From positions 11,904,001 through 11,968,000 of the forward strand of contig OX597839.1 of the NCBI GenBank assembly GCA_951406725.2: a stretch of DNA of 64,000 nt. Reading direction: 5' to 3'. The translations under genes were made by a program, and so were the position numbers. A model generated the notes under the pieces. The model saw only the letters and a list, made by a program, of their open reading frames with translations. It did no database searches and had not been told where the DNA came from. The stretch comes from Octopus vulgaris. Its lineage: Eukaryota. Positions 1 through 64,000 of this stretch are shown here, piece by piece. Within the stretch, counting starts at the first letter, position 1; each line of letters opens with the position of its first letter.

Positions 1-140
1 TGTCACACTGATTCTGTCCGAGAATTATGTTAAACGTATATATGTCTCTAGAATACTCAGCGACTTACACGTTAATTCAAGGGTAGGTAATTCAGTTGAT
101 AGAACAAGTGAATCCTCGTCGTTGAATGACGAAGATCCAT
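1..140 (+). mobile_element. SINE family D, 3' part (decayed)
   Basis: Matches the body of family D copies at 15950-16090, 23480-23635, 34197-34310 and 46750-46840 (tgtcacgctgaatctccctgagaactacgttaagggtac...ctcagccacttgcacgttaatt). Confidence 0.7.
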
Positions 141-779
141 CAGTGAATTAGTTACAAAAGCCCATACTAATCAGAGAGAAGTTAAAGAGAATCTCCCAAC
201 ACATTCGTTAAACTTGCTGAAAATAGCAACCAATCCGCCCTCAAATGACACCCTACCAGTTTTTAAAAGGGACACCTTTTAAACACGTTGGACAATGTTG
301 TCCTGATTACAATACAATATCTGATTTAAAGAAAACTATCGAGATGGTCGTGGCTGGAATGCCTTTGGTCAGGGTCAATAACTAGGTTGCTTTTACTTAA
401 AGAGAAATATTAGCGGAGAATATAGATGAGGTGGAACAAAAGAAGCAGTAAGAGAAAACAAAGAGTAGAAATGGCAGCAATGAATAGATTAGAAATGGCT
501 GTTAGGGGAAAATATTGCAGCCGACAAGCAAGCGGGAAATATGGTGCTCGACAATTTCTTTGACGTGAAACACGCAAGTTGTTTTGTTTGAGCTAAGACG
601 AGCGATCTTAGACAGGAGAAAATGAAAGCTGATTCAGTGGACCCGAACGACGGAGGCGTGACGTGATAACAAAGCCACAACTGGATTTTTGACGGATCAC
701 AAGGGACGCGTGCTATAGAATTTCAGATGAATAAGCTTTCGTCAGTGATACTTTGCGTTACTGTTTAGGAGAAGCGGTG

Positions 780-1190
780 GACTGGAGACGGTGGTGGGGT
801 TTTAACGCCTACTTCGACACCCTGCCGTGACTCTCGCCGGAAGAAGTGGGGCATTGCGAAATGCCAGTTAACGACACGAGCGGTCGTGCGGGAGACAATA
901 TCGCAGAGGTTGGCTGGTTGGTCTGCTTTGCGAGCTTTATGGATACATGCTGGTCACGTTCGGTCCTGGCAACGATATATCGCAACTAGCTGCAGCTTGG
1001 AAGATGAGGGTTATGTAACGCGCATAAGATGGGGATGGTGGTGCTCGCTTGGCGAGGGGAACCAATGGGAGAACTAGGGCCTGTCAGTTTGAAATTCAGA
1101 ATTAAATATTTTATGCATCTCTCTCACAATCCTCAAAGGCAGCGCCGTTTCCATTTTGTCTGCTGGAACCATGAAGCTGTCTGAATTACT
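780..1190 (+). pseudogene. Highly decayed 3' end of a CRE-like (restriction-like endonuclease, RLE) non-LTR retrotransposon
   Basis: Frames give PMGELGPVSLKF and ISLTILKGSAVSILSAG. TTCCATTTTGTCTGCTGG is shared with the minus-strand copy at ~8805-8822. The 5' boundary is uncertain. Confidence 0.45.
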
Positions 1191-1696
1191 GGAAATCGCG
1201 TGATTGAAAGGACTAATGATTGATATTAAGTTTTGATCACTCTTCTTCAATATTCAGCAGAAGTTAGATGCGATACATTTTCGTATGCATGAATATAAAA
1301 ATATATGGATAGATCTATTAATTAATTAATTTATTTATTTATTCCTTTATTTATTTACGAAGGGGTTGGCGCATGCTGTCGGTACAGCACACTGCCTGTC
1401 TTTCACGATACACACTTATTAAAAAAAATTTTTGTAATTTTGTGTTACATATTTGTCAGACCATGAAGTAAGTGAGAATAATTATAAAGTGTCTGGATGG
1501 AGTGAGTGTTAATGATGGTGTTGAGGGAACGATGGGACGGTGGAGGGGGCTGCGAATGTGTGTGTGGGGTCAACAGATCAATATTCGAGTGGGAAGATGA
1601 GAGTGAGAACAATGGAGGTGAGAGAGAGAGAGAAAGGATGAACGTTTAAGGGGAAAATGAGATTGTGTGTGAGTGAGAATGTGTACATCTGTGTGC

Positions 1697-1729
<33 letters not shown>

Positions 1730-2446
1730 TGTGTGTGTGTGTGTGTGCGTGTGTGTGAGAATGTGTACATTTGTGTGTGTGTGTGTGTGAGTGTGTGTCT
1801 ATGTATATGTGTGTGGAAGTACAAGAAAGAATTGTGTGCATGTATGTTTAGGAAAAAGGACAAGGGAGTGCTGGGGGTGTCTTTCAGAGAGAAAGTGCGT
1901 GTGTGTGTGTGTGTGTGTGTGTGTAAAAGGGAAAGAAGGGACTGTGCGTGTATGCTTATATGAAAGAGTGAAGCGAGAAACTGATGGTGTATTTGAGAAA
2001 TTGTGTGCATGTGTGTATGTATGTGTGTGTGTCTGTGTAAGAGTAAGACTGGAACAGGGAGCTTGCGTGCGTGTATATTTATGAGAAAGAGCGAGAAAGT
2101 GATGACCTATCTGAGAAAGCGTGTGCGTATGTTTGTATGTATACATGCGTGTAGCGGAGCCGATGCAGGTTGACACACACATAAAATATAATTTATTAAC
2201 CACACCGAGTCACAAAGACATACAAACAATTATTTCATGCACAGAACTGTTTCTTTTTTGTCTTCTGGGCATCGTCTTCTTTGTTGTCCTAAATAAAAAG
2301 TCATTTGGCGTTATTGGGTCATGTAAGAGACGGTTTGGGGTTGAGCAGTTGCCGTTTATTGATAAAAGGGGGCGCTGTTGGTCGGATATGATCGGTTGGA
2401 GTGGGGCGGGGGGGAATATCCTGAATATATGAATCTTTTATATTTA

Positions 2447-2668
2447 TTCTTTTACTGGTTTCAGTCATTTGATTGCGGCCAAGCTGGGGCACCGCCTTTA
2501 GAAATTTTTAGTCGAATGAATTGACCGGATTACTTTTTTTTAAAAAAGTCTATCGGTTCCTTTTGCCGAACCGCTAAGTTACGGGGGCGTAAACACACCA
2601 TCACCGGTTGTCAAGCGGTGATGGGGCGATAAACAGAGACAAAAAGACACACACACACATACACACAA
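2447..2668 (-). mobile_element. SINE family A, 3' half
   Basis: Reverse complement of the 3' half of the full copy at 3333-3843. Confidence 0.85.
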
Positions 2669-2870
2669 ATTATTCAAACATTAAAGAATTACTCTCAACA
2701 CATGGCTATGATGCTCCCCCATTACTTCTGCTCGTGATCAGAGATGCACATATCATCAGCCACCAAAGGACATGCTCAACTGGTTAAGGTCAAGCAACTG
2801 ACAAAGCAAACCTATGGTATTGAGCAGAATATTTGCTGTAACCCATCTTTTATACCAAAACAAGAACCAA
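2669..2870 (+). repeat. Unclassified interspersed repeat (family E)
   Basis: Reverse complement of 63730-63925. Overlapping pieces of the same family lie at 51552-51820 and 17628-17720. Confidence 0.75.
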
Positions 2871-3124
2871 ACTTGAAACAGTGACCAATGGAAAAACAAG
2901 CTGACTAGTGAGGTTGAGTTGTGCTATTGTTATTGACCCGTGGTTCTGAACCAAGGTCCATTTGACCATTGAGGGTCCATATAAGATTTTGCTGTTAAAA
3001 TTCATCTGCAATAAATTGGTTATACTAATATCATAAGTAATTTTATAGAAAAAAATCAAATATGTTATGTAATTTATTTTTTTAACACAATTCCTAATAT
3101 TGTGTTAAATATTAGAACAAAACG

Positions 3125-3320
3125 CCGCACAAAATGCTTAGCGGCCTTTCAGCCATCTTTACGTTCTGAGTTCAAAATTCCACCGAGGTCGACTTTGCCC
3201 TTCATCCTTTGAAGGTCGATAAAATAAGCACTAGTTGAGCACTGGGGTCGATGTAGTCGATTTATCACGTCCCCAGAAATTGCTGGCTTTGTACCGAAAT
3301 TTGAAACCAATATTAATCAT
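3125..3320 (+). mobile_element. SINE family B (Nin/Deu-like core), alternative tail
   Basis: B-box-like gagttcaaaattcc, core gaggtcgactttgcccttcatcc...gtcgataaaataagca, tail gctggctttgtaccgaaatttgaaacca. Confidence 0.8.
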
Positions 3321-3332
3321 AAAAATATAATA

Positions 3333-3495
3333 GGCGTAGGAGTGGCTGTGTGGTAAGTAGCTTCCTTACATTTCACATGGTTCCGGGTTCAGTCCCACTG
3401 CGTGGCACCTTGGGCAAGTGTCTTCTACTATAGTCTCGGGCCGACCAAAGCCTTGTGAGTTGATTTGGTAGACGGAAACTGAAAAAAGTCCGTCG

Positions 3496-3527
<32 letters not shown>

Positions 3528-3559
3528 TGTATGTATGTATGTATGTATGTATGTATGTA

Positions 3560-3620
<61 letters not shown>

Positions 3621-3843
3621 ATGTATGTATGTATGTATGTGTGTCTGTTTGTGTTTGTACCCCCAACATCGCTTGACAACCGATGCTGGGGTGTTTATGT
3701 CCCCGTAAGTTAGCGATTCGGCAAAACACACCGATAGAATAAGTACTAGGCTTACAAAGAATAAGTCCTGGGGTCAATTTGCTCGACTAAAAGGCGGTGC
3801 TCCAGCATGGCCACAGTCAAATGACTGAAACAAGTAAAAGAGT
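3333..3843 (+). mobile_element. SINE family A, full length (tRNA-derived head, internal microsatellite, LINE-like tail)
   Basis: A-box tggctgtgtggt, B-box ggttcagtccc, accttgggcaagt motif, internal (TATG)/(TG) tract, tail ggcggtgctccagcatggccacagtcaaatgactgaaac. More than 12 copies or fragments in the window. Confidence 0.92.
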
Positions 3844-4076
3844 AGGATTTTTGTAAACATTAAATGGCTAGGAGGGTGCACCTGAATCAAAATGGGTCCA
3901 TAGGGGAAATATGATTGAGAATCCCTGCTCTAGGGTGTGTTTGTAGAAGCTGGCTGATGAAGCAAGTCGCGAGTTCGGTTTCCAGAAACAGGAACTGTCC
4001 CATCGGTAAATACATCATTTCATTCACACACTTATTAACATACACAAACACTCACATGCACAGTCACAAACATATA

Positions 4077-4307
4077 TATTTCTTGACTACCCACAAGGGG
4101 CTAAACACAGAGGGGACAAACAAGGACAGACAAACGGATTAAGTCGATTACATCGACCCCAGTGTGCAACTGGTACTTATTTAATCGACCCCGAAAGAAT
4201 GAAAGGCAAAGTCGACCTCGGCGGAATTTGAACTCAGAACGTAACGGCAGACGAAATATCGCTAAGCATTTCGCCCGGCGCGCTAACGTTTCTGCCAACT
4301 CACCGCC
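4077..4307 (-). mobile_element. SINE family B, full length with TSD
   Basis: Full family B sequence flanked by the direct repeat gcacagtcacaaacat. Confidence 0.92.
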
Positions 4308-4370
4308 TTGCACAGTCACAAACATGTACACGTTTAGTGTGACTTTCTTGGGTTGAGCCAACTCAAATCG

Positions 4371-4407
<37 letters not shown>

Positions 4408-4574
4408 AAGAGAAGGGGGGAGAGGAGATTTATCATTTAGAGTCTAAATTTTAGACCAATGTCACAGCCATCTGAGAAAGTGTTGCGATCTACACATGCT
4501 TAATTTATAAAAACTGTGTATGTGCATGTGTGTATTCATATAAGTGATCGCTTGTATAGCCATATTACGAACTT

Positions 4575-4595
4575 CGTATATAGGCATATATATGC

Positions 4596-4686
<91 letters not shown>

Positions 4687-4759
4687 TAGATATATATATG
4701 TGTATATATATATATGAATATATATATATAGAGATATAGATATGTGTATATATATATAG

Positions 4760-4808
<49 letters not shown>

Positions 4809-4849
4809 TATATACATATATATATATACATATATATGTACATATATAT

Positions 4850-4882
<33 letters not shown>

Positions 4883-5039
4883 TATATATATGCATATATA
4901 TATATTCCTATATATATACACACACAAACGTATATATGTATATGTCTGTCTGCGGGCACGTATATGTGTGACTGTGAGTGTCTATATTTGTATGTGCATA
5001 TGCATGTATGTGTGACTGCGAGTGCGCGTGCGATTGAGT

Positions 5040-5105
<66 letters not shown>
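4575..5105. repeat. Compound (TA)n/(TG)n microsatellite, representative of dozens in the window
   Basis: Seen directly. Similar tracts at e.g. 21305-22115, 40360-40790, 52020-53100, 60570-60960, 61900-63150. Confidence 0.98.
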
Positions 5106-5106
<1 letters not shown>

Positions 5107-5923
5107 ACAAGTCACAGTGGGAGATGTCAAAATGCCATGTTGTTACATTGAAACCAGATCCGATCTGAAACCGAGATCAGCGGTGGACCGGTGTATCGTG
5201 TATCAGCGAACATCGAAACTACTGGGTGGGCGTGGGGGTGAGCGGGGTGGGGTGGGGTGGGGTCACAGTGATGGTAGTGGTGTTTAGTGGTAGTAGCGGT
5301 GGTGATGGTGGCGCTGTTATTGTTGGTAATGATGGCGTGTATAACAACAATGGTATCGGGGGTGGTAGTGACGGCGGAGGTGTTGGCAGCCGTGCTGGCG
5401 GTGCGGGTGTTTTCAAGAATAGTGGTGCTGGTGGTGATGAGGGTGGGTGCTGCTACTGCGACTACTGCAGGTGGAGGTAATGGTGGTGGTGTTAGGGTGG
5501 CGGGTAGGAGCCGCTGTCAATGGTACAACAAAAGACAGGCGTTTGGTATGTAAAAACACCCGTGAACCACGATGGGCTCAACCCACTAAAAAACCGAACA
5601 CAACACGCAGTGGTTTAGCAAGGGCGTATTTCATTTTGTTAATGATACATTGAAAGAAAGAAGAGCAACACCTATGACCCTTTTTTTAAGGCCTACTCGC
5701 CCGCCCTTGGTAGGTAACGGTGGTGAGAGAGAATGCTATGTTGCGATCGGGCACCTGGTGTGAGGTCTCCAGACCAATTGAACTGACGACTCCCTGGAGG
5801 TCCCCGAAGGACCAGGTGATGCTGGTTGTTATTTTTAACCTGGGTGTCCTCGACTTGCGAAGTCTTATCACCTAAAGACAAGTGGAAGGCATCTGACCTT
5901 GCTTGTTTATTATTATTATTATT

Positions 5924-6258
5924 TTACTCTTTTACTTGTTTCAGTCATTTGACTGCGGCCATGCTGGAGCACAGCCTTTCGTCAAGCAAATCGACCCCAG
6001 GACTTATTCTTTGGAAGCCTGATACTTATTCTATCGGTCACTTTTGCCGAACCGTTAAGTTACGTAAATACAACAGCATCGGTTGTCAAACATATACACA
6101 CACATACATATATAACGACGGGCTTTTTACAGTTTCCGTCTACCAAATCCACTCACAAGGCTTTGGTCGTCCCGAGGCTATAGTAAAAGACACTTGCCCA
6201 AGGTACCACGCCGTGGGACTGAACCCGTAACCATGTGGTTGATAAGCAAGCTACTTAT
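5924..6258 (-). mobile_element. SINE family A
   Basis: Reverse complement of family A, 5' end slightly truncated. Confidence 0.9.
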
Positions 6259-6749
6259 GAATATGTGTGTGTGTGTATACACACACACACACACGCGCAC
6301 ACAGACCCATATATAAATATACATATACATACATGTGCACATTTATGTATATATGTTGATATATATTTGTAAGGGCATTTGGGTGTATAAGTGTGAGTGT
6401 TTATATGTGTGTGTTTGTGCGTGTGTGTGTGTATGTGTGTGCGTGCAAGTGTATGCGCGCTCGCTCACATACACATATAGGCGCTGCGCAGACACGCACG
6501 TACGCATATTTAGACTTTGAGAGAAAATAGAAACATGATTAAATAAAAGGAACGAAAAAATAAAATAAAATTTCAACGTCATGTTGAAAAAAGAAAAAGG
6601 AAAAGAAAAAGTATGTCGGGGGTCAAAATGAAGCAGTTTTGGACAACAAATAACAAATTATATGATGAAATTGAGAAGGGTAACAGGAGAAGAAGAAAAG
6701 GAAAGAAAGAGAGGAAGAAGGAAAGAAAGAAAGGAGGAGGACGAGAAGG

Positions 6750-6805
<56 letters not shown>

Positions 6806-6955
6806 TATTATTATTATCATTATTATTATTATAAGAAGGGGAGGGGAGGAGGAGGAAGAGGAAGAAGAAGAAGGAGGAGGAGGAGGAGGAGGAGAAGAAG
6901 AAGAAGAAGAAGAAGAAGAAGAAGAAGAAGAAGAAGAAGAAGAAGAAGAAGAACG
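6750..6955. repeat. (AAT)n/(TTA)n/(AGG)n/(AAG)n trinucleotide tracts
   Basis: Seen directly. Confidence 0.97.
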
Positions 6956-7363
6956 AAGAAGAGGGACAACTACACCAACAACAACAACAGCAGCAGCACC
7001 GACAAGAATCTTGCTGGGTTATTTGGTGGATGTTTGCAATGACATATATACTACTTGTAATGGCAGAAAAACAAGGTAAGGAAATACAACCAACAACAGC
7101 AGCGATTTAAATAAATATAAAACAAAACCCACACACGACCAACACAGCGAACAATCCACCCGACATAACGAATCGGATATGGAAGCGGTGGTGCTGGTAG
7201 TGATATTGGTAGTGGTGATGGTGGTGATGGTGGTGATGGTGGGTGGTGGTGGTGGTGGTGGTAGTAGTAGTATTGGTAAATGGCTGTATAGGGAGAGGTA
7301 GTTATGGTGAGGCGGTGTTGGCAGTGGCGAGGCGATGGTAACGGTGGAGATGGTAGTGATGGT

Positions 7364-7596
7364 GGTGGCGAGCTGGCAGAAACGTTAGCACGCCGGGCGA
7401 AATGTTTAGCGGTACTTCGTCTGCCGCTACGTTCTGAGTTCAAATTCCGCCGAGGTCGACTTTGCCTTTCATTCTTTCCGGGTCGATTGAATAAGTACCA
7501 GTTGCGCACTGGGGTCGATATAATCGACTTCATCCGTTTACCTGTCCTTGTTTGTCCCCTCTGTGTTTAGCCCCTTGTGGGTAGGAAGGAAATAGG
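7364..7596 (+). mobile_element. SINE family B, full length
   Basis: ggtggcgagctggcagaaacgttagc...gaaataggt, flanked by a long direct duplication. Confidence 0.92.
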
Positions 7597-8239
7597 TAGT
7601 GATGGTGAGGGTGGTGGTGATGGTGGTAGTAGTAGTATTGGTAAATGGCTGTATAGGGAGAAGTGGTTATGGTGAGGCGGTGTTGGCAGTGGCGAGGCGA
7701 TGGTAATGGTGGAGATGGTAGTGATGGTGGTGATGAGTGTTGATGATGATGATGATGATGACGACGGGTGGTGACGTTGGTGGTGATTGTGGTATTGTTA
7801 ACCTTTGTCAGTGGTTGCAGTGGTAGCGGTAATGAAAGTGGGGTGGGGGCAATGTTTCGGTATCAGTACATGACGTTTGTCAAGAGTGAGAATGCATTTG
7901 AAAGTTCAGTTCTGTCGAGTAGATGAAAAATATAGCAACGTTACACACTTACTCGTGACGTCATGTACTTTTACCGAAAGACTGCCGGTTGGTGGTAATG
8001 CTTGGTGGAGGGTGGTACTGGTCGTGGTTGTTGGTGGAATCGGCAGAGTCAAATGGAGGTGCTGTTGTTAATGACGGTAAGGGTCGGAATGTGTTGGCGC
8101 TACTTAATCGTAGGAGGGGTTACTGGTTCTGTTGTTGTTGTTGGTGGTGGTGGTGATGGTGGTAGTTTTGGCGATTGGATGGCGTTAGTGTTGTTGTTTA
8201 CTCAAATACAGAGTATCTTGCCTCTCGCAATACTCTTTT

Positions 8240-8776
8240 TTCTCTTTTATTTGTTTCAGTCATGTGACTGTGGCCATGCTGGAGCACCGCCTTTAGTCGA
8301 GAAAATCGACTCCAAGACTTATTCTTTGGAAGCCTAGTACTTATTCCATCGGTCTCTTTTGCCGAACCACTAAGTTACGGGGACATAAACACACCACCAT
8401 CGGTTGTCAAGCGGGAGGGAGGGGGACAAACATATACACACTCATACAGAGCGCTAATATATGATATAAGGTATATGATGTATAAAAACATGTAATATAC
8501 AAATAAATATCTGTAAATATAAAACCATCCGAATTTCTGAGTACCTCATTTCTTCTAATATAAAATACCTGTACATCATCTCCAAACCTTCTAATATATA
8601 TACACATTTATACGACGAGCTTTTTTCAGTTTCCGTCTACCAAATCCACTCACAAGGTTTTGGTCGGCCCGAGGCTATAGCAGAAGTCACTTGCCCAAGG
8701 TGCCACGCAGTGGGACTGAACCTGGAACCATGTGGTTGGTAAGCAAACTACTTACCACACAGCCACTCCTGCGCCT
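8240..8776 (-). mobile_element. SINE family A with an expanded or inserted AT-rich middle
   Basis: 3' half at 8240-8440, 5' half at 8610-8776. Confidence 0.85.
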
Positions 8777-8789
8777 ATAAATACTGAAG

Positions 8790-9075
8790 CATTTCTTATG
8801 ATCCCAGCAGACAAAATGGAAAAGGTATTGCTGTCCCGGATGATAGCGAGGAAGATGCGCCGGAAACAGCCACTCTGATTCGCGGTGCTCGCATTTGCAC
8901 ACAACAATCTCTGCTCCGATAGCGGTGAGCAGGGATATAGTCCGGGCACCAAGAATGCCAAAGGTCTCCAACACCACCAACACCACAGGCTCAACTATAA
9001 TAAACCTTTCAGAGAGCGACCGATACGTTGACCATATTTTTCTTCTCTGCCTGACGATCAACCGGAGTGGTAGCT
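8790..9075 (-). pseudogene. 3' end of a CRE-like RLE non-LTR retrotransposon ORF (decayed)
   Basis: TYRSLSERFIIVEPVVLVVLETFGILGARTISLLTAIG...HRESEWLF / RIFLAIIRDSNTFSILSAG matches the KY..L....F.P...ET.G..G....RE...L.QR.S.AI.RGN pattern of CRE-type RLE C-termini. Confidence 0.7.
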
Positions 9076-9125
9076 GACAAACATCAATTTACCGCTGATG
9101 GTATTGATGATCGAAATTAATATTG

Positions 9126-9290
9126 GGCGTAACTTCGGTATAGGTACCGGATACATTGCCAGAGTGTTTTATATATATATGTATGGGGGGTTAGCGTTAG
9201 GGTAAGGGGTGGGAGAAAAAGGTTTCTGTTATCTTCAGAAATGTAAACAAAGCCACCTGGTACTTACGGTACCTATACCGAAGGATCGCC
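9126..9290. mobile_element. Short MITE with internal TTAGGG-like repeats
   Basis: TIR ggcgtaacttcggtataggtaccg / cggtacctataccgaaggatcgcc. Internal ggttagcgttagggtaagggg and ttcagaaatgtaaa are shared with the 20378 element. Confidence 0.8.
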
Positions 9291-10459
9291 TAATATTGAT
9301 ATTGGTGTTGGTATTAGTCTTGATGATGTAGATGGTGTTGTTCATGGTGCTGTGGTTGTTGTCGGTGGTGGTGGTAGCGGCAGCGGTGGTGGTGGTAGCG
9401 GCAGCGGTGGTGGTGATGGTGATGGTCGTGGTGGTGGATGTGGTAGTACCGGTGGTGCTTTGTTTTATCATTGGCGATGCTGGTGTCGTTACTGTTGTTG
9501 TTGTTGCTGTTTGTGGTTGCTGTTGGTGTTGTTGGTGGTGAGGGTGCTTTTGTCATTGGCGATGGCGGTGCGTTGTTGCTGCAGTTGTTGATGTTGTTGG
9601 CGGTGGCGGTGGTGTCGTTGGTGTTAGCTTTATGACAAGGGAGACAAATTGTGTTTTAAATAATAGCCCAAGATTGAATATCTCATCCAAAATGAAAGAG
9701 GAAGAAATAAGTGGGAAGAGGAACAAAAGGAAGAAGGAAGAGGAAGAAATAAGAAGAGGGAGGAGGGACAAAAAGAAGGAAGAGGAGGAGGAGATGAAGA
9801 AGAAGAATTTGTCAGTTGAATTTATTGCTGTGTTTTATGGCGTCCAGTCGTTTATTTACAAAGGCTGATCATTTACAATTCATTGACACACTTCATTTTC
9901 CGCCTGCTCCCTCTACCGACACATATTATCACTCTATACTTAATCCCCACTTCTTTTAAAACCTACACATGTACACATTCATACACACACACACATGCAC
10001 ACTCATACATATGTATACATGCATGCAAACACTCTGTTTGCTTCTTTCTCTTGCACACGCACACGTTCACATACACACACTCAAACACACAAACCGAGGT
10101 ACACACCCAGGGACATATACACTCTCTCTTATCTCTCTTTATCTGGCACATACACATCGAGGCACACTCATGCACACACACACATCGAGGCACATATACC
10201 TCCTCTCTCTTGCACACACACATACACGCACTCACACATTGCGGCACATACACATCTTCTCTCTCTCTCTCTCTTGCACTCACACACTAAGACAGAAAAC
10301 TCACGCTATCTCTCATCTCTTTCTCACACAAGCGCACATTGACACACACAAACGTGTACAAACTCACACACATACACACACTCAAACACACTCACATACA
10401 TACACATACACCGCGGGATACTCATGCACACATGCCCTTTCTCTCTCTCTCACACATAC

Positions 10460-10800
10460 ACACACACAAACACAGATATTCTCACGCACACACATACTCT
10501 CTCTCTCTCTTTGTGACACACACATACACAGACGTATACACACACACACACAAACACAGACATTCTCACGCACACATACTCTCTCTCTCTTTGTGACACA
10601 CACATACACAGACGTATACACACACACACACAAACACAGACATTCTTACGCACGCACACACTCTCTCTCTTTGTGACACACACATACACAGACGTATACA
10701 CACACACACACACAAACACAGACATTCTCACGCACACACACACTCTCTCTCTCTCTTTGTGACACACACATACACAGACGTATATACACACACACACTCG
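10460..10800. repeat. ~70-bp minisatellite built from CA/CT microsatellites (4-5 units)
   Basis: Repeated aaacacagacattctcacgcacac...ctctctttgtgacacacacatacacagacgtata. Confidence 0.9.
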
Positions 10801-11645
10801 TACACGCGGCACCTCCCGCACTAAAATTGCGCTTTCTTAATCAACCTATTCCCTCCCACCTTCATTTCTTCCTCTTTCTCTTTTTTCTCTCGCTCCAAGA
10901 CGCCCTCCTCTCTCTCTCACACCCTCTCCTTCACACTCTCTCCCTCTCACTCACCCTCTCTCTCCCTTCCTCCACCCCCATCTCCCTCCCAATCTCTCAA
11001 GAACCTATTATATTTCCACTTTATTTCCCTGAATCATGTCACGACAAATAAAAAGTTATTTTCATGTTGCGGTTGTTTCGATAACGCTCCGTCCGCCATT
11101 GTTGATATTGTTGTAGCTCTTGTTGTTGTTGTTGTTAGATGTATTACTAGTAGTGGTTGGTGCCGGTGATGATGATGATGATGGGGGAGGATTTGTTGTT
11201 GTTGTTGTTGGTGGTGGTGTTGGTCGGTGGATCTTGCTATTGTTGTGATACAAACCCCCTCTCTTCAACCGCGCCCCCCAACCGACTGTTTTGACATGGC
11301 CGACCGTTTCATGAGAAAACTAAACCGCCTTTCGAACACACCACGTACGCACACATACACAAAAAACACAGACACATACGCATACACACGACATTCACGA
11401 CTACTGGGCAATACATATACGGGTAAAACATAGACACACACACACAGACACACCTTTCTTTCTCTCACCTCTCAACACGAGTAAACACAGGCACAAAGAC
11501 CTGTATATATGTATATATATATATATATATACACACACACATATATATACACACACAGATAAATATAAACATACACATATATATACACACACACATACAT
11601 ACACTCTTTACTATCTATCTATCTGTCTATCTATCTGCCTCTGTA

Positions 11646-11720
<75 letters not shown>

Positions 11721-12071
11721 ATATCCATCCATCCATCCATCCATCCATCTATCTGTATGCCTGTCTGTCTGTTTCCCTGTTTATTTATCTATATCGATCG
11801 ATCAATCAATCTTACCCCATATTGACACATTCACTGGCAAAGACATACGCTCAAAGGTACGCGCATACAAGAAACAGTAAAATGCACACACGTACATGAC
11901 ACCTCTACACCCAAAGGGGCATACACAAACACACACATACATACATACACACACATACATACATACACAAATACATACACACAAACTTCCGTGTTTCTCC
12001 TCTTTGTTGCACACATAAGTTCTCTCACACACACACATACTGATAAATTCATGCGAGTATATACACACACA

Positions 12072-12103
<32 letters not shown>

Positions 12104-12274
12104 TACACACACACACAAACGCATACATTTCGAAAGACTATCACATAGCTGGTACAAATATAGAAGCCTCTATCTACGTGGGTGCCCAACCTTTTCGAAA
12201 TAACAGCCAAACTCCCTTAAATCATACTACTATCAGCTTATGAAAAAGGAAAGATAGAGTCGATCTTTTGTCTT

Positions 12275-12662
12275 TTTCTTTGATTGCGGCCACGCTGGGG
12301 CAACGCCTTGAAGAACTTTTAGTTAAATGAATTAACCCCAGTATTTGTTTTTCGTTATGCCTGGCACTTATTCTGTCGATCTTATTTTTTTGCTGAGGCA
12401 ATAAAAAACGGGGACGTAAACACACCAACACCGGTTGTCAAGCGGCAGTGGGAGGGACAAACACAGACACAAATACACACACAGATACATATACATGCAT
12501 ATACATACAACAGGCTTCTTTCAGTTTCAATCTATCAAATCCATTAACAAGGCTTTGGTCGGCCTGAGGCTATAGTAGAAGACACTCGCCCAAAGTGCCA
12601 CGCAGCTGGACCGAACCCGGAACCATGTGGCTGGGAAGCAAACTTCTTACCACACAGCCACG
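12275..12662 (-). mobile_element. SINE family A (older copy)
   Basis: Reverse complement of family A. Confidence 0.85.
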
Positions 12663-12854
12663 TATGTACCTATGTTGTAGTTTTCGCATGCAAAAAGAAG
12701 TGATGGGCAAAGGCGGGGGGTGGGTGACATTTTTGATCACATCTATCATAGATTTGTTGTTGCTTCGTCATAGGTCAGGCTTGAACCCAAAAACTCATTA
12801 TCAAAGATTTTACCAGCTGTGGCCATCCCATCTTAAGATATATCCAGACGTACA

Positions 12855-13268
12855 CTTTATTTCTTTATTGCTCACAAGGGGCTAAGCATAGAAGGGACAA
12901 ACAAGGACAGACAAACGCATTAAGTCGATTACATCGACCCCAGTATGCAACTGGTACTTATTTAATCGACCTCGGAAGGATGAAAGGCAAAGTCGACCTC
13001 GACGGAATTTGAACTCAGAACATAACGGTAGACGAAATACCTATTTCTTTACTATCCACAAGGGGCTAAACACAGAGTGGACAAACAAGGACAGACACAT
13101 GGATTAAGTCGATTATATCGACCCAGTGCGTAACTGGTACTTATTTATTCGACCCCGAAAGGATGAAAGGCAAAGTCGACCTCGGCGGAATTTGAACTCA
13201 GAACGTAGCGGCAGGCGAAATACTGCTCAGCATTTCGCCCGGCGTGCTAACGTTTCTGCCAGCTCGCT
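12855..13268 (-). mobile_element. SINE family B, tandem partial dimer
   Basis: Full copy whose 3' end aaataggtattt runs directly into an internal cgtct... second copy. Confidence 0.9.
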
Positions 13269-13472
13269 TTCTAATATGTCCTAATATAGAAAGAGGAAGG
13301 GTGGCCAAAGCTGGAACATCAGGGTGGATTGTGATTGAAACGCGGACAATTGCGACATATAATAAAACAAATACTTTTACTGTTGTCCCCCCTCTCTCTC
13401 AGAGAAACAATGCATGTATACACACATATACATGCACCTGATCACACGTAGACATTTACACACATATACATA

Positions 13473-13624
13473 GGCGTAGGAGTGGCTGTGTGGTAAGTAG
13501 GTTGCTTACGAACCACATGGTTCCGGGTTCAGTTCCACTGCGTGGCACCTTGGGCAAGTGTCTTCTACTATAGCCTCGGGCTGACCTAAGACAGAAACTG
13601 AAAGAAGCCCGTCGTATATATGTA

Positions 13625-13660
<36 letters not shown>

Positions 13661-13899
13661 TGTATGTATGTATGTATGTATGTATGTATGTATGTGTTTG
13701 TGTGCCTGTGTTTGTCCCCCAACATCGCTTGACAACCGATGCTGGTGTATTTACGTCCCCGTCACTTAGCGGTTCAGCAAAAGACACCTATAGAATAAGT
13801 ATTAGGCTTCCAAAGAATAAGTCCTGGGGTCGATATGCTCGACTAAAGGCGGTGCTCCAGCATGGCCACAGTCAAATGACTGAAGCAAGTAAAAGAGTA
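13473..13899 (+). mobile_element. SINE family A (small internal deletion)
   Basis: Head, microsatellite and tail all present. Confidence 0.92.
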
Positions 13900-14341
13900 T
13901 AGACATCATATTTTACACATATACATGTACAAGCATACACGCATATACATACACATTTACAAATGTATTCACTGACAAATGTACACCCTTTCTTACACAC
14001 ACATATATGCACAAACATACACACGCCTTTTCACACACACACACACACTTACACACACATACATATACACATAAATAAATTCATTGATGAGTACACACAT
14101 TTTCGCACACGCTTTCACACACATTTACAAACATATTCATTAACATTTGTTTCATTCACATATACTTTATTTCTTATGCAGACACACTCTTTCACATACA
14201 CACACACACACACACAACACATACCTCCTCTCTCACTCACACATACACTCTCCCATACGCGCATTCCCACCCTTTCTCACTTTCTTCTCTCACAGAAACA
14301 GTCACATAGTTACAATACTGTCTAAAACACACACATACACA

Positions 14342-14383
<42 letters not shown>

Positions 14384-15509
14384 AACAATCACACGCTAAC
14401 ACATAAAAATGCCTCCATTTCTTTTTGTCCTTATAGATTTCAATAATTCGTTCTTGTCAGTCTCTAAACACAGGAGAGTTCCAACTCTTCTCCATTAAAC
14501 GTCTTTCATCACCAACACCCCACCCCCATCTTCGTCTCATACTTTCGAAGCACAACACAACACCGCACAATACAACACAATACCATACTCTTTTTTCCCA
14601 AGCAGACGATCAGCGTCAAAGCTTCCGCGCCATCTTGTTAATAGCTCTACAAATTAAACTAACAAATAGTTTCCTTGTTCTCTCTCTTTCTCTCTCCCCG
14701 TCTCTCTCTCTGTAGTTTCATCTCCTTCACTCACTCTCTGTCTCTCTCTCTCGTTCATATATTAATCGTTCTTTTCTCTATTTCCCCCTTATTCTGTTTC
14801 TGTCTCACCGTGTCTCCTCGCTTTCTCTTTCTCTTCACCAATCTACGTATCAATCATTATCTCTTTCCTACTCTTCCTGTCTCTCTTGCTTTCTCTTTCT
14901 CTGCATCTATATGCCATTCTCTCTCACTCTCCCCCCTCTGCTTCTCCCTCTCATTCATTCTCACTCACCCTTTCCCACCATTCTGACAACTTCCTGCTGT
15001 CTTTCAGACCGACTAAGTCATGCAATCCTTGACACATTGCGAGGAATTCCCAGAGAAGAATGGAGAGGCGGCATGTCTGTAATGACCACAATGGAAGCCG
15101 GGATAGGAGTAATTTAAATAGAATCTATAATTATATTAACATCGCTGTTACAACTGTTGTTGTTGCTGTTATTGTTGTTATCATTCATGTTGTTGTTTCT
15201 TCCAACAGTTTTTACAGAATGAAGTCAGATTAATAATTATTGTGTCGTGACAGCTTTAAAATATTGTCATCCACCAATTGTTCTGTCTGGTATAAAAACA
15301 GTATAGAGCGGTGGTGTTGTGGTATAGTATGGGGTACTGCAGTGTGGCGTCGTGAAATATACTGTATGGAGGAGCGGTGTAGTTTTCCTGTAGGGTAGCG
15401 TACTGGGGTCTAGGGCGGTGTAGCGCGGTGCGGTGAAGCGTGATGTTGCGTAGAATGGTGTGTGTACGGCCGGGTGGTGCGGTGTTGTATGATTTAATGT
15501 AGCGTAACA

Positions 15510-16090
15510 TGAAGCTTGGCTTGGTGGTTAGGGATATTCGACTCACGATCGAAAGATCGTGTGTTCGATTTCCGTCGGGTTTACAATCACGAGGCTGAGA
15601 ATTCGATTCCCAGACCAGGCTGCGGGTTGTGTTCTTCAGCAAGACACCTTATTTCACGTTGCCCCAGTTCACTTAACTGTAGAATTAAGTTGCAATGTCA
15701 CTAGTGCCAAGCTGTATCGACCTTTGCCTTTCTTTCGGTGGCGTGGAGAAGGAAGGCCGGTATGCATGGGCGACTGCTGGCCTTCCACAAGCAACCTTGC
15801 CCGGACTTGTGTCTCGGAGGGGAACGTTCTAAGTGCAATCCCATGGTCATTCATGACTGAAGGGGTATTTTTTAGTGGTTACGTTATTCGGCTCACGACT
15901 GTAAGGTGGTGAGTTCGATTCCTGACGGCACGCTAGCGGCCAGCCTTGTCATATTCCGTGTCACGCTGGTTCTTCCCGAAACTACGTTAAGGGTACGCGT
16001 GTCTGTGGATTGCTCAGCCACTCGCGCGTTAATTCCACGAACAGGCTGTTCCGTTGATCGGATCAACTGAAACACTTCAGCGTAACCAAA
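15510..16090 (+). mobile_element. Two adjacent family D-type tRNA-derived SINEs with different tails
   Basis: A-box tggcttggtggtt, B-box gttcgatt(c/t)c, cagcaagacac...atttcacgttgc motif. The second copy starts at ~15872. Confidence 0.75.
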
Positions 16091-16105
16091 GGTGTATGTG
16101 TGTGA

Positions 16106-16175
<70 letters not shown>

Positions 16176-16825
16176 ACTAATCTATGTTGTATATGTATGT
16201 ACATAAATATGATCTTATATGTGGCTGTGTGCACGGAAATTGTTTGTATGTATGTATGTATGTATGTATGTATGTATGTATGTATGTAGGTAGGTAGGTA
16301 TGTGTTTGTGTGTCTATGTATGTATGTAATGCATGAATGTATGTATGCGTGGGTATGATTTTAAAATGTATCCAGTAGTGGGGTCCTGGTACAAGAGTTT
16401 CAGGCACTTGAAAAGTGCGGAACTATCTCATAGCCATTATTGTTCCCAGATCCACTCCGACCAAGAGTAGAAACATCTGTAATGGTGCCAACTAACATGT
16501 GGAACATGGGGAGTGGAAGGACTTCTAGTACTGCTTACATCATCCTGCTATGAGAAAGTAACCTCGAATAAAAATAAAGCCCGCAGTGCAGTCGGTTTCT
16601 GGTCGTCTCAGCCTTTGTTGTGACTCAGATGTTAAAGCAGTTTGCACTGGATTTACTGAGCTTAGGAAGTGGTCATATTCGGTCACAAGATGACTTCCAC
16701 CATGCACGTACGTATGTGTATATGTATATATGTACGTATGTATTTATGTATGTATGTATTTATGTATGTATGTATGGGCAGATGGTCGTAGGTATGCACG
16801 TATGTATCTGTCTGTGTATAAGTAT

Positions 16826-17210
16826 GTACTCTTTTACTTGTTTCAGTCATTTGACTACGGCCATGCTGGAGCACCGCCTTTAGTCGAGCAAATCGACCCC
16901 AGGACTTATTCTTTGTAAGCCTACTACTTATTCCATCGGTCTATTTTGCCGAACCGCTAAGTTACGGGGACGTAAACACACCACCACAAGCGATGTTGGC
17001 GTACAAACACAGACACATAAACATACACACACACACATACATTCATACGATGGGCTTCTTTTAGTTTCCATCTACCAAGTCCACTCATAAGGCTTTGGTC
17101 GGCCTGAGACTATAGTAGAAGACACTTGCCCAAGGTGCCACGTAGTGGGACTGAACCCGGAACCATGTGGTTCATAAGCAAGCTACTTACCACAAAGCTA
17201 CTCCTACGCC
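16826..17210 (-). mobile_element. SINE family A, full length
   Basis: Reverse complement of family A. Confidence 0.92.
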
Positions 17211-17744
17211 TATGTAGGTAAGTATTTATGTACGTATGTGTGTGTATCTATGTGAATGTATGTATGTATGTATGTATGTATGTATGTATGTATGTATGTA
17301 TGTATGTATGTATGTATGTATGCATATATGGGTCTATTACGTATGGGCGTATGTGTGTCTGTGTGTAGGCATGCACGTATGTATGCGTGTATGTATATGT
17401 GTATGTATGTGTAAGTGTAAGTATGTATGCATGAACTTATAAATGCATGCGTGTATGCACGCATGTATGTCTGTGTATATTTATGTATGTATGCACGCAT
17501 ATATGTATGTATGTAAGTGTAATTTAAATATCATGCCGTTGCATCATCATCCTCCACCTCTTCTTCATCATTCGTTAGCATACCGGATGAAATGCTTAGC
17601 GACATTTCGTCTGATAAGGGTACATCAGACACATGCATCAGAACAATATGTGCGCGACTTGGTGATCTCATATCAAGATAAACAGCGCATGACCTTGCAG
17701 GTGGGGCCCAGTTAAATTTTATCCAAACAGTTGAGAACAGAAGC

Positions 17745-18125
17745 CATGTGTTTAGCCCCTTGTAGGTAGTAAAGAAATAGGTATTTCGTCTGCCGTTACG
17801 TTCTGAGTTCAAATTCCGCCGAGGTCGACTTTGCCTTTCATCCTTTCGGGGTCGATTAAATAAGTACCAGTTACGCACTGGAGTCGATATAATCGTCTTA
17901 ATCCGTTTGTCTGTCCTTGTTTGTCCTCTCTGTGTTTAGCCCCTTGTGGGTAGTACAGAAATAGGTATTTAGATTCTGAGTTCAAATCCCGCTGAGGTCG
18001 ACTTTGCCTTTCATCCTTTCGGGATCGATAAATCAAATACCAGTTGCGTACTGGATCGATCTAATCGACTGGCCCCCATACCCCAAATTTCGGGCATTGT
18101 GCCTAGAATAGAAAAGATTATTATT
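17745..18125 (+). mobile_element. SINE family B tandem array (tail + body + body with alternative tail)
   Basis: Two junctions at gaaataggtattt. The last unit ends ccaaatttcgggcattgtgcctagaatagaaaagattattatt. Confidence 0.88.
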
Positions 18126-18901
18126 ACAGTTGTTGTTGTTGTTGTTGTTGTTGTTCTTCTTCTTCTTCTTCTTCTTCTTCTTCTTCTTCTTCTTCTTCTT
18201 TTCTTTTTCTTTTTCTTTTTATTATTTTATTATTTTCTTCTTCTTCTTCTTATTATTATTATTATCATCTGCCCAGATTTCTGTCTTTTGCTCTGTTTTA
18301 ATTAGCTCGCAGTGTTTATCACTATCTCATTATTCACCACCACCACCACCACCGCCGCCATCACGACCATCGGACCATCAGGGACCTCCAACGACACAAC
18401 AAGCATCAGCCGCCACCACCACCACCACCACCATCATCATCGTCGCCGCAATTGCCATAAGTTACCGGTTTTTGCATCGCGTCGGCCAGTCTATCTTTCC
18501 ACGCTGCTCAAACATGACTTCTTTTGCTATCGCCAGTTGAGGCTGTTGTTGAACAAGACGTTCGGCTCCAGTAAGTCGACCAGTAGATGTCGCTAGCGAA
18601 TTAAACGCCTTATGATCACGAAAGATAGTTTGCCAGGGGCGTTTGATAATGTTGTTGCTGTTGTTGTTGTTGTTGTCATCGCCGTCGTCGTCGTCGTTGC
18701 TACGCATGCTGTGTATTATACATGTATGTATGTGTGTATATGTACATGTACATATGCTTGTATGTATGCATATATGAATGTGCGTGTGTGTTTATATGTG
18801 TATAACATACACCCCCACACTCACATGCGCACACAGACATATAATAGATTTAGGTATTTGGGTATATATGTATATAGGCATGCATGTATGCATATATATG
18901 C

Positions 18902-18942
<41 letters not shown>

Positions 18943-19639
18943 CACACACATGTATATATACATATGTAAATACACACATACACATATATCTACATATACA
19001 TATACAGATATATACACACACGCGCAAACACACTCACATACACACACACACACACACACACATATGTATATACATACACACACACTCACGCACGCGCACA
19101 CACACTCACATATATCTGTATGTATGTATGTATGTATGTATGTATGTATGCATGTATGTATGATACACGTGTGCATATGTCTTGTATGTGTGCTTATATG
19201 AATCACTTCATTTACTCAACTATCAGATCGGGGTATTTTTTTATGTCTATTTTATATCTTCTTGTTTTCCATTTTATTTTTATATATATTATCATTTACG
19301 TACTTAATGTTTTAATTTTCTTTTACGATGGTCGATGATGTGTTTGCTGCTGCCGCTGCCGCTGCTGTTGGTGACGTCGTCGTCTTCACTTTTTGTTGTT
19401 GTTGTTGTTGTTAATCACAGATTGTCACAGTTTAATTATAACTAATCCCTTACAGCAATCCCCTCATCCTCTTCACCCCTTTCATCCCACGCCACCCCTA
19501 TTACATTTCTTCCACATCCGTCGCCTCCTCCTTCATTTCTCTTTCATCTCTTCTTCATCTCTACCATACTTTCTTTCTGCCTTACTCCCTCCGTTCACCC
19601 TTTCTCACTTTCTTCGCCATGTCTTTACAAAGATTTTTA

Positions 19640-19683
<44 letters not shown>

Positions 19684-20139
19684 CATCATTATGACTGTTG
19701 TTGCTGCTGTTATTGTTGTTGTTGTTCTGTCTGTGTGTACCGATATCGGTTGGAAGAAATTACAAGTTTTTACTTCCTAACACACATTTCTTGCAGCGCT
19801 ATTGCCGTGGAATCTCCTCGTTTAGCATTCACAATTCAATGTTCGACATCTGCAGCGCTTGGAAATATTATATTTAGATCCTGTGTCAGCCATGTTGGAC
19901 GTTAAACGAATAGCATTACGGCCATCTTGTTAAACTGCTCAACATTACAGAGTAACATAGTTTTCTATATAAAAACATGATTGTTCTTCTTAGATTGTTG
20001 TTGTTGTTGTTGTTGTTATTGCTGTTGCTGCGACGGGGTTGGCTTTGTTGTTGTTAGTCTTCATGTTTTGTTGTTGATTTTGCTTTTGTTGTTTTCGGAT
20101 TGATGTAATTATGGTATATATTACTGTTGTTGTTGCTAA

Positions 20140-20335
20140 GAGCGACGAGCTGGCAGACTCGTTAGCTTCGCAGCATTTCGTCCGCCTTTACGTTCTGAGT
20201 TCAAATTCCGCCGAGGTCGACTTTGCTTTTCGTCCTTTCAGGGTTGGTAAAATAAGTAATAGTTGAGCATAGAATCAATCAAACAGACTTGTTCTCTCAC
20301 TGAAATTCCTGGCCTTGTGCCAAAATATGAAAACG
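20140..20335 (+). mobile_element. SINE family B (decayed)
   Basis: Head, core and gccttgtgccaaaa tail. Confidence 0.8.
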
Positions 20336-20377
20336 AATTAATTATTGTTGCTGTCAAAGCAGCAAGGTAAAACTTTA

Positions 20378-20814
20378 GGATCTTTTCGGTTTGAACGGCA
20401 GTTTTTTAAAATAATTTCCACATAACTAAACATTTTAAAACTTCGTATACTGGTAGAATGTGTTTATAAAACATCTTTTTCTCTTGGCTTTATTGAGAAA
20501 ATTCTATAGTTTGTAAGATATTTGTTGTTGTTTTTCTTCAATTTCTGCAATTTCAACCAATCAATGACGTCTATTAAGGTGAAAACATTCTGTGCCGTCT
20601 GAAAATGTCCCTCGTTTAAGAAACAGATTGGGTTTATTTACATTTCTGAAGAAAAAAGATACCCTTCCCCCACCCCTAACCCTAATTAACCCTAACTCTT
20701 ACCCTAACCCTAAAACAGATTGAAATGCAATAGATCGATACTAGGGTCATAATTATGGGTAACAATTTCATATAACACCTCTAGAAAAAACTGCCGGTCA
20801 AACCGAAAAGATCC
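20378..20814. mobile_element. MITE with 30-bp TIRs and internal (CCCTAA)n
   Basis: GGATCTTTTCGGTTTGAACGGCAGTTTTTT / AAAAAACTGCCGGTCAAACCGAAAAGATCC. A second copy lies at 36524-36846. Confidence 0.9.
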
Positions 20815-21303
20815 AAAAAATCTTTAGGCTTTATGCCTAAAGTGTTTTCGTGGGCGGAAAACTGGTTGAATCGTTAGAGCGTTGGGCACATTGTAGTATA
20901 TTTCTCTAACCGAACGAAAACAAGCATGGAAGGTCGTTAGACCAGAACAAGGGGGAAAATTCATTCATATGGCGAAACATCGATGTCCATCACTCTCAAA
21001 TGGAATTGAATGTGAGATATCTCATCTGTTCATGACAAAGGTGTTTTAATACCGGCGACATGAGAGTTTATATCCGCTGGTACGCCTTTACAGCCACCGG
21101 AAGTTACACAAAGCATATGTATTAGTATATGTACGTACGTAGGTATGTATGTATGCACACTCATACATCTATATACACGCACCATATGAAAAGACACGTG
21201 TATATAATCACACACAGACATGCACTGTGGCATATACAAATACACACACACATACACATCTATTTATCTATCTATCAATATATCTATTATCTATCTATCT
21301 AAC

Positions 21304-21406
<103 letters not shown>

Positions 21407-21750
21407 ATAGACTTACATATAGACACAACACTTGTATGTGTACATATTATACATGTATGTAACAATGAATGCTTTTCTTTCAAGATCAAAGATTAAAGAA
21501 GGATCTCTTGTTCTCCGTCGCTGCCCCATTTTTTCTAGAAACAACAACAATAACAACAATGGCCGCTATACACCTTTCGATTGACGATTTTGTCGCTAAT
21601 GAACTCACTTGACATACGTCGAATATAACCAATCAATATTTATATATATCGATAAACATATATTTGTATATGCATACATACAGAAATCTATAAAATATAT
21701 ATGTATGTGTGTATATATGATGTATACATATATGTATGTATGTACGTATG

Positions 21751-21790
<40 letters not shown>

Positions 21791-21933
21791 TATATATATA
21801 CATAATATATGTATGTATATATATATATATATATGCATATATATATATGTATGTATATATGTGTGTGTGTGAGCATATATATATATATATGTATCTATGT
21901 ATCTATATATATACATACATACACATATATGTG

Positions 21934-21964
<31 letters not shown>

Positions 21965-22053
21965 CTATATATATATATACATATATATATGTGTGTATGT
22001 ATGTATATATATATATTTATATATATATATATATATGTATGTGTGTATGTATG

Positions 22054-22114
<61 letters not shown>

Positions 22115-22894
22115 GCACAGAAAGAGAGCTTCTCTTGTATTGTATAAAAAGTTTACATCCGTTTGACGTTAGTTCGATTATTTCGAATCATTAAATTTCT
22201 TCTTCTTTCCTCCTCCTTCCGCATCATCCTCATCATCATCATCATCATCTTTTTTAATGTTTCATACACCCCTATGACAATACACACATACATACAGACA
22301 CATGAAATGCAAACTGTTCAACAGCGCCACCATTAGAATTCGTGGTCAACAAAGCCCACTCTCATACGGCCCGAGAAGTTCCCTGAACCCGCGTGTGTGT
22401 GTGTGTGTGTTTGTGAGCCATGCGTGCATACAATGATACATATACTATAATTTATAGATATAGATATGGATATATACATTCACGCTATAACACAGACGTA
22501 TATATATAATATGTGTTTTTATATATATATATATACACACACATATGTGTGTGTGTATGTATGTTTGTGTGCGCGTGTATATATAGACTCACACGCATAT
22601 TCACACACACATATGCATGGTTTCCGCTCTATTCTCAGCCACTCTTCCTGTTTATTCACGCGTGCCACCGCCCACTTCGCCCCAGCCCTACACTCTAACC
22701 CATACCTCAGCCCGACACTTTTCTCCAAACTAACTCCTTTTTGGCTCTACCCTTCATGCCCCCACCCTCGTCATCTAGAACTTTCTTCCGTCGTCTAACT
22801 CAACTGTCTTTTATTTTAGGTCCTCTCTCACTGGGCGACTCGTAATCTCGATCCACTCCTTCAACCCACCCCATTCAATCTTGCCCACGGGTAA

Positions 22895-23640
22895 AGGCAA
22901 GTGGCTTAGTGGTCATGGTATTTGGACTACAAATACCATGACAAGGCGGCGAGCTGGCAGAAACGTTAGCACGCCGGGCGAAATGCTTAGCCGTATTTCG
23001 TCTGCCGCTAGGTTCTGAGTTCAAATTCCGCCGAGGTGGACTTTGTTCGAGGTCGATTAAATAAGTACCAGTTACGCACTGGGGTCGATATATTGACTTA
23101 ATCCGTTTGTCTGTTCTTGTTTGTCCCCTCTGTGTTTAGCCCCTTGTGGGTAGTAAAGAAATAGGTATTTGGACTACAATCGTAAAGTCGCGAGTTCGAT
23201 TCCCAGTGGCACATTGTGTCCTTGAGCAAGACACTTTATTTCATTTTGCTCCTGTCCACTCAGCAGGCAATAAAGACTTCTGCCTGTAATTTAAAGGGCC
23301 AGCCTTGTGACAATATGTGTCATGCTGACTCTTCATGCGAACTACGTTAAGAATAATCGTGAGTTCGATTCCTGGCGGTGTGTAGTGTCTTTGAGCTAGA
23401 CACTTCATTTCACTTTGCTCCTGTTCCCTTAGCTGGCACAATTGAGCCGTACCTTTATTTCAAAAGGGCCAACCTTATCGCATTCCATGTCCTGCTGAAT
23501 CTCCCTGAGAACTACATTAATGGGTACGCGTGTCGGTGGGGAGCTCAACCACTTGGATGTTAATTTCACGAGATGGCTGTGAAATTGATCGGATCAACTG
23601 GAACAGTCCTCATCGCAACCGACGAAGTGCCAGACCATCC
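22895..23640 (+). mobile_element. Nested SINEs: family B (22945-23170) inserted in the head of a family D copy, followed by a second D copy
   Basis: The duplicated target ggtatttggactacaa flanks the B copy. Confidence 0.85.
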
Positions 23641-23919
23641 ACTCACACATCCACTCCCTTTTTTTCCATATCCGCGAGCCCCACCCCACAATCGTCTCAA
23701 TCATCCCCTCCATACAAACCTAGCATCCACTTCGACAAGAGCTGTATGTTCCACAAACTTGTACGCAGACCTTTCGATCCTGGTTATGATTTTAAAATGC
23801 ATCCACTGGTGGGGTTGTGGGTCGGTAGTGTTAGGGTTTTGAGGAGCGTTGGCCCACCCGTCGAAGTGGAGAGTCGCCGCTTTAGCAGAAACATAGTAGT
23901 ATGTTGTGTGTTTGGGTTT

Positions 23920-24250
23920 TGCCGTAGTTTTGTGAGTGAATTTGGTAGACGGAAACTGAAAAAAGCCCGTCGTGTGTACATATATATATTATGTGTGCGT
24001 GTGTGTTTGAGTGTGTGTGTGTGTATGTATTGTCCCTACCACTACCACCACCACCACCACCGTTTCACGACCGGTATTGGTTTCTTTGCGTCTCCGTAAC
24101 ATAGCGGTTCGGCAAAATGACCGATAGAATAATAACCCGAATTTTAAAAAAACAAAAAAGCATAAATACTGGGGTCGACTAAACTTGCCAAAGTGATGCC
24201 CCAGCATGGTCGCAGTCCAATTACTGAAACAAGCCAAGGATAAAAGGAAG
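23920..24250 (+). mobile_element. SINE family A, 5'-truncated
   Basis: gtgagtgaatttggtagacggaaactgaaa... through the tail. Confidence 0.8.
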
Positions 24251-24653
24251 ATAATAGAGAAGTGATTTCAGCAGAAATTATAATCATAATTTTTCTATTT
24301 ACTCATCACATTAATGCCAATTAAGCACTCATATTAATTAATTGCTCTTATTAATTATGTATAATTATTTGCTCCACATTTATTTCTCTTTTGGTTTTCA
24401 TTTTACTTTAAATATCTGTTCTGTTTCTGTGTCGGATATTATTATTGCAAGGAGAACAGATGTTTGCCATTCACTCACAATATGCACGGATGCGCATGTA
24501 CATATATTTGCGCATGTTTTTATTTGTTTATATGTATTCATGTTTGTGTGAATGGTTCCGGGTTCAGTTCCACTGCCTGGCATCTCGGCCCGACAAAAGC
24601 CTTTTGAGTGAATTTGGTAGACGGAAACTGAAAGAAGCTTGTCGTGTATATAT

Positions 24654-24724
<71 letters not shown>

Positions 24725-24759
24725 TCGCCATGTTGATTCGTTAGTTACTGCACGCACTT

Positions 24760-24933
24760 TTTTTCTCTCCTTCTTTCTGTGTTTTTTTTCTCTGTGTATC
24801 TTTCTGTTGAAGAGCGTAGGCTCGAAACGTTAAAGACTTGTTTTATTTATATTTCCTGAGCGCCATACTAATACAATTGTTTGTTTGTTTTCCACCTGCC
24901 TTCGTCTTTTGTCTATTTTCATAAAGCTTCCCG

Positions 24934-24935
<2 letters not shown>
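24760..24935 (+). mobile_element. PLE-like terminal-repeat fragment with variant type I hammerhead (24799-24836)
   Basis: UCUUU-CUGUUGA-A-GAGC(GUAG)GCUC-GAAAC-GUU-AAAGA, abutting (TA)n. Same family at 54465-54615 and 59645-59860. Confidence 0.7.
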
Positions 24936-25019
<84 letters not shown>

Positions 25020-25031
25020 GTATATATATAC

Positions 25032-25073
<42 letters not shown>

Positions 25074-25213
25074 CGATAGGTGAATGAATTATCCTATGTT
25101 TACCGTCAACATGGAAAAACCGATACCAGGGTAGCAAATTCACGTCAGAAACACGGTTGAAGCGACCTGTCCAAGGGTAGAAAGTCCGGGTTCATGTGCA
25201 GAAATGTGTGTGT

Positions 25214-25307
25214 TATATATGAATAAATAAATGAATGGAGTTGAACGAAGATGTTAACAAAATTCCTCATCTTCGTTCAACTCCATTCATTTATTTATTC
25301 ATATATA
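25214..25307. repeat. Perfect 40-bp inverted repeat with 14-nt loop
   Basis: tatatatgaataaataaatgaatggagttgaacgaagatg / catcttcgttcaactccattcatttatttattcatatata. Confidence 0.95.
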
Positions 25308-25329
25308 TATACATATATATATATATATG

Positions 25330-25665
25330 TTCTCTCTAGTTTCAGCTCAGAGCTGCGGCCAAGCTGATGCACCGCCGTTTTTCTACACGGTTATTACTAA
25401 GAGCCTCCTCCAATATGTGACACTTGGTGAAGAATGGAGTTTGATATAGCTACCCTCATTTGCACCTCTTGACGTGAGGTAGGTTCATCTGGGACTCTCG
25501 ACAGGAAGAGGTCCAGCTTTGATTTAAAAACCCCTACATCTACCTTGTGCAAGTTCCTCCGACTCTTTGGGAGAATATTAAAAAGCTGTGGGCCCTTGAA
25601 ACCCAGGTTGTTGCAGTAACTGGTCCTGAAGCATGATGGCGTTGCTGGGATCTTTGGCAATATGC
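25330..25665 (-). pseudogene. 3' end of a CR1/L2/Crack-group LINE (ORF2 C-terminus plus 3' UTR)
   Basis: GPQLFNILPK..RNL....V.VFKSKLDLFLSRVPDEP...NSILHQ is typical of ORF2 C-termini in this group, followed by a stem-loop tail. Confidence 0.8.
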
Positions 25666-25724
25666 AGATATATATATATATATATATCTGTAAATATAAT
25701 ATGTGATAATTATTCGGTCGACAT

Positions 25725-25785
25725 GATAAAACTCCGAATTTCGGATGTCGGGGCGGAAACCCACGCCGGCATCTTTTCAGTTATC
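25725..25785 (-). ncRNA. Decayed type I hammerhead in a PLE-like fragment
   Basis: GAUAA-CUGAAAA-long stem II (GAUGCCGGCGUGG/CCGCCCCGACAUC)-CGAAA-UUCGGAG-UU-UUAUC. Stem I has 5 bp; core G8 is mutated. Confidence 0.6.
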
Positions 25786-25863
25786 GGGCCATCAAAAAAA
25801 ATTCCTCTATTTACATAATATCGAGATCTCTTTCATTCTTTTGTTGTCTTACCATTTCTATCA

Positions 25864-25929
<66 letters not shown>

Positions 25930-26049
25930 GGTGTGTATAAATTTTATATGAGTAAAATATCTAGTCTCAACGTTTTGTTAATCTTCTATAATAATTATTT
26001 CAATACACTTGTTCTTCCTGACCTTTATTTTATGACCGCTACTGCATGC

Positions 26050-26592
26050 TGTATTTTCCGGCATAAAAGGAAGGGGAAGACACAAAGATCCCTGATTTAC
26101 TGAGTGAACTGGAGCAATGTAAAGTGAAGAGTTTTGTTCAAGAACATATCGTGCAGCTGGTCTGGGAATCGAAACCACGACCACAAGACTGCGAGTGCAA
26201 CAATCTAATCATAAGGCCACACGCCCTTTTATTTTCTCTCTCTCTGTCTATATCGGGACCCCCTTTGGTCACGACACTGACCATGGGATTGCACCTAGAA
26301 AGTTACCCTCCTAGTCACAAGTCTGGGCAAGGTGCTTTATGGAAGACCAGCAGTTGCCCATGCATACCGGCCTCCCCTCTCCACGCCACCAGTGTTATCC
26401 AAGAGAAAGGCAAAGCCCAATACAGCTTGGTACCTGTGACGTCGCAACTCATTTCTACAGCTGAGTGAAGTGGAGCAACGTGAAATAAGATGTCTTGCTC
26501 AAGAACACAACACGCAGCCCGGTCCGGGATTCGAGCTCACAACCTCACGATCGTAAGCTCGACGCCCTAACCACTGATCCATGTCCCTTCAC
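26050..26592 (-). mobile_element. Two family D-type SINEs
   Basis: Reverse complement of the tRNA-like head plus ttcttgagcaagaca...atttcacgttgctcca. 26255-26592 matches 15510-15870. Confidence 0.8.
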
Positions 26593-27449
26593 CTGTGTCT
26601 ATATATGGATATACATATACGCACAAACACATATATACACATACAAACATACACACACGCGCACAAACACACACAAAACGAAGAAACTGTCAAGTAAGTT
26701 CTTTCAGTTAATGCATTCTCTAATCGTTTCTAACATTGAAACAATATTGTGTGTGCGTATGTGTGTTGGGGGTGCTCTGTCAATTAGCCGGCATTCCAGG
26801 ACTTGACTAGTACTTGAATGAATAAAAAAAAATACATACATAAGCAAACAGATAGATAAAAAAAACCCATTCATTTTTCATGTCAGTCAGAGAAAAGAGT
26901 TGACTGAGACGCAAATACACCGTTTGACATCTAATGTAGCCAAAGGAGAACATGTCTGCCGTGTGTTTATATGAGTCATCGTAGGTGTAATTATGCTTTT
27001 GCTCTGTGTGTGCGTGTGTGTGTGTGTAAAGGCGGCTTGGGTGTAAAGCCATCTTGTCCTTGACGTGATCAGCAAAGGTCAATATGAACATAATAATTCT
27101 TGTATTGAAACTAAATTAAATTATAGGTCATTTAGTTGTTGTAAGACGAGAACTGGTGCCGGCCATTTTGAAGGCGCCGCCAGTGTCTTGGTCGTTCTTA
27201 CCTTTATGAAGCTTGTTAAACGGCGGTTGATAAAAGGATGAAAGGAATTAAAAACGAGGTAGACTTTTGCCGATGTTAATCATTGCTGGAGTACAGCAAA
27301 CCCTCGTCTTTCTAATAACTGAGAAATGGGATGTGAGGGGTTGTGGTGGTGGTCGAACAATTTTTAACCCTTTCCACACGAGGTACAAGGCGTGAATTGT
27401 CATCGATCAGTACAGAGAAGGTTTTAAAAGTCCAAATACACGTTAAATA

Positions 27450-27541
27450 AATACTGTAAATATGGTGTTCCTACTTCGCGGAAATTCAGTTATCGCGGCC
27501 GGTCTCGGAACCAATCTACCACCATAAACGAGGGATCACTG
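27450..27541 (-). mobile_element. Tigger/pogo-like MITE end
   Basis: Reverse complement begins cagtgatccctcgttta...gcgataactgaatttccgcgaagtagg. Confidence 0.5.
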
Positions 27542-27683
27542 AATAACATGGATTACATACAATGTAAGCGAACAAGAGAAAGAATGAGACGGTATTGGCA
27601 AACGACGTAAAGAGAGCAGAGGGTCGAATCACTAGAACAAAAACGGAAACAGCAGCGTAGAAGGGAAAACATGAATCAAAGGG

Positions 27684-28101
27684 AATACCTATTTCTTCAC
27701 TCCCCACAAGAGGCTACACACAGAGGGGACAAACAAGGACAGACAAACGGATTAAGTCAATTACATCGACCACAGTGCGTAACTGGTACTTATTTAATCG
27801 ACCCCGAAAGATGAAAGGCATAGTTGACCCCGACGGAATTTGAACTCAGAACGTAACGGCAGACGAAATACCTGTTTCTTTACTACCCACAAGGGGCTAA
27901 ACACAGAGAGGACAAACAAGGACAGACAAACGGATTAAGTCGATTATATCGACCCCAGTGCGTAACTGGTACTTATTTAATCGACCCCGAAAGATGAAAA
28001 GCATAGTCGACCTCGGCGGAATTTGAACTCAGAACGTAGCGGCAGACGAAAGACCGCTGAGCATTTCGCCCGGCGTGCTAACGTTTCTGCCAGCTCGCCG
28101 C
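27684..28101 (-). mobile_element. SINE family B tandem partial dimer with TSD
   Basis: Flanking repeat tgaatcaaag(g/a)gaat(a/g)cc. Confidence 0.9.
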
Positions 28102-28488
28102 TGAATCAAAGAGAATGCCGTATGTACAACAGATGAGAGAATGTGTTCAAGAGAGAATAGAAAATGAAAATGAGAGAGGACATCAAAACGTCTGTAAATA
28201 TATGTTTGAATGTTACAACATTGGTGACATGAATATTCTCTGTAATCATTTTACAGCGCTTAGATATACAAATGAACCTCTGAACTGCTGAGAGAATGGG
28301 AAAGTCATGCTTCTACAATTACAAACTTATCCAGAATAACAGAAATGTCTTCTCTCTTTTTTCTTTTAATGAAAATAGTGTGGTATATACAATTTCAAAA
28401 GAAACATTAATTTTCATGGTTCTGTGTAAACTTCCAACCATCTAAAAAATTTCGCATTTCTTGTAGAATTTCCACGGATGCTGCTGGT

Positions 28489-28560
<72 letters not shown>

Positions 28561-28602
28561 CTCTAAAACTGCTGGCCGTGTATCAAAATTTGAAACCAGT
28601 GA

Positions 28603-28845
28603 AGGCGGCGAGCTGGCAGAAACGTTAGCACGCAGAGCGAAATGCGTAGCCGTATTTCGTCTGCCGTTACGTTCTGAGTTCAAATTCCGCCGAGGTCGAC
28701 TTTGCCTTTCATCCTTTCGGGGTCGATAAATTAAATACCAGTTGCGCACTGGGTCGATATAATCGACTTAATCCGTTTGTCTGTTCTTGTTTGTCCTCTC
28801 TGTGTTTAGCCCCTTGTGGGTAATAAAGAAATAGGTATTTCGTCT
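28603..28845 (+). mobile_element. SINE family B, full length
   Basis: Ends aaataggtatttcgtct, the start of a further internal repeat. Confidence 0.92.
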
Positions 28846-28894
28846 ATATATATATATATATTACGGAGATGTACTCGCATAGCAAGTAATTTGA

Positions 28895-28940
<46 letters not shown>

Positions 28941-28975
28941 TGAACAAAGAGAAAACACAACAACGCAAGAAGGAG

Positions 28976-29012
28976 TATTCAACGTTTCGAGCGGAGCTCT
29001 TCGTCAGGAACA
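28976..29012 (-). ncRNA. Minimal type I hammerhead ribozyme with intact core, in a PLE-like fragment (28936-29085)
   Basis: UGUUC-CUGACGA-A-GAGC(UCC)GCUC-GAAAC-GUU-GAAUA. Palindromic minimal stem III; (TA)n on both sides. Confidence 0.85.
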
Positions 29013-29081
29013 GAAAAAGGAAAGGTCCAAGGAAGGGAAGACGGAGAAAGAAAATAGCCAACGATACACACGCGGTCACAT

Positions 29082-29146
<65 letters not shown>

Positions 29147-29769
29147 ACATACAAACATATATGTGTGTGTATATGTATGTGTGTGTGTGTGTGTGTGCGC
29201 GTGTGTATATTTTGTATACATGTTTTTGTTCTATATACATACTATTTTTTTTTATTATTTGTGTAGATATAGTAATGGATTTTGATCTCACAAATCTCGC
29301 ATACTTGAGATCGTTATCCTACGCTCAGTTGGTCGTTTAACTCATAAAACAACACCCGACCCTCGACAGACCTCACCCCCTCACCACCGCACGTCTACTA
29401 CCAACAAAAGACAAACCAATAAAACAGCATAATAAAATAAATTAAATACAAAAAAAAAAACTAATACGAAACCCGTAAATAAATACATAAAAAACGCACA
29501 CCACCCCCTTCTGACTTAATTCATATCAAAATGCCAGCTTACAAAACCGAATCTCTTAAAGACGCCAAGTGGAAAAAAAAAATGACAATTTTTTTGTTGT
29601 TTATTTATTAGTTATTCTCCTCCACCCCCTCCTCGCCAACCCTGCAACCACTCTTATGTTCTCAAGTACCTATTTTTCTGTGAATGCCAGCTATTAATCG
29701 CTTCCTCGGTGGGTGGGCTGATTTTGGAGCTAGGTTCGCGTCGTAATTACTGATTCGGCAGTAAAAGAA

Positions 29770-29825
<56 letters not shown>

Positions 29826-29827
<2 letters not shown>

Positions 29828-30035
29828 CCTTTCTACTACAGGCACAAGGCCTGAAATTTGGGGGAGGTACCAATCAGTTACATCGACACCAGTGTTCAAC
29901 TGGTACTTTATTTTATCGACAGTGAAAGGATGAAAGGCAAAGTCAACCTTGGCGGAATTTGAACTCAGAACGTAGCAACGGGCGAAATACCGCTACGTAT
30001 TTCATCCAGTGCACAAACGATTCTGCCAGCTTGCT
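29826..30035 (-). mobile_element. SINE family B, alternative tail ending in (ATT)n
   Basis: Reverse complement of core plus ccaaatttcaggccttgtgcct tail. Confidence 0.85.
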
Positions 30036-30043
30036 GCATAATG

Positions 30044-30103
<60 letters not shown>

Positions 30104-30431
30104 GTTGTTTTAAGTTCAAAACGTTGCTTTTTTAGAAAACGAAAAAATAGTTTCACCATTCCATACCAGAACCGCTGTACTTCACTTTGACAATCCTTGA
30201 TACCTTAGTATCTGAAGCAGCTGGAGATACGATAGTTAGACCAAAACAACCGGTTATTGCAAGCAAAAATACATATTGAAAAAAAAAAAAAATTGGGACA
30301 TACGACTGTTTAACATAATAGCAACAATATATATATATATATATATAAAACTTATATATAAAATGTACAAAAGGGGACAAGAACGCAAACTACACAAAGA
30401 GACGACACAAAAAAACAGACAGGTCATTCGA

Positions 30432-30498
30432 AGCCTCTAATCTTCAGTCAGGAACCGGATCATCTTAGCAATTTCGGCTGATTAATACTGATATCGCT
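30432..30498 (-). ncRNA. Candidate non-circularly permuted hammerhead ribozyme in a PLE-like fragment (30345-30660)
   Basis: AGCGAU-A-UCAG ... AGCC-GAAA-UUGCU ... CUGA-CUGAAGA-uuaga-GGCU. Stem III 6 bp, stem I 4 bp, stem II 4 bp. Confidence 0.7.
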
Positions 30499-30839
30499 CC
30501 GATCCGGCCAGCCCCAAGGAAAAACTAAGCTGCGAGCATTAGATTTCTTGGAAAAAGGATCGAATGTATACGAAACAAAGACAGAAAACCGGACGATGCC
30601 ACACGAATATAAATACAAGAAACAAAAAATAAAAATAAAAATAAAAAACAAGACAGCGGGAGTCTTACGACTTCAGACAATTTAACTTATCTTGGCTGGC
30701 GTAATATATATATGTATAGACACACACACGATGAGTTAGTTCCCTTCAGTTCCCGTCAATCATAAGACATAAAAAGAGAATAAAATAAAATGAAACAAAC
30801 AGTGTCCTTAATAGAGGAGCAATTTACCTACGTTAGTTC

Positions 30840-31110
30840 AGGAACCCGAACACAAAAAATGGTACGGGTTACTTTGCCGTCTCCAAGGCATCGAAAGTGC
30901 TCTCTTTCGGATTCTTTCCTCATACTTAAAAAAAACCCAGAAAGTACTCAGAGTAGGCCCATCTAGACTCACCAGTTTTGCCACTCTCATCCACCTTTTG
31001 ATAAAATACACTAGACGCTAGCGACTTTCTCGCTTCTCTTGTCTTTCTCTTTAAATGGTACTTGAAGAAGCTGATGAGAGCTTGATCAGATAGGAAAGTG
31101 CCTGTCTTTA
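30840..31110 (-). pseudogene. L1/Tx1-like LINE ORF2 C-terminal fragment
   Basis: TFLSDQALISFFKYHLKRKTREARKSLASSVFY / KRWMRVAKLV, joined by a frameshift, resembles L1/Tx1 ORF2 ends (F..RW motif). Confidence 0.5.
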
Positions 31111-31372
31111 ACAACAACAGCAACAACTACTACATCAACAGCAACAACAATAACAGCAACAAGAATGATAATATAAATCTGGTACAGTTTAACAATCCCG
31201 TTCTTTTAATCTTGGAGCCATCATTATTTCTAAAAAAAATCTACTTTCTTTCAAGCGATACCATCAAAATGAAAGACATTTGTCGCAGTAGGACGGCTAA
31301 ATATTATAAGATTCAAATATTTCGGGTGGCTGTGGTGGTCTAGTGATGCTGGTGATAAAAGGTTTGTGGTGT

Positions 31373-31542
31373 ACAGAGCCGCCTTATCAACATTATAGGC
31401 CCCCGGGCCAATTAATACACTGAGTCTTATACTATTTATTAACTGCAAGCCACAGCATGCGTACAAACGTCAGAATTGGACTCCTACTCTCGTGAGGCCG
31501 CTGGGCAATTACCCAGTGTGCCAACGCCTTAAGACAGTCGTG
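31373..31542. mobile_element. Decayed hAT-like MITE
   Basis: Ends cagagccgcctta / taagacagtcgtg, with internal ggcccccgggcc and gggcaattacccag. Confidence 0.45.
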
Positions 31543-32157
31543 GTGGTGTGTGTATGTGTGTGTGGATTACATTGGTTTAAAAAAAAAGGCATCTTCGTAT
31601 ATAAGAAAATATAATGAATAAATCAGACTTGTAAATATTAAAAGCATAATTTAAAATGGCTGCCAATAACGAAAGACGTGATTGTTCAGCAAGATTTTCA
31701 TTTGTTATCTCCCCTCCTCTCTCTCGTTTATCTCCCCATCCTCTCTCTCTTTCCTTACCTATCATTTCATCTTTTTCTGTCTATCTACCCTTCCGCCTTT
31801 CGTTCTCTCTCTGAAACACTTTCTTCAATACGTACACATATTAATATTTCCTTATACATACATATTGTTGAGTGTAATTAAATATAGAGATAGAGAAGTA
31901 AATAGATAGATAGATAGAGAAGTAAATAGATAGATAGATAGATAAATAGACAGACAGACGGACTGATAGATAGATAGACAGATAGATAGAAAGACTGACA
32001 GAGAGACAGAGACAGAGAGAGAGAAAGATAGACACAGATAGACAGAGAGACAGATAGGCAGACAGATAGGAAGACAGGCAGGCTGAGAGATAGACAGAGA
32101 GACAAACAGACAGACAGATTAGATAGGTAAATAGATACACAGACAGACACACAGCTA

Positions 32158-33429
32158 CAGGGGTTGGCCAAAATAATGGAAACACATAGTACCATAGCAT
32201 CATAATTTTGAAATATCTATGAAACCGTCAAAAGCTTATTTTTATGTTTTTTGATTTATTATTAGTGTTGCTTAATATGTTTTGCTAAAATTGCACTTTC
32301 TTTTCAGATATCATCATAGAAAGGTAATTAAAATTCATTAAAATGACCAATCTATCGGTCTTTCAAAGAGATCTAATTGTTGGTGCTCGTATGGCAGGCG
32401 CTAGCGTAACGAAAATAGCCGAAATATTTGGTGTATCAGGAAGTACAGTCTCGAAATTAATGACAGCCTTTGAGAAAGAGGGGAAAACCTCCTCGTTGAA
32501 ACAAAACTCCGGAAGAAAACCAAAACTTTCAGATAGGGACTATCGGACTCTTACGCGAATTGTTAGAAAGGATCACAAAAGTACACCTCCCAAAATTACT
32601 GCAGAGTTTAATGACCTCTTCGAGAACCCAGTTTCCACAAAAACTGTTCGCCGGGAGCTGCACAAAGCCGGATTTCACGGGAGGGCTGCAATCAGAAAAC
32701 CACTACTTTCAAAAACAAACATTGCAAAACGTTTATAGTGGAGTAAAAACCTACAGAATTGGTCCCTAGAGCAGTGGAAGAATGTTATTTTATCGGACGA
32801 GTCATTCTTTACCTTATTTCAGACCACCGGCCGAGTATACGTGTGGAAACAGTCAAAAGAAGCATTTGACCCAGATTGTCTTCTTCTAAGTGTTAAACAT
32901 AGAGGAGGATCCGTGATGATTGGGGAGAGGGGAGAGCTGTATCTTGGAAATCTGCCGATCCAATGGTTTCCCTTCATGGCAGAATTAATAGTCAAGACTA
33001 AGCATTTTATCTGACCGAATTCATCCTATGTTTGCGGAACTGTTTCCGGAGGGAACGCAATCTTTCAGGATGATAATGCACCAATTCACACAGCTAAAGT
33101 TGTTACCGAATGGCACGAGGAACATTCTGGTGAAGTTGAACATCTTATCTGGCCACCACAATCCCCAATCTCAATATTATTGAACATTTATTGTGCATTT
33201 TAGAAAAACAAGTAAGGAGTCGATATCCTCCACCATCATCACTACAAGAACTGGAGACTGTTTTAACTGAAGAATAGACATAAATTCCTTTGGAAACAAT
33301 TCAAACTTTGTACGAGTCCCACAACTTGTAGAATTCAAACTGTAATTACTGCCAAATGCGGTCCTACCCCATATTAAAATAAATTTGTTTGAAATTTTAA
33401 GGTGTTTCCATTATTTTGTCCAACCCCTG
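32158..33429 (+). mobile_element. Tc1-like DNA transposon, full length (1272 bp), DD36E type
   Basis: TA-CAGGGGTTGGCCAAAATAATGGAAACAC ... GTGTTTCCATTATTTTGTCCAACCCCTG-TA. Confidence 0.96.
32343..33377 (+). pseudogene. Tc1-like transposase pseudogene
   Basis: HTH N-terminus with GRKPKLS, then LSDES, FQDDNAPIH and WPPQSP(D)LNIIE. Premature stop at 32736-32738 and frameshifts. Confidence 0.95.
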
Positions 33430-33510
<81 letters not shown>

Positions 33511-34196
33511 GGATAGATAGATGATAGATAGATAGATAGATGTTGAGAGAAAGAGACGGAAAGTGAGAAAGAGGAGGCAGAGGATAATTAAAAATCATGT
33601 CTGTTTAAGTACGGTATGCGGGTGCGTCCATGACGTCTGTATACACGCATACATACACACTTATACATACACACATATATCCTTAAACATACATATCTAC
33701 AGATACACACTCACATACATTATCCATGTGTGCATACACACATATTCTTAAACTACATTCATGCAGATATACACAGATAAATACACACACACACACACAC
33801 ATAGGTCACACATATGCATGCAGACACATATAAGTATTCTTAAACATACATACATGCAGATATATAAGCATACACACACGCAGAACGCGGCACGCATACA
33901 TTTAAATTCACACACACTCACAAACCTTCATAAATTTACAGTTACACACAGTATATAATCTTACACAGTTTTCGACGTTAATTTCTCAGCGGGCGACAAA
34001 TAAAAGAGATTACAGTGGATCGGTGGTGGTGATGGGACTTATTGAACGCGCCGTTGGAGGTAAGTAGGAGGTGAGCCACTAGTAATTAAAAAAAAACCTA
34101 CTGACATGGTTTCAATTCAATCTTTCTCTTTGATCGTTTACTTGTTTCTGGAGACGTGGGTTCGTGTCACATGGGCTGCCTTCGACATTTCCTTCA

Positions 34197-34549
34197 AAAG
34201 GTACACGTGTCTGTGGATTGCTCAGCCACTTACACATTAATTTCACGAGGTGGCTGTTCCGTTGATCGGATCAACTGGAACCCTCGTCGTCGTAACCGAC
34301 GGAGTGCCACGATTCTTATGGCGGCGAGCTGGCAGAAACGTTAGCACGCCGGGCGAAATGCGTTGCCGTATTTCGTCTGCCGTTACGTTCTGAGTTCAAA
34401 TTCCACCGAGGTCGACTTTACCTTTCATCCTTCCGGGGTCGATAAATTAAGTACCAGTTACGCACTGGGGTCGATGTAATCGACTTAATCCCTTTGTCTG
34501 TCCTTGTTTGTCTCCTCTGTGTTTAGCCCCTTGTGGGTAGTAAAGAAAT
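34197..34549 (+). mobile_element. Family D 3' fragment followed by a full family B SINE (34321-34549)
   Basis: Matches other copies in the window. Confidence 0.9.
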
Positions 34550-34769
34550 GGATATAAAATAAACTATGAAAAATAAAGAGCTATATATTATTTAACAGAT
34601 TCACCTTATTACACTTCTAAAGCAATCTGTTTGGAATTTATGAATCCACTGTATACATGAATACAGTTTAATGTTCATAGGATGAAAACTAAATGAAGGA
34701 AAGTAAAAAAACATGATCTGATTTTACAACAAATACAGGTACAAATTAATACGCTTCTCTGGCAGAGTT

Positions 34770-35135
34770 AAGCTCTCCCGACGGAAGAACCTTCCCCCCA
34801 TATGAGGTAGGCAAATCTCTAATCTGCGACGCCAGGTGCTGTGGCATCTTCTCCGGTACCTTTCTACATCGTCTGCAAACCCGGGTAATCGGCGCCCGTG
34901 ATGCAGAGGAGAGGAAAATAAACAATTACAGGAGCCTAAATGGCTGCTATCCGTTTGCTCCGGTCGCTGTCGAGACTTTGGGTGTTGTCGGAACCTGCAC
35001 TGCTGATTTCTTCCGCAAAACCGGTACGACTGCGGCCCGCCTGAGAAACTGAGCCTCACAAGGTGGCGTAGCTATTGTAGCGAGTGTCACTGGCCATTCT
35101 CCATAGCAACGCCTTTGCAACCATACCCGCGAGGA
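34770..35135 (+). pseudogene. CRE-like RLE non-LTR retrotransposon endonuclease domain (decayed)
   Basis: PDGRTFPP/YEVGKSLICDARC ... DAEERKINNYRSLNGCYPFAPVAVETLGVVG..DFFRK.G ... RVSLAILHSNAFA, a PD..D..K RLE pattern with frameshifts. Confidence 0.8.
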
Positions 35136-35610
35136 GCGGCTCAACACACCATTAGTTCTGGGGTGTTGAGTGCGTTACTCTCCCCATCCCCATCTTCTGT
35201 TGCTTAACCCTACCGCCATTTTTTTTGTCTTTGTCTCCTTCGTGGGGAAGTTCTGTTTCTCTCTCTCTCTCCTTCCCTCTCTCCCCACTCTCTCTTTCTT
35301 TCTATAATTTGAACTTTTATACTTTTTATCGTTTTCTTTCTCTTCTTTCTGTAAAAATATGCTGCAAAATATCCTTCCGCTTTAATTTTATCAAAAAACA
35401 AAATAAAACAAAATAAAAGGAAATAAAATGAAATAAAGAAAGAAAGAAAGAAGTAAAGAACAAAACTATTTCTAACACACCATATGCAAATTAATCAAGT
35501 TTAAAAACAAGGTCTGTTTATTCAATACAGGATACAATATATTGCATGGTACTGCACAGTATTACCGGATTTCTGGATGCCAGATAAGAGTTCCGGTACT
35601 GTCGTCGTCA

Positions 35611-35694
<84 letters not shown>

Positions 35695-35857
35695 TAGTAG
35701 CAGCAGCAGCAGCAGCAGCAGTAGTACTAGGAGTAGTAGTAGAAGATTAAACGCAAGTCAATCGTATTCGAGCAAGATCTATAAAAATGTTTGAAAAAGT
35801 GACTAGATTATCTCCCCCTACCCTGACCAGAGATAGTGTCATCTAAATTACTTTTTG

Positions 35858-36163
35858 TAGAGGCACATGGCCTAGTGGTTAGAGCAGCAGACTCGCGGTC
35901 GAGGGATCGTGGGTTCGAATCTCAAACCGGGCGATGTGTGTTTATGAGCGAAACACCTAAGCTCCACGCGGCTCCGGCAGAAGGTAATGGCGAACTTCTG
36001 CTGACTCTTTCGCCACAACTTTCTCTCACTCTTCCCTCCTGTATCTTGCAACTCACCTGCGACGGACCGGCGTCCCATCAAGGTAGATAACCTATACTCC
36101 AATGAAACCAGGAAATCAGCCCTTATGTGCCAGGCATGGTTTGAGAAGGAACAAACAACAAAC
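35858..36163 (+). mobile_element. SINE family C (tRNA-derived), full length
   Basis: A-box tggcctagtgg, B-box ggttcgaatct, (ACAA)-type tail. Inverse copy at 50880-51188. Confidence 0.9.
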
Positions 36164-36420
36164 AAATTACTTTTGGGGATTTATTCCACACTGCTAACAC
36201 AGGTGAAGCACTGTAATGACTTGTAAAACTTTAATATGCTTAGTAGTATATCATGGCCTAGTGATTAGGGTTTTGCACTCACGTACGCGAGATCGTGGTT
36301 TCAATTTCTAGACCGGGTGGTACGATATGTTCCTGATCAAAACACTTCATCTGACATTGTTGACCTGCGATCACTTCGACATCTGACTTGTGGTACACAT
36401 GTGTACCTGTTCAAAGAACC

Positions 36421-36525
36421 ACAATGTGATTTATTTACATTATTTACATTCGACGGATATTTGTCCTCATCTTGTTTGTTGTTTACACAACGTTTCGGCT
36501 GATATACCCTCCAGCCTTCTTCAGG
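36421..36525 (-). mobile_element. PLE-like fragment with type I hammerhead (36486-36526)
   Basis: AC-CUGAAGA-A-GGCUG(gagggtatat)CAGCC-GAAAC-GUU-GU. Stem I is cut short by fusion to a MITE. Confidence 0.8.
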
Positions 36526-36846
36526 TAGAATGTGTTTATAAAACATCTTTTTCTCTTGGCTTTATTGAGAAAACTCTTGTTTTTTTTCTTCAATTTCTGC
36601 AATTTCAACCAATCAATGACGTCTATTGAGGTAAAAACATTCTGTGCCGTATGAATATGTCCCTCATTTAAGAAACAGATTGGGTTTATTTACATTTGTG
36701 AAGAAAAAAAAGATACCCTCCCCCACCCCTAACCCCAACCCTACAACAGATTGAAATGCAATAGATCGATACTAGGGTCATAATTATGGGTGACAATTTC
36801 ATATGACACCGCTAGAAAAAAACTGCCGTTCAAACCGAAAAGATCC
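36524..36846. mobile_element. Left-truncated copy of the (CCCTAA)n MITE
   Basis: Near identity to 20452-20814, including the right TIR. Confidence 0.9.
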
Positions 36847-37311
36847 TAGTTGCGTATTGTGGTTGCGTAACGATATATAGTGACCCTAGCAGCATTTGAT
36901 ATGTAATCTAAATTGTTACCTTCAATTTTCTAAAGTTAGTTAGTGTTGCCTGAGGAGCGACATTTAACTGCTGCTGTTTCTAGTAGATAGACTGACCGCA
37001 ACTTCTATTGAACGGTTGCTGCTGTCTACCACCACCGCTGCCATCACCTCCACCAGCACCACTACCATTACCATCACCACTAATACAAGTGCTGCCACTC
37101 CACCACCACTACTACGGCTATCATACCACCACCACCACCACCACCACTACTGCTATACCATACCACCACCACCACCACTGCTACTACCACCACTACTACT
37201 ACTACCATACCATTACCACTACTACTACCATACCACCACCACTACTACCATACCACCACCACCACCACTACTACTACCATACCAACAGCACCACCACTGC
37301 TGCTGCTGCTG

Positions 37312-37367
<56 letters not shown>

Positions 37368-37925
37368 ACTACTACCACCACTAAAGTCCTGCAATAAATC
37401 TGCCAGCAAACAGAAAAATCTTCTGTGACACATTTCTCACGAGGCCGGGTCACCTGCCGTGCCTGGAACCACCGACTCCACCTTGGCAGCTAGTTCAACA
37501 TACTATCGACCTCAGCCAATTGAGTGAGAGTCGACTACCGAAATAAATCCCACGTGAGCTAAAAGATCTTACGAAAATAACAAAACAAAAGGCGATAATC
37601 CAACAAAGATCAGCGAAATGGAAAGGAAAGGAAGAAAGTAAGAAAAAAAGTCGGCCATTTTGAGCGAATTCCGTTCGTAAGTTTACTCATAACTGTTTGA
37701 AGTGTATTTAACCTTGTTTGATTTCGAACACTCGAGTACATTTTTATCGTCACCTCTAAGCTACCTACTCAAAGTAACAATGTCTACAGTATGTCCAGTC
37801 ACTGTTAGAGTTCTAAGATAAAGAATAAGACGTTAAATCTTTTAAAAGAAACACACTGAAAAAGCGGGAATACAAATAAACCAGACGATATTTCTTCGTG
37901 AAAAACCAACAGACAGAAATGAGCG

Positions 37926-37987
<62 letters not shown>

Positions 37988-38159
37988 GAGATAGAAGGAG
38001 TGAGGGAGAGAGAGGCGAGGAAAGAGGGGAAGGGGGTAGATAAAGTTAAAAGAGGAGCTTCCACGAGTCTTGGCACACAAACAAGGTTTTGTTGGAGTTT
38101 GTTTGACATGAAAGTAAATACCTGGGTGAAAAGTATAAACACACTTAGACCAACAAACA

Positions 38160-38197
<38 letters not shown>

Positions 38198-38480
38198 TGT
38201 GCATATATTATAAACATAAGCACACACATACATGCATAATGACGATTGACCAATCACAGATAAAGAAAGCAAGAGTCTACAAACACACATTCATAAACGT
38301 AGACACATACACATTCGCTATTAAACTAAACACACTCATCTCATACACACACATAAAGCCAGACAGACATGCATTTACACTCACACACACACACACACAC
38401 ACGTGTACTAGAAAGACTGGTAATGTTAGGTGTAGGGACATAAGCACTGATTCTAGGATATAGACGTACACATTATACCC

Positions 38481-38650
38481 AGGCATAGCTGTGTGGTAAG
38501 ATGTTTGCTTCTAAACCACATGGTTCCGGGTTCAACCCCACAGCGGGAAACCTCGGGGAGGCGTCTTCTATAGCCTCGGGGACGAAGAAAGTATTTGTGA
38601 GTGGATTTGGTAGACAGAAACTGAAAGAAAACCTTCGTGTATACACATAC
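38481..38650 (+). mobile_element. SINE family A, 5' half (decayed)
   Basis: Head and ggatttggtagacagaaactgaaagaa. Confidence 0.8.
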
Positions 38651-38667
38651 ACACACATACATACTTA

Positions 38668-39095
<428 letters not shown>

Positions 39096-39098
39096 CAC

Positions 39099-39172
<74 letters not shown>

Positions 39173-39182
39173 TATATACATA

Positions 39183-39346
39183 TATACGACAGGCTTCTTT
39201 CAGTTTCTGTCTATCAAATCCACTCATAAGGCCTTGTTCGGCCCGTGGCTATAGTAGAAGACACTTGCCCAAGTTGCCATGCAGTGGGACTGAACCCGGA
39301 ACCATGTGGTTGGTAAGCAAGCTACTCACCACACAGCCACTCCTGC
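39183..39346 (-). mobile_element. SINE family A, 5' half
   Basis: Reverse complement of the head. Confidence 0.88.
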
Positions 39347-39606
39347 GTTTTCTTTTATTTTACATTAATCATTGCTTTATTCATTTATTTTTGCATTTTA
39401 ATTTTCCATTTTATAGTTTTCCAAACAATTTACGATTGGCGAACATACAATCTGTTTCGTAATTGAAATTATGTGCCTGCCTTGCATGAAACTGCAGACT
39501 TCGGAGCCTCCAGCATACTTTGCCGCTATATCGCACCACCACTCCACCGCTCCAGCTACCACTACCTCACATACAAATCACAAAAACAAAGACAAAACAA
39601 TAATAC

Positions 39607-39642
<36 letters not shown>

Positions 39643-39744
39643 TGTGTGTGTGTATCTGTATATGTATGTACATATTTATAAATATATGTTTGTGTGTGAC
39701 TGTATTATAACACAAACATACACATAAATCATCATGTATTTTTC

Positions 39745-39784
<40 letters not shown>

Positions 39785-40416
39785 CGCGCGTATATATATA
39801 TATATATATATGGATATATATGTATGCATATATTTGTTTTTGTATATAAGAAAGTGAAACTGTAACATATAAATCCATTAATCCGCCATGTTACTTTAAT
39901 TAATGACTCTCGTATATTGTAGTACTCTTTCTCTCTCTTCTCTTTCTTGTCCTCTTTTTCACCCTCCTCCTCTCTGCCATCACTATCATCCCCTCATTCG
40001 GCTTTTTGCCTTCTCCTCTTCTTCCACCTCCTCCTCCTCTCCTCTTCTCCATTTTCGCCCCATCGTCGTCTCCTCTCCAAACCTCATCCCCCTCCACCGT
40101 CTATCCGCTCCATCTTCTCCCCCCCTCCATCTTCTCCTCTCCCTCTATCTCCACCCCCTTCTCTCTCCTGCTTGAACAACACCAAACATTAATTGTCAAC
40201 ATCTAATTCGGTGAGGAATAAAAAATAAAAAATAATGAAAAAAATAGTTTTATTCTTCTTTTATCGTTTATGAAGCTCTGTGCGGTAACATTTTCACCCC
40301 AGTGACTCATTCGAATGACAATCAAATGATAAAATATACATACATACATGCATATATACACACACATACATGAATACATACCTATACATGCATAGATACA
40401 TGTATGCATATATATA

Positions 40417-40452
<36 letters not shown>

Positions 40453-40685
40453 TACACACATACTTACATATATACATACACACATACATACATAGATACA
40501 CACATATATAGATGCACACATACGCACACATATAGATACACACACACGTACATACATAGATACACACACATACATATATAGATACACACACATACATATA
40601 TAGATACACACACACGTACATAGATACACACACATACGTATATAGATACATAAACACATACATACATAGATATACACACACACAC

Positions 40686-40744
<59 letters not shown>

Positions 40745-40839
40745 CACACACACACAAATACATTATATTTATATACACACTCATATATAAACACATTATA
40801 AACCACGATTAAAACATATTTGAAACATGACAGGAGGTG

Positions 40840-41500
40840 CAGGGGCCGGTTGTTAAATTCAGATATATCGTCTTCCCAGAAATCTCATCAATAAACGGTT
40901 TATGTGATAAATATTAGGATAAAGCATATGAGAAATATAATGTAGCTAATGTACGGCGGAGAAGAGGAAAAAGAAGAAAACGCTTGTTAAATTCCTCTCA
41001 TATCGGGGCTTCTTCCACAATATCTCATCAATAAATTCTTATGCGAATAATGTGATAAACCATATGTGAAATATAATACAACGAACGATGGTATATGATG
41101 ATGATAAATTCAATTTTAAATAGTCTTGTAATCCCAAACAACAGACATTGATAAACATGACCATTCACGTGAACAATACGATAAAATAAATGTTGTGAAG
41201 AGGCCGCTTCGATAAATTTCTCTTGTAATATCTGCTTTTTCCCCACGTCGTTATCGCAAGCATGCGATACGAAACGATAAATTTTATGTTCAACGAAGAT
41301 GGCTGGTAAATTGAGCTACAACTAAGTACCATATGTGAAATACGATATTGCTAATAACATTTAAGGAGATTGTTTGATAAATTCGCCTTTATTATTACTT
41401 TCTGTGATATCATCAATAAAGATCCATGTGATAAACACAATATATTGATGTTTAACGAGAAGCTTTATAAATGCAGTACAATTTTTTTTTTTTTTTGCTT
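40840..41500. repeat. Degenerate modular tandem repeat of unknown origin
   Basis: Recurring tcatcaataaa, atgtgataaa, catatgtgaaata and ttgttaaattc modules. Confidence 0.55.
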
Positions 41501-41586
41501 TCCTTTCTTATACGATACGTCGTCAAGGGAACAGTTATATGATACTCCAATGTTTTGTGCGATTTCAAAATTAAACATATATAAAT

Positions 41587-41748
41587 AGGTGTAGGCGTGG
41601 CAGTGTGGTAAGATATTTGTTTCCCAACCATATGGTTCTGGGTTCAGTCCCACAGCGAGGCACTTTGGGCAAGTGTCTTCTTCTATAGGCCTCGCACCGA
41701 CCATAGCTGTCAAAGTAGATTTGGTAAACGGAAACAGAAAGAAGCTGT

Positions 41749-41813
<65 letters not shown>

Positions 41814-41964
41814 GATGGGCTTCTTTCAGTTTCTGCCTGCCAAATCCACTCACAAGGGATTGGTCGGGACGAGGCTATAGCAGAAGACACTTGGCTAAGG
41901 TGCCACGCAGTGTGACTGAAGCCATGAGGTTGGGAGGCCAGCTTCTTACCACACAGCCACTCCT
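41587..41964. mobile_element. Two family A 5' halves in inverted orientation around (TA)n
   Basis: Plus copy at 41587-41752, minus copy at 41810-41964. Confidence 0.85.
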
Positions 41965-41979
41965 GACCTATATATATAT

Positions 41980-42066
<87 letters not shown>

Positions 42067-42124
42067 CACATATATATATATGTATGTGTGTGTGTGTGTA
42101 TATATATATAACTATAGAACTATA

Positions 42125-43184
42125 CAGTGGTGGTGGGGGAGCATAACGTGGAAAATGATAGATAATTCACCAAATTGTTTATATTACACCACCAGCAACC
42201 TGTCATAAATATAATTTTAACACAAGTTTATAGCAGTATAAAGAGACAATTTATTGAATATGTCTACCACAGCTTTCACACGCCGCCTCAAGGCGTCATG
42301 ACACTTCCTGATGAAGTACTCAGACATGTTGTCCCACTCTTCCCTCGGGATTTGCTTAAAATGAACAAAACTTGGATGCAAAGTTCTGTTGGTAGAGTGC
42401 TTCAATTTGCCCCATACAGCATAGTCCAGGGAGTTCAAGTCTGGGCCGGAAGAAAGGTAGAAGCCGGTAGGCTAAAAGTCTGCGAAGTTGTCTTTGTAGA
42501 ATTTCTGCACTTTATTCGCCGTATGAGCAGGAGAAGCATCTTGGGTCCACACATAATTACTGTTGGGGTAGTTAGACTTCAGCCCAGACAAAACCTTATA
42601 CCGCAGGACTTTATAATAAATGTCAGCCCCCACATCTTTTCTCCAGACTTGAAAAAATGGAGAAGCATCTTTTTATCGTCAGACGTCACTACCAGTATCA
42701 TGACATGAGCTGGGGGCTTGGTCCCAAAGACGCCCTTTACTTCAAAATGTGACTTAGCAATGCGACGTTTTAAAACAGCATCAAAGGTAAAGATATTTCC
42801 ATCTGAAAAGATTTTGACTGTTTGTTCATTGTGCTTCAGGTATCGCAACACTTTTTTGGCCCTTTCATGCCTTTTGGCGTTCATTGCATGAGTCAATAGG
42901 TGTCTCGGAGTCCTCACGTAAGATCCCAAATATAAATCAGTGTGTACAACTTTTCTTAACGTCGTAGACATTGCACACAGAGACCCCAACTACGGCTAAT
43001 TGTAATCCAGCACGGAACAAATCTGCAAAGCGTTGTCTCTTGGCTTAAGTGGACATGTTAGATCGTATGACTTAAATTAGCTCTACATACACCCACCTTG
43101 AAATAGAAAACATTATTTTAGTTACGCTCAGGGATATATGAAAAATAGGCCTCCAAAATATTTAAAGTTTTGCTTCCCAGCCTA
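42125..43184 (-). mobile_element. maT-like (DD37D) Tc1/mariner transposon remnant
   Basis: IFSD.., WTQDASPAH and GPDLNSLDYAVW with 37 residues between the second and third Asp. Stops, frameshifts and degenerate TIRs in TA context. Confidence 0.88.
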
Positions 43185-43204
43185 TATATATATATATATA
43201 TATA

Positions 43205-43466
43205 TATAATAAATGAAATAAAACATATGCATATATATAAACATATATGTACGTACCTACCTCTACATGTACATATACACGCATTTATGAGTACAGGACA
43301 CCAAAGGGACGTCGAACACAAAGAGAAACGAAAACATAGACACAAACCAAAGGAAATGGACATGTTTTTAAAAACAACAAAAAATGGAGTACAGGACAAT
43401 TAACACAAAACCCCTTCTTCAGTCGCTATGGTTTCATCTACTCTACGTTTCGAAGGATAAAAGCGA
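43205..43466 (-). mobile_element. PLE-like fragment ending at the predicted hammerhead cleavage site
   Basis: Close homolog of 44969-45335. Similarity stops after plus-strand aaaagcga (43466). Confidence 0.75.
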
Positions 43467-43515
43467 TAGTATGTATGTATAGTATGTATGTATGTATGTA
43501 TGTATGTGTGTATGT

Positions 43516-43583
<68 letters not shown>

Positions 43584-43625
43584 ATGTATGTATGTATGTA
43601 TGTATGTATGTATGTATGTATGTGT

Positions 43626-43972
43626 GGAGGCGCAATGGCCCAGTGGTTAGGGCAGGGACTCGCGGTCGTAGTATCACGGTTTCGATTCCCAGACCGGGCG
43701 TTGTGAGTGTTTATTGAGCGAAAACACCTAAAGCTCCACGAGCCTCCGGCAGGGGGTGGTGGTGGTCCCTGCTGTACTCTTTCGTCACAACTTTCTCTCA
43801 CTCTTTCTTCTGTTGGTCTGCTTGCTTAGCCAGCGGGGTGGAGTCATTTGAAGGCTAAAACAATGCGAAGTGCATTGTGACCAGCGATGTGTAGCAACAA
43901 ACAATGCGAAGCGCATTGTGACCAGCGATGTGTAACAACAACTGATAGCCTGGTCGGTCACGGTGATCACGG

Positions 43973-43975
<3 letters not shown>
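43626..43975 (+). mobile_element. SINE family C relative with a different tail
   Basis: ggaggcgcaatggcccagtggttagg...gtttcgattccc. Shares acacctaa(a)gctccacg with the 35858 copy. Confidence 0.88.
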
Positions 43976-44041
<66 letters not shown>

Positions 44042-44045
<4 letters not shown>

Positions 44046-44270
44046 TTAGAAGTAGAAATGTAGTCTACAGCATAAGGTGCATAGAGGGTGCTTGTAAAGA
44101 CAACAGCATGACATACATCGGAGACTAAATGCTCATTTGAGACAATATGACGACAAAAAAACAGTCCTCCATACTCTACCAACATGCCAAAGACCAACAA
44201 AGAGGCATACTGAGTCGACTTGACATTTTATCCAAACACCCGAAGGACCCAACACTCTGTCGAATGTAAA
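44042..44270 (+). pseudogene. Penelope-like GIY-YIG endonuclease fragment
   Basis: RNVVYSIRCIEGACKDNSMTYIG, then HLRQY..K/QSSILYQH..ILSKHPKDPTL. Directly follows a (TA)n tract. Confidence 0.75.
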
Positions 44271-44352
44271 TAATGTAAATAAAATTCTGCAGTTTATATT
44301 TATCTGTTCTCTGTTTTAGTGTTTGTTCAGTATGTGTGAATGTGCGCGTATG

Positions 44353-44403
<51 letters not shown>

Positions 44404-44897
44404 GTATGTGTGTATGCGCGCGTATATAAGCGTATGTTTATATGTACCTGGGTGTGAGTGAGGGTGTTGCTTTATGTTTACGTTAAAATGTATACGCAAG
44501 TGTTTGTTTTATGTGAATGTACACCACCAGTAAATCTATCTTACATTAGTATTGTTTTTTAAACGCTATCTGTTCGCTTCTATTAATTACCTAGGCCTGT
44601 AATTTAGAGCAGGTCTAGACAGTTTAAGACAGTTCTACTGGGGCTTGTGTTTATTATAAATTGCGGTAAACTACAACTGTATCTGTGGACAGAAAAAGGA
44701 ACAATGTTACCTTATCTTTATCAATGTGTATTTTTATCAGCCTGAAAACATATCTATCTGTTCAGATATCTACATACATATAAGGGAGATGACCACTAAG
44801 TGGACATCCATTATGCTAGAGGTAGACCCCATATGGTCTGACCACTATATCTGTATAGCTTTCATTCTATCCATCTGTCAGCTCATCCATCTTGACA

Positions 44898-44971
<74 letters not shown>

Positions 44972-45153
44972 AATAAAATATATGCATATATATAAACATA
45001 TATGTACGTACCTACCTCTATACATATACACGCATATATGTGTACAGGACACCAAAAAGACGTCGAACACATAGAGAGACGAAAAACATAGACACAAACC
45101 AAGGAACAAGACAGGCAAAAAAAAGGAGATACAGGACAATAAGCACAACGAAA

Positions 45154-45216
45154 ATCCCCTTCTTCAGTCGCTAAAGTTTCATCTACTAAACGTTTCGAAG
45201 GATAAAAGCGAGACGT
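45154..45216 (-). ncRNA. Candidate non-circularly permuted hammerhead ribozyme in a PLE-like fragment (44969-45335)
   Basis: ACGU-C-UCGCU-uuu-AUCCUUC-GAAA-CGU-(17 nt)-AGCGA-CUGAAGA-AGGGGAU. GUC triplet; all core nucleotides present. Confidence 0.75.
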
Positions 45217-45345
45217 ATACTTCGAATGAAAAATTCCTTCCTGCGAAAAGCAAATCAATTAAAATTCTGAGATCTTGTCGCAGAGGGTAAAAAGCAAGAC
45301 GGTAACGACAGTACAAACATATAAACAGTAAAAAATATGTATATA

Positions 45346-45385
<40 letters not shown>

Positions 45386-45442
45386 TATATATATATATTT
45401 ATATATATATATATATATATTACCTATGTATATGTCCGTCTG

Positions 45443-45493
<51 letters not shown>

Positions 45494-45512
45494 CTCTCTC
45501 TCTCTCTCTATC

Positions 45513-45546
<34 letters not shown>

Positions 45547-46076
45547 CCTCTCTCCCTCTCTATCTATTTATCTAAATACACAAACAGACACGTACCCGTA
45601 CATATATTAATATGTACTTTGCATGTTATTTTAGCCTTGCAATCCCCTAAACTAATAACAGCTAAAGTTTTTGAATTACCTCGTTCTCATCTGCTGGATA
45701 TTTATCTAACTAAAATATCGAGGCCGTTAAAAAATCCTTATTCACGTGTAGCAGGCGCCCCTTCTTTCTCTTCTTGATGACGGCTGCCTGTGTATTACTA
45801 AAGATGTTTGTATGTGAGTCTTGAGTGATTTGTGGTGAGGGTGGGGGAAGTGATTGTTCACACTCTTACGCTATTTAATACGCTGTCGCCAACTCAACAC
45901 TTCCGACCCTTCCCTCATCCTTTCATTACAATGTCAGACGTGTTAACCTTAACAAACTTTATACGTTCCTTTCTCAAAACATCCCCAGCGAAATGTCACG
46001 TTCGCTTTTACAACCCGTATTGTGTTTATTTGTTAGTTGGTTGCTTGGTTAATCTTTCATTCTTATCTATTTTTCT

Positions 46077-46149
<73 letters not shown>

Positions 46150-46236
46150 TTAGCTATCTATCTATCCAGCCGTCTGTCTGTCTCTTTCAGTCAATCTGTC
46201 TCTCTCTCTCATTCTATCTATCTATCTATCTATCTA

Positions 46237-46297
<61 letters not shown>

Positions 46298-46317
46298 ATT
46301 TAGCTAGCTATCCAGCC

Positions 46318-46350
<33 letters not shown>

Positions 46351-46749
46351 ATTCACTCTCTCTTTTTATCTGTGTGTCTATCTTTGCTTTTCTCTTTCTC
46401 TTACACCCACAAATATGTATACAAACACATTAACAAAGACCTGCGCATTTACACACACACACAAACGCACAATCAGTCCCTATCTGTAGATACACTGAGA
46501 ATTATGTTTGTGCGTGTATGTGTATCTTTGCATTTAGACTCGTAGACGAGACAATTGAATATAGACAAAAAGCGCACAAGCGCAGAAAACATTTATGGCT
46601 TTCATAATTGAAACGAAAATGAGCCGAGGGTCATCACTCAAAGTGGCCAGTGGCATGGATATAAATTATAATAAGGAATAAAGTTATATCTAATATCGTT
46701 ACAAGATAAAAAGAAATTAAGATTAGCCCCTCTTCTCACTAGGAGTTGA

Positions 46750-47005
46750 TCGCAATTAACGTGCAAGTGACTGAGCACTCCACAGACACGTGTACCCCTA
46801 ACGTAGTTCTCAGGGAGATTCAGCGTGACACAGAGTGTGACAAGGCCGACCCTTTGAAATACAGGTACAACTCATTTTTGCCAGCTGAGTGGACTGGAGC
46901 AACGTGAAATAAAGTGTCTTGCTCAAGGACACAACGCGTCGCCGGGAATCGAACGCGCGACTTTACAATCGTGAGCCGAATGCCGTAACGACGAAGCCAC
47001 GCGCT
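46750..47005 (-). mobile_element. SINE family D
   Basis: Reverse complement of the tRNA head, tccttgagcaagacactt and body. Confidence 0.88.
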
Positions 47006-47287
47006 ACTACTACTACTATGATAAATAGTGCACTCGTGTTTATGTATAAATCCCACTTTCACCCCATGTTTTCCTTTCCTTGTCACTTCTTGTTCACGTA
47101 TGAGGATTCCACAGTCTTGCGTTCTTCATCAGTTGCAGCCTGTTCTTTTTTGTTTATAACTCAGAGGATGTAAAAAAAACTCTGCTGTCGCTCATTCATT
47201 TCTGTTTTTAACTTCACTCTGATGAAAGACTCAATCCAAAACGTTAAATTTTGCACACCCTACGGCAAGTTGACTGTACATGTTATG

Positions 47288-47328
<41 letters not shown>

Positions 47329-47357
47329 ATGTGAGTGCGTATGTAATATATACATAA

Positions 47358-47394
<37 letters not shown>

Positions 47395-48023
47395 CTTACA
47401 TATATACACATACATAAATATATATATATAAATATATATATATATGTATGTGTGTGTGTGCGTAAGTGGGATTGTGTGTGTGTTATATAAACGCATACGT
47501 TCATACTCATTTAAGAAATTTATTGTTCTCGTATATTTTCTAGTATTAATAAATATGCATGAGAGATTACATATACTTATAAAAAACGCATATTTACACA
47601 CGTACACACATACACACACATACATACATGTGTACATGCACGCATACATATAGACGCACGCACATACATACACACATACATAAATACAACGTTCACTGCT
47701 TTATCGAGACAGGCTTCATAAAATTCTTCGTCCAACTTAGTTTGTACTGTATGTGTGTGTGTGTGTATGTGTGTGTGTGTGTGTGTGTGTATGTGTGTGT
47801 GTACATGTATATTTATATATGTAAGTGTATGAATGTGTTTGTATGTATGCATGCACCTATATGTGATAGGTGCTAACATGAAACTGTATATACATGAGTG
47901 TATGCATGCTTGCATACATGAGTCTTGCATATATGAGTGTGCGTATGCGTGTGTGTGTATGCGTGTGTGTGTGTGTGTATGAATAGATAGACATATATAT
48001 GCATACATACACACGTACGTGCA

Positions 48024-48054
<31 letters not shown>

Positions 48055-48133
48055 GTATATATACAATTATGTTTATGTATCCCTTTGTCTATTTTTCTTC
48101 CTCCCTCTATCTGTCTGTCTGTCTATTTGTCTG

Positions 48134-48196
<63 letters not shown>

Positions 48197-49247
48197 GTTT
48201 GTCAGTCTACCTACCTACCTCCCTACCTACCTACCTACCTACCTACCTATCTATATGCTTATCGGCGATCAGTAATGCTGACTAGACTACCATAAAACGT
48301 AAAAAGTTTTTTTTAAAACTTGAAAACTAATGAGAATGTGCCACACACAAATACGCACATATATGCACACACATATACAAATTCACACACACACATATAC
48401 AAATTCACACACACACACACACGTAAATGTATGGTCATAAATATAAGCAATGTGCAACACGTACAGACCACGTAGACACCCTACCATATCTAATATACAT
48501 ATATACCATATATATATGTATATATATATAGGCATCAGCATCCACATATATGCAGAGTTTCCAATAAAATATCAAGCCATGACGTATATATTGATCTCCG
48601 GATCAAAATATCGGTAAAAATGTTCTTTGAAATCTATGATTAGTCTTCGATTGCACACCGCTTCAAGGAAACAGATGTGGTATAAAATATATAGGTTGAA
48701 AGTTGGAGAGTGACACTTTATAGGTCTTGTTCCACCATCACCACCGCCACCGCCACCACCAATAATAATAATAATAATAACAATAGCAAAAGAAAACAAC
48801 GCCAAAACAACGCCATCACCACCACCTCCATGGTCGCCACTATCGCCTCTACTATAATCATAATCATCGCTACTACCACCACGAACACCACAACGACGAC
48901 GAACTCGACCGCCACCACCACCACCACCATTACCATTACCATCACCATCAACACCAGCACGTCCACTACAAACGTCATCACCGCTACACTTACATCATCA
49001 GCATGAACACCACCATGCCCACTACAATCACCACCGTTACCAACACCATTACCACCACCACCATAGCACCACCATCGACAATTTCTACTATACACCACTG
49101 TCACCACCACCACTACGATCACCACCACCGTCACCGCTAGCACTACCATCACCAGAATCACCACAACCACCTCCACGATCACCATCACAACACCGCCATC
49201 AACCACCACCACCACAGTTACCGCCATCAGCACGACCTCTTTCTTAC

Positions 49248-49385
49248 CTCAGAAAAAGAGAGTTTATAATCTATAAAGCCCGGAAGTTCTTTGGACGGAA
49301 GCTTGCACAAATTGTAAAACACTTTTCCTCTGTTGTAAGCTATAAACTAGAATAGCCGCCATTTTAGATATACGAGAGCAGCTTT
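49248..49385 (-). promoter_or_regulatory. Candidate promoter/enhancer island (YY1 + ETS motifs, downstream splice donor)
   Basis: Plus-strand GCCGCCATTTT at 49355-49365, CCGGAAGT and CGGAAG; minus-strand GAG|GTAAG at 49248/49247. Motif evidence only. Confidence 0.3.
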
Positions 49386-49770
49386 CTTAACTTTTCTTTT
49401 TACTGATTGTCTGTCTGCCTGCCTGTCTATCTGTCTGTCTGTCTATCCATCTCTTCTTTATATGTCTGTATGTCAGCCCCTTTCTCTTTCTCTCTTTTTC
49501 TTTCTGTATATCCAGCATCTTCGTCTCTGTCTCTTTATTGTTTTCTATTTACCATGTTCCCATATTTTTGCTACAGACTTTATCACTGAGTGGAGATATT
49601 TCCGAAGAAGATGTTGATGACGACGACGACGATGAGGAGGAGGGTGAGGATGAAGAGGATAGTGCTCTCCCGTTCTCATTGTCCACAAGAATCCATATAT
49701 ACAGAACAAAATATGCCATGCAAAATGGTTTACAAAAAACATGAAGTGTTGTACACACCCATATGCATTC

Positions 49771-49812
<42 letters not shown>

Positions 49813-49877
49813 TTACACATGCACATACATATACATGTATATAAACACAAATATAAATCAATCAATCAATCAATCTA

Positions 49878-49936
<59 letters not shown>

Positions 49937-50328
49937 AAGGAATTCCAAATCTGTTTTTATGTTTTATTTATATTCCTTATAATATTAATGAAGAATATAG
50001 AATATATAGTATAAATACTATATATAGTAAAATGAAATGAAGTATTGATTGTCTTATTGAATAGATGAAATATTGAATATCAAATATTAAGGGACTAGTA
50101 TACTTTCTTGCATCAAAGCAGTCTTCAAGGTCCCAGGTTGTGACAGGAGTGTTTCAACTATATATATATAGTAATACCTCACTTTATGAGACCTCGGATT
50201 TACGAATGTTATTTTCTGTTTACGAACTTTCGTTTTATGAGCGTTCTCAGGGAACGAATTAACTCATATCGATCATGTATGCATGCATGTGTATATACAT
50301 ACATACCGTATGTATGTATGTATGTATG

Positions 50329-50373
<45 letters not shown>

Positions 50374-50411
50374 ATGTGTGTGTGTGTGTGTGTGTGTGCG
50401 TGCGCGCACCA

Positions 50412-50471
<60 letters not shown>

Positions 50472-50879
50472 GCAAATATGTCTCTATATGTATTCATTTA
50501 TACGCTTCTGGCCGAAGGCTGTGACCATGCTGGGGCACAGCCAATGCATACATGTATCTTTGTGTGTGTGTGTGCGTGAGTGTATGTTCGTGCGTGTTTT
50601 TTTTCTTTGCTTCCCCCTATACTCCATCGCCTGACAACCGGTGTTGGCTTGTTTACGTCTCCGTATCTTAGCGTTTCGGCAAAAGAAGCCGATAGAACAA
50701 GTACCACATTTTGTGGGTTGTGGTGATGGTGAGGAAGAAAGAAAATGGAAATTAAGCGATCAGTGACTCATATGCAATTTTGATCGCATCCGGCTCCAAT
50801 CATTCCCTGCAAATAGGGTCCTCCCTATATTCAGCCTTAGCCGAGCCTTATTGACACCCACATCATTATTTAGATTGAT

Positions 50880-51188
50880 GTTGTTATTTGTTCCTTCTCG
50901 GGCCATGCCTGGCTCATGAGGGCCGGTTCCCCAGTTTCTTGGCGTATAGGTTCTCCACCTGGACGGGACGCCGGTCCGTCGCAGGTGAGCTGCAAGATGC
51001 AGGAGGAAAGAGTGAGAGAAAGTTGTGGCGAAAGAATCAGCAGAAGTTTCGCCATTAGCTTCTGCCTGGAGCTGTGTGGAGCTTAGATGTTTCGCTCATA
51101 AACACACACATCGCCCGGTCTGAGATTCGAACCCACGATCCCTCGACCGCGAGTCCGCTGCTCTAACCACTAGGCCATGTGCCTCCAC
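50880..51188 (-). mobile_element. SINE family C, full length
   Basis: Reverse complement of 35858-36163. Confidence 0.9.
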
Positions 51189-51329
51189 AATTAGATTGAT
51201 GAATCTTCATCTGCAGATAGATCATTTGTGGTCTTCAAATATCAACGATCCTCTGGGGACGCTTGGGGTTGCTGTCTTGTCTCCTCTTAATTTTCTGTGT
51301 TTGTTATTTTGCCTTGGTTGAAGGTCCCA

Positions 51330-51820
51330 AGCTGGCAGAATCATTAACGCGCTGGACAAAGTGCTCATCGGCATTTCCTCTGGCATTACGTTCTGAGTTC
51401 AAATTTCCCTGAACTCCACATTACCTTTCATCCCTTCGTGGGGGTCGACAAGATAAATACCGGACGAATATACGAGCGATGTCATCGACTTACTCCATCT
51501 TCTAAAACTGCAGGCCTTGTGCCAAAATTTGAAACCATTATTATTATTATTGAGTGAGAGAGCAGTGCATGCCATCAAAGTGACACTGGGGTAAAATATA
51601 CGTAACCCATATACCCTTCGTGACTACCCGTCTGATAAGGGTACACTAGGCACATGCAACACAACCATATGTGCGCGACATGGTGAACTCATATAAAGAG
51701 AAACAGCACATGACCTTGCAGGTGGGACCCAGTTAGAAATTTCTTCTGGTCGAGTAACCCAATCCGCTCAAACGGTCCCTGAATAACGGTTGTTTAAGGA
51801 TGTTTTACGAAACACGAAAC
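51330..51820 (+). mobile_element. Decayed family B SINE followed, after (ATT)n, by a family E repeat (51552-51820)
   Basis: Matches other copies in the window. Confidence 0.75.
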
Positions 51821-51821
51821 A

Positions 51822-51865
<44 letters not shown>

Positions 51866-52013
51866 CGATTTCAAATTTTGACAGAAAGCTAGAAAATTTG
51901 GAGGAGGGGCAAGTCGATTATATCGACCCCAGTGTTCATCTGGTACTTATTCTATCGATCCTGAAAGGACGAATGGTAAAGACGAATTATTATATATTAT
52001 ATCAATAATTCAG

Positions 52014-52081
<68 letters not shown>

Positions 52082-52784
52082 TACATATGTATATAATTTG
52101 TTATATATATATATATACACATACAGACACACACACATATATGTACACAGATATGTATATACATATATAAATATACATACACACACACACACACACACCT
52201 ATATATATATATATATATATGTACACACAAACTTGCATATATACCAAAAAAAAAATATATATGTATGTATATATACATACACAGATGCATACATACATAC
52301 ATATGTATGTATGTATGTATATTCACACATAAACATGGATAACTACAAATCTATACGCACAAAGACTTATAAATGTTTAAAAGTATAGTACCTCTGGTAT
52401 CTATATATGTTTGTATGTATATCTAAAAAATCTAAAACTCTGAAATATACAAGTAAAAGGAAAAAGTATATGAAGAATATTGGTAAAAAAGAATCAGAAA
52501 AAACGGTAGAAAAGTTGTTTTAAGTCGATTATTGATTTCAGCGACAGTTTGGTCGGTAATGGTTGGAATATATGTATTTATTTCACACAAACTATTCTGT
52601 GGGGCCTACAGCTTTAATGGCAGCACGTCTCTACTTGCAATGTATGTAATATAGCAAAAAATATAATATAAATATGTAGCTACATACATAAACATACTAC
52701 ACGTACATGAATATTCACATATATATACATGTACACACATATATACATGTACATATGTCTATTATTACACATACACACGTATAT

Positions 52785-52824
<40 letters not shown>

Positions 52825-52879
52825 ATATATATATATATACACACATTATATACATATATAATGCACATATATAAATATA

Positions 52880-52917
<38 letters not shown>

Positions 52918-52978
52918 TAGATAGATAGATAGATATACACGCATACATACATACACACGCATAGATATATATACATGC

Positions 52979-53035
<57 letters not shown>

Positions 53036-53055
53036 CATATATATAATATGTACAC

Positions 53056-53086
<31 letters not shown>

Positions 53087-53414
53087 TGTATGTATGTATA
53101 TGTAAAACGTTATTTGCAATATTATATTTCCGCAGCGTATTTATTTTCGTATGAGTGCGTGTATGATATGTAATTTAGAATTCTTCCCTGTTTTTCGCAT
53201 TATTTATGTAAATATAAATATAGGATTTATCATCGTTCGTATATCCTATTTTTCTCCGACACCATTTTGTTTTTTTTGTTTCTTTCCTGGTTTTGCTTCG
53301 TTTGTATTTTGTTGCTTGGTTTGTTTGTCTTTATATTCTTACACTTCGCAATTCAATCGACATATTGAAGAATTGTCATAAGAGGCGAAGCATACGCTTT
53401 TGTATGTATGTATG

Positions 53415-53507
<93 letters not shown>

Positions 53508-53657
53508 AATATATAAATATATATATACGTATATAAACATATATATCTATAAATATATGTATATACGCACATGCACGTCTGCCTCAGTATATATGGGTGT
53601 CTGCATACACGTATGTAAGCATGTCTGTGTACACACATACACACACACGTATGTATG

Positions 53658-53700
<43 letters not shown>

Positions 53701-54038
53701 TTAGACAATGGCTGGTCTCAATTTGTTTAGACTATCACCAACAGGAAGGAACTACACGAAGCTGACTAGTTGCTACCGCAATACCAGTTCACGCATGTCA
53801 CCTCCCTCCTTTCTCTTCTGCCCCCCCCCCGCTAATTCTAAATATTCTGAAGAAAGGGTCTTCACTTTGAAATATAAAAATACAAGGTAAATCTGCAACT
53901 TAGTTCTGTTTTCTTTTCTGTCTGTAGTTTATTTTGTACCTTCTGGATTTGTTCCGGTCTTACACAACAACGTTCTTGAAAGTTATACAACAAAATGGTT
54001 CTCCCAAACACCCAAATTTTAATATATATATATATGCA

Positions 54039-54086
<48 letters not shown>

Positions 54087-54088
<2 letters not shown>

Positions 54089-54366
54089 CGTAAGGGTATC
54101 AGCCATCTGAATGTGGCTAGGCACTGGGGGTGGTGGTGGGGTGTTACTGATGCTTTTAGCCCCAGGCGATCAACGTCACCAGAAGGACTTTAGACACTAT
54201 CTCAGTGTCCTTGTTTGTTTGTAAAGGGAGTACAAACAAACAGGGACACTGAGATAGTGTCTAAAGTCCTCCTGGTGACGTTGATCGCCTGGGGCTAAAA
54301 GCATCAGTAACCCCACCCCCACCCCCAGTGCCTAGCCACATTCAGATGGCTGATACTCCTTACGTT
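54087..54366. repeat. Near-perfect fold-back with ~136-bp arms and a 7-nt loop
   Basis: aacgtaagggtatcagcc...tgtttgtttgta-aagggag-tacaaacaaaca...ggctgatactccttacgtt. Confidence 0.97.
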
Positions 54367-54408
54367 GTCGAGCGGTTACTGTTTATATCTCGTTCAGAGA
54401 TTTATTAT

Positions 54409-54464
<56 letters not shown>

Positions 54465-54466
<2 letters not shown>

Positions 54467-54615
54467 AGAGTTTACGGAAAAAAACAAAAGACGAAGACAG
54501 GTGGTGTACAAAACAAACAGACGTATTAGTATAACGCTCAGGAATAGAAAAAGTCTTTTACGTTTCGAGTCTACGCTCTTCTACAGAAAGGGACACAGAA
54601 AACAAGGAGAGAAGC
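54465..54615 (-). mobile_element. PLE-like fragment with variant hammerhead (54555-54590)
   Basis: CUUU-CUGUAGA-A-GAGC(GUAG)ACUC-GAAAC-GUA-AAAG. Confidence 0.7.
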
Positions 54616-54653
<38 letters not shown>

Positions 54654-54739
54654 TTATGAATTTGTAAACAAAACTGAAGACTGTAAATCTCGGAGAAAAG
54701 CGACACACAAATGCCCTTTTAAATAGCTGTAATTATATA

Positions 54740-56160
54740 TCTATATATATAAAACTGTAGTTGTGTGTCTGTCTCCTACGATTTAGATTCCTAACTCCTC
54801 CCACATTTTGCGGTGCAGTTTATACAAATTCGGGTATCTTATAGTCGTGATTAATATCGAGCCCGTCTGGCTATTAGCGCGCGTCTACGATGAGTCTACG
54901 ATTTTAAAAATAATTTAACATCATTTTTTATTCCATTTTAATGCATAATTTTTCGTGTGTCGATGGCGGCGGAGTTGGCGTCCACGCTCAAACACCTGCA
55001 CCTGTGTTTGCTTCTCCCCCTTCTTCCCTCCCTCGTGAAGCTGTGGGGAAGGGAGTTTAAGGAAATCAACGTCGTAATGCGTTGTCAAGGAGACCAGCGT
55101 TCTTTTAGAACAACGACTTCATGGCTTGAAGACACCAAAACAGAAATGGCTAAGAAAGCCCGAATTGGCATCTATAAAGGAAGTAACTCTCTAAAAATGC
55201 TTATATAGTTATTTCCCTTACAAACCCGAGCAACGCCGGGCGATACTGCTAGTCTATATATATAAAACTGTAGTTGTGTGAGTGTCTGTCCCCTTCGATT
55301 TAGATTCCTAAGTACTCCCACATTTTGCGGTGCAGTTTAACCAAATTCGGGTATCTTATAGTCGTGATTCATATCGAGCCCGTCTGGCTATTAGCGCGCG
55401 TCTACGATGAGTCTACGATTTTAAAAATAATTTAACATCATTTTTTATTCCATTTTAATGCATATTTTTTCGTGTGTCGATGGCGGCGGAGTTGGCGTCC
55501 ACGCTCACGCCTGCACCTGTGTTGCTTCTCCCCCTTCTTCCCTCCCTCGTGAAGCTGTGGGGAAGGGAGTGTAAGGAAATCAACGTCGTAATGCGTTGTC
55601 AAGGAGACCAGCGTTCTTTTAGAACAAGGACTTCATGGCTTGAAGTCGCCAAAACAAAAATCGCTAAAAAAGCTGAAACAGATCCACAAAAACGGCAATT
55701 ACCGCCACACAGGGCAGGTTTCCAGTGCAAACAATTTGCACAACCGAATGTTTTAGTTGTTGCACAAATCTTTATATATAAAAGTAAGGTTGTGTGTCTG
55801 TCTCCTACGATTTAGATTCCTAACTACTCCCACATTTTACGGTGCAGTGTAACCAAAACCGGGTATCTTATAGTCGTGATTCATATCCAGCCCTTCTGGG
55901 TATTAGCGCGCGTCTACGATGAGTCTACGATTTAAAAAAAATTTACCATCATTTTTTATTCCATTTTAATGCATTTTTCGCTATTATATAAGGGAAGTCT
56001 CTAAAAATGTCTACGATGAGTCAACGATTAAAAAAAAAATTACCATCATTTTTTATTCCATTTTAATGCATTTTTTGCTATTTTGTTGCTATAACTCACT
56101 AAAAATGCTTATATAGTTATTTCCCTTACAAACCCGAGCAACGCCGGGCGATACTGCTAG
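54740..56160 (+). mobile_element. Array of three non-autonomous Helitrons (54740-55252, 55253-55768, 55769-56160)
   Basis: 5' TC starts, 3' hairpin cccgagcaacgccggg followed by CTAG, outer A|T target, no TSD. Confidence 0.92.
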
Positions 56161-56307
56161 TTATTTATATAATAATAATTTATGCTCCATTTAGAGCGTC
56201 CAAACGTAAACAATTGACCGATCAATCGTTTAGAGCTGTACCGTCTAAATTGAGCATATATTATTATATAAATAATATATAATTACAGTTATACGCATAC
56301 AGTTATA

Positions 56308-56469
56308 GGCGCAGGAGTGGCTGTGAGGTAAGTAGCTTGCTAACCAACCACATGGTTCCGGGTTCAGTACCACTGCGTGGCATCTTGGGCAAGTGTCTTC
56401 TGCTCTAGCCCCGGGCCGACCAATGCCTTGTGAGTGGATTTGGTAGACAGAAACTGAAAGAAGCCTGTC

Positions 56470-56535
<66 letters not shown>

Positions 56536-56742
56536 TTGTGTGTGTGTTTGTTCCCCTAGCATTGCTTGACAACCGATGCTGGTGTGTTTACGTCCCCATC
56601 ACTTAGCGGTTCGGCAAAAGAGACCGATAGAATAAGTACTGGGCTTACAAAGATTAAGTCCCGGGGTCGATTTGCTCGACTAAAGGCGGTGCTCCAGCAT
56701 GGCCGCAGTCAAATGACTGAAACAAGTAAAAGAGTAAAGAGT
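56308..56742 (+). mobile_element. SINE family A, full length
   Basis: Complete head, microsatellite and tail. Confidence 0.93.
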
Positions 56743-56859
56743 AATATAAAGTATATATTGCTATATATACATATGTGTGTGTGTGTGTGTGTGTGTTACC
56801 AATTTTGACCCTCCGCAAAATCCCAAATTATATTAAATTTGCTTTGCGGGTGCAACTGC

Positions 56860-56916
56860 TTTATCGAAAGGCTCGAAATACGAGAGTAAATAACTGCCAA
56901 CGACTGATGAAGGGTC
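56860..56916 (+). ncRNA. Decayed non-circularly permuted hammerhead in a PLE-like fragment (56800-57045)
   Basis: UA-UCG-aaa-GGCUC-GAAA ... CGA-CUGAUGA-A-GGGUC. Stem III is poorly paired. Confidence 0.55.
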
Positions 56917-57071
56917 GTTCTTTATGTTGCTTGTTTTGTTTTCCATTTGTGTCTTTCGTTGTTCGAAGGAATAGTTCATGTTCCATGTACTCGTGCTCCG
57001 TATTTTTGTTGCACACGTTTCGTGACGCCCTGTGCCCACATATGCACACACACACACACACATACACACAC

Positions 57072-57128
<57 letters not shown>

Positions 57129-57185
57129 TATTAGATGATTGAACGCCACGCATCCTCTTCCAAGTAAGTTTTATCTACATATCCA

Positions 57186-57263
<78 letters not shown>

Positions 57264-57289
57264 TATGTATGTATATATATATACATATA

Positions 57290-58573
57290 TCTTAATAATA
57301 ATAAAACTCTAGGGATGTTAGTGTGTACTCGAAATATCTCAGAAATAGTAATAATATATTTTATCTAATTTTTTTGTATATTTATTTTTATATTTACCTT
57401 CGGCAATGCAGTACGTATTATCGTGACATTTGGACCTGTATTTATTAATGAAAACGAGTAAACACAAATTTTGTGTTTACTCGTGACGTGAACACACATA
57501 CAGAATACGCACACACATATAATGAATGTCATGGATTATTAATCAACAGAAACACACGTCCACGATCTGTGACATATACACACACATAATAGTCTTCGTG
57601 CTCTCTAAGAAAAAAAAAACGCGTCGGCTTTTTCACGTGCACAATATTTTAATCATTTAGAAATATTTTTAAGTGAATGTGTTTTCAAAAATGTAACTTG
57701 TTTGTACAGTAAGTATTTATTTTTTTAGCTTTCTTTAAACAGACGATATTTTAATGTTTTTTAAAATTATTTTCAAGTCGTTAATTTCCGAAAATTTTTT
57801 TATTTACTTTTGTTTTAAAGTGAAAGAGGGGAGAAAGGGAAAGATGTATGTACGTGTATATGAAATGGACGTGTGTGTGTGAAAATATCTCAGAAATAGT
57901 ATATTTTATCGTAATTTTTGTTGCAGAGAGACGTGAGAGTGGGAAAGAGAGAGGGAGAGGTAGAGAGTGAGAGAGAGAGAGTCAATGAGTGAGTGAAGGG
58001 TGTGTTTTCATGTATACGTATATACATCAATACATATGCGTACAGCTTTTTGTATGTACGTTTGCATGTGTGTGTGTGTGTGTGTTTGTGTGAGAGAGAC
58101 TGTGTGTGTGCGAATGAATGTGCGTGTTTTCATGTATATGTATGTGGTATACACACACATACACACTCTCTCTCTCTCTTACACACACGTCCATTTCATA
58201 TACACTTTCTACTCTAGCTTTCATTTTCTACTCTCTTTCACTTTAAAACAAAAGAAACAGGTGATTTAAAAATTTTTTACGGAAACTAATGAACAAAATC
58301 AGCTGATCTGAATGACAGTTCTGAGAGTCAAAGCGAAAGATCGCCCCAAGGGAATACCATTACAAATTTTTTTCGAGTCCATTCAACGTATCTCAGCTCC
58401 AAAATTTGACTGCTATTTCTAGCACGCCCTGCTACCACGTAACAGCTATTTGCGATAAAGAACCCGGAATACCTGTTACGTGGAGGAAGGCGTGCAAGAA
58501 ATAGCAACCAGTCTTTTCTTTTTCGGGGAAAGGAGCCGTTTACAGATTGAGCGACGAAAATTTTGACACCAAG
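57290..58573 (+). mobile_element. Probable older Helitron-like element with internal inverted repeats
   Basis: A|TC-ttaataataataaaa start, repeated aaatatctcagaaatagta, inverted arms at ~57805-57880 / 58181-58255. The 3' end is unclear. Confidence 0.45.
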
Positions 58574-58576
58574 TAA

Positions 58577-58947
58577 TCTCTCTATATATAAAGCTGAAGT
58601 TGTCTGTGTATGGCAGGTTTGGTAGCCTTCCGAGACCTTGCGGCGCAAGTTGACCAAAATTGAGAGTATGATAGATGAAGGGTTGCTCTTCCTTCCGTAG
58701 AAGAAAAAATTCAAATCGGACCATGTTAACAAAAATTATTTACATAAAAAAGGTGCTTTTTTTCTATGAAAATCCCTATCTTTTACGATATTTTGACTGC
58801 TGTGTCGCCATTTTTCGGTGTATTTCAACCAGAAAAATGTTCACTTAAAGAGAATAACAAGCTATATAATGTAAAATTTTTACTTTTCAAAAATTCCAAT
58901 TCTAAAGGGTCGAAACAAACCCGAGCAACGCCGGGCGATCCTGCTAG
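58577..58947 (+). mobile_element. Non-autonomous Helitron
   Basis: A|TCTCTCTATATATAAAG ... cccgagcaacgccgggcgatcctgCTAG|T. Confidence 0.9.
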
Positions 58948-59249
58948 TAAAAGATAATTTGAAGCTAATTGTTTTTGTGTGTTTTTGATTGGCTAATCTG
59001 TGTTTCTTCCACTCTATAATTGCTTTAGTTTCAACAGAGAATCATACCAAATTACTTGTAAGACAAGTACATCTACAAAAATTTCGATAGATCCTACCAA
59101 GCAAACAAATTCCGAGCAACACTGAGCATCTACACAACAACTTCAAGTCATAAAACACTGCATCTCTCTGGGGGTCAATAAAAGAAATTATCGGTATAAA
59201 TTCACAATTTCGCAGCTATTTCAGAAATCTTCAGCTATACACTATCTTT

Positions 59250-59632
59250 TACTATTTATTTCTCACTGTCTTCAGACTACGGGCTTCAAGAACTTAGTCG
59301 AACAAATCGACACCAATACCTGTGTTTGTTAAGCCTTGTACTTATGCTATCGGTGTCTTTTGACGAAACATTAATAATACGCTGCCTTAAACAAATGAAC
59401 ACCAGTTGTAAAGCGGTGATGGGGGCCAAACACACACACACACAACGCACTCACACACACATATGTATACATACACGATGGGCTTCTCTCAGTTTCCATC
59501 TACAAGATCCACTGACAAAGCTTTAATCGGCCCAGTATAATAGTTACAGAAGACCTGCCCAATGTGCCACACTGTGGGACTGAACCCAGCACCATGTGGT
59601 TTGGAAGCAAACTTCTTACTACACAGGCGCCT
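59250..59632 (-). mobile_element. SINE family A (old)
   Basis: Diverged reverse complement. Confidence 0.75.
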
Positions 59633-59644
59633 GTGTATAGTAAT

Positions 59645-59860
59645 ATACAGAGGGAGAATTCACAAAAAAACAACAACAACAAAATACGAAGACAGGTGGT
59701 GTAGACAACAAGCAGATGTATTAGTATAACGCTCCGGAAGTGAAAAAGTCTTTAACGTTTCGAGCCTACGCTCTTCCACAGAAAGGAACACAGAAAGAAA
59801 CAAGGAGAGAAAATAAGGAATGAGTAGTGGCTAGCGATCTATCATGGCTATACGTATACA
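59645..59860 (-). mobile_element. PLE-like fragment with variant hammerhead (59750-59785)
   Basis: CUUU-CUGUGGA-A-GAGC(GUAG)GCUC-GAAAC-GUU-AAAG. Confidence 0.7.
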
Positions 59861-60016
59861 CGCAGAAAGCGAACAATGAGAATAAGTGCCAAACACCACA
59901 TTGGTGGATAAAGAATCTTTATTTGTGTATAAAGGCTACCATAGGTTTCATGCTAAGGAATGCCTCAACAATTATTCAAGCTTATCAGAAACTTCAGTGC
60001 TCGTCTCCATTTTCGA

Positions 60017-60047
<31 letters not shown>

Positions 60048-60281
60048 GCAAACTTCTTACCACACAGCCACGGCTGAGCCTTATCCTTGAAAATGTAGCA
60101 AGTATTATCTAGATAAGTACGTCATGGTAATAATAATGTATACGTTCAAATAATTGGTATAGAAATTGAAACAAAATATTTGCATAACTACGTAAAATCA
60201 TGTGTAATTCAAACACTTAAATAGCTGTACAGAAATAAGTATGAGAATTTTAAAAATTAAATTAGCAGTAAAAATTCAATG

Positions 60282-60337
<56 letters not shown>

Positions 60338-60588
60338 ACGTTAGCTATCTTAAGCGGCTGACAATAACAAGAACGAACCATATGAATATTCAACAATGAT
60401 TTCACGTGAACATGGACCGAAAAACAACGTGTATGCATGCGAAATTTTCACAATAAAACTAAAAATAATATATGGCTCGTTTCATGTCCTCGCTACAAGC
60501 AATGGCGGTGACTAGATTCGTATCAGCCAATAGTTTATGTGTAGGGGTAGGGAAAAAAGCTTGTGTGTATACATATACACATACATAT

Positions 60589-60652
<64 letters not shown>

Positions 60653-60744
60653 ACGCGAACATATGCATGCATACGTACGTTATATATATACATATATATA
60701 CAGACACATATATATGTATACATATATACATGTATATATACGTG

Positions 60745-60787
<43 letters not shown>

Positions 60788-60828
60788 ATACTTATAATAC
60801 AATATAATATAACATAATATATATATGT

Positions 60829-60868
<40 letters not shown>

Positions 60869-61897
60869 GATATATATATGTATGCATATATATATTTATA
60901 TATATACATAATACTTACATACATACATATATATATGTAGAGAGAGAGAGAGAGAGAGAGAGGTAGCGACAGAGAGGAGAGAGAGGGAGAGAGAGCAAAC
61001 GACAGAGCAAGAAAGATAAATGGGCAAACGTAGAGATAGAAAGAGATGGTAAGATGGAGATTGAAGGAAAGAGATAGACGGAATGAGAGGGAGAGAGGGA
61101 GGGAGAAAGAAAGATACAGTGTGTGTGAGAGAGAGAGAGAGAGAGGGAAACAGAGAGAGAGAGAGAGGGAAACAGAGAGAGAGAGAGAAGTGGAAAGGAA
61201 TAAGAGAAATAGTGAAAGAGGGAATGAAAGATTTGAAGAAGATATATCGGAAGAATAGAGGCGAATGATACAACGAAGAAATGGAAAAAGAAAAAAAAAA
61301 CTCACAAGAAAAGTAACACAAAAAAACACAAAAAACGGTGCCAATTGTTTCAGTTTATCTCATGTAGATTCAGATAAAAAAAAAACCTTTTCTTTCTTTA
61401 TCTTCTTTCTTCTCTCTTCTTCCTATCCTTCCTCTCCTCTCCCCCCCACCCCCGCTTTCTTTTCCTTTCTTTTGTGCCAAGAAGGAAATTGCTTGACGCA
61501 ATCATTGTCAACAGTAATTGAATTGCAGGAATCCATCGTGTGCAATAGAGGCTTTTTTTTGTTGTTTGTTTCTTTGTTTGTTGGTTTGTTTTCTTTTTTT
61601 ATTTTTGTTATTATTATTTTTGTTTTGTTTTGTTTTTGTTTCGCTTCTTTAACGCACTTCTGTGAGGAAGGTGAGCCGGGCGAGGATGGGTGGGGGGGAC
61701 GTGGGTGACGCGGGCGACGGGGGTGATGGGTGATAATAGGGGGGATGTGGTGACGGGGCGGATGGTGAAATGGGACAGTGTGAGAGGCAGGTAAGGGATA
61801 AGGTGGGGGAGGGGTAGAATGGTCGGTCGGTTGGAGGAATGGAAAAAGGGGGAGGGAAAGAGAGAGAGAGAGGAAGAAGAGAGGGTGAGAAATTTTG

Positions 61898-61929
<32 letters not shown>

Positions 61930-61968
61930 CACTCATATGCATATATATGCATATATATATATACACAC

Positions 61969-62019
<51 letters not shown>

Positions 62020-62169
62020 TATACATATATATATATACATATATATGCATATATATTTAGAAATATATGTGTGTCTATATGTTTGTGTGTGTGTCTGTGT
62101 TATGTATATATGCACATAGGCACATACATGTATGTATATACACATATATGTATATATATGTCTGTGTGG

Positions 62170-62202
<33 letters not shown>

Positions 62203-62619
62203 TGTATGTATGTATCTATACACACATAAACACATACACACACATATATATGCATATGTACATATAGTCTCACATACATACACACATACATGCTAAATAA
62301 CATGATTTAGCCTTACCTTATTTAACATTCTTACTGCTGACAAGGCGCTGCACGCCAAATTCTTCAATCTATTTTTACTACTTGCTTTGAATAAAAGAAT
62401 TTGGTGCCAAAGAATATTTGATTAGGTGTTCTGAATCAGAAGTAGCTTGACTTATAGTACGACGGTGTACGATAGATTTATAAAAGAGTGAGAGAGAAAG
62501 AAGAGAGAGAGAGAGAGAGAAAGAGAAAGATAGACCAGAAGGGTTGGTAGGGAATAATATATATTGTAAAATACACGTTCATATGTACTGACATAAATAT
62601 ACAAGTGTGTATGCATGTG

Positions 62620-62677
<58 letters not shown>

Positions 62678-62783
62678 ATGTATGTATATATACATATATA
62701 TGTATATATATGTATATATGTATATATATATGTATATATATATATGTATATATATATATTTGTGTCTGTGTATATATATTTAC

Positions 62784-62869
<86 letters not shown>

Positions 62870-63066
62870 TATATACATACATATATATATATATGTATAT
62901 GCAATGGAAAGAAGGAGACAAAAGAAAATTCTTTAACACAATAGATTGATAACTAAGTACATAACTCAGTAGAATGATACACCGTTATGTTGTTAGGTAT
63001 ACAGATGAAGAGGCAGCTTCGGTGCGTGTGTGTGTTTGCGTCTGAGTGTAAGTGTGTATGTATGTA

Positions 63067-63150
<84 letters not shown>

Positions 63151-63179
63151 GATATATATACATTTTTTTGTAAGGGAGC

Positions 63180-63328
63180 AGGTTCATTGATTACATTGAT
63201 CCCAGTGCTCGACTGGTACTACTTATTTTATAGACACCGAAAAAATGAAAGGCGAAGTCGAACTTGGCAGAATTTGAACTTAGAACGTAAAGACGGGCGA
63301 AATGCCGCTAAAGCACTTTGCCCAGTGT
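63180..63328 (-). mobile_element. SINE family B fragment
   Basis: Reverse complement of the core. Confidence 0.8.
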
Positions 63329-63329
63329 G

Positions 63330-63625
63330 ATACCAGGAAACCCCAAAGTGGCAGAAATTCAAAAGATAGTGCTCATAGGAACTGCCCATATCCCACGCAA
63401 AATACTTTCTATGTAATCTCAAATTTTAAAACAAACAAAAAATTTTGTTATGGTTTCTTAAACATTCTCTAGAACAACACTATGTACAAAACCAAATATA
63501 TGGCACCCTAGGCATAACACCAACATGAACTTCCAACTTGTTGTCTCTTGAGGTCTCTGGGTGAGACTTGGAGCCAACTTGTACAAATGTAGAGCAAAAG
63601 TCAAACATAAAAGAATAATAATAAC
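63330..63625 (+). pseudogene. 3' end of an R4/Dong-like non-LTR retrotransposon
   Basis: IPGNPKVAEIQKIVLIGTAHIPRKILSM* (stop at 63414-63416) matches the QK.VL.GTA.I.R..L C-terminus. The 3' UTR ends in (AAT)n. Confidence 0.8.
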
Positions 63626-63664
63626 AACAACAACAACAACAACAACAACAATAATAATAATGCA

Positions 63665-64000
63665 ATACCAGGCAGTGGCTCTCATGGCTTTTGATCTAAA
63701 CTGATTCGAAGTGTTATCATGTACATTGTTTTGTCTTGGTATAAAAGATGGGCTACAGCAAATATTCTGCTCAATATCTCAGATTTGCTTGTCAGTTGCT
63801 TGACCTTAACCAATTGAGTATGTCCCTTAGTGGCTGACGATATGTGCATCTCTGATCACGAGCAGAAGTAGTTGAGGAGCATCATAGCCATGTGTTGAGA
63901 AGAATTCTTTGGGGTTCGAATAATTCACCTTTGGAAACATGGGTGTTTCGTTCATCTTCCTTAAACAAACCTTATTCAAGGACCTTTTGAGCAGGATGTG
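63665..64000 (-). repeat. Family E interspersed repeat
   Basis: Reverse complement of 2669-2870; overlaps 51760-51820. Confidence 0.75.

Follow-up and report, generated by a model that had tools for sequence, protein, structure and literature searches.

On the minus strand of the 64,000-nt window, the whole stretch of Octopus vulgaris DNA analysed here, positions 30498 to 30432 hold a motif in which the core letters of a hammerhead ribozyme, CUGANGA, GAAA and a NUH triplet, are all present, with GAAA at 30475-30472 and CUGAAGA at 30447-30441. Reading of the sequence confirmed the letters, coordinates and spacings given by an initial annotation, and the cut that it had predicted at 30492/30491 is likewise upheld, being set by the AUA triplet and accompanied by a pile-up of copy 5' ends. 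According to a three-helix descriptor that admits all six hammerhead block orders, the order at this site is not the circular C-G-S order of type I, II and III hammerheads. In S-G-C order the descriptor matches three times in the window, at 30432-30498, at 45157-45215 and weakly at 20573-20659, compared with a mean of 0.05 in 40 shuffled windows. The weak match, on the plus strand, has long linkers and no upstream stem II partner, and is probably a chance occurrence. Two features go beyond the initial annotation: a helix joining stems I and II (30508-30501 with 30461-30454) and a host retroelement (Table 1).

Table 1. Features of the ribozyme-like locus and of related copies in the window, with the basis of each assignment.
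Feature	Position	Strand	Basis or remark
5'-truncated copy of a non-coding tandem retroelement	30327..30703	-	unit ~826-837 nt; fixed 3' end leading into (TA)n
Stem II 5' strand, G10.1 at 30513, upstream of cut site	30509..30513	-	covariation
I-II bridging helix, 5' strand	30501..30508	-	compensatory changes between families A and B seen in alignment, outside the pair counter
Predicted kink-turn, unbulged side (G-A)	30498..30500	-	consensus match by eye; only G fixed in the regex
Stem III strand 16.x, U16.1 at 30493	30493..30497	-	U-A pair in 39/39
Predicted cleavage site after A17 of AUA	30491..30492	-	hammerhead analogy and 5'-end pile-up
Stem I strand 1.x; window copy with G>U at 30487	30486..30491	-	pair counts
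Stem II 3' strand, C11.1 at 30476	30476..30480	-	covariation
Core GAAA and stem III strand 15.x	30468..30475	-	letters, alignment
Predicted kink-turn, 3-nt bulge and G-A	30462..30467	-	consensus match; inferred fold
I-II bridging helix, 3' strand	30454..30461	-	family alignment
Stem I strand 2.x and core CUGAAGA; chain exits core after A9 (30441)	30441..30453	-	
Tail after A9, with GGCU; no conserved stem II partner	30432..30440	-	pair counts
Second family, same four-segment wiring; young, 833-837-nt tandem arrays	45157..45252 (outer ends approximate)	-	
Third family; copy without cut-site block	56845..56911 (outer ends approximate)	+	

The motif lies inside a dispersed repeat (30327-30703) whose 3' end is fixed and leads into (TA)n and whose 5' ends vary from copy to copy. 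A 28-nt piece of it has 948 exact matches in the genome and none in a reversed control. Tandem units measure 826 and 837 nt at loci L276 and L329, and the family at 45154 forms arrays of 833-837 nt; each non-coding unit carries one ribozyme, and no complex frame of at least 130 aa occurs among the frames listed for the units. The insertion traits seen comprise a (TA)n site, 5' truncation, tandem or inverted copies and a 3' tail, and inverted truncated copies and a short 3' extension also occur. Genome-wide, the pattern GAAA-before-CUGANGA has 12,999 matches versus 508 in the reversed control; the corresponding figures for the canonical-order pattern, which differs in strictness, are 3,232 and 1,643. 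Forty random 10-kb stretches held decayed copies and no strict descriptor match. Repeat finders run on the window returned mostly microsatellites, and two related 183-bp tandem dimers, at 12858-13223 and 27684-28055, represent another dispersed repeat.

A family alignment was built from the window copy and 38 copies hand-picked as untruncated from 101 pattern matches, giving 39 rows; the copies are related, and counts of paired cells are not independent events. Covariation was scored for stems I and II and the first pair of stem III, the remainder of which was read from the copies, as MAFFT shifts it between clades. With stem II drawn to a strand upstream of the cut site, the two stems and U16.1-A15.1 are paired in 94.4% of 427 cells in the 39 copies, whereas control registers obtained by sliding reach 28-50%; the covariation score is 0.716 versus 0.220 for shuffled alignments, and none of 500 shuffles scored as high. 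Both-sided changes occur in four of the five pairs of stem I and in four of the five of stem II. G10.1-C11.1 is kept in 38 of 39 rows, U16.1-A15.1 in every row, and H17 of the NUH triplet is other than G in 37 of 39 as parsed; the core letters formed part of the search pattern, and the cut-site block lay outside it. In every family the stem II partner is found 38-45 nt upstream of G12 and is Watson-Crick, examples being GGCUG/CAGCC, GAAGG/CCUUC, GAGCA/UGCUC, GAACG/CGUUC, GGCCU/AGGCC and GCCCA/UGGGC. A test that avoided hand-picking gave a concordant picture: among 96 unique pattern matches 41 keep the cut-site block, and an upstream partner of at least 5 bp is present in 27 of these and a downstream one in none, with 1, 1 and 0 in three control windows.

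The upstream stem II strand runs on into a bridging helix, whose other half immediately precedes the 3' strand of stem I. This helix measures 7-9 bp in the copies shown for families A, B and C and 4-7 bp in decayed copies of family D, and the alignment of families A and B displays compensatory changes in it by eye. The conserved order is therefore stem II 5' strand, I-II helix, cut site, GAAA, I-II helix, CUGANGA. As the 5' strand of stem II precedes the cut site in this order, the predicted chain is open at a single place, between A9 and G10.1, inside the catalytic core. All four helices are able to form within 75 nt of one unit. In each of the 22 copies examined for it, a helix closing both ends at A9/G10.1 failed to exceed shuffled sequences (p 0.095-0.995). 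These results sustain the earlier claim that the architecture is selected rather than chance, in that a non-circularly permuted hammerhead-type fold shows covariation across families that none of the 500 shuffles equals; they replace the proposed three-block C-B-A model by four segments with the chain opened between A9 and G10.1. The 5-nt insertion after the core invoked by that model was its weak point, since type SGC of Eckert allows at most 1-2 nt there, and it disappears once the stem II partner is recognised upstream at 30513-30509, outside the interval originally annotated.

Stem lengths also required adjustment. The 4 bp first given for stem I hold for the window copy, which carries G>U at 30487, but the stem I of the family has 6 bp; of the 6 bp assigned to stem III, five stand, and the sixth, an A-U pair, is lost in 33 of 47 scorable copies, namely the 47 of 94 family copies that fit a fixed-spacing regex. 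With its one stem I mutation the window copy may itself be weak or dead. The copy at 56845..56911 has lost about 17 nt including the cut site and is a dead copy; its relatives are intact. Within the same 47 copies a stem I A-C mismatch is found in 10, two compensated forms in 26 and 7, and singletons account for 4. The mismatch subfamily has been amplified (L251, L253, L257, L271, L275, L280 and others), offering a natural test of the amount of cleavage that the element requires.

In a kink-turn, two helices are separated by a 3-nt bulge and then tandem G-A/A-G pairs. This sequence consensus is matched by the loop that connects stem III with the bridge in the A/B clade and in Naiad_Ovul, and the GA on the bulge side of the putative kink-turn is kept in 45 of the 47 scorable copies; the C/D clade has a longer loop. 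There (L181, L198, L218) the loop has AGUA opposite GAA and resembles a bulged-G (loop E) motif.

The reading we favour, at a probability of about 0.72, is that of a retrozyme-like repeat without coding capacity; its RNA should adopt a hammerhead fold with the chain opened between A9 and G10.1, and self-cutting at 30492/30491 is likely. Covariation or sequence shows that stem II joins the upstream strand (30513-30509) to the strand before GAAA, that stem I joins the cut-site strand to the strand before CUGANGA, and that stem III and the I-II bridging helix pair in intact copies. A kink-turn between stem III and the bridge would turn the chain round towards the distal ends of stems I and II; A9 would stack on G10.1 across the break, from which the rest of the element would hang. 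One cut per unit of a tandem transcript, after A17, would release monomers of ~830 nt, whose ends would be kept together by stems II and III and the bridging helix and so be poised for ligation, with circularisation proceeding as described in parts of the retrozyme literature (PMC7229834; bioRxiv 10.64898/2026.07.22.740005). The reverse transcriptase (RT) and endonuclease of a Naiad, a Penelope-like element, would then copy such RNAs into (TA)n.

Self-cutting is something we infer from where genomic copies begin. The 5' ends were mapped for 94 copies, the first among the listed matches to the 3' 28-mer, a choice that selects only sequence downstream of the cut; for three reference copies among them the ends were BLAST values. 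Starts lie within 20 nt downstream of the predicted cut in 26 of the 94 copies and within 20 nt upstream in 4 (one-sided p=3e-5), and for three of these four, microsatellite microhomology leaves room for a start at the cut itself. Ends occur at 0.0175 per nt immediately downstream of the cut, at 0.0015 per nt over the 100 nt lying 50-149 nt upstream of C3, and at 0.006 per nt beyond. This skew fits templates that would begin at the cut. It should be noted that the starts do not peak at the cut itself; their peak is found 4-16 nt downstream, and reverse-transcriptase stalling may for this reason be a contributor. Taken further, the same observation leads to the view that the fold is real and does not cut, serving instead as a hammerhead-derived binding or priming signal for the Naiad enzyme, with copy starts produced by RT stalling. 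The amplification of the mismatch subfamily would agree with it, as would the impairment of natural hammerheads by small insertions elsewhere in the core, described in part of PMC3088659. A mere binding signal is nevertheless unlikely, as the core letters, U16.1-A15.1 and the NUH triplet are kept across families whose helices differ, and no copy starts 50-65 nt upstream of C3, immediately beyond the cut.

The choice of stem II strand bears on a second, quite unlikely possibility, in which the active form would be of type SGC, with stem II supplied by the strand that follows CUGANGA; the strand further upstream would then be a conserved inhibitor that sequesters the 11.x strand. Families A and F do have a 4-bp downstream partner, the C/D clade has a weaker, G-U-rich one after a 1-nt bulge, and Penelope hammerheads, in the relevant part of PMC4209133, typically carry a base between positions 9 and 10.1. 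The downstream GGCU helix, which the initial annotation had taken for a 4-bp stem II, is however paired in 40% of cells in the 39 copies, and 469 of 500 shuffles scored as high; the alternative downstream register of the C/D clade reaches 63%, with 62 of 500 shuffles as high, and, as noted above, 5 bp are attained in none of the 41 block-bearing matches. Sister family B keeps the strand before GAAA and has no partner for it after the core, and several other families lack one as well. The upstream helix, by contrast, begins with the invariant G10.1-C11.1, and its place in the order is that of the true stem II of Naiads with an intact core; these, read by eye, share the same circular order, which marks the upstream strand here as the true stem II strand.

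Assembly of the active ribozyme from two tandem units or two molecules, in the manner of minimal Penelope hammerheads, appears very improbable: the units do occur in tandem, and action as dimers is described for Penelope hammerheads in a section of PMC4209133, but a single unit accommodates all four helices, each of sufficient length, in 75 nt, and its stem III has the full 5 bp instead of a short palindrome. A chance match in a repeat-rich genome, to which one might ascribe the fact that the 81-nt motif folds no better than shuffles (z=0.08) and that a local Rfam scan of the site gave no hammerhead match, is refuted by the covariation and the pattern excess, and the pseudoknot-free folding model and Rfam cover neither crossing helices nor this strand order. 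On the whole window Rfam returned 523 matches, and the 150 listed are swamped by microsatellites.

The predicted hammerhead opened at A9/G10.1 acquires a context from Naiads. According to the parts of PMC8557442 used here, these elements encode an endonuclease and an RT and favour (TA)n, with tandem or inverted insertions and a tail of 30-40 bp; no canonical hammerheads were reported in them, and eight were flagged 'HHR_half_core', with half cores 35-50 nt apart, including Naiad_Ovul, which targets (TA)n. The 3' ends of 13 published Naiad consensus sequences (supplement of PMC8557442, consulted for these tails) were read by eye. The core-opened wiring is seen in four of the 13, Naiad_Ovul, Obim, Plae (an acanthocephalan) and Amil (a coral), and type CSG with an intact core in three, Naiad_Smim (spider), Hpol and 3_Nbra (nematodes), where the stem II strand directly follows CUGANGA and leads into the bridge. 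The displayed stretch of the other six (3_Dst, Omin, Esco, Parc, CGi and Mcor) contains no fold recognisable by eye. From the strand orders read by eye in these tails, the core-opened and intact-core forms are one circle of strands opened at different points, an independent identification of the upstream strand of the window motif as stem II. At the 3' end of Naiad_Amil, again by eye on the published consensus, an 8-bp helix joins the strand after A9 to the region upstream of G10.1, with a hairpin between; a closing helix of this kind is not supported in the families of the octopus genome.

The octopus genome contains 267 tails of Naiad_Ovul type, and its Naiad tails agree with those published for Octopus, which makes an octopus the likely host. 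Of 15 such loci retrieved, four satisfy the strict descriptor, and the 5' end of one Naiad-tail copy, L382, coincides precisely with its predicted cut site. The repeat and the Naiad_Ovul tail have their wiring in common and differ in sequence. Because none of the 15 retrieved tail loci showed the fold continuous with a Naiad RT frame, mobilisation by Naiads is proposed here from the target site, the shape of the insertions and the shared wiring. As candidate partners, 30 GIY-YIG loci were set aside, being Penelope elements with a C-terminal endonuclease and no permuted core downstream on their own strand; a tblastn search with one GIY-YIG frame found five loci, none of them shown to be continuous with a ribozyme copy. 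Elements of the L287/L299 type, Penelope-like and with a C-terminal GIY-YIG domain, include many open frames of 781 aa. In L287 and L299 themselves a hammerhead-like motif of canonical order, in which U3 and A8 replace C3 and G8, was noticed by eye about 100 nt before the 3' (TA)n; U3/A8 covariation of hammerheads is mentioned in the consulted portion of PMC3088659.

Comparison with described ribozymes places the element close to several systems. Eckert 2023 (PMC10085705, as far as its text was available) introduced the non-circularly permuted types SGC (HRIMA-1) and CSG, of which SGC was validated, from metatranscriptomes and metagenomes, none coming from genomes of known organisms, and stated as an assumption that CUGANGA stays joined to the stem II strand with at most 1-2 inserted nt. 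The C-B-A order of the initial annotation corresponds to this already described type SGC. The octopus element resembles types SGC and CSG in its non-circular order, its core letters and its crossing stems, as well as in the helix that links stems I and II at their distal sides. It differs in being opened at A9/G10.1, in residing in an animal retroelement and in its predicted kink-turn. It has the order S, G, C of type SGC but lacks the intact block C, with the stem II strand 0-2 nt after CUGANGA. With metazoan non-LTR retrozymes, as presented in sections of PMC7229834 and bioRxiv 10.64898/2026.07.22.740005, it shares non-coding tandem units, one ribozyme in each, and presumed Penelope-like movers. 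Those retrozymes carry type I hammerheads in mostly shorter units, ~170-400 nt according to Cervera and de la Pena 2020 (PMC7229834) and 51-972 bp according to Li, Clavereau and Pollet 2026 (bioRxiv 10.64898/2026.07.22.740005), in contrast to an element of ~830 nt that is not of type I; the accessible portions of both papers describe neither a permuted nor a core-opened form. Like Naiads as characterised in PMC8557442, the repeat combines a (TA)n target, tandem or inverted 5'-truncated insertions and a 3' tail with the wiring of four of their tails, but it lacks an endonuclease/RT frame. The minimal type I hammerheads of Penelope elements, in the part of PMC4209133 concerned with them, also have a core near the repeat end and a conserved G10.1-C11.1, and are distinguished by a circular order and a tiny palindromic stem III that needs dimers, whereas the octopus motif has a non-circular order and a complete stem III. 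Natural hammerheads in Perreault 2011 (PMC3088659, in the pages consulted) have only small core insertions. In the literature covered, which took in few subscription journals and only part of the supplements, no natural hammerhead opened at A9/G10.1 was found, nor, within the same coverage, a non-circular hammerhead permutation in an animal genome. The element would work like a hammerhead in a retrozyme and, going by its strand order, is outside type SGC as defined and outside the type I retrozymes.

It is intriguing to consider a broader interpretation, which we hold at somewhat better than even odds, in which, in several animal phyla, Naiads and their non-coding parasites would carry a whole family of self-cleaving hammerheads with non-circular permutations. 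One branch of this family would be opened at A9/G10.1 and braced by a kink-turn; the entire element would then form a loop outside the active site, and the monomer, once cut, would already be clamped for circularisation. If true, the number of topologies would rise above the six orders published so far, and the report of Naiads without hammerheads would be overturned. Published schemes, as set out in the relevant part of PMC10085705, recognise six strand orders and regard CUGANGA and the adjoining strand of stem II as a block that cannot be broken. An animal genome with over ten thousand copies of a core-opened form would extend these schemes, explain why descriptor and Rfam searches missed it and resolve the puzzle of the Naiad 'half core'. 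An RNA of ~75 nt would provide a direct test bed for the need of the A9-G10.1 link and for the role of ribozymes in Penelope-type transposition.

Two further observations concern the family as a whole. At L262, L277, L346, L357 and L361, back-to-back inverted arms are joined inside the ribozyme near GAAA. Sequencing runs labelled as four organisms all contain the family, and the two variant positions of stem I, 30451 and 30488, change with similar frequency in each.

What the first reader, a model, noticed from the sequence alone, without database searches (positions are those of the whole stretch)
43411..43470. A sister copy terminates exactly at the predicted ribozyme cleavage site
Seen: 43205-43466 closely matches 44969-45335, but on the plus strand it reads aaaagcga|tagtatg where the longer copy reads aaaagcga|gacgtat. 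On the element strand it therefore begins at UCGCU, the first nucleotide after the GUC cut. Inference: this is what a reverse transcript of a self-cleaved RNA would look like, and it independently supports in vivo activity. It is a single observation and could be a chance truncation; the 39046 copy ends about 9 nt further in.
Basis: partly seen in the sequence, partly recalled or inferred. Interest (0 to 1): 0.75.

Follow-up and report, generated by a model that had tools for sequence, protein, structure and literature searches.

The report
Genomic footprint of rewired hammerhead cleavage
Shortened copies of a common non-coding jumping repeat begin far more often at or just after the predicted cut of an unusually wired hammerhead RNA than just before it, which likely means the RNA cuts itself in the animal before being copied into the genome; cutting has not been tested at the bench.

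Summary
Confirmed: the 43205-43466 copy starts at the first base after the predicted GUC cut. One copy proves little, so I ran the genome-wide histogram. Among copies with a pure AT flank, 154 of 1760 end in the 19 nt from -4 to +15, against 13 of 1361 in the 19 nt upstream (9-fold). A matched test gives 15 ends at +1/+2 and 0 at -1/-2. Exact +1 is a minor class (9 of 100); 58 of 100 end at +6..+10, at TA-like letters. Ends stay about 3-fold high to +63, and most copies read through the site. The element is an 833-nt non-coding Penelope-type repeat in (TA)n. Its hammerhead has the non-circular S-G-C order, with covarying stems I and III, and its stem II partner seems to come from upstream. The same fold sits behind Naiad ORFs, which were reported to lack canonical hammerheads. 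Best reading: a self-cleaved RNA ends reverse transcription and the join trims a few bases (R2 precedent). Cleavage is untested and no autonomous partner of this family was found. The scan noted this ribozyme before on other DNA of this genome.

The parts
43205..43466 (-). 5'-truncated copy (262 nt) that starts at +1 (or +2) of the predicted cut. It lacks the cleavage triplet and both upstream strands, so it cannot form the ribozyme itself.
43467..43624 (.). Microsatellite flank (TACA/CA/TA repeats) at the 5' junction; its last letters TA make the junction ambiguous by one base
44969..45335 (-). Longer 5'-truncated copy (starts at -124), between (TA)n runs; carries the only intact motif in the window
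   Evidence: window scan: one S-G-C hit; 98-99% identical to 39 other genomic places
45155..45240 (-). Predicted hammerhead in S-G-C order with upstream strands P0 and P4a
45235..45240 (-). P0 (GAAGGA, -29..-24): six Watson-Crick pairs with 45197-45202; likely the 5' strand of stem II
45226..45231 (-). P4a: pairs with 45177-45182 (extra helix distal to stem III)
45207..45216 (-). S block: stem III strand (45216-45213), C17 (45212), predicted cut between 45212 and 45211, stem I strand UCGCU (45211-45207)
   Evidence: sequence
45190..45202 (-). G block: stem II strand (45202-45197), GAAA (45196-45193), stem III strand (45193-45190)
   Evidence: sequence
45161..45172 (-). C block: stem I strand AGCGA (45172-45168) and CUGAAGA core (45167-45161)
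38842..39090 (-). Third, more diverged copy (70% identity); starts at +10, inside the main truncation peak
38810..38841 (-). About 32-nt extension behind the third copy's 3' end, resembling the sequence that follows the 3' end in tandem units; likely the optional Penelope-type tail
   Evidence: one search compared by eye (L052 ends at the same letters)

Best explanation
5'-truncated copies of this 833-nt non-coding repeat pile up at and just after a predicted hammerhead cut and are scarce just before it, likely because part of the element's RNA has cut itself, so that reverse transcription would run out of template there. Shown: fixed 3' end about 245-260 nt downstream of the site, (TA)n targets, tandem arrays, covarying stems I and III, the histogram of ends. 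Inferred: a Penelope-type (probably Naiad) enzyme nicks (TA)n, starts copying at that fixed internal point and moves toward the RNA 5' end. On a cleaved RNA it stops at +1. The cDNA end is then joined to the target, usually after losing 5-9 nt so that 1-3 letters pair with TA. Copies that read through (the majority) would come from uncut or religated (circular) RNA, or from a template jump. The 43411 copy is one of the rarer untrimmed products.
For: 19-nt tiles of AT-flanked ends: about -83..-65: 23 (4 are the element's own T-run); -23..-5: 13 of 1361; -4..+15: 154 of 1760 (9.2-fold, Fisher p 9e-26); about +17..+38: 52; +44..+63: 47; the 19 nt before an anchor that starts at +144..+161: 18. 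Matched W12+C test: 15 vs 0 (p 6e-5). Script tally of the 100 listed rows of 154: 8 upstream, 9 at +1, 7 at +2..+5, 58 at +6..+10, 18 at +11..+15; none at -1, -2 or -4. The TATA stretch at -8..-5 offers a longer microhomology than +8..+10 but holds 3 of 100 ends (6 if three possible CpG-decayed rows are added). In 44 rows from other subfamilies (hand count among the 100 listed of 205) none extends upstream of the cut and 3 start at +1. In the Naiad-type motif 3 of 6 rows are cut-compatible (2 events). Structure: 92.9% of cells paired, 11 pairs with double changes, 0/500 shuffles, slid controls 37-52%. Triplet GUC/GUA/GUU in 64 of 76 motifs. Precedent: R2 junctions are variable and microhomology-primed where the ribozyme cuts at the element's end (PMC3774820, abstract).
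Against: Exact +1 is a minor class: 9 of 100, and in the CUGCCC subfamily 0 of 30 scored and 2 genome-wide. Five of 100 end at -3. Ends stay about 3-fold high from +17 to +63, which stalling in the folded RNA also predicts. Most units read through: 1361 keep -4..+18 intact against 1760 anchors (different anchors, so approximate), and 29 of 30 unselected loci read through with 0 at +1 (that anchor cannot see ends beyond +5). Four tiles have no denominator, and three of them cover only part of the subfamilies. The filter sees only pure-AT flanks and misses the 43411 copy itself. Stem II in the canonical register is weak and shows no covariation. For a Poseidon PLE, hammerhead cleavage was dispensable in vitro and no reads ended at the site (PMC11167929). 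No ORF was found upstream of the window-type motif.
Confidence: 0.72

Rival explanations
1. No cleavage: reverse transcriptase stalls in the folded RNA (stem II helix, or a hairpin between -15..-5 and +8..+18), and TA-like letters at +6..+10 fix the junctions.
For: The main peak lies at the distal end of the P0 helix and at TAT/TTA letters. Ends are raised over the whole folded domain to +63. The hairpin folds at -6.2 and -5.1 kcal/mol in the two window subfamilies.
Against: It does not predict 15 vs 0 across one phosphodiester bond. The better microhomology at -8..-5 is rarely used. That hairpin is weak (-2.8) or replaced by other folds in the other subfamilies, yet they show the same peak (11 of 30 at +8 in the CUGCCC subfamily).
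Confidence: 0.18
2. +1 is a transcription start (internal promoter), so the RNA begins there without cleavage.
For: It gives the same boundary; a promoter in the pLTR is proposed for PLEs (PMC11167929).
Against: The boundary follows the base after N17 in subfamilies whose letters around it differ. No untemplated G precedes +1 in the 9 scored rows; this is weak, since the cap-derived G is recalled from other RTs. A start inside stems I/III would not explain their covariation.
Confidence: 0.07
3. The pile-up is an artefact of the AT-flank filter, later deletions or assembly, and the 43411 end is chance.
For: Only AT-flanked copies were counted, and the 43411 junction is ambiguous by one base.
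Against: The same filter was applied to all six tiles, and within the key tile it favours upstream ends. Reversed-pattern controls gave 0-1 matches. A search without a flank filter shows the same pile-up by eye.
Confidence: 0.03

Closest known systems
Type-SGC non-circularly permuted hammerhead (HRIMA-1 and variants; Eckert et al. 2023, PMC10085705; parts 1, 3, 4, 5 of 8 and passages read, supplements not opened)
   Same: Block order S-G-C, full core, short linker (3-4 nt) from stem I to stem II, covarying stems I and III.
   Different: [quoted passage not shown] Here the motif sits in well over a thousand genomic copies, the better stem II partner is an upstream strand, and the extra helix pairs upstream, not downstream.
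R2 retrotransposon HDV-like ribozyme (Eickbush et al. 2013, PMC3774820, abstract; PMC11331408, passages)
   Same: A ribozyme sets the template's 5' end; junctions are variable and microhomology-primed when cleavage leaves no target homology.
   Different: Other ribozyme class, placed at the element's 5' end and processing an rRNA co-transcript. Here it lies about 250 nt from the 3' end and most copies read through it.
Animal non-LTR retrozymes (Cervera and de la Pena 2020, PMC7229834, passages; Li et al. 2026, bioRxiv 10.64898/2026.07.22.740005, part 1 of 5 and passages)
   Same: Non-coding tandem repeats with one hammerhead per unit, thought to be Penelope-derived; near-identical units within an array.
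   Different: Those carry type I hammerheads in units of 150-450 bp. This unit is 832-875 nt and the order is S-G-C.
Naiad Penelope-like elements (Craig et al. 2021, PMC8557442; passages, supplement parts 1, 24, 25 and search hits)
   Same: (TA)n targets, 5' truncation, partial tandems, optional tail. The published Naiad_Ovul and Naiad_Obim 3' ends match a motif in this genome that has the same S-G-C fold and follows the RT C-terminus in 9 of 25 loci.
   Different: Reported to lack canonical hammerheads (Naiad_Ovul marked HHR_half_core). The window family has no ORF, and its link to Naiad rests on fold and insertion style only.
Poseidon PAc of Anolis (Frangieh et al. 2024, PMC11167929; parts 1-2 of 4)
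   Same: Internal start of reverse transcription, a tail between two start sites, AT-rich targets, a hammerhead near the start site.
   Different: Canonical hammerhead, cleavage not needed in vitro, and no reads ending at its site. Here genomic ends mark the site.

Membership tests
Hammerhead ribozyme | Core CUGANGA, GAAA and NUH triplet | tested here: met
   GUC 26, GUA 22, GUU 16 of 76 motifs; N7 is A 45, U 30, G 1. Motifs were selected on the two core words, the register was chosen by best pairing among three offsets, and some truncated copies were left in.
Hammerhead ribozyme | Stems I and III with covariation | tested here: met
   (19 sequences picked to span subfamilies): stem I 5 of 6 and stem III 3 of 5 pairs with double changes; 0/500 shuffles; the sequences are related, so this is not a probability
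Hammerhead ribozyme | Stem II continuous with A9 | tested here: not met
   first pair unpaired in 19 of 19, two G-U pairs, no double change; one WC pair (two in L205) in Naiad-type loci. The upstream P0 strand is 97.9% paired but invariant within the family; it changes on both sides only between families
Hammerhead ribozyme | Site-specific self-cleavage | not testable with these tools
   Only the indirect genomic footprint
Type-SGC hammerhead | 5'-3' order S, G, C with short stem I to stem II linker | tested here: met
   Sequence 45216-45161
Type-SGC hammerhead | Uninterrupted C block, and a helix joining the other sides of stems I and II | tested here: not met
   the linker pairs better upstream than downstream in 23 of 24 representatives; stem II as above
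Non-LTR retrozyme | Non-coding tandem repeats with a hammerhead in each unit | tested here: met
   14 arrays, spacing 832-875 nt; no coding frame found in the unit
Non-LTR retrozyme | Type I hammerhead, 150-450 bp monomer | tested here: not met
   S-G-C order, 833-nt unit
Non-LTR retrozyme | Linear and circular monomer RNA | not testable with these tools
   No raw RNA reads were offered
Penelope-like element (insertion style) | Fixed 3' end with optional 30-40-nt tail, 5' truncation, partial tandems, inversions, microsatellite targets | tested here: met
   (terminal tail in 1 of 59 loci plus the window's third copy); one head-to-head inversion
Penelope-like element (autonomous) | RT plus GIY-YIG ORF | tested here: not met
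   None upstream of the window-type motif
Naiad | Descent from, or mobilisation by, a Naiad ORF | tested here: inconclusive
   9 of 25 Naiad-like RT ends are followed by the Naiad-type S-G-C motif and 0 of 25 by the window-type motif, within 1.5 kb

The most novel reading that the evidence does not exclude
This is a hammerhead wired outside the six published block orders: S-G-C with the stem II strand supplied from upstream, so the chain is broken between A9 and position 10.1. It cleaves in the animal's germ line and is the regular 3' module of one branch of Naiad retroelements (octopus, and by eye squid and an ostracod) and their non-coding parasites. The genomic ends record that cleavage.
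Probability: 0.55. Interest if true: 0.85.

Novelty: new variant of a known kind. Interest (0 to 1): 0.72.

Why it matters
What hammerheads do in Penelope-like elements is open: the one in vitro system found cleavage dispensable, and Naiads were thought to do without canonical ones. A boundary of 5' ends at the predicted cut is evidence from the genome itself that cleaved RNA serves as template, and it fixes the exact bond to test. If the fold holds, it moves non-circularly permuted hammerheads from environmental RNA into an animal genome at high copy number, and shows that standard descriptors miss a whole class.

Tried and rejected
Rfam: nothing at gathering score; only sub-threshold matches in 43150-45400, none a hammerhead. 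RNA data: no RNA holder listed; contigs only, uninformative on ends. Autonomous partner: two candidate upstream stretches (L151, L196) proved to be other repeats, with no window-type motif behind them in the other 19 loci of each search; no intact Naiad ORF in 8 longer stretches. Canonical type I/II/III fold in one unit: the block order excludes it; a fold across two units 833 nt apart was not tested. First family split misassigned an intermediate subfamily and was redone; one row (L318, T-run deletion) begins at +1 by eye but is not in the count of 9. Recurrent 4-nt loss at the cut junction: 0 further cases in the subfamilies tested. Second helix after A9: partner not constant, inconclusive. 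Inverted or second element copy within 700 nt upstream of truncated copies: 0 of 30. Nematode and spider Naiad 'half cores' look canonical (C before G) by eye, so not all half cores are S-G-C. PMC5785218 was not held; anything on minimal PLE hammerheads is recalled.

Full report
Observation. The short copy (43205-43466, minus strand) begins with TCGCT, which in the long copy follows GTC (cut predicted between 45212 and 45211). The match covers 44969-45211 only, at 83%, and the two copies are of different subfamilies. The flank ends in TA, so the junction is +1 or +2. The third copy ends at +10.

The element. The genome is 2.8 Gb and probably an octopus: a motif in it equals the 3' end of the published Naiad_Ovul consensus. 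The unit is about 833 nt and non-coding. It occurs singly or in arrays of 2-4, sits in (TA)n, and has a fixed 3' end about 245-260 nt downstream of the site, an occasional tail and scattered 5' ends. Units within an array are nearly identical: 12 of 20 pairs have no substitution, mean 1.7 against 7.5 between arrays. This fits repeated copying of one RNA but also later duplication.

The ribozyme. The blocks run S, G, C, the non-circular order called type SGC by Eckert et al.. One core pattern has 1963 genomic matches. Stems I and III covary across subfamilies (76 motifs; 19 chosen sequences, 92.9% paired, 11 pairs changed on both sides, 0 of 500 shuffles, slid controls 37-52%). The triplet is GUC, GUA or GUU in 64 of 76. 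Stem II is the odd part. The bases after CUGANGA give an A-C mismatch, two G-U and two G-C pairs without covariation, and almost nothing in the Naiad-type motif. A strand at a fixed place upstream (-27 to -29; -22 in the Naiad type) that starts with G gives 5-6 Watson-Crick pairs in 20 of 24 representatives, 4 in three and 2 in one. It is 2.6-8 kcal/mol more stable than the canonical register in the 8 loci computed. It is invariant within the window family and changes on both sides between families. It may be the true stem II or an off-switch; only mutagenesis can tell.

The test of the finding. I counted copies whose 5' junction has a pure AT flank, in 19-nt tiles: about -83..-65, 23 (4 are the element's own T-run); -23..-5, 13 of 1361; -4..+15, 154 of 1760; about +17..+38, 52; +44..+63, 47; the 19 nt before an anchor at +144..+161, 18. 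The key ratio is 9.2. The other four tiles lack denominators; the two anchors checked match 23-24 of 30 unselected loci, and about 71 of 100 rows belong to the subfamilies that sees. The 100 listed rows of 154 were fetched and scored: -8: 2, -6: 1, -3: 5, +1: 9, +2: 1, +3: 2, +4: 2, +5: 2, +6: 9, +7: 9, +8: 29, +9: 10, +10: 1, +11..+15: 18. A matched whole-genome pair (AT run followed by C) gives 15 ends at +1/+2 and 0 at -1/-2. Other subfamilies show the boundary too: 0 of 44 upstream by hand count, and 2 of 30 upstream with 11 of 30 at +8 in the CUGCCC subfamily. There the +1 spike is weak (2 genome-wide). Against a simple reading: exact +1 is a minor class, ends stay raised to +63, five rows end at -3, and most units read through (1361 intact junctions; 29 of 30).

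Mechanism. The shape is background upstream, an abrupt rise at +1, a peak at the first TA-like letters and a slow decay. That is what a template that ends at +1 would give if the cDNA end is trimmed and joined by microhomology, as described for R2 elements whose ribozyme cuts at the element's end (abstract, passages, which report that many joins need no microhomology). Stalling in the fold may add to the raised shoulder but does not predict a step across one bond. A closed circle has no end, so the pile-up needs linear cleaved RNA. Two copies that end at +8 and +9 are 5' parts of longer arrays (L079, L084), so one insertion can pass one site and stop at the next; a template jump, partial cleavage or a re-cut circle would do that. 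All of this is inference; no RNA ends were seen.

Naiad link. Craig et al. report no canonical hammerhead in Naiads and mark Naiad_Ovul as half core. In this genome 9 of 25 Naiad-like RT ends are followed by an S-G-C motif with the same helices, and 3 of 6 AT-flanked truncations of it are cut-compatible. By eye, the published ostracod Naiad-4_Dst has the order, stems I and III, P4 and P0, and squid Naiad_Esco has the order, stems I and III and P4 but no clear stem II. Nematode and spider half cores look canonical. No ORF carrying the window-type motif was found, so the Naiad partner is likely, not shown.

Novelty. Searches of the held library found no description of a non-circularly permuted hammerhead in an animal genome or of end enrichment at a PLE hammerhead site; subscription papers are largely missing from that library. 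The scan's own notes describe this ribozyme repeatedly on other DNA of this genome, one of them also mentioning ends at the cut. I saw them after and count them as no support. Verdict: observation confirmed, interpretation partly supported and sharpened; new variant of a known kind; interest 0.72.

Noticed in passing
L322 (G000:C2:154336551 and 154337383): Both units of a tandem pair lack the same 4 nt just before the cut (-4..-1), as if one RNA with a nibbled junction was copied twice; the analogous loss was not found in other subfamilies.
   Followed up: partly
G000:C1:11963319-11963375: Head-to-head inversion whose two arms start at about +8 and +11, inside the truncation peak.
   Followed up: no
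window 45181-45189 and 45217-45225 (minus): The purine-rich internal loop between stem III and P4 holds AGUA opposite GAA, like a bulged-G/loop E motif (motif recalled); it may bend the helix back toward stem I.
   Followed up: no
window 45195-45226 (minus): An alternative hairpin (-6.2 kcal/mol) would hide the GAAA block in the youngest subfamilies; possible brake on cleavage.
   Followed up: partly
window about 45243-45286 (minus): A long hairpin upstream of P0 (GCGA...UCGC arms), visible by eye in several subfamilies.
   Followed up: no
G000:C11:40733198 and C19:34291189: Reverse-complemented tail sequence joined directly in front of the G block, a sign of inversion or snap-back at the tail.
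   Followed up: no
L333-L351: An unrelated repeat of about 800 nt with a sharp shared 5' start, partly copied upstream of L196.
   Followed up: partly
window 39190-39350 and 43625-43960: Two other short repeats beside the copies, probably SINE-like; ARAGORN finds no tRNA gene in the window.
   Followed up: no
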